The notes under the pieces were generated by a model, which was given only the letters and a program-made list of their open reading frames with translations, did no database searches and had not been told where the DNA came from. DNA of 64,000 nucleotides from Dendrobates tinctorius. Its lineage: Eukaryota. This document shows positions 1 through 64,000 of this stretch, piece after piece. The stretch spans positions 12,648,001-12,712,000 of the forward strand of contig NW_027361696.1 of NCBI RefSeq assembly GCF_039654945.1. The letters run 5' to 3'. The position numbers and the translations under genes are program-made. Every line of letters begins with the position of its first letter. The stretch's first letter is position 1.

Positions 1-262
1 GATGATGGGAATACTACTTTCCCCTCATCCGCTAATGCTGCCACTGTAGTGCGCATAGCTGGATCGGACCATACCCGCACAGGCCCCGATCAGCCCGGCA
101 GAGCCCGCACACACACAGCCCCACAGACCCCCCGCACACATTCTCCGCCCATTACTCGCATTTCCATAGACATACATTAGACTCGTTACGAGTACCCGAG
201 TATTAGGAGCTATTCGTAACAAGTACAGCGAGTCCGAGTATTTCACTACTCCGTCATCCCTA
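1..262. mobile_element. Right end of a non-autonomous hAT-type MITE (left part outside window)
   Basis: Ends in ...actccgtcatcccta, resembling the reverse complement of a TAGGGATGAGCGAGTA-type TIR. Sub-terminal actcg/cgagt repeats lie at 181-240. Confidence 0.35.
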
Positions 263-719
263 GTCAGCGCATCTTCAAAATGGCTCTTGGGAAGGGGGGC
301 TGTATGCGGCTGGGGATTCTTCATTGTGCAGTCGGCATATTTGTGGGGTGTTCCTGTGTACGTCGTGGTTTTTCTGGGGTGTCCTCGTGTGGTGGGTCTT
401 CTTGGGAATTCCTGTTTGTGGACATCTAGGGTGTCCCCTTGGGTGGGCAGGATACTTCTGGGGATTCCTCATTGGGAGGTGTTCTGCCGGGGTCTTCTTC
501 AGTGTTAGGGGTCCCCTTATGCGGCTGGGTTCTGGCCCAATGTACGTATTCAGAAATGAGCGCTGGCTGCTGACCTTACTTGTGGAAACTTCCCAGAATA
601 GAGATCTCTATGGTTGTTCCAGGCAGATTGCTTTGAGCGCCGCCCGATGCTCAAAGCACAGCAGTAAATCTGCTTCATATGGGCGATCTGCTCATCGCCC
701 ATATGTAGCAGAGCCGATA

Positions 720-1538
720 GGGTTGCGCATGCTTCTAGCCTCCTATGGAGGCTATTGAAGCATGCCAAAAGTAAAAAAAAAAAAAAAAATTCAAAAATAA
801 AAAAACCTAAACATTGAAATCCCCTTTTCGCCCCATCAAAATAAAACAATAAAAAAAAAAAAAAAAAAATCACACATACACATATTAGGTATCTCCATGT
901 TCAGAATCGCCCGATCTATAAATAAAGCATTAACCCAATCGCTAAACGGCGTAGCGAGAAAAAAATTCAAAACGCCAGGATTGCGTTTTTTGGTCGCCAC
1001 GACATTGCATTAAAATGCAATAACGGGCAATCAATAGAACATATCTGCATCAAAATGGTATCATTAAAAATATCACCTCGGCCTGCAAAAAATAAGCCCT
1101 CACCCGACCCCAGATCACAAAAAATGGAGACGCTACAGGTCTCAGAAAATTGCGCAATTTTTTTTTAAGCAAACTTTGAATTTTTTTTTCACCATTTAGA
1201 TAAAACAGAACCTAGACATGTTTGGTGTCTATGAACTCGTAATGACCTGGAGAATCATAATGGTGGGTCACTTTTTGCATTTCTTGAACCTAGCAAAAAA
1301 GCCAAGCAAAAAAAAACAAGTGTGGGATTGCACTTTTTTTGCAATTTCACCGCACTTGGAATTTTTTTTCCCGTTTTCGAGTACATGATATGGTAAAACC
1401 AATAATGTCGTTCAAAAGTACAACTCATCCCGTAAAAAATAAGCCCTCACATGGCAATATTGACAAAAAATAAAAAAGTTATGGCTCTGGAAAATGGGGA
1501 GCGGAAAACGAAAAAAACTCTGGTCATGAAGGGGTTAA
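720..1538. mobile_element. Right part of a non-autonomous piggyBac-like DNA element
   Basis: A-rich non-coding body ending in ...tcatgaagggg (1534) followed by TTAA (1535-1538), i.e. a TTAA|CCC-type terminus. The left boundary was not resolved. Confidence 0.5.
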
Positions 1539-1599
1539 CGGTTTGGTTGGTGGCGTACTGGAAGAAGGGGTTGCATTATATGGGGGTTAACAACAAGCT

Positions 1600-2400
1600 A
1601 TTTGCAGCACGCAAGCGGGCGCACTTTACGGCCACTCAGCTTCCGCTCCCTGTTGCCATGGAGATAACGTCTCGCACGTCGGCGGGCGCGGTCACGTGGA
1701 GGGGGCGTGTCCTGCATTGGAGACAGCGCGCGCTACGGAGCAGTCACTATTCTCCGGTGTTTGAGGTGAGCGCTGCGGCCGCTGTGTGCAGTGCGGGTAG
1801 AGAGGGCCCGTGGACCGGTGATGGGAGGGAGACGCTGAGCAGCCGCCGCCGCCGCCATTGTGTTTCTGGGGGAGGGGGCAGACGCCATGTTCAGTATCCA
1901 GACGACAGCGATGTCGGTAGCTGTTTGGCCGCGGGCATGACGTGTGTCACCGGGGGGTTGAGGTGCCTGCAGCCGTAGGTCCTCCCTCCGGGCCCTCACT
2001 GTGGCCCTATTCTCGCGGTCCCCGCATCTCCCTCGTCGCGCAGGCGCAGATCCCGCCCTTCATTGCTGTCGGTTTAAAAGATGCTGCGGTCGCTGATTGG
2101 CTGCCCGAGTCCCCGCCCACCGAATGCTGCCTCTTTGTTTTGTGTTTTCGTCTCCCGCTTTTCGCTGGGCGCTGATTGGCTGCTGTGACCGCGCTCGGTC
2201 TGTGATTGGCTGCAGGAAATGTGAGTGAGTGCACGGCGCTTCCCATCCCCCAGTGCGGCGTCTGCTCTGTGTTACCGACCGGACCCAGAGCGAGTGGCCC
2301 TGCGACCACCGGCCGTGCAGGAGTGCGATAGGCGCCCCTCCCCCGCAGGGTGACCCCCGGTCTCTGACTCGTCCTTCTCTGTATAGCAGGTAGCAGAGAT
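1600..2400 (+). promoter_or_regulatory. hp1bp3: CpG-island promoter and non-coding first exon(s) of hp1bp3
   Basis: CpG-rich region with X-box-like GTTGCCATGGAGAT (1652-1665), E-box GTCACGTG (1691-1698) and reverse CCAAT boxes (gattgg near 2095, 2174, 2205). A probable first-exon donor GAG|GTGAGC is at 1765/1766. Confidence 0.65.
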
Positions 2401-2406
2401 CTCACC

Positions 2407-5316
2407 ATGCCGATCCGACGCTCCGTCAATTCCTCCACCCAGGAATCCGCTCCAAAGAGCCGCACCGCCGCGGAGAGCGAGGACAAGAAGGCAGGTAATG
2501 TGTGGGGGCAGGGCCGCGGGGCCAGCGTCCTCCCTCTGCAGCGCTCACCTCTCTCCTCCCGCAGAGGCTGATGCCAGCTCCGAGGAGTCCGCGTCCACCG
2601 GAGAGGAGCAGGAGACTCCCCCGGCTACATCCAGCGAGACCGAGCAGCCGAAGGAGGCCGAGGCCAACGAGGAGAAGGCGGCCGAGGGTGCGGTGAGCGA
2701 GGACGCCAAGAAAGAGTGAGTACGGCGGGGAGGTGGGCGAGGGAGAGTCCGGGCGCGCCACGCTGACCCCCTCCTTGTGTCTCAGGGGCGACAAGGAGCA
2801 GGCCAAGGAGAAGAAGGTGAAGAAGACCATCCCCTCATGGGCCACTTTATCTGCCAGCCAGCTGGCCCGGGCACAGAAGCAGACACACATGGCCTCCTCC
2901 TCCCGCCCCAAGATGGATGAGATCCTGACCGAAGCCATTAAGGTAGGAGGCACTGAAATATACATGGTGTGGAAAAGTATGTGCCCCTTGCTGTGTGCAG
3001 AGTGATGTGTCTCGGGAGGGCTTCTTTATGGTGCCAGCAGAGGCCTGTGTAACGCTGCTTCTCCCATGCAGGCCTGTTTCCAGAAGACTGGGGCGTCTGT
3101 TGTGGCAATTCGAAAGTACATAATCAGCAAGTATCCTTCTCTAGAGCTGGAGAAGAGGGGCTACCTGCTGAAGCAGTCACTAAAGAGGGCGCTGCAGCGA
3201 GGAAACATCCGCCAGGTCAGACTGCGTGGTGGTGGGGGACGGAGACTCCGCTGAGACCTCAGCCTCAATCTTCCGTGTCTTTTCTCTAGGTGAAGGGGAA
3301 GGGCGCGTCCGGCAGCTTTGTGGTCGTGTCCAACTCCTCCAAATCTGCGTCCAAGTCCCGGGACAAGAAGGTGGGCAGAGCGGCTGGTGGTCGGAGAGGG
3401 GCCGGTGTGGGGGCTCCTTCTGACTTCACATTCTTTTTATTTCTGACAGAAGAGTAGCTCTGCAGCCGGAGATCAGCCCAACGTCAAGCTGGAGGACATC
3501 CTGCCACTGGCCTTCACCAGACTGTGTGAGCCCAAGGAAGCGTCGTACAGTCTGATCAAGAAATACGTGTCCCAGTATTACCCCAAGCTCAAGGTGGAAG
3601 TGAGGTGAGACCAGCCCCACTCATCTTATACAGAGTGTTCTGTCTGCAGAGCATTGCACTGATGTGACTTGTATATTGCAGGCCTCAGCTCCTGAAGAAC
3701 GCTCTGCAGAGGGCCGTGGAGAAGGGTCAGCTGGAGCAGATCACAGGAAAGGGAGCTTCTGGCACATTCCAGGTCAGTCTTCCCGACCCAACCGATTTGT
3801 GTGGAGCGCCAGCACATGTCGGAAAGCTCACGTGTCTTGTGCACTGTTTGGTAGCTCCCTACCTTACAAATCGTATAGTTCCTGCGTTTCGTGCATCCGG
3901 TACGTGTCATATAGGTCTTGTACATTGAGCCATTGGCACGTGGCAGCGGGCTCCCGCTTGCTGCTTATGCAATGTTCATATTCCTTGAATTAATAGATTT
4001 CGCTCGCTGCAGTGTTAGTACTTCGGGTTAGGCTTTGCTCTGTGATGGGTAGTTCGGCTGTTTTTGATTATCGGGATCCCTATTATGTGTTTACCGCAGG
4101 TAAAAACACATTTAAGAACAATGCTGCAGCTCCCAAACATCGTCATTTTTCACCCAGTGAGTGGATGTCACTAGGCTGTCGGAACTACGCCAGTGAGTGG
4201 ATGTCACTAGGCTGTCGGCTTCCGTAGTTCCCAGCAGTTTGTTGGCTCTGTCTCTGATCAGTCACCAATGACCCATCACTGCATTGCTGATGTTGGGCCT
4301 TGCAGTATGGTCACATTAGTCAGGTCGGGCGCCTCCTAGGTGGAGACTCCAGGTGTTTACCGAGACTTTCCTCTGTCTTGCAGCTGAAGCGAGCAGGAGA
4401 TAAGCCCCTTCTGAGTGGAGGAGGATTTGAGGATGCCATCCTGTCTGCCATCACGGCCATGAACGAGCCTAAGACCTGCTCCACCACTGCGATCAAGAAA
4501 TATGTGCTGGAGAACCACCCTGGGGTGAACTCCAGCTTCCAGGGTGAGGCAGGGTCCCCAGCGCTGCCCCCTGTAGGCTGGCCACCCCCCATGCGGCTGA
4601 TCCAGATCACTGTTTTGGCTTTCTTCCCTCAGTTCATCTGCTGAAGAGAACCCTGCAGAAGTGTGAGAAGAATGGCTGGATGGAGCAGATCTCCGGGAAG
4701 GGCTTCAGTGGCACATACCAGCTCAGCTTTCCATATTACCCCAGGTGCGAGCACTGTACACTACATGCCATGTGTCTGGTTCCTGCAGCAGTACCCTTCA
4801 CAACGTCTCTTCCCACAGTCCCATCATACTGTTTCCGGATAAGGCAAGTGAAGAAGAGGAGGAGGAAGAGTCCGACAACGAGTCAGAAGAGTCTGAAGAA
4901 GAAGAGTCTGAGGAGGAATCTGAGGATGAGGAGCCCCCTCCCAAGAGGAGGTGAGTGGAACCCATGCTGTGATGGGGGATCAGTAGGCATACACTGGGAT
5001 GTTAATAGGACCTGTGTTCCTTATTGTATTCAGGATGCAGAAGAAGGCAGCTCCATCTAAATCTAGGTCCAGAGCCCCCCCACCTAAAGCCAAGAAGGCG
5101 GCTCCAGCCCCCCGAGGCAAAGCAAGAAGCGCTCCCAAAAAGGCTCCAGCACCACCTCCCTCTAAAGCTAAGAAGGGAAAAACTGCTCCCCCACCTCCCC
5201 CTGCCAAAAAAACAGCCAGCCGGGTGTCCAAGAAGCCGGCCCCTGCAAAAAAAGCTGTAAAGCCTGCCGCAAAAGGCAAATCCAGCCCGAGGAAATCGCT
5301 GCGGTCCAGGAAGTGA
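2407..5316 (+). CDS. hp1bp3: Heterochromatin protein 1-binding protein 3 (three H15 linker-histone domains, acidic stretch, basic tail), 517 aa, spliced
   Basis: Coding exons 2407-2494, 2565-2715, 2786-2942, 3072-3215, 3290-3370, 3450-3604, 3682-3772, 4384-4543, 4633-4744, 4819-4950, 5034-5316. All introns are GT-AG with consistent phases, totalling 1554 nt. Peptides MPIRRSVNS, KKTIPSWATLSASQLARAQKQ, KGKGASGSF, LEQITGKGASGTFQ, MNEPKTCSTT and EQISGKGFSGTYQL match vertebrate HP1BP3. The PxVxL motif PNVKL is at 3477-3491. Confidence 0.97.
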
Positions 5317-6103
5317 GCCGGGTGCAGAAATGGGGGGCCCCCCGTGACAACAGCCAGGAGAAAGAAGCCGTTCCCGTGGTGTATTTCCAGGAAGAGCCAC
5401 TTTTTTAAAAATTTTGTTCATTTCCTCCTTGATTTCCGAGATGGTGCCACGTTCACACATCTTTTTGGTATAGCCGTAGCCGCCGTGCACCCCTGCCCTT
5501 CACCATTGTCCTTTTTGACTGAAGCCGGCAATGATCCACTTCAGTTTTCTCCCTCATACGGTTTCTGGTTGTGTAAATGATGAGAAATCCATGTCAATGT
5601 TGAGCATTATTTAACTGAACGTCGAGTCCCTTTTTTCTGCAGGAAATCCCGTGTTTTTGTTCCTTGGGTAGAGCTGATCGCTGGGCGCTCCTTCTGGATC
5701 CGTTAGTAGGGCACAGACATATGATTTGGACGGTGCTGACTTAGTGCGGTGTAGGAGACAGAGAAATCTGAGCTCTTCCACCATCAGGTGAGCCACTAGT
5801 GAGGCTGTGCTGGGTCGGGGCTGAGCGGCTCGCCTCTGACCCGTCTTCCTGACCAGAGGGGCGGCGTGTTGTGCCCTCCCGCAATATATGGCTTCCAGCA
5901 CACGCGCCTGTCCGTCGTCCTCACACTCTCAGCTATTGGCCCCTGTAGATCACACATCAGTGAATATAGACGTAGCATGTTGTACAGGATCCAACCTTTT
6001 TTATTTTAAAGCCGATTGTGTCTTTATTTTAATGTTTGCCATTTTGTAAAGACTTGGGTGCGGATAGATGACGTGAATCTATGGGAATTCTGCTGTTTGC
6101 TAC

Positions 6104-6109
6104 AATAAA
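6104..6109 (+). terminator. hp1bp3: Probable hp1bp3 polyadenylation signal
   Basis: AATAAA about 790 bp after the stop codon, followed by GT-rich sequence. Confidence 0.65.
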
Positions 6110-6655
6110 GACTAGATTCTGCTAGGACATGGTGTTGTCGTTCTTCTGGCCGTCACACCTGCTAAGAGCAATCCCACATGAGCATTTGTCTGCGGTTTTA
6201 TTTCAATGCAAATCGGTGGGGGTCAGGTCCTAAGCCCCCTATCTGTACTGGGGTGAGTTCTGTGCTCTTCGGTCTCATCAGCTTTGCATGGCTCCAGCCT
6301 TGGGAGGGATCTCTGGGGGTCTTCAGACTCCCATTAACCTGCGGGCAATTTTATAGCGCTGTGTCAGGTCAGGACTTACAATTACTGCTTTGGTTCAGAG
6401 ACCACAGAGGGAGAGAGAAATCAATTCATAAATATAGAAGAAATGACCTGGAAAGAGCCACGGGACGCCGGACTCGGCTCCATATACTGCACCCAGCATG
6501 GAGATTACGTGAGGGTCTGGGGATGTGGTCCGGCCTTGTGTCGTAGGCAGGGATGATAGGAGTGCTATCGGGGAAGTAACACTACTGTACAGGGGTCTCT
6601 GCATTGTAAGGATCGGTGCTCCATGGAGTGACAGGTTGACCAACACCATGAGGAA

Positions 6656-6793
6656 TAGAGTTAAGCGAATGTTTCAATATTCGGTTCTGATTACGTTTGG
6701 CAGCGAATATGGTTTTTGCAATATCCGCCAAAGACATAAGTTTGGCACGTTCGGATTCAGCGATTTATTTCCGAACATAGTCGCTCAACTTTA
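6656..6793. mobile_element. 138-bp hAT-type MITE
   Basis: TIRs TAGAGTTAAGCGA / TCGCTCAACTTTA. The 8-bp TSD is atgaggaa (6648-6655) / gtgaggaa (6794-6801), a 7/8 match. Confidence 0.75.
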
Positions 6794-7149
6794 GTGAGGA
6801 ACCTGCTACTTACGTGACATTGAGGGTCTGCGCTCTGCATTTGTTCCCGGTGGTCAATGGGCAAGTCTGCAGCGACGAGTGCAGGGCCACTATGGCTCAC
6901 ACACCTTATGCTGTATTCCTGTACATTTATACTAGAGATTAGGTGCACGCTGATGTATTATTGAGGCCGCAGGGTGTAATGAGCACCACCTCATGGCTCT
7001 GAACACAGCAAAAAGCTGTGGACTGGTTACGTCGTGAGCAGAAATTTCCCTGCAGAGAGGATAAGTGAGATTGGTACTGGGGGCAGCTGGATACAGGCTG
7101 AGACTTAACTGGATGAAGTTCCCTCTGTCCTGCACGAGGAGGGGTATAA

Positions 7150-8716
7150 TACACCTGGGGAGGCAGCAAACAGACAGGCTCATTAGCACGGGCAAGATGA
7201 TGGCCAGCTGTGTCCGATGTGACCCTCAGACAGCCACAAGGTAAATTTCAGGCATCCGTATATATATGACAGATGTGCGTTGTGTGTGGGATATTCTCAG
7301 TACAGACGTGTGGTGTTTTCAGTACAGATGTGTGCGTCGTGTTCTCAGTATGGACGTGTGGTTTATGCAGCGTTCTCGGTACAGACTTGCAATGTGAACG
7401 GCGTACTCCGTACAGACGTGCAGTGTGTGCGGCTTCGCTGTACAGACATGTGGTGTGAGCGGCGTTTCGGTACAGATGTGGGGGGGGTGTGGCGTTTTTC
7501 GTACAGACGTGTGGTGTGTGAGCGGTGTTCTCAGTACAGACGTGCTGTGCACGTGGCGTTCAGTACAGCTGTGCGGTGTGTGCAGTGTTCTCAGTACAGA
7601 TGTGCAGTATTAGACGTGTGTCCATATGGCGTTCTCCGTACAGATGTGCTGTGTGTGCGCGCGGCGACCTCAGTACAGATGTGCGGTGTGTGCAGCCTTC
7701 TCAGTACAGATGTGGTGTGCACGGTGTTCACCTGGGCAGGCAGCAAACAGAGAGGCTCATTGCCACGATCATGGGCAAGAAGACGGCCAGCCGTGTCCGA
7801 TGTGACCCTCAGACGACCACTAGGTAACTTTCAGGCATACGTTATAGGTATGAAGGATAGATGTGCGTTGTGTGTGGGACATTCTCAGTACAGACATGCG
7901 GTGTATGTGGTGTTCTCGGTACAAACGTGCGGTGTGTCTGTGGCATTCTCCATACAGATGTAGGGTGGGAGCGGTGTTCTCTACAGACGTGCTTGTTATG
8001 TGTGGTGTTCTCCATACAGACCTGCTGTGTCTGTGCGACGTCCTCGGTACAGATGTGGGGTGTACGTGCCGTTCTTGGTACAGACATGCGGTGTATATGG
8101 CATTCTCAGTACAAACATGCAATTTGTGCGGCGTACTCTGAAAAGACGTGCGGTGTATGTGGCGTTCTCCATACAGATGTAGGGTGGGAGCGGTGTTCTC
8201 TACAGACGTGCTTGTTATGTGTGGAGTTCTCCATACAGACCTGCTGTGTGTGTGCGACGTCCTCGGTACTGATGTTCTTGGTACAGACATGCGGTGTATA
8301 TGGCATTCTCAGTACAAACATGCAATTTGAGCGGCGTACTCTGTACAGACGTGCGGTGTATGTGGCGTTCTCCATACAGCTGTGTGCAGTGTTCTCAGTA
8401 CAGATGTGCAGTGTGAGCGATGTTCTCATTACAGAGGTGTGCGTGTCTGGCGTTCTCCGTACAGACATGCTGTGTGTGTGTGTGCACGGCGTTCTCAGTA
8501 CAGACGTGTGGTGTGTGCAGCCTTCTCAGTACAGACATGTGGGATGTACAGTGTGTGCGATGTTCACCTGGGCAGGCAGAAAACAGAGGCTCATCGCCAC
8601 GATCATGAGCAAGAAGACGGCCAGCCGTGTCTGATGTGCCCCCGAGACGACCACTAGGTAAATTTCAGGCATTATATATATATAAGGACAGATGTGCGGT
8701 GTGTACAGCGTTCTCA
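7150..8716. repeat. GT-rich minisatellite (about 30-36-bp unit gtacagacgtgcggtgtgtgtggcgttctca), left half, with higher-order blocks
   Basis: Dozens of degenerate units. An approximately 120-bp non-satellite block recurs at about 7152, 7727 and 8564. Confidence 0.9.
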
Positions 8717-10145
8717 CAAAAAAGTTGAAAAGACATGCTGTAATGGAGATCACCAGAACGATGATAAAGTGCAAAAACACAAAATTGTATTAGAGTATAC
8801 AGAACAAACCAATTTAAAAACAAGAATGCCCAATAGAAAAAGAGGGCACCGCCCCACAGACCTGAGAACAATATACAATAATAGGTTTGGTAATTTGGCA
8901 CCTGATAGAGGATGACTGGGCAAAAAGAAATAAAAATTCACTCCTTGACAAATGGATATAATCACAGTACGGATTAAACAATCAATACATTCATGCAAAA
9001 TAATGTCAAAGAGTGAGTAACCAAATATAAGCCGCTTGTTCTAAAGAACACCAGTTTTCTTAATGTAAACTGTATACAATTTGGATGGCCTCTAATATAA
9101 AGTATAGGGGCTATGTACAAAAAACCTAAACCTCAGATACAGGTGAGTAAAGAAAACAAATACATGACTGAGCTCCCAATGGTGTCAGGCACAATTACAG
9201 TGGAGAAATAGCCTCAATGGGTGCAGGTAATATGCACTATAGTGAAAATATCACTTCTCATCATATAATAGTCATTCCCATACCAAGAAAACACCAACAG
9301 TTGTACAAATGAAAAATCATATATATCAAAGTCTTAGACAATTGGTGCAGCTCTTCTAGGAAATGTCTTAATAAACACCTACAAATATGAGAGCAACCCC
9401 TGCTAGATGTGCCATCACAATAGAAGGAAGGTACCCGCAATACCTATTGAACACGACCAGTGGAAATCTCAGAGTGTCAAGGGTCTGTGGGGCATGAGAG
9501 TCCAACGCGTGTCGCCACACACACTGACTTCGTCATGGGCAAGTGTGACCGCTATTGTATACTCAAGTTTTAAATAAACATACCTAAATTATAAGATCAA
9601 TATCAGCTGTAGAAGATTCAGACCGTCTGCGCATGCGCCAGATACGTGCAAGAGTAACGTCATCATAAACAAAGCCGGCGCTCGTATGTGAAGCTGCGCA
9701 AGCGCATTTAAGTGGAAACAAGGAAACTCATCAAAACTGAGCATGCGTCAGAAATACAACGCAAAGTTCTAAGTACAAAGCACGGTAACCGCACATGCGC
9801 GAGAATATTGATGTCAACATCAGCAGTTACAAATGAACAATGCTCTGCACGGCGCCCACCATATCAATATGATACTAAAAGTGTCGCTGCAGCGCAGTCA
9901 GGAGACCCCTCAGACAGTCCCAAATGGATGATATAGTAGTTAGCATCAAAGTATTAGCTTAAAAAGCCAGGATTACATAGTTATTAATATATCGAAAAGG
10001 TTATTCATCCCTATCAAATTTTAAGGAATGAATATAGATGTCAGATTTCAATAAAGAGCCATCATAGGTCCAGGTGTAACGAAGGACCCCACCTCCATTA
10101 ACCCCAAAGTTCAAAAGATGAAATACAAGTACTAAATAGCCCATG

Positions 10146-10184
<39 letters not shown>

Positions 10185-10810
10185 ACCCACGCGTTAGATC
10201 ACAATATGGAATACTTATGCAATGCATGTAAAAATGCAGCATCTATGTCACGATAAACATAGAAAAATGAAAAATATATAATCACACTGTTATTGACAAA
10301 TCAGTCTATTTATACAATGGTTCCAAAAGGACCTGTTGTGTCAATAGGACACCAACAAGATTGAACTGGTCTAAATGGAACATATCTTGTATATTCACAT
10401 GTACTCAACCATTACGAGAAAAACTTGATTAAGGTTTTTCATGGGGACATATCACGCATCCCATAGGTCAAAATTGGTGCAGATAATTTTTATTTATAGA
10501 GACGGAAGATTTGTATGGAATAACCTACAGCCTATGAGATACTAAAAAAAAGAAAAAGACCATGAAAAGATCTTAATATCGTATGAAAACAACAAACGCG
10601 GTAAGTAGAATCCAATGGAGTTTCAACAATTGCCCAACTATGATAAGGAACCAATGTGCAATAAAGATCCATTAAAAGGGGGGACACCCTGATGTATTAT
10701 TGTTGCCCCATAATAGGAAGTAGGCTGATCTAAAGGTACCACATAATGAATTCACCATATTTGAAATACAATGAAAACGGTAGAACTATTGGAGGAGGTC
10801 ACCAGCTAAT
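8717..10810 (-). mobile_element. Penelope-like retroelement (PLE), long 3' region / pseudo-LTR, left of the ERV
   Basis: AT-rich non-coding region starting abruptly inside the satellite and containing a hammerhead-like motif (9497-9541, minus strand). It appears continuous with the GIY-YIG C-terminus at 20144-20551. A possible TSD is gtacagcgttctca (8703-8716) / gtgcagcgttctca (20552-20565), ambiguous because it lies in satellite. Confidence 0.65.
9497..9541 (-). ncRNA. Degenerate or variant type I hammerhead-like motif (PLE-associated)
   Basis: Minus strand reads ccc ATGACGA a GTCA-gtgtgtg-TGGC GACA CGCG TT gg. Stem II pairs and stem III is the palindrome ACGCGT. The core deviates from canonical (AUGA for CUGA, GACA for GAAA). 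Confidence 0.5.
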
Positions 10811-11543
10811 TGTGAAGAACAATATTCAGATGTACGGGACATCTTGTTCTCAAAGACTCCATCTTTGTGCTTGCGACGCCATCTTGTTATTTACAAGATA
10901 AATTCTGTAACTAGGGTAAAGTTCGCGGCTGTTAGGCCTGTTTCACACTTCCGTTTTTTCAAATCCGTCAAAATCCGTTGTTTTCCGTAAAAAAACGGAT
11001 CCGCCATTTTTTGCAGGATCCGTTTTTTTTGTCCCATAGACTTCCATTACGGTTACCGCGGATCCGTCAAAAAAACGGATCCGTTTTTAAAAAAACGGAT
11101 CCGTTGGCATCAGTTTCCGTCAAAAAAACGGAAACGGATCCGTTTGGCGGACACAAAAACGGAAGTGTGAAACAGGCCTTATGAAACCAGACTGTTCCAG
11201 TCTGAACAAGATATAAGATATGAGACCCTGATGAATGTGCTATTGTTCTACTCTCTATGCTACGTAGATACGGACATATATGTAGTTTCCGGTTTTCTTG
11301 CAATACTATTGGCTTATAAAGTAAATGTGTTACGACGATGCCATTGGTAGTTGTGTACTTTGTATAATTAAGCAAAATACTATAAAAGAGGTGACATAAA
11401 CGGGGTAAGCGATCTGCCTTGATCCTCCCATACAGAGGCACACGTCTCCGTCTGGTCATTCTCAGTTGCTAGCAACACCCTGTGGATTAATTTGGAGATC
11501 TCTTGGTCAACCGTGAAGGGTCACTCTAGATCCTCCCTCGACA
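10811..11543 (+). repeat. ERV 5' LTR (interrupted by a MITE)
   Basis: TGTGAAG...CTCGACA with TATAAAA at 11381-11387. By-eye alignment to the 3' LTR gives 16 substitutions and one 3-bp indel over about 489 bp once the MITE is removed. Confidence 0.95.
10935..11178. mobile_element. 244-bp PIF/Harbinger-type MITE inserted in the 5' LTR
   Basis: TIRs GGCCTGTTTCACACTTCCGTTTT / AAAACGGAAGTGTGAAACAGGCC with 3-bp TSD TTA on both sides. The 3' LTR shows the empty site (ggctgTTAtgaaacc). Confidence 0.92.
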
Positions 11544-11545
11544 GT

Positions 11546-11563
11546 TGGCTGCCCAACGTGGGG
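11546..11563 (+). promoter_or_regulatory. Primer-binding site, tRNA-Lys(CUU)-like
   Basis: TGGCTGCCCAACGTGGGG, 2 nt after the LTR. It matches the tRNA-Lys1,2 PBS TGGCGCCCAACGTGGGG with one inserted T. Confidence 0.85.
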
Positions 11564-12405
11564 ACCCGAATAGGGACGCCTCTGCCCCCAGAGGACAACA
11601 AGACAAAGGACGCTCGGACCGAACACAGGCGCTGGAAAATTGGGACTGATCATCCCCCACGACAACCACGGTAAGTTGGCAGTTAAACTGTTCAGACTGA
11701 CAGTTTGGTGTCGTTTTCCTGTGCTTGTTACTGCAAAGAGGATCTGAGGTTTGTCCTTGATGGTGGGATGATTCTTGGATGGAATCATATAGAGGTGCAG
11801 ACCCGTTGGGGGCCCAGTGTTCGAACCGTACCTCATAAGGGACAGACACCGCAGACTGACCAGTGATTGTGATTCTATAGTCAAAATATCCTGAAATCCT
11901 GATCACTGTTAAAATCAGGCGTGGTGATGTGATCGAAGATTGGGTAGGATACGTAACTCAGGTATATATAGATATATATAACCCGAGGTGTCCGGAGGGA
12001 TAGTCTGAGACACCCTCCTCCTTTCACTGAGTACCGCGTTGGAATTTTGGGCATCCCAGACGGGGATAGACCCAGTAGAACAGACTGTACGGCCGCTCCA
12101 GTACTGTGCACAACCGAAGTAAGGTTATTTAGCTCTAAAGGAGAGAATCATGTTTCCGTGGAAGGAAAAGAAGAATTCCGTGGCTTGGCACATGAATTGT
12201 GTGATGAAGGTTATATAGAAGTGGAAAAGGAAGTGAATTCTGATTGTTTCTGTTACTGCTATCTCGAAGAAGGAAAATTGTCAATTACTATGACAAGCAC
12301 TTGATGTTTTGTTGTGCAAGAAAGTGACTGAGAGTAATAAGAAAGTGGCTGAGGGTAATGTGCCAGAAAGACAACTAAAAATGATGATCTGAAACAAGGG
12401 GTCTC

Positions 12406-13278
12406 TGTCATGAACTCATTTTCTGCTCCACCAGTTGAGAGTTCCCCTTCCGTTCTCCCTCTGGTGGTGACAGGAGGTAGTGCGGTTGGTTTAAGTGGTA
12501 GTGATCTGCCACCTGATGAGGAAGATAACGATTGGATCTCTAGAGTATCAGACTGGATATAAGACAGCCGACGCCCTATCCGGGTGCTGGTGATTCAGTC
12601 TGCTTCTCAGGTCCTGGACTTCAGCTCTCTTCCAGTCTTCTCAAGTTAAGTTTGTTTTTTGATAATGTTCACACTTGCTCTTGTAGGTCAATTCAGTTTT
12701 TTGTGTAATCAGCCTGCCCCTGCTGGGGCTATGCTGAAATTCCACTCCTATTAATCAGTATTTGCCAATCTGCTTTTTGTCCCTTATTAGATTGGCCTCT
12801 TTTTTGCTCTGTCTCAGAATATTTCAGAGTGCTGATATAGGTTTAGAAGTCTAGTGACTTCAGGGTTAATTTTGCTATCAGAAGTGTTGGACAATATTTT
12901 TGTAGGGTTTTTTTGGCAGATTGCAGACAGTGTCTTTCTTTTTCTGTCCTTTTTAGTTAGCCGGGTCCCATCGTTTGCTCAGCCTATTTTCCTGCCTTTG
13001 TTTGTATTTTCATCTTGTTTCACTGTCAATACATGTGGGGGGCTGTCTTTCCTTTGGGGTCTGCTCTGGGGCAGCTAGTTTTCCTCTTTTCCTGCTTTAG
13101 GCTTATGCAGTTCTCCGGTTGTGACGAGGCGTCTAGGACCAACGTAGGAACGCTCCACGACTGCTGCTAGTTGTGCGGGTAAGATCAGGGATCTGCAATC
13201 TGCATAGTTACCAACTTCTCTGGTTTTCTGAGACTTAGCTTGTTGTCTTTTTTTTTCCTCGGTTTCCCATTCATAACA
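12406..13278. mobile_element. Solo LTR (873 bp) of an LTR retrotransposon inserted in ERV gag
   Basis: Termini TGTCATGAA...TTCATAACA with TSD ggtctc (12400-12405 / 13279-13284). The gag frame is restored on removal. Confidence 0.88.
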
Positions 13279-13420
13279 GGTCTCCCTGCTAGATGATAAG
13301 GTCCCTCCCCAGGAAATCAAACCTCTCCTCCCGACTGTAAGCTCTGTGCCCCTTAACCCCAGGGCGCCAATATATCCTGGGCTGCCAAAACCCAGTACGC
13401 CCCCATCCTATGATCCTGCT

Positions 13421-13498
13421 GGGTGGATTTGTGCCGTATGCGGAGTTACTAATCCTCAGTGGAGAGAGGTCTGTTACAATTGTGGAGCAAGGAGACCT
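13421..13498 (+). other. RanBP2-type (zf-RanBP) C4 zinc finger within gag
   Basis: W-x-C-x2-C-x3-N-x6-C-x2-C pattern: GWICAVCGVTNPQWREVCYNCGARRP. Confidence 0.88.
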
Positions 13499-13710
13499 GG
13501 AGTCGCAGCCCCCACCTTTCCCTTGCTAAACGCTGATGGTACCTATTATCAGCCACCGCCAGCACCAGTCCCTGCTATGCCTAATATTGCTAGTGGTTAT
13601 GAGTATCCACCCCCTCCTACTTTAGTCACTCGGGTCAGACAGGATACACAGAGGAGATAGAAAATTTTCAGGAAATGTATTCCAATGTTATTCCTAGACC
13701 CCACCGTCAT

Positions 13711-14243
13711 GATGTGCTCTTTAGGATAGAGAGAGGGGATCTCGCGAAGCAGCACTTTTGGGCCATAGTAAATGCTGCGAATAATCAACTCCACCATGCT
13801 GGAGGACTGGCCGCAAAAATTTCACAGAAAGGCGGACCCATGATACAGGAAGAATCTTATTCGTATATACAAACTTATGGCCAGGTAGAAACAGGACAGG
13901 TCGCAGCAACCAGAGCAGGATAGCTGCCGTGTCAATATGTAATACATGCAGGGGGACCACGATATGATCCTACCAACATTCCTAGGTCTCAACAATTGCT
14001 TACTGAGGCTGCCCAGAATGCAATCCTGTATGCTTTCTCTGTCCCCCCGGTACGATGCCTCAACGTACAGTGGCCATACCATTAATCTCTGCCGGTATCT
14101 TTCAATATTCCAGGAAGGATGCCGCCATGGTCATAGTATCAGCAATAGAGCGGTGTATATAGGAAAACCCCATAAAATTGGAGGAGGTCCGATTTGTCCT
14201 CGACAGCAGCCTAACGGCCTATCAGGCAATACAATCTAACTGT
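13711..14243 (+). pseudogene. Macrodomain (MacroD / PARP9-PARP14 macro-1-like ADP-ribose binding or hydrolase domain) within gag
   Basis: FRIERGDL...AIVNAANNQLHHAGGLAAKISQKGGPMIQEES...YGQVETGQVAATRAG*LPCQYVIHAGGPRY, then a frameshift near 14045-14063, then RTVAIPLISAGIFQYS...KLEEVRFVLD. All macro motifs appear in order. Stops are at 13921 and 14160. Confidence 0.93.
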
Positions 14244-15062
14244 AACATAGTCTCCTGCCCCACTTCCGCAGCAGATGCCTATTGTGCCCATATTACCGCC
14301 ACCTCCTCCCGCCCCCGAGTCAGTAATATCCGAATTTGAAGAGGATGATGTGGAAACTACTCCTGACAGGCCAAAGTATATTCCCTTCACCCCATCGCAA
14401 ATAGACACCCTTTGCAATCAATTACCCGATCCAGAGACTTCCCCCATGGCCTTCTACAGGCAAATGGCAGCAAATCGAGAGATTTATTCCACTCCCCGAA
14501 GAGATCTATTACACATACTTCAAGTAAAAGCTGGGGAGGGGTATTTTCCAATTATTGAGGTGTTGATTTCTGCAATGCTTTAAAGGTTTGGGCACAAGAT
14601 AGACTAGCAGATCAAGCTATCTCTCTCACAGATGACACCCAGGACAAGGGGGAGACTGCCGAGAAGTTCTTTGGGCGTCTTATGGTGGTATTTAAAGATC
14701 TGGGATTCTCATTGTAAAATAAAGCCCACACACACCTTTTTGTGGCAGCTTTGATGTCCGGTCTTAAACCCGAATTGAAAGAGGCGATAATGTCAGTCAG
14801 ACCTGACGTCAAGAATTCCACTCCGGACGATGCATTGAAAGTAATAAAAAGTTTTCAGAAGAATTTAACCCGTTCTGTATCAGCAGGGAAACTGAAAAGC
14901 AAGCCAGCAGCTGCAGTTGTTCCAGCTCCCTCTCCCACCACCACCGCAAGCACACATCTTGTTCCTTATCAGTGGCACACACAGCAGCCTCTAGCTTCTG
15001 CCCTCCAACCATACACAAATTACAGTCATCAACCTTGCCAATGCCTTCTTTAGCATTCCGTT

Positions 15063-16036
15063 TGTTTGGCATCGTGTTCCTGCAGCGGTTCAACAGGAAT
15101 CCAGAGCCTCACATTCTGCAGTCTCCCATTATCTTTCGACCGCAGAGGACATTGCTCAGCAATCCTGGCATCCCAGACGCTCTGCCCAGACCTGCTCTGT
15201 GGGGTTGGCTATTGCTGCCACCTTTGGATCAACAATGGCAATGCAGGCTGCTCAGCAGCAAATCACTCCAGAGGCTAAGTCCCTCCGTAGCTCTACTGAG
15301 CATCCTCACGAGATGATCTCCCATTGGAGATCGGGAGCCACATGTCCAGGTCCTTCTCCAGATTTGATTGGTGCATCTCAGGGATCTGGAAGCTTCCGGA
15401 AGGTCCTGGCTATAAAAGGTTCGCATGGCCGCTCGGCCATGTGCTAGTATAGTCTCTAGTTGCTACTGTGTGAATGATGATGGATGCATGAACCTGCTAA
15501 TGACTCATTAAGATCCCCTCCCTCTGATATTACGAGTGTGTATAGGGACTTAGCTTTAGAGTCAGTGCCAGCCAGTGGCAATCTATAGCCACAATAAGCA
15601 TCTACACAGTACTAGCGTCCGACAGTGCGCCCCCTCTTGGGCATTGTCGACTAGCGGCAGTGTTTGTCGCCGCGCTGCAGTCTGCAGCTCCTTTTGACGT
15701 CCGCAGTTGCGACGCCGCACGCATGGTAGGTCTAGACGGATGCTGACTCTCTGCCTAGGGCTCAGCTCCTGTGACCATATACTGTGCGTGCACTTCTCTG
15801 AGACCTGTGACGCTAACAGGCTCAGCCCTTTTGTGTTTTGCACTTAAGGCATCTCTGTGAGTAAAACAGAGATCGCTCAGCGCACCTGGGTGACGTTCAA
15901 CCCGTGTGCGTTATACCGCCATATTGTACGTCCGCCATCAGCTAGCAGCAGTGTTAACACCTTCTGCATGGTGGACCCCGGGCGGCGAACGCACTTTACG
16001 TTATTTTATATTTAGTGCGTTCCGCCGTCCTTAACA
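15063..16036. mobile_element. Solo LTR (974 bp) inserted in the ERV RT
   Basis: Termini TGTTTGG...CCTTAACA with 5-bp TSD ccgtt (15058-15062 / 16037-16041). It splits the RT motif FFSIP|LHPDCQ. Confidence 0.85.
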
Positions 16037-16082
16037 CCGTTACACCCAGATTGCCAGTTTCTGTTTGCATTCACTTATCAGG

Positions 16083-16433
16083 TCCAGAAATAGAAGGCGA
16101 GCACCATCACAATAGTCCACACATCCGAACCATCATACAGTACGTGTATCAAAGAGACGCAGACGGCAATACAACTGTTTTACCCTTAGGTGCACATTCA
16201 TGGAAAATAAGCTAATCCACATAGCAAAAAATAGTAGAAAAGAACGGCACTCCCCGGGTAGTGTAGTCAAGGCTTTATTGTAACCACATGTAACCTGTGG
16301 AAGCGCCTTTGCAGCGCGAAACGATCGTCGTTGCTATCTCCTTTTTGCACCCGTTCTCCCGCTGATATGCTTTTACAATAAAGCCTTGACTACACTACCC
16401 GGTGAGTGCCGCTCATTTCTACTATTTTTTGCT
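16083..16433 (+). mobile_element. 351-bp Penelope-type mini-element with inverted pseudo-LTR arms and a hammerhead ribozyme
   Basis: 14-bp TSD attcacttatcagg (16069-16082 / 16434-16447). An approximately 62-bp inverted repeat spans 16221-16283 and 16373-16435. AATAAA is at 16377-16382, and the hammerhead lies between the arms. Confidence 0.85.
16290..16334 (+). ncRNA. Type I minimal hammerhead ribozyme (one core substitution)
   Basis: Stem I GUAAC/GUUGC; core CUGUGGA (canonical CUGANGA) plus an extra A; stem II GCGC-cuuugca-GCGC; GAAA; palindromic stem III ACGAUCGU. The cleavage triplet is GUC, with a predicted cut after 16329. Confidence 0.8.
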
Positions 16434-19160
16434 ATTCACTTATCAGGGATGACAGTTAACATGGACAGTTATGCCACAAGGGGCCCAAAACAGTCCCAAC
16501 CAGTTTGCAAAAAACATGAGCGAGGGTCTCTTGCCCTGGCAGTTAGATCACCCCCAGGTCACGCTGCTTCAGTATGTGGATGATCTTTTGTTGTGTGCAC
16601 GAACGGAGCAGGAAGCCATTGTTGCCACTGTCAGCCTTCTCAAGTATCTGGCAGATCTGAACTGTCGGGTTTCGGCCTCAAAACTTCAGTTCTGCCTTGG
16701 TCAAGTGATATTCTTGGGTCACTGTCTCCTTCAGGATGTCAGACACCTCACAGAAGAAAGAAAAATAGCTATCAGCTCCCTTTCTTTCCCAAAAGATGAA
16801 GCTGAACTCCAGAGTTTTCTTGAACTATGTACTTATTGTTGTCAGTGGATACCGGATGCATCCCGCCTAATGCAACCTCTTTACAATGCTTTGAAAGACG
16901 TCATAATAAGCTACAAGGAAAGATCACCGGTTTGTATAGAAAGCCTCCATTGCGCTTTCTCTGAATTGAAGCGGCTTATTGCTTCCGTCCCTGCCTTGGG
17001 CATCCGGGACTATGCGCGACCATTCCATTTGTATGTGTCTGAGAATGAAGGACACGCAGCAGGGGTACTTACACAATCACATGGCAACAGGCAACGACCA
17101 GTGGGCTATTATTCGGCCCACCTCGACCCTGTGGCCCGAGCATCACCAAGCTGCATGAGGGCAGTTCACGCCACTCACTTGTTGCTTGACAAGACTGCAG
17201 ACATAATTCTTGGACATGAAACGCACATTATTGTCCCGCATGACATTGCAGCAATACTGACACTTCAGCAACCAAGACATTTGACTGTGCAATGACACTT
17301 ACGGCTGCAGTGTTCACTCCTTTTGCCTGACTATGTCAAGTTACATCGCTGTACTACAATCAACACCGCTACTTTACTGCCGGTCCCCAAGAAAGATGGC
17401 AGTGATGAGGATTTTCTCCAACATGGTTGTTCCCAACTTCTGACTGAAGAAACAGCTACTCCGCCAAATGTCAGTGAGAATCCACTTCCAAATCCCGATC
17501 TGGTGTTATACACGGATGGTTCAAGATATGCTGATGAGTTTGGTAGATTCCACACGGGATATGCTGTTACCACAGAGGACACTGTAGTGCACACAGCTGC
17601 ACTCCCGCCCTCACAGTCAGCACAAGAAGCAGAACTCCAGGCTCTGTCTACTGCATGTACTTTGGCCAAGAACAGACGGGCTAATATATACACGGACTCA
17701 CGGTATGTATTTGGTATTGCTCACAATTTTGGGGCCCTATGGGCCAATCGAGGGTTTATTACTACTGCCGGAACCCCAGTGAAAAATGATGAAGCTGTTA
17801 AAACCCTCCTGGATTCGATCAAATTACCTACTCAGGTGGCTATTATCAAAGTTAAGGCGCACGGTCCTAAGAACAGTCCACAGACTGTTGGCAACGCATT
17901 TATGGATATGCAAGCAAAAGCCGCTGTTCTTTTACCCGTTGAACCAACCATACCAACTATAGTGACCACAAGCTCTCAGCGTAAACAGTTACAAGAAGCA
18001 TTCACCCTACAAGAACCTGATGATCTACAACAGACTGAAGTTTTCTGTTGGACCCCGCTTAATGACGATGCAGTGAATGTCTCCAAAGGAAGAGGTGAAG
18101 CAATGGAAGACTGATGGGGCACGTATGGATATGGTCTCTGGAAAAAGGACCAACTCGTGTTTCTCCCTAAGCGGATGTACCCTGCTATTGCCACATGGCC
18201 ACATGGGCCTACACATCGAGGAAAGAATCAGGCCCTCGCACTAGTGCAAAAATTCTACTGGGCCCCGGGAATTTCCACAGTTTTCACAGTACTCAACCAT
18301 GCCTGTAATATCTGTCAGACCTGCAATCCCGGTCAACTTCAACGTGTACCCCCGAAGCATCTTGCTAAGCCCGAGCATCCAGGTGGACCATATTACGTTA
18401 CCTAAGTCTGGAAGGTATGAATACTGTTTGGTTGTTGTTGACATGTTCTCCAGTTGGCCAGACGCATTCCCTGTTACCAACATGACTGCAAAAACCACAG
18501 CGAAGAAACTGGTGATGGAAGTCATATGCAGATATGGGGTTCCAAAAGTTGTTGAAAGTGATCAAGGTCCGGCCTTTTCTGCTTATGTGTACCAAGAAGT
18601 TCTGACAATGCTTGGATCCACTGTAGCCCTCTATACTCCGTACCATCCACAATCCAGTGGGAAAGTTAAGAGGCACACTGAAGGGACAATTGACCAAAAT
18701 GATGCAGGAGACTACAGCTCCATGGCCAGAGCTCCTACCCATTGTACTATACCACATTTGTACTACCCCTATTGCAAAACATGGTCTCTCTCCATATGAG
18801 ATATTGTTTGGTGCCAGGCCCCCAGTTGCAAATTTTCAGCCTCAGCAGTTATCAGAAGAAACTGACCGTGCTGTTCAATATTTTATTGAGCTTAGTAAAA
18901 ATCTTGCTAACACCCATGATCTAGTTTCTTCTTCTCTTCCAGATTCAGCAGAAACCGACACCTGTCATAACCTGAAGCCTGGTGATTTGGTAGTTGTGAA
19001 AAGGCATGTCAGAAAGCATGGACTAGAACCCTTGTATGACGGTCTCTATCAAGTCCTCCTCATCACACCTATATCAGTGAAACTAGAATGAAGACCGACT
19101 TGGATCCACGCATCGCACTGCAAGCTGGTTAAACATGCCAAAAGCAAATAAAGGGGCATA

Positions 19161-19495
19161 ATGTTTTGGTTTTTCGCATTTCCCATATTATTATTGGTAA
19201 CCGCATGGGACAATTCACCCCGCCCTTCAGGGAGACCACAAATAGTACAGATGAGTGTGGCCAATAAAGCTTGTTATACATTGCTGCCTGTATCCTTGTT
19301 GTATATGTGATACTAAAACTCGTTCTTTGGTGTATTTCTGTATGTATTAGGAAATTCTGCACTAGGACAACTAATGATGATACCAAAGGCGTCGTCAACC
19401 CTGCTCTTCTCTACACCGATCTCAAAAGGTCACTTGATGAAGATGTTGAAGTCAAGCGCATGGCTACCATCAAAAGATCTCCACCACTGTCATAA
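19161..19495 (+). pseudogene. env: env remnant: signal peptide joined out of frame to TM anchor and cytoplasmic tail
   Basis: MFWFFAFPILLLVTAWD starts at 19161, just after the pol stop. Hydrophobic LLYIAACILVVYVILKLVLWCISVCIRK plus a tail follows in another frame (19271-19495). The ectodomain is absent. Confidence 0.7.
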
Positions 19496-19654
19496 AAAAT
19501 TGTTATTCGTAAATTGCAGCATCCAGGGGGGATGGGTGATGCCATGACTAATAACATGGCATCAGCCATGTGAAGACCAGTACCCCTCAAGCTTATAGCT
19601 TAGGAGAGTACCTCTGATGCTGCATATTAGTTAACAAAATTTATCTAGGGGGAT

Positions 19655-20143
19655 TGTGAAGTACAGTATTCAGATGCACGGGACATCTTGTTCTCAAAGA
19701 ATCCATTTTTGTGCTTGCGACGCCATCTTGTTGTTTACAAGATAAATTCTGCAACTAGGGTAAAGTTTACGGCTGTTATGAAACCAGACTGTTCCAGTCT
19801 GAACAAGATATAAGATATTTGACCCTGATGAATGTGCTATTGTTCTACTCTCTATGCTACGTAGATACGGACATATATGTAGTTTCTGGTTTTCTTGCAA
19901 TACTATTGGCTTTTAAAGTAAATGTGTTACGACGATGCCATTGGTAGTTGTGTACTTTGTATAATTAAGCAAAATACTATAAAAGAGGTGACATAATAAA
20001 CGGGGTTAGCGATCTGCCTTGATCCTCCCATACAGAGACACACGTCTCCGTCTGGTCATTCTCAGTTGCTAGCAACACCCTGTGGATTAATTTGGAGATC
20101 ACTTGGTCAACCGTGAAGGGTCACTCTAGATCCTCCCTCGACA
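19655..20143 (+). repeat. ERV 3' LTR (489 bp)
   Basis: TGTGAAG...CTCGACA preceded by AGGGGGAT. TATAAAA is at 19978-19984 and AATAAA at 19995-20000. Confidence 0.95.
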
Positions 20144-20551
20144 ACCAAATCCCATATTAAGTGCCAAATCAATAGACGTAAGAGGAATATACACAGACGC
20201 TTCAAAAAGTATCTAAAAGGGATGTAGACACATGACCTGCAAGGGAGAATCCATTGAGAAAGCGAGATAACAAGTTATCTCAAACTAGCCAAAGTATCCA
20301 TATTAAAGAAAACTAAGAGTTGTTTGTAAAACCCTGTAAATAATAAGTCCTCATTTAGACCCTTAGATGTGCGACTTTGAAGTTCGTAGATGCATTTGGA
20401 TTCACAGCGGAGAAGATTAGTAATAGTCCCTCCCACCCCCCCCCCCCGATATTAGTTTGCACGCTTTCAAGGCCCATGACCTTAAAACGAGATGTACGGC
20501 CATGATGTACATCCAAAAAGTGGGCAGCCACTGAACATAACGTTTTGTTCC
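20144..20551 (-). mobile_element. Penelope-like element: GIY-YIG endonuclease C-terminus, 5'-truncated
   Basis: Minus-strand translation gives SVAAHFLDVHHGRTSRFKVMGLE, then after a frameshift in the G run NLLRCESKCIYELQSRTSKGLNED. This is typical of the PLE ORF end (HF...H, LLxxExxWIxxL...GLN). Confidence 0.8.
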
Positions 20552-22610
20552 GTGCAGCGTTCTCAGTAAAGATGTGCTGTGTGTGCAGCATTCTCAGTAC
20601 AGACGTGCAGTGTGTGCGGCATTCTTAGTACAGACATACGGTGTAAGCGGCGTTCTCCATACAGATGTGCGGTGTGCATGTTCTCAGTACAGACGTACAG
20701 TGTGTGCGGGGTTCCCAGTACAGACGTGCGGTGTATGCGGCATTATCAGTACAGACGTGCGGTGTATGCGGCATTCTCAGTACAGACGTGCGGTATACGC
20801 GGCGTTCTCAGTACAGATGTGCAATGTGAGCGGCGTACTCAGTAGAGACGTGCTGTGTATGAGCTTTGTTCTCCATACACACGTGCTGTGTATGTGTGGT
20901 GTTCTCCTTACAGATATGCGGTATGTGTGGCATACTCCGTACAGACCAGTGGTGTGTGCGTGGTGTTCTCAGTACAGACATGCAGTGTGTGTGTAGCATT
21001 CTCGGTACAGACGTGCAGCGTTCTCGGTACAGATGTGCAGTGTGTGTGGCGTTCATACAGATGTGTGGTGTGAGCGTTGTTCTCTGTTCAGACATGCGGA
21101 GTTCTCTGTATAGATGTGCAGTGTGTGTGCATTATTAGCACAGACGTGAGTGGTGTTCTCTGTACAGTTGTGCGGTGACTGCGGCGTTCTCAGTGTGTGT
21201 GTAGCGTTCTCAGTACAGACATGCGGTGTATGAGGCGTTCTTAGTACAGACGTGCAGTGTGAGCGGTGTTTTCAGTAAGAAGTGCGGTGTATTTGGTGTG
21301 TGCAGTGTTCTCAGTACAAATGTGCGGTGAGCAGCGTTCTCAGTACAGACGTGCAGTGTACGCGTCGTTTTCAGTACAGATGTGCAGTGCGTGCGAACAG
21401 AAGTGCGGTGTGTGTGTGGCGTTCTCCGAACAGAAGTGCGGTGTGTGTGTGGCGTTCTCCGAACAGAAGTGCGGTGTGTGTGTGGCGTTCTCCGAACAGA
21501 AGTGCGGTGTGTGTGTGGCGTTCTCCGTACAGACATGTGGTATGTGCATGCTGTTCTCAGTACAGACATGCAGTGAGTGTGTGTGTGGCATTCTCAGTAC
21601 AGACGTGTGGAGGTGTGTGGTGTTCTCCATACAGATGTGCAGTGTTCTTTGCACAGACGTTCAGTGTGTGTGCAGCGTTCTCAGAACAAATGTGCGGTGT
21701 GAGCAGCGTTCTCCGTACAGACGTGTGGTATGTGCGGCGTTCACAGTACAAACATGCGGTGTGCACGGTGTTCTCCATACAGACGTGCAGTGTGCGTTTG
21801 ACGTTCTCCATACAGATTTGCGGTGTGAGCGGTGTTCTCTGTACAGATGTGCACTGTGAGCAGCATTCTCTGTACAGACGTGCGATGTGTGTGCAGCGTT
21901 CTCAGCACAGATGTGCAGTGTGTGTGGCATTCTCTGTACAGATGTGCAGTGTGTGTGTGGCATTCTCTGTACAGATGTGCAGTGTGTGTGTGACATTCTC
22001 TGTACAGATGTGCAGTGTGTGTGTGGCATTCACTGTACAGATGTGCGATGGGAGCTGTGTTCTCTGTACAGACGTGCGGTGTGTGAAACGTTCTCATTAC
22101 AGACGTGCAGTGTATGCGGCGTTTTCAGTACAGACATGCAATGTGAGCTGCATACTCAGTACAGACATGCAGTGTGAGTGGTGTTCTCAGTACAGACGTG
22201 TGATGTGTGTGCGGTGTTCTCCGTACAGACGTGGCGTTCACGGCGTTCTCCATACAGATGTGCAATGTGAGCGGCATACTCAGTACAGACACATGGTGTG
22301 CACGGTGTTCTCCATACAGACGTGCAGTGTGTGTGGCGTTCTCCATACAGATGTGCGGTGTTATCTGTACAGACGTGCGGTGTGTGAAACGTTCTCACTA
22401 CAGACGTGCAGTGTGTGCGGCGTTTTCAGTACAGACGTGCAATGTGAGCTGCATACTCAGTACAGACATGCGGTGTGAGTGGTGTTCTCAGTACAGAAGT
22501 GTGATGTGTGTGCGGTGGTCTCTGTACAGACGTGTGGTGTGTTGGACTTTCTCAGTACAGATGTGCCGTGTATGCGGCATTCTCTGTGTATAGACGTGCG
22601 GTGTGCATTG
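20552..22610. repeat. GT-rich minisatellite, right half (same unit as 7150-8716)
   Basis: Continuous gtacagacgtgcggtgtgtgtggcgttctc-type units, with locally perfect 33-bp copies at about 21395-21525. Confidence 0.92.
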
Positions 22611-22714
22611 GTTTTCCCCCTTGTTGTCCGTTTTCCTGTTAATCCCTGATCGCTCATCTCTGCACTCACTTTAACCTTCTCTCCATAAAGAATAAAGTTG
22701 TATAAGTCTCAAAC

Positions 22715-22866
22715 TGTATAAATCCTGTGAGTGGGTAACGGGCGTGCAGGCTCCAGTGTGAGGATGGGCCGGGAGCACGTCACTGCACACACAGGGTGCA
22801 GCTGTACTGAGTTGTCAGATTCGCTGTGGATTCCTCTGACACCAGACAGGAGAGACGCGACTCCAG
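22715..22866 (+). promoter_or_regulatory. sh2d5: Candidate TATA box and non-coding first exon of sh2d5
   Basis: TATAAA at 22717-22722 and donor CAG|GTGAGG at 22866/22867, about 280 bp upstream of the acceptor of the first coding exon. There is no transcript evidence. Confidence 0.3.
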
Positions 22867-23151
22867 GTGAGGGATCAGGATGGTGGGGGAGTAATGAGCT
22901 CGGCCCCTCCTGGGTCCAGCCTTTACCTTCAGAAGAATCTGTATCAGTGGCCTTGCACACTACATATGGGGCCACTGCTCCTCTGTACACCAATGTGGGG
23001 GTAACGGGCAGAATTCCAACAGGAATGGTGTAGACACCTTGGAAACGTGACATATGAGTGATTAATAACTTGTGGGAAGTCTGTGTGTTTTATTTTCGGT
23101 GAGCTCAACACGTCCCCTAAATCTATGTCCTACGTTTATACAGAGAAAGAC

Positions 23152-50539
<27,388 letters not shown>

Positions 50540-51080
50540 TAAGACACACAGATAGGACAAGTAGAGGAGAGCCCCCTGCAGACAGCAGACCCCACACAAG
50601 GGGTAGTGGGAGAGGTCATCACATGCTGACCAGGAATTATCACCCGAGGGTCTGCTCCAGTCATTGTGGCTGAGGATGAAGAGGGATATTGGCGGCCACA
50701 TAAAATGTACAGCCGACGTGCTCCACTCACGCTTCCCCCTACATCTAGAAGCCACATTCACTGCACTGACCCCTGGGGCTCCAGTTCTACGCTTTCTTCT
50801 TCCTACTTGCTGTAGCTATGACGTTCTCACTCAGCGACATGACATCTCTGCAGACAATCACGGACCGTGGAAGGGCTCAGACTGTTGGATCTACCATGTG
50901 ATCCAGCCATTAAACGCTGTGCTGTCTCGCTCCATGCTGCATGCGGAGCCCTTGCAGACTTTGAGTAGCAGGATATACAGGGCAGATACGGGCACCTTGC
51001 GGACAGTGATGCCAACATGTCTTCCTTCATGTCACCTCCTCCATGGTAGCCCCCCGTTTTCTAGTTTATGTATTGCAGTT

Positions 51081-51086
51081 AATAAA
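51081..51086 (+). terminator. sh2d5: Probable sh2d5 polyadenylation signal
   Basis: AATAAA about 540 bp after the stop codon. Confidence 0.55.
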
Positions 51087-51329
51087 TATAGTTTTACACT
51101 GCGTCATCTCCTGTCTGCAATTTATCCCCCGATCCTAATCAGGGGTCGGAGGATGTGCACGTTCACACCTCCGCTCAGGAAGGGTAGAGGTCCGATTCTT
51201 CTATCAGCTGCCCCCAACCTCAGGGAATGGCCGTTCAGCCATACAGCGTTCACTACGGGCTTATGTTAGGCAGCCTCATCCTCAGTCTGCCCCCCCCCCC
51301 CCCGTTGCCCCCATGGCGATCCGCCTAGA

Positions 51330-52655
51330 CGTTGTGAAAAAATTAGCCAGAACATCTCACAGAGCACTGATCAATCCATCATCCAAACATGGAAGGGATA
51401 TGGACCAATTGCAGACTTCCAAAGATATGGCCGTCCATCTAACCTGACCTCCCAAGACATGGATGACCACCTAACCTGACATCCCAAGACATGAATGACC
51501 ACCTAACATGACCTCCCAAGACATGGCCGTCCATCTAACCTGACCTCCCAAGACATGGATAGTCACCTAACCTGACCTCCCAAGACATGGACGACCACCT
51601 AACCTGACCTCGCAAGACATGACCGACCACCTAACCTGACCTCCCAAGACATGGCCGTCCATCTAACCTGACCTCCCAAGACATGGATGGCCACCTAACC
51701 TGACCTCCCAAGACATGGACGACCACCTAACCTGACCTCGCAAGACATGGCCGACCACCTAACCTGACCTCCCAAGACATGGCCGTCCATCTAACCTGAC
51801 CTCCCAAGACATGGACGACCACCTAACCTGACCTTGCAAGACATGGCCGACCACCTAACCTGACCTCCCATGCGAGCAGAGCACTAATGAGAGTAGTCGA
51901 GAAGCCCATGGTTATTGGAAGAGCCACAGAGATCCACAGCTCGGGGTAGAATCTGTCCACAGGATGACTTTTAGTTGTATACTCCACAAATCTGGCCTTA
52001 TTGAAGAGCAGCAAGTAGAAAGCCATAAGAAGTCCCATGTAGGAAGCAGTGAGGATGTGGAAAAAGGGGCTCTGGTCAGATGAGATCAAAACGCTATATG
52101 TGGTGGAGAACACCATCCCCACCGTCACACATGGTGGGTGCAGCATCATGCTGTGGGGAGGCTTTTCTTCAGCAGGGGTAGGGAAACTGGTCAGAGGTGA
52201 TGGGAAAATGGATAGAGCTAAATACAGGACAATCCTGGAGGAAAATCTGCTAGAGACTGCAGAAGACATGAGACTGGGACGTAGTCGCCTTCCAGCGCAG
52301 GACAATGACCCTCAACATCCTGCCAAGCTACAATTGGGGCTTTAGATCGGACTAAATCATGTGTGAGAACGGCGCAGTCATCGTCCAGTACCAAATCTCA
52401 GAGAATCTGTGACAAGACATAAAAATTACTGATCACAAACGTCTCCATCCAAAGTCACTGAGCGAGAGCGAGTGTGCAAAGCTGAATATTAATGCACCTC
52501 ACAATGGTCAGATTTATATTTTTACAATAATTAGTACACCCATGTATCATTTCCTTTACACATCACAAATACTTGTTACTTTTTGTTTGTATCACAGAAA
52601 ATTCCAATAAAATACATATAAGTCTGTGGGTGTAACAGGAAAAATGTGGAACAGG
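51330..52655 (+). mobile_element. Degenerate Tc1 element with an internal 32-bp minisatellite expansion (about 51419-51870)
   Basis: NISQSTDQSIIQTWKGYG...YGRPSNLT precedes the array. After it come RALMR..., LWSDEIK, TVTHGGCSIMLWGGFS, YRTILEENL and QDNDPQH. Confidence 0.8.
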
Positions 52656-52659
52656 GTAG

Positions 52660-53905
52660 AGGATTTATGAGGGGGGATTGTTGCGGGGTGATGGGGGAAG
52701 GGGCAATGGATTTATGAGGGAGGATTGCTGCAGGTGGGGCAGGGGATTTATGAGGGGGGATTGATGAGGATTTATGAGGGGGGGATTGCTGGGGCAGGGG
52801 ATTTATCAGGGGGGGTTGCTGGGGGTGAGGCAGAGTATTTATGAGGAGGGATTGCTGAGGGGTGATGGGGCGGGGCAGGGGATTTATGCGCGGACTCGGT
52901 TGCTAGGGGGTGGAGCAGATTTATGAGGGGGGTTGCTGGGGCACGGCAGGGAATTTATGAGGGGGCATCGCTGTGGGGGTGATGAATGGCAGGGCAGGGG
53001 ATTTATGAGGGGGCATCGCTGTGGGGGTGATGAATGGCAGGGCAGGGGATTTATGAGGGGGCATCGCTGTGGGGGTGATGAATGGCAGGGCAGGGGATTT
53101 ATGAGGGGGCATCGCTGTGGGGGTGATGAATGGCAGGGCTGGGGATTTATGAGGGGGCATCGCTGTGGGGGTGATGAATGGCGGGCAGGGGATTTATGAG
53201 GGGGCATCGCTGTGGGGGTGATGAATGGCAGGGCTGGGGATTTATGAGGGGGCATCGCTGTGGGGGTGATGAATGGCAGGGCAGGGGATTTATGAGGGGG
53301 CATCGCTGTGGGGGTGATGAATGGCAGGGCAGGGGATTTATGAGGGGGCATCGCTGTGGGGGTGATGAATGGCACGGCTGGGGATTTATGAGGGGGCATC
53401 GCTGTGGGGGTGATGAATGGCGGGCAGGGGATTTATGAGGGGGCATCGCTGTGGGGGTGATGAATGGCAGGGCTGGGGATTTATGAGGGGGCATCGCTGT
53501 GGGGGTGATGAATGGCAGGGCAGGGGATTTATGAGGGGGCATCGCTGTGGGGGTGATGAATGGCAGGGCAGGGGATTTATGAGGGGGCATCGCTGTGGGG
53601 GTGATGAATGGCAGGGCTGGGGATTTATGAGGGGGCATCGCTGTGGGGGTGATGAATGGCAGGGCAGGGGATTTATGAGGGGGCATCGCTGTGGGGGTGA
53701 TGAATGGCAGGGCAGGGGATTTATGAGGGGGCATCGCTGTGGGGGTGATGAATGGCAGGGCAGGGGATTTATGAGGGGGGTTGCTGGGGATTAATGAGGG
53801 GAGTTGCAGGGGTGCAGGGCAGGAGTGATGGGGCGGAGCAGGGGATTAATGGGGGAGGGGTTGCTGGGGGTAGGGCAGGAGATTTATGACGGAGGTTTGC
53901 TGGGG
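52660..53905. repeat. G-rich 48-bp VNTR (gggatttatgagggggcatcgctgtgggggtgatgaatggcagggcag), about 17 near-perfect copies at 52950-53775 with degenerate flanks
   Basis: Directly visible. A 47-bp variant unit recurs 239 bp apart. Confidence 0.95.
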
Positions 53906-54019
53906 GTCCCGCTATTGTTATTATACAGACAAAGTAAAACGCCTCCCGAGTTCGCATCAGCGGACACCTGACTCCTTAGGAAGCAGAAAATATCTATCAG
54001 CCCCATGGAGCAGAGGACT

Positions 54020-54215
54020 TCTTGTCCATAGCAACCAGTCACGTGCTGACAGCCGAGACCAGATGAGTGTTGCTGGGATGTGTAGTCCTAGTTCTCAGCA
54101 TCTGGACAGCACCGGCGAGCAGATGATGGGGGTTGTAGTAGAAAGGGAACGACATACCCCGCCCCCTGCTCGTGACGTCATGCAGTGGTGCACCGGTTGC
54201 TAGGTGACGGGAACG
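54020..54215 (+). promoter_or_regulatory. kif17: Candidate kif17 promoter
   Basis: X-box-like TTGTCCATAGCAAC (54022-54035) and GTTGCTAGGTGAC (54196-54208), E-box GTCACGTG (54038-54045), two reverse ACTACAnnnCCCA ZNF143-type motifs (54074-54086, 54127-54139), GC box (54157-54166) and CRE TGACGTCA (54173-54180). Confidence 0.65.
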
Positions 54216-54299
54216 CGGGGGGGAGGGGTTTCTCAGGATTTAGGGACCACTGCGATATCGGGGAGGACAGAGCAGGCGGCTGCGGGGGCGAGATCCGGC

Positions 54300-54790
54300 G
54301 GGGACAGAGACAGCCTGAGAGAGACATCTGGAGAGAGACAGAGAGAGAGAGACCGCCTGAGACAAAGACAGCCTGAGAGAGACATCCGGCGAGATAGACC
54401 ACCAGAAACAGCCTGAGAGAGACCGTGGAGAGACAAACCAAGAGAGCGACATCTGGAGAGAGACTGCCCGGGACAGAGAAAGCCTGAGAGAGACATCTGG
54501 AGAGAGACAGAGAGAGACCGCTGGGGACACAGATAGCCTGAGAGAGACATCTGGAGGGAGACAGCCTGAGAGAGACATCTGGAGGGAGACAGCCTGAGAG
54601 AGACATCTGGAGGGAGACAGCCTGAGAGAGACATCTGGAGGGAGACAGCCTGAGAGAGACATCTGGAGGGAGACAGCCTGAGAGAGACATCTGGAGGGAG
54701 ACAGAGAGGGACCGCCGGGGACACAGACAGCCTGAGAGAGACATCTGGAGAGAGACTAACAAAGGCTGACAGAGACCCTGAGACTGGAGA
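54300..54790. repeat. Purine-rich tandem repeat of about 29-30 bp (gagacagcctgagagagacatctggagg)
   Basis: Perfect copies at about 54535-54705, between the candidate promoter and the kif17 ATG. Confidence 0.9.
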
Positions 54791-55065
54791 GAGACCAGTA
54801 CAGGAGAAGAGAGCCCAGATAATTGAGACAGCCTGAGACTGGAGAAAGAGAGCGCTGTGCTGGTGAAGAGTGACCGCCTGGTGAAGACAGACCAATACAG
54901 GGGTCAGTAACCTTGGGGCTCCTGAGCTGCAGGTGCTGGGGCCTCCTGGGACTGAACATGGAGGGGCCCTACAGCAGCCTTGAGGCTAGGATCAGAGCGC
55001 ACTGACACTACCAGGGGGGCAGAGACCTCCGGCAGGTGAGCAGCGGAGTGCCCCCTCCAGGGATC

Positions 55066-55296
55066 ATGGCGTCAGAGTGTGTGAAGGTGGTGGTCCGCTG
55101 CCGCCCCATGAACAGCAGAGAGCGAGAACTGAAGTGCCGAGCCGTTGTCGCCATGGACAGCAACCGGGGCCAGTGCTTCATCAGGAGGCCGGAGGGGGCA
55201 GAGGAGACCCCCAAACAGTTCACCTTTGACGGGGCGTACAACATGGAGCACTGCACTGAGCAGATCTACAATGAGATCGCCTTCCCCCTGGTGGAG
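55066..55296 (+). CDS. kif17: Kinesin-like protein KIF17 (kinesin-2), first coding exon; gene continues beyond the window
   Basis: MASECVKVVVRCRPMNSRERELKC...PKQFTFDGAYNMEHCTEQIYNEIAFPLVE (77 codons) followed by donor GTAAGC. Synteny with sh2d5 and hp1bp3 supports KIF17 over KIF3 paralogues. Confidence 0.92.
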
Positions 55297-56530
55297 GTAA
55301 GCGCATGAGACACTTGAGACCCCACACGTTCTCCTGTGGGGCACCAGTGAGAGCCGGGGGCCAGAGCAGCTTTCTGTGCTCTCCAGTGATACTCCAGTGT
55401 CACTACTAGACATAGGAGCTCACAGTGAGGTGCAGAAACATTTGAATGGTGACACAAGTTTTGGCATTTTAGCTGTTCACAGAATCCAGTCCTATAATCA
55501 CACACCCACACCCCCCGCCCCAGCAGCAAGCATGGTGGAAGAGTTGCTCCATCACCCTAATCCCACTGCCACCCTCTGTTACCCTCCCTTCCTTTGAGGT
55601 GCACTCTGTGCGCATCTACTCCCCCTCCAACTAGCCGTCATCTACCGCCCTCCAGGGTCAGCCACCACCTTCTTTGACCACTTCACCACCTGGCTACTTC
55701 ATTTCCTTTCCACTGATATCTCCACTATCATCTTGGGCGACTTCAACATCCCCATTGACACTTCCCTCTCAGCCAGGGGTGGATTAAGGGTAGCCAGGGC
55801 CCCCGGCTGTTCAGACTCTTGTGGGCCCCCCCGGTCATGTGACGGCGTCATGTGACGGGGTCGGGAAGTCACTAGTTTTCATGACGCATATGGTGCGGGA
55901 AGGGGTTAAATACTGACGTAAAAAGCTCAGCAAATACACAACCTGTGCACGAGGCCTCACAAATACTGAGGTAAAAACTCACCAAATACTCAGCGTGTGC
56001 ATGAGGCCTTATAAATACTGAGGTAAAAACTCACCAAATACTCAGCGTGTGCACGAGGCCTTACAAATACTGGAAGGCTTCCACCCAACATCTAGTCCTG
56101 ACTCACTTGTACCTAACATCAAAACCAGCTAATAGTCTGCAATCACCTGCTGACCTGGGCCCATGACCTGTCAGACAAGTTACTTCACATGAGTCACACA
56201 GATGCTTCTGCTTCATGAACTTCCCGAGATAGAAGAAGCAGCCTCCGATGTGCAGCCTGTGGCCGGATACACAGGAAGAGACGCTCCTCGTCACAGGCTG
56301 TGCCCAACATGGCAGCAGAGGGGTTAACGCCACAGACAAATCGCCGTCTCCTTACACACTGGACACGACGCTGCATCTGGTAACCAACAAGCGCAATTTT
56401 AGTTATGTCCCAGATGTTCAGCATGTGGAGGACCAAGGGGGGACAAAAAAGATCCCAGGATTTCAACAGGCGCATGGGAAAGTGGACGGCGGTTGGAGGG
56501 GCAGGGTTTATATAGGGGTCGGAGTAAATA

Positions 56531-56587
<57 letters not shown>

Positions 56588-56590
<3 letters not shown>

Positions 56591-57808
56591 TCACTGGCCA
56601 CTTTATTAGGTACACCATGCTAGTAAGGGGTTGGACCCCCTTTTGCCTTCAGAACTGCCTCAATTCTTCGTGGCAGAGATTCAACAAGGTGCTGGAAGCA
56701 TTCCTCAGAGATTTTGGACCATATTGACATGATGGCATCACACAGTTGGCGCAGATTTGTCGGCTGCACATCCCTGATGCGAATCTCCCGTTCCACCACA
56801 TCCCAAAGATGCTCTATTGGATTGAGATCTGGTGACTGAGGAGGCCATTTGAGTACAGTAAACTCATTGTCATGTTCAAGAAACCAATCTGAGATGATTC
56901 GAGCTTTATGACATGGCGCATTATCCTGCTGAAAGTAGCCATCAGATGTTGGGTACATTGTGGTCATAAAGGGATGGACATGGTCAGCAACAATACTCAG
57001 GTAGGCTGTGGCGTTGCAACGATGCTCAATTGGTACCAAGGGGCCCAAAGAGTGCCCAGAAAAAATTCCCCACACCATGACACCACCACCACCAGCCTGA
57101 ACCGTTGATACAAGGCAGGATGGATCCATGCTTTCATGTTGTTTACGCCAAATTCTGACCCTACCATCCGAATGTCGCAGCAGAAATCGAGACTCATCAG
57201 ACCAGGCAACGTTTTTCCAATCTTCTACTGTCCAATTTCGATGAGCTTGTGCAAATTGTAGCCTCAGTTTCCTGTTCTTAGCTGAGAGGAGTGGTACCCA
57301 GTGTGGTCTTCTGCTGCTGTAGCCCATCTGCCTCAAAGTTCGACGCACTGTGCGTTCAGAGATGCTCTTCTGCCTACCTTGGTTGTAACGGGTGGCAATT
57401 TGAGTCACTGTTGCCTTTCTATCAGCTCGAACCAGTCTGCCCATTCTCCTCTGACCTCTGGCATCAACATGGCATTTCCGGCCACAGAACTGCCGCTCAC
57501 TGGATTTTTTTTCTTTTTCGGACCATTCTCTGTAAACCCTAGAGATGGTTGTGCGTGAAAATCCCAGTAGATCAGCAGTTTCTGAAATTCTCAGACCAGC
57601 CCTTCTGGCACCAACAATCATGCCACGTTCAAAGGCACTCAAATCACCTTTCTTCCCCATACTGATGCTCGGTTTGAACTGCAGGAGATTGTCTTGACCA
57701 TGTCTACATGCCTAAATGCACTGAGTTGCCGCCATGTGATTGGCTGATTAGAAATTAAGTCTTAACACACAGTTGGACAGGTGTACCTAATAAAGTGGCC
57801 AGTGAGTG
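56588..57808 (-). mobile_element. Full-length Tc1/mariner DD36E (Incomer-type) transposon, 1221 bp
   Basis: Perfect 29-bp TIRs CACTCACTGGCCACTTTATTAGGTACACC, TA on both sides, inserted in a (TA)n run, with an uninterrupted ORF. Confidence 0.95.
56620..57660 (-). CDS. Intact 346-aa DD36E transposase
   Basis: [22 protein letters not shown] (HTH), WSDESRF, and QQDNAPCH followed by 36 residues to the E of [11 protein letters not shown]. There are no stops or frameshifts. Confidence 0.93.
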
Positions 57809-58488
57809 TATATACACACACACATTACTACATGCGGGCCACGCATACATGCACAATCCTCAGGTTGTATAACTTTCAACTGGTCAAAACATTTCTGTCA
57901 GTAGGCCAAGAAAGAAATGTAGACCCGCCATCTCGTGCCCACCTTACCAGAGGTGCCCACTGCCCACATATAACAAAGTTGATGGAAACAGACGACTTCC
58001 ATTATGATGATTGGTTACCGGCCTTCTGTGTATGATCACCTTCCCAGAGAAAGGGCTAAATCCTGGCTACAATGTAACAATGTTAGGACCCCTCAGTGTC
58101 ACGGCTACTACTGACCCCATGACCTCCCCACCACCCTCTATGGAGATGACTGGACTCCCTGTATAATGCTATTCCACACTGAGTTACCTCCATAACTCGG
58201 CTGAGATACACTAGAAGAGTAGTATCGCAAGAAGTATCCCAGGCATTCCCAGCCTGAAGTGAGTGAACTTGCAGGTAACGTCATGGTGAGGATTTCTGCG
58301 ATGGTTGCACAGCTCTTGTAACTTTTTCCCTACTGAGAAACACTGACAGCGATGCTACAACTTATGCGCGACCAAACGTGATTGGTGCCCTAGAGGCCAA
58401 TATCTGTCGTGGCCCTGCACCGCTAATTGCAGATATAGTGACAACACAGCGTGGAGATGTGCCGTCATGTACCATCGAGAAACTGTAA

Positions 58489-59505
58489 GGCTGTGTTCAC
58501 ACGTAGCTTTTTTTTTGCGTTTTACAAAAAAATCCGCTCAAAAAACGCTTAAAAGACGCATCCCATTCATTTTAATGCATTTTGCACTTTTCGTGCATAT
58601 TGATGGGTTTTTTCCACTCATCAATTTTGCGGTAAATTCCGCATTTCTGGCTATTTTCTATGTGTCTGGGGATGCTCCGGAAAAAATTACGGCAAAAACG
58701 CGCAAAAATCACGGCAAAAACGCGCGTTTTCTGGGCAGGAGTCCGGTTTTCATACAGAAATTTTCTGCATACCTGTGCACATAAGGGGTACAGCAATGAT
58801 TTAGGCTATGTGCGTTTTTAAGTGCTCAGGAAACGGGTCTCCTTACCAGAAAACGCGCTGCAAAAAACGTGCGTTTTTTGCGGAAAAACCACGCATTTTT
58901 GATGCGTTTTTTTCTGCGCGTCTTCTGGACTATAGGAAATAGCCAAAAACGGGGACCTAAGCGGAAATTAATGAACATGCTGCGTTTTTTTTACCGCTAA
59001 GCGTTTCCTTAGCGGTAAAAAAATGCATCCATTGGCACAAAAAGGCCAAAATGCATTAAAATGAATGGGATGCTTCTTTTAAGCGTTTTTGATGCGGTTT
59101 GAGGCTGAGTGCAGACGGAGTTTTGAGCCCTGCGGATTTTTCCGTGCAGAATGGAAGAAAACCGCAGGTCAAATGACCTGCATTTTTCCTGCGGATTTCT
59201 TCCATTTTTCACGCGGTTTTCATGCGGTTTTCCATTGCGGTTTTCCCCCTGCGGATTTGGTGATAGGGGAGATAGAAAACCGCACAAAAGAAGTAACATG
59301 CTGCGGATTTTGTACCGCGGGAAAACCGCAGCGTCTGCACAGCGTTTTTTTTTTTCCATTCATTTTAAAGGTACTGTACATCACAATGGGGATATGCAAC
59401 GTTTCTGCGCAGTAAAATCCGCTGCGGAAACACTGCAAATCTGCATCGTGTGCACATGGCCTCACCCTGAAAAACGCTTAAAAAACGCAAAGTGGGCACA
59501 CAGCC
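58489..59505. mobile_element. Cluster of nested Harbinger-type MITEs
   Basis: Outer termini TAA|GGCTGTGTTCACAC ... GTGGGCACACAGCC|TTA. Internal starts occur at about 58804 (ggctatgtgc) and 59103-59461 (ggctgagtgcagacg ... cgtgtgcacatggcc). Confidence 0.7.
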
Positions 59506-59509
59506 TTAG

Positions 59510-60070
59510 CCTCCCCAGCGCAGCGCGACACTCAGCCGTCCCAACGCAGCTCTGCTCCCAGCGCAGCGCGACACTCAGCTGTCCCAATGCAGCTCCTCTC
59601 CCAGCGCAGTGACACTCAGCCACCCCAACGCAGCACCGTGACACTCAGCCATCCCAACGCAGCGTGACACTCAGCCGTCTCTATGCAGCTCCACTCACAG
59701 CGCGACATTCAGCCGTCCCAACGCAGCACCGCTCCCAGCACACCGCAACACTCAGCCGTCCCAACGCTGCACCGCTCCCAACGCAGCGTGACACTCAGCC
59801 GTCCTAATGCAGCTCCGCTCCCATCGCGTGACACTCAGCCGTCCCAACGCAGCACCGCTCCCAGCGCACCGCGACATTCAGCCGTCCCAACGCAGCACCG
59901 CTCCCAGCGCAGCACGACATTCAGCGGTCATAACGCAGCTCCGCTCTCAACGCAGCGTGACACTCAGCCGTCCCAACGCAGCACCACTCGCAATGCAGCG
60001 TGACACTCAGCCGTCTAACGCAGCTCCGCTCCCAACGCAGCGCGACACTCAGCCGTCCCAACGCAGCTGC
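59510..60070. repeat. C-rich minisatellite of about 41-43 bp (cccagcgcagcgcgacactcagccgtcccaacgcagctccgct)
   Basis: About 13 degenerate tandem units. Confidence 0.88.
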
Positions 60071-60578
60071 CCCGGATCACAGGATGTGTAGTGAGGGGCC
60101 TACAGCACTAGACCTGCACCCCTTCACATTCTCAGAGGGGCTTCTCCGAGGTTGGACCCCCTGCACCTGCCGGCCATGGTGAGAGCAGATGCAGCACCTG
60201 TGGATGTATCACCTCTATATGTGCAGCAGCCCTGTACAATGCCTGGGGTTCATCTGCTGCCATTACTGGAGATCGGGGTGCAGCGCTGAGCACATGTCAT
60301 CAGCACAGGCAGGGTCCCATCGGGGAGCAGCCACTAGTCACCCGGGAAAGTCCGAGGCGGCGCCCACCTGAGGCCAGCAGGGAAAGGGCGCAGTAATCAG
60401 CTTAGATCACTGATCTCCAAGGATGAGCACACCCGTGATCACAATGTTTAGAGAGCCTCCATTGCTGCCGGGCGGACTACAAGTCCCAGCGCAGAGGGCA
60501 GCATTTGGCATTCTGGGACTTGTAGTGCCCGGCCCACACAGAACATCACACCATACCTAAGGCTGCAAGATGGTTCAC

Positions 60579-60970
60579 CTAAGCGGCAGGGTCGCCGAGG
60601 CGGTGCTTCCATGACTGGCAGTGGTGCACCAGCAGTGCCTTCTTGTAGTTGCGGGTGCCCTTGGCCAGCTCATCGTGTCCGCCCGTCTCCTTGCAGCACC
60701 AGGCGCAGGACATCAAGCCTGTCTCCTGGCAGAAGCGCAGCCACGGGAACTCCTGCAGCTAGAAGCCCTGGAAGGAGCAGTGCAAGCTGGGCAGCAGGGA
60801 CTGGCTGCAGGCAGTGGAGAGGAGGCCGTAGCGGCGGGACCCGTCTCCCTGGATGCTGCAGTCCTGATGCTCAGTGGCTGCCGCCTCCCTCCGGCCGCCC
60901 ACAGCCTCCTCGTCCTCCTCCTCATCGGCGTCGTCGCTGCTGCCCCCACTGCTGCCCCCTCACTACCTGC
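60579..60970 (-). pseudogene. GC-rich exon-like segment encoding an acidic stretch and a TTF-type zinc finger
   Basis: Minus strand reads GSSDDADEEEDEEAVG...SFQGF*LQEFPWLRFCQETGLMSCAWCCKETGGHDELAKGTRNYKKALLVHHCQSWKHRLGDPAA* followed by GTGAAC. This fits the F..W...FPWL...M.C..C...G..N.K...L..H..S..H pattern. Confidence 0.7.
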
Positions 60971-62652
60971 AGCAGGTGCTGTCACCGCTAGCACAGGGGA
61001 AGGAGCACACGGCGGTGACCGGTCAGGACTCACTCCAGCTGACTTTCTGCCATAGAGACAGTGGCCGATTATAATGAGGCAATTTACCCTGGGCTAGTAG
61101 GCCCCCCCACACCACTGGGCCCTGGGCTACCGCCCAGATTGACCTCATTATAATCCGCCACTGCTCTCAGCTGCCACTAAACTTCTATCTCTCACTTCCT
61201 CCTTCGGCCTCACTCAATGGTCTTCTGCAGCCACTCACAAAGATGGCCACACACTAGACCTCATCTTCACCCGCCTCTGCTCCCTATCTAGCCTCTCTAA
61301 CTCACCTCTTCCTCTCTCTGACCACAACCTACTTACATTCTTTTCCCTCTCCTCCTCAGGTCCACAATCCCCACCTCAAAAACTTGCACACCCTCGCAGA
61401 AATCTTCAACACCTCGATCTACGCTTATTGTCTGAATCCCTCCTCCCTCTTACAGACATAAGTTCCGTACACAATGCGGATGTCGCTGCCGCCCTATATA
61501 ACACCACAATAGCTGTAGCTTTGGAATCAGTTGCCCCTCTCAAACATACCAAAGCTCGCAAAATCAACAGACAGCCCTGGCACACCAGTCTGACCAAAGA
61601 ACTGAGGCGGGCTTCCAGGGCTGCTGAGCAGAGATGGAAAAGATCCCACTCCAATGAGGACTTTATCGGATTGAAACAGTCCCTCTCACTACTTTCAAGA
61701 ACACACTCGCTGCAGCAAAACAAACTTACTTCTCTTCTCTCATATCCTCCCTGTCTCACAACCCTAAACAGTTATTCAACACCTTCAATTCTCCGCCCCC
61801 CAGCACCTCCTTCCTCTCCACTCATCTCAGCTGAAGACTTTGCCTCATTTTTCAAGAAGAATTACATCAGAGACAGTCTTGGTCAACAACCCCCAGTGCC
61901 CTTCCTCCTAACTGCCCTGCCCTCCTCCACCAAAGCCAACTTCTCCACCATTACAGAAGATCGACTCTCCACTCTACTGTCAAGATCACATCTCACTACC
62001 TGTGCACTTGACACGATCCCATCCCACTTCATCCCAAACCTCACCACAGTCTTCATCCCAACCCTAACCCACCTCTTCAACCTGTCACTAACAACTGGTG
62101 TTTTCCCCTCAAGCTTTAAACATGCCTCTATCACACCTATCCTCAAAAAGCCCTCTCTTGACCCATCCTCTGTATCTAGCTATCGCCCTATATCACTTCT
62201 CCCCTATGCCTCAAAACTACTGGAACAACACGTCCATCTTGAACTGTCCTCCCACCTCTCTTCTTGCTCCCTCCTTGACCGATTACAATCTGGCTTCCGG
62301 CCACACCACTCCACTGAATCTTCCCTAACTAAGGTCACCAATGACCTACTAGCAGCCAAGGCCAAGCGACACTACTCTGTCCTCCTCCTCCTGGACCTGT
62401 CCTCTGCCTTTTACACAGTGGACCATTCCCTATTACTACAGACCCTCTCATCTCTTGGTATCACAGACTTGGCCCTATCTTGGCTCTCGTCATACCTAAC
62501 AGACCGGACATTCAGCGTCTCCCACTCGCACACCACCTCCTCACCGCGCCCCCTATCCGTCGGAGTCCCGCAAGGTTCAATCCTAGGGCCCCTGCTCTTC
62601 TCCATTTACACCTTCGGCCTCGGACAGCTCATAGAATCTCATGGCTTTCACG

Positions 62653-64000
62653 CAGGGCTGTGGAGTCGGTAAGCCACAGTTGCGACTCCGACTCCGGCTC
62701 CGACTCCTTCATAAATGGCCAATTCATAACAACAAATTTACTGTTGTAAAATATTAAACATCGTGCTTATTCAGTTTCTCACCATCATATAAGTAATCAG
62801 ACCACTTAGAGCAAAAACTACATTTATTAGAATACAATTAGAATATAGCAAATAACTTTTATAAACTTTTCTAAACTGTAAGTAAATATGCAATAAACAC
62901 TTTTATGCAGTTAATAAGAAGAAATCTATAAATTTGTCCTCAGAAAAAGTATTGCCTCTGTCAGATCCTCCTTCATGGATGCCCTCAAATCTGATCTAAT
63001 TATTTTGAGAGCAGAGAACAACCTCTCTACACTAAATTGTGTTGGTGGCAAAGCAGTAACCACTCGGGCAACATCTCTGACAATGTCAGGATACAGAGGA
63101 ATCGCTTGTTGCACTGTTATTTTTGATGAACGGTCAAGTTTCTCAATTTCTTTTAGTGCGCATGAAAAATTCTGCTGAAATGTACTGGCTGTGTTCCTTG
63201 ATGGGGATGACTCTTCTTCTATGCGGGAACGCTTTGCACGGTCCTTGTGATCCAAATATTTTTCGAAATTAAATTCTTCATCAGTTGATGATGAGGGTGA
63301 AGATGTGGCAGGACGACCAAATTCTTCTTGTTCCTCCTGACTGTTCTGCAACCCTTTCATCCTTACTGCTATTTCAAACAGAGCTTCTTTTCCTTTACTT
63401 AGCTGTTGATCATCTAGAAGAATCCGATGCATTGGGTCTACATAAACAGCTGCCAAAAGAATGTTATTTTGTAATGTAGCTCCTCTCTCCGTTTCATTGA
63501 TGTAGCAATGCCACTTGCAATTAACCCTCCTCTTTGGGACAGGCGAAACATCAGGTTCTTCCACTGCTTTAAGAAAATACCTGGAGTTAAGTCCTCTGCT
63601 TGTAATTTTTTAGTCACTGTAAATGGGTGCTCTAGCAATTTTTCCAGCTCAGTCACCTGATTCCACTGACTTTCATTTAGCGTCAGTTGAGGGTTAGCCA
63701 TGTCTACAAGAAAGGTTTTCAGTTCAACCAAGCGCTGAATCATTAAGTAAGTACTGCCCCATCGTGTGGCTTGATCAATAATTGCCCCTTTTCCAGCACG
63801 TCTCTTCAAAATTGAGTCAACTTTAGGGGTTCTGGCAACAGTAGCCAATTTTCTCACCTTGCCAATCAGTGCAGCAGCATGTCCTTCTTGCAGACTGTCT
63901 CTTATAGCCAGCTGTAGCGTATGCACAACACAGCGCATGTGATGAATGAAAGAACATATTGACACAGTTTCAACAAGATCATCTAAACTATCATGTTGCT
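62653..64000 (-). mobile_element. hAT transposon with frameshifted transposase C-terminal half (runs off the window)
   Basis: Terminus CAGGGCTGTGGAGTCGG with gactcc repeats. The minus strand encodes RCVVHTLQLAI (CxxH) and TRWGSTYLM, a frameshift near 63480, then the hATC dimerisation region VARVVTALPPTQFSVERLFSALKIIRSDLRASM, ending at 62926. Confidence 0.9.

What the first reader, a model, noticed from the sequence alone, without database searches (positions are those of the whole stretch)
13711..14243. Full-length PARP9/PARP14-like macrodomain embedded in a retroviral Gag: candidate virion-packaged anti-ADP-ribosylation module
Seen: between the Gag late domains and capsid (the p12-like position) the ERV encodes a macro fold with all motifs in order: GD, AIVNAAN, HAGGLA, GGxxIQEES, YGxVxxG, AG*LPCxxVIHAxGPR, TVAIPLISAGIFQY, LEEVRFV. 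It is broken only by two stops and one frameshift, has no poly(A) or TSD of its own, and is collinear with gag. Established: MacroD-type domains of coronaviruses, alphaviruses and HEV remove interferon-induced mono-ADP-ribosylation, and macrodomain 1 of PARP9/PARP14 belongs to the same hydrolase class. From memory, and needing a check, the IQEES...YG.V..G..A.T.AG.LPC and TVAIP..S.GIFQ segments look closest to vertebrate PARP9 macro-1. Inference: an ancestral amphibian retrovirus captured this host domain into Gag, so it would be packaged at structural-protein stoichiometry and delivered at entry. Macro-like domains have, as I recall, been noted in a few fish ERVs, so the novelty is the Gag-embedded, zinc-finger-linked architecture rather than mere presence.
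Basis: partly seen in the sequence, partly recalled or inferred. Interest (0 to 1): 0.92.

Follow-up and report, generated by a model that had tools for sequence, protein, structure and literature searches.

The report
Macrodomain built into frog retrovirus Gag
A group of frog endogenous retroviruses carries, inside the protein that builds the virus particle, an enzyme-like module of the kind coronaviruses use to erase the host's antiviral ADP-ribose tags; the copy in this window is dead, but its relatives kept the module under selection.

Summary
Real. The window holds a decayed class I provirus whose gag carries a macrodomain (13,711-14,243; two stops, one frameshift). In the same genome 52 of 57 sister copies have zinc finger, macro and capsid collinear, and 9 have them in one open frame. 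One natural 848-codon frame reads matrix-PPPY-RanBP2 finger-Macro-capsid-CCHC. The same layout occurs in two more families here, in the GenBank Gag of Rhinella marina ERV, and in Ascaphus and Anomaloglossus, at 31-45% domain identity (family B-RMERV 78%). Changes shared between copies show purifying selection (omega 0.31, against 0.91 for private changes), as in matrix and capsid. A model (pLDDT 94.5) matches PARP14/PARP9 macrodomain 1, and the hydrolase residues are kept in all 7 lineages compared. Corrections: the donor is unresolved. The viral domains form one old clade outside crown PARP9 and PARP14, so a recent PARP9 capture is not shown. The zinc finger also occurs in macro-less sister Gags. 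Most likely an ADP-ribose eraser made, and probably packaged, at Gag levels; activity, packaging and expression are untested. Macro ORFs in fish ERVs are on record, but I found no description of the in-Gag form; two key papers could not be read.

The parts
10811..11543 (+). 5' LTR (TG...CA), interrupted by a 247-bp inverted-repeat insertion at 10,932-11,178
   Evidence: alignment with the 3' LTR; 16 mismatches in 486 aligned sites, 3.3%
11546..11563 (+). primer-binding site, tRNA-Lys-like (tRNA assignment recalled, not tested)
   Evidence: TGGCTGCCCAACGTGGGG two bases after the LTR end
12150..12398 (+). 5' remnant of gag (matrix), internally deleted; followed by a non-proviral insertion to about 13,282
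   Evidence: blastn against four sister proviruses
13400..13411 (+). PPxY-type late motif (PPSY here, PPPY in sisters); a second proline run YPPPP lies at 13,604-13,618
13424..13501 (+). RanBP2-type zinc finger in Gag
   Evidence: Pfam PF00641 E 1.2e-6
13711..14243 (+). macrodomain of the PARP9/PARP14 macro-1 (MacroD) type inside gag; two stops and one frameshift in this copy
   Evidence: Pfam Macro; open sister domain: PDB hits to PARP14/PARP9 macro-1, AlphaFold model and Foldseek
14380..14929 (+). capsid region of gag, broken; NC, protease and the first half of RT are deleted after it
   Evidence: collinear with sisters; the homologous region of P0274 resembles Gag_p30 clusters, score 0.91
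16425..19212 (+). pol remnant (RT C-half, RNase H, integrase, MLV-type integrase C-terminus), broken, running into the start of the env region
   Evidence: Pfam; sister Pol closest to MLV RT, E 1e-140; blastn
19647..20143 (+). polypurine tract (19,647-19,654) and 3' LTR (19,655-20,143); no matching target-site duplication seen

Best explanation
An ancestor of one branch of anuran epsilon-like (RMERV-related) retroviruses took a single macro-1-type macrodomain into gag, between the late-domain/zinc-finger region and capsid. SHOWN: it is encoded in one open frame with Gag, folds in prediction as a macro-1 domain, keeps the ADP-ribose-binding and hydrolase residues, and was under purifying selection while the viruses replicated. 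INFERRED: it is made one-to-one with Gag, enters particles with Gag, is probably cut free by the viral protease like p12, and binds and removes mono-ADP-ribose put on viral or host factors by interferon-induced PARPs, either at assembly in the producer cell or after entry. The window copy itself is a dead relic.
For: Natural open 848-codon frame matrix-PPPY-ZnF-Macro(E 1.9e-26)-CA-CCHC, then stop, then Pol. 52 of 57 distinct copies collinear, 9 of these 52 in one open frame over ZnF-macro-capsid start. Same layout in RMERV Gag AWS20966.1, two Ascaphus proteins, one Anomaloglossus protein and family B here. Variants shared by 3 or more copies: macro 27 N/27 S, omega 0.31; private variants 168 N/58 S, omega 0.91; Fisher p 9e-4; MA 0.31/0.89, CA 0.23/0.82; the contrast holds at thresholds 2, 3, 5 and two transition weights. 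Adenine Asp 57 of 57, second Asn of NAAN 55 of 57, His 57 of 57, loop-1 Gly 57 of 57, loop-2 Phe 52 of 57. All 7 lineages aligned keep Asp, Asn, loop-1 Gly and hydrophobic-aromatic loop 2, the criteria that picked out the active PARP9/14 macro-1 in PMC10221186 (section 3.1). Model pLDDT 94.5; top Foldseek hits PARP14 macro-1 (TM 0.89-0.90) and PARP9 macro-1 (TM 0.87). One clade of viral macros (89/83); one change of the macro label on capsid (83/96) and RT (77/88) trees.
Against: No activity, binding, cleavage or packaging datum. Within the family the macro is no more constrained than matrix, and the linkers also show omega 0.42-0.64, so part of the signal is general Gag constraint. The copies were picked by similarity or by long open frames, which favours conserved ones. 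Sister families D and F spread without any macro (23 of the 30 top capsid loci with flanks had no macro hit, 3 more are truncated or other copies counted among them), so it is dispensable. 8 of 57 copies share Ile-to-Asn in loop 2, and family C has changed the GP motif. The fold model leaned on an alignment of known macros. The donor is unresolved.
Confidence: 0.55

Rival explanations
1. One reading: the domain binds ADP-ribosylated host proteins or chromatin and, with the RanBP2 finger, does a p12-like job, tying the incoming complex to chromatin or to an ADP-ribose-rich compartment.
For: It occupies the position of MLV p12, a chromatin tether (recalled). Binding and catalytic residues overlap, so conservation cannot separate the two roles. 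Viral and host macros have repeatedly lost activity (PMC10221186, passages). Family C and 8 family-A copies deviate in loop residues.
Against: The Asn, loop-1 Gly and loop-2 aromatic, which are poorly kept in reader-only macro-2/3 (PMC10221186, passages), are kept in all 7 lineages, and the clade groups with macro-1, not macro-2/3.
Confidence: 0.22
2. The hydrolase acts on nucleic acid or small metabolites rather than proteins: it removes ADP-ribose from ends of viral RNA, primer tRNA or reverse transcripts, or clears O-acetyl-ADP-ribose or ADP-ribose-phosphate.
For: Position in an RNA-packaging polyprotein beside a finger type that can bind single-stranded RNA (title of a reference in 10.1101/2024.07.05.601823). 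YmdB/MacroD deacetylases are the next-best structural hits. Macro-1 activity on ADP-ribosylated nucleic acids is recalled.
Against: No direct evidence; the same site would also act on proteins, so this refines rather than replaces the best explanation.
Confidence: 0.13
3. A tolerated passenger: a folded spacer kept only because Gag must stay in frame and well folded.
For: Macro-less sisters spread well; linkers are also under purifying selection.
Against: Active-site residues are kept across lineages whose domains are only 31-45% identical and whose flanking linkers do not align; a 170-residue insert would be cheap to lose.
Confidence: 0.07
4. A host PARP9/14 fragment or retrocopy that fell into this one provirus, or an assembly artefact.
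For: RefSeq names one such ERV piece 'PARP9-like' (P0228).
Against: 650 candidates, all 150 scored at 81-100% identity; the host PARP9 and two PARP14 genes lie elsewhere (contig C181) and are only 34-38% identical; same layout in other frogs.
Confidence: 0.01

Closest known systems
Rhinella marina endogenous retrovirus (RMERV) Gag, GenBank AWS20966.1, and the anuran epsilon-like RMERV clade (PMC12690878)
   Same: Same Gag layout with matrix, PPPY, RanBP2 finger, Macro, capsid and CCHC; 35% identical to the window's family over Gag.
   Different: The record is named only 'gag protein'. The word macro as a domain does not occur in the main text or supplement of PMC12690878 or in the main text of the Anura ERV preprint. 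The RMERV paper itself could not be read.
Macro-domain ORFs of teleost epsilon-like ERVs (Basta et al. 2009, cited in PMC4977317)
   Same: Macrodomain carried by a class I endogenous retrovirus of an anamniote.
   Different: The review calls them 'additional open reading frames'; here the domain is fused inside Gag. The primary paper was not held and no fish ERV macro sequence was obtained, so shared origin and position are untested.
Viral macrodomains of Coronaviridae, Togaviridae, Matonaviridae, Hepeviridae (Mac1/X domain; PMC7232374)
   Same: MacroD-type pocket: adenine Asp, conserved Asn, loop-1 Gly, GIF/GIY loop 2.
   Different: Those are parts of non-structural replicase proteins of (+)RNA viruses and are distant in sequence (E about 1e-7 to 1e-8 against 1e-27 for PARP9 macro-1); this one is in a structural polyprotein of a retrovirus.
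Macrodomain 1 of vertebrate PARP9 and PARP14 (active ADP-ribosylhydrolases; PMC10221186)
   Same: Best sequence and structure hits; same catalytic signature; groups with macro-1 rather than macro-2/3.
   Different: Only 30-39% identical; a separate clade outside crown PARP9 (94/94) and crown vertebrate PARP14 (100/99); single domain, no PARP or KH context.

Membership tests
Macrodomain fold (Pfam PF01661) | Profile match above cut-off and alpha/beta/alpha macro fold | tested here: met
   74 bits on the window piece, 93 on an open sister, cut-off 22; model pLDDT 94.5, TM 0.87-0.90 to solved macros
MacroD-type / macro-1 ADP-ribosylhydrolases | Asn/Ser and Gly flanking loop 1; hydrophobic plus aromatic residue in loop 2 (PMC10221186); adenine-binding Asp (PMC7232374) | tested here: met
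   49-57 of 57 copies per residue; 7 of 7 lineages, one with Met at the hydrophobic position
MacroD-type / macro-1 ADP-ribosylhydrolases | Measured ADP-ribose binding and de-MARylation | not testable with these tools
   needs biochemistry
PARP9 macro-1 lineage (as donor) | Nests within or is sister to vertebrate PARP9 macro-1 | tested here: inconclusive
   sister to all PARP9 at 71/71; frog-PARP9 sister not rejected (p 0.275), vertebrate-PARP14 sister not rejected (p 0.289), frog-PARP14 sister p 0.025
Class I (gamma/epsilon-like) ERV | LTR-PBS-gag-stop-pro/pol in frame, YVDD, MLV-type integrase C-terminus, TLV-coat env | tested here: met
Anuran RMERV clade of epsilon-like ERVs | Pol phylogeny with named references (RMERV, Xen1, XTERV, WDSV) | not tested
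   no reference Pol in hand; only Gag and capsid homology to RMERV shown
Known viral macrodomains (Mac1/X) | Located in a non-structural replicase polyprotein of a (+)RNA virus | tested here: not met
   located in Gag; works-like claim unaffected
Fish ERV macro ORFs (Basta 2009) | Separate additional ORF; common origin | tested here: inconclusive
   here it is fused in Gag; primary paper and sequences unavailable

The most novel reading that the evidence does not exclude
An undescribed retroviral counter-defence: a catalytically active macro-1 ADP-ribosylhydrolase carried as a domain of Gag, captured once long ago, kept by several anuran retrovirus lineages including very recently active ones, and delivered in the particle so that it erases interferon-induced ADP-ribosylation before any viral gene is expressed. 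Its gain may be tied to loss of the N-terminal myristoylation glycine of matrix.
Probability: 0.3. Interest if true: 0.88.

Novelty: new variant of a known kind. Interest (0 to 1): 0.72.

Why it matters
Viral macrodomains are known as replicase parts of (+)RNA viruses. A selected, catalytically intact-looking one inside a retroviral structural protein would extend the ADP-ribosylation arms race to retroviruses and imply that antiviral MARylation hits assembly, the core or reverse transcription. Natural macro-bearing and macro-less sister lineages in one genome give a ready comparison, and a deposited open Gag (RMERV) makes the enzyme claim testable at once as an isolated domain. It also warns that such ERV pieces are annotated as 'PARP9-like' host genes.

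Tried and rejected
Single-sequence AlphaFold failed (pLDDT 38.8); redone with an alignment. A capsid-only protein search found nothing at E<=0.01 among 848 candidates. A viral-contig scan gave 158 pattern matches and no relative. Pfam Gag_p30 did not ring in the genome or the controls, so no gamma-type outgroup was found; Ty3/gypsy RT had to serve as a distant root. The Atlas feature search with RMERV Gag gave no usable hit. Expression: no RNA holder listed. Laying 4 of 24 listed runs on a sister copy gave only 227 and 542 reads at mostly 88-95% identity in two polyA runs of another coded organism, with no reads over matrix or capsid; dense cover came only from contigs whose RNA status is a guess. 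That is inconclusive for Gag expression. Earlier scan notes: three look-ups, nothing on this. Literature: 10 of 10 searches used; none returned a description of a macrodomain inside Gag. Basta 2009, the RMERV paper and the XTERV1 paper were not held. The 108-row careful tree did not finish and the quick tree was used. Rejected: host retrocopy; a PARP9-specific recent capture; the zinc finger as a macro-linked novelty.

Full report
OBSERVATION. Pfam Macro matches the first piece at E 1.1e-20 with its stop read as X and the second at 0.0017. The domain has stops at 13,921-13,923 and 14,160-14,162 and one frameshift near 14,045. It lies in a provirus with LTRs at 10,811-11,543 and 19,655-20,143 (16 mismatches in 486 sites), a primer-binding site, broken gag, and RT/RNase H/integrase remnants. 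This copy has lost part of matrix, NC, protease, half of RT and most of env, and has taken later insertions. It cannot make the protein.

FAMILY. A search of the window's genome (6.36 Gb) with the first half of the domain gave 650 candidates; all 150 scored matched at 81-100% identity. I fetched 20 of those with the longest frames. One has a natural 848-codon frame: matrix, PPPY, RanBP2 finger, Macro (E 1.9e-26), capsid, CCHC knuckle, then a stop and Pol in the same frame. Of 66 stored loci covering the macro I dropped 9 as repeat fetches or near-duplicates, leaving 57. In these, 52 have finger, macro and capsid collinear, 9 of the 52 in one open frame, and 25 of 57 macros have no stop or frameshift. 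Pol is closest to MLV RT and a sister env matches TLV_coat, so this is a class I element.

WIDER RANGE. A search of 1.84 billion representatives (best 150 listed) returned Gag proteins with the same layout: RMERV Gag (GenBank AWS20966.1) and two from Ascaphus truei. A profile search added Anomaloglossus baeobatrachus; Ranitomeya imitator has pieces of the window's family. In the window's genome a PARP9 query found two more macro-bearing families, B (very young) and C (older). A capsid query (4,685 candidates, 150 scored) found families D and F with the same matrix and capsid but no macro: 26 of the 30 loci returned had no macro hit within about 1.5 kb, and 4 had one; some of the 26 are truncated copies such as L103. 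D keeps the RanBP2 finger. On a capsid tree of 12 rows the macro label changes once (83/96; one truncated row was labelled by its capsid family). On an RT tree of 11 rows rooted on Ty3/gypsy the macro families form one side (77/88; one row without a YxDD match was left out). Both fit a single gain, with weak support.

SELECTION. Proviruses decay neutrally after insertion, so I separated changes private to one copy from changes shared by three or more. Macro: shared 27 non-synonymous/27 synonymous (omega 0.31), private 168/58 (0.91), Fisher p 9e-4. Matrix: 0.31 against 0.89. Capsid: 0.23 against 0.82. With thresholds 2, 3, 5 and two transition weights the macro's shared omega is 0.23-0.53 and its private omega 0.96-1.18. 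Against my reading: the linkers also show 0.42-0.64, so the macro stands out little from Gag in general, and the copies were chosen by similarity. The stronger sign of function is across lineages: domains 31-45% identical (B and RMERV 78%), with unalignable flanks, keep the adenine Asp, the second Asn of NxxN, a loop-1 Gly and the hydrophobic-aromatic pair of loop 2 in 7 of 7. Within the family these residues are kept in 57, 55, 57, 49 and 52 of 57 copies.

STRUCTURE AND ORIGIN. An open sister domain hits PARP9 macro-1 (98 bits) and PARP14 macro-1 (89-91 bits) first in the PDB, then YmdB/MacroD, with coronavirus Mac1 far lower. A model with a 25-row alignment has pLDDT 94.5 and matches PARP14 macro-1 (TM 0.89-0.90) and PARP9 macro-1 (0.87). 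In a 108-row quick tree the viral domains group with macro-1, not macro-2/3. In a 41-row careful tree they form one clade (89/83) outside crown PARP9 (94/94, which includes named frog, salamander and caecilian sequences) and crown vertebrate PARP14 (100/99). They are sister to all PARP9 at only 71/71. AU tests: with frog PARP9 p 0.275, with vertebrate PARP14 p 0.289, with frog PARP14 p 0.025. For the window's family, mean identity is 38.6% to PARP9, 35.3% to vertebrate PARP14 and 41.8% to four single-macro proteins of unnamed environmental origin. The donor is therefore a macro-1-type gene that these data cannot name; the capture is old or masked by fast viral evolution.

MECHANISM. Shown: in-frame Gag domain, macro-1 fold in prediction, intact pocket, purifying selection. 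From established knowledge: residues of this pattern marked the active hydrolases among human macroPARP domains (PMC10221186, section 3.1 and passages read), and (+)RNA-virus macrodomains counter interferon-linked ADP-ribosylation (PMC7232374, passages read). Inferred: synthesis one-to-one with Gag, packaging, release by protease, and removal of host mono-ADP-ribose at assembly or after entry (0.55). Rivals: a p12-like reader/tether (0.22), activity on nucleic acid or metabolites (0.13), a passenger (0.07). Expression of gag could not be shown.

WHAT IS KNOWN. PMC4977317 (passages read) says fish epsilon-like ERVs sometimes have additional ORFs for macro domain proteins, citing Basta 2009, which was not held. 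PMC12690878 (passages, one section and a supplement search) describes an anuran RMERV clade and has no mention of a macro domain. The Anura ERV preprint (passages; supplements closed) reports RanBP2 fingers in one Gag and has no 'macro'. PMC6001957 (passages and supplement search), PMC8672886 and PMC9723728 have none either. Ten full-text searches (listings seen) found no description of a macro inside Gag. The RMERV paper, Basta 2009, subscription journals and repeat libraries were out of reach and could hold one; I put that chance at about one in four (judgement).

VERDICT. A real, selected, multi-lineage architecture: a new variant of a known kind (viral macrodomain) in a new setting (retroviral structural polyprotein). 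Interest 0.72.

Noticed in passing
L077-L081, L093-L095 (family B); many rows: A second, very young macro-bearing family: seven copies differ by 6-13 of 2,595 gag bases; its macro is 78% identical to that of RMERV Gag, which suggests recent spread between frog lineages.
   Followed up: partly
L127-L129, L131 (family D); L133-L134 (family F): Sister families with the same matrix and capsid but no macro; D has a clear RanBP2 finger. Both start with Met-Gly, while the macro-bearing Gags seen (A, B, C, RMERV, two Ascaphus, Anomaloglossus) lack Gly2 at their apparent start. This is one change on the tree, so not independent evidence.
   Followed up: partly
L082-L088, L092, L130 (family C): An older, more decayed macro-bearing family with a changed pocket (H-A-M-T-P for H-A-V-G-P; GVGIF loop); a possible shift to reader-only.
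   Followed up: partly
L031:2680-5679: A deleted copy fuses gag just after the macro in frame to the end of protease and RT, giving a 1,000-codon frame; the 408 LTR bases compared are 99.8% identical.
   Followed up: no
L048:3631-3810: In two polyA RNA runs of one coded organism (two studies), a piece of about 180 bases of the macro is read with the same foreign sequence on both sides: an ERV macro fragment inside another transcript.
   Followed up: no
P0228 (XP_075208031.1), P0002, P0122, P0138: Annotation pipelines call pieces of these Gags 'PARP9-like' or 'Macro domain-containing' host proteins; P0002 joins the Gag piece to an endonuclease-like sequence.
   Followed up: partly
window 10,932-11,178; 12,399-13,282; 15,063-16,023; 16,221-16,435: Later insertions into the provirus, including two inverted-repeat (MITE-like) elements; the flanks show no target-site duplication.
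   Followed up: no
G000:C181:1,960,675-2,156,050 (L051-L057): Host PARP9 and two tandem PARP14 paralogues, all with an intact macro-1 signature.
   Followed up: partly
window 7,300-8,700 and 20,500-22,600; 27,800-64,000: Large arrays of 28-86-bp minisatellites flank the provirus and fill much of the window.
   Followed up: no
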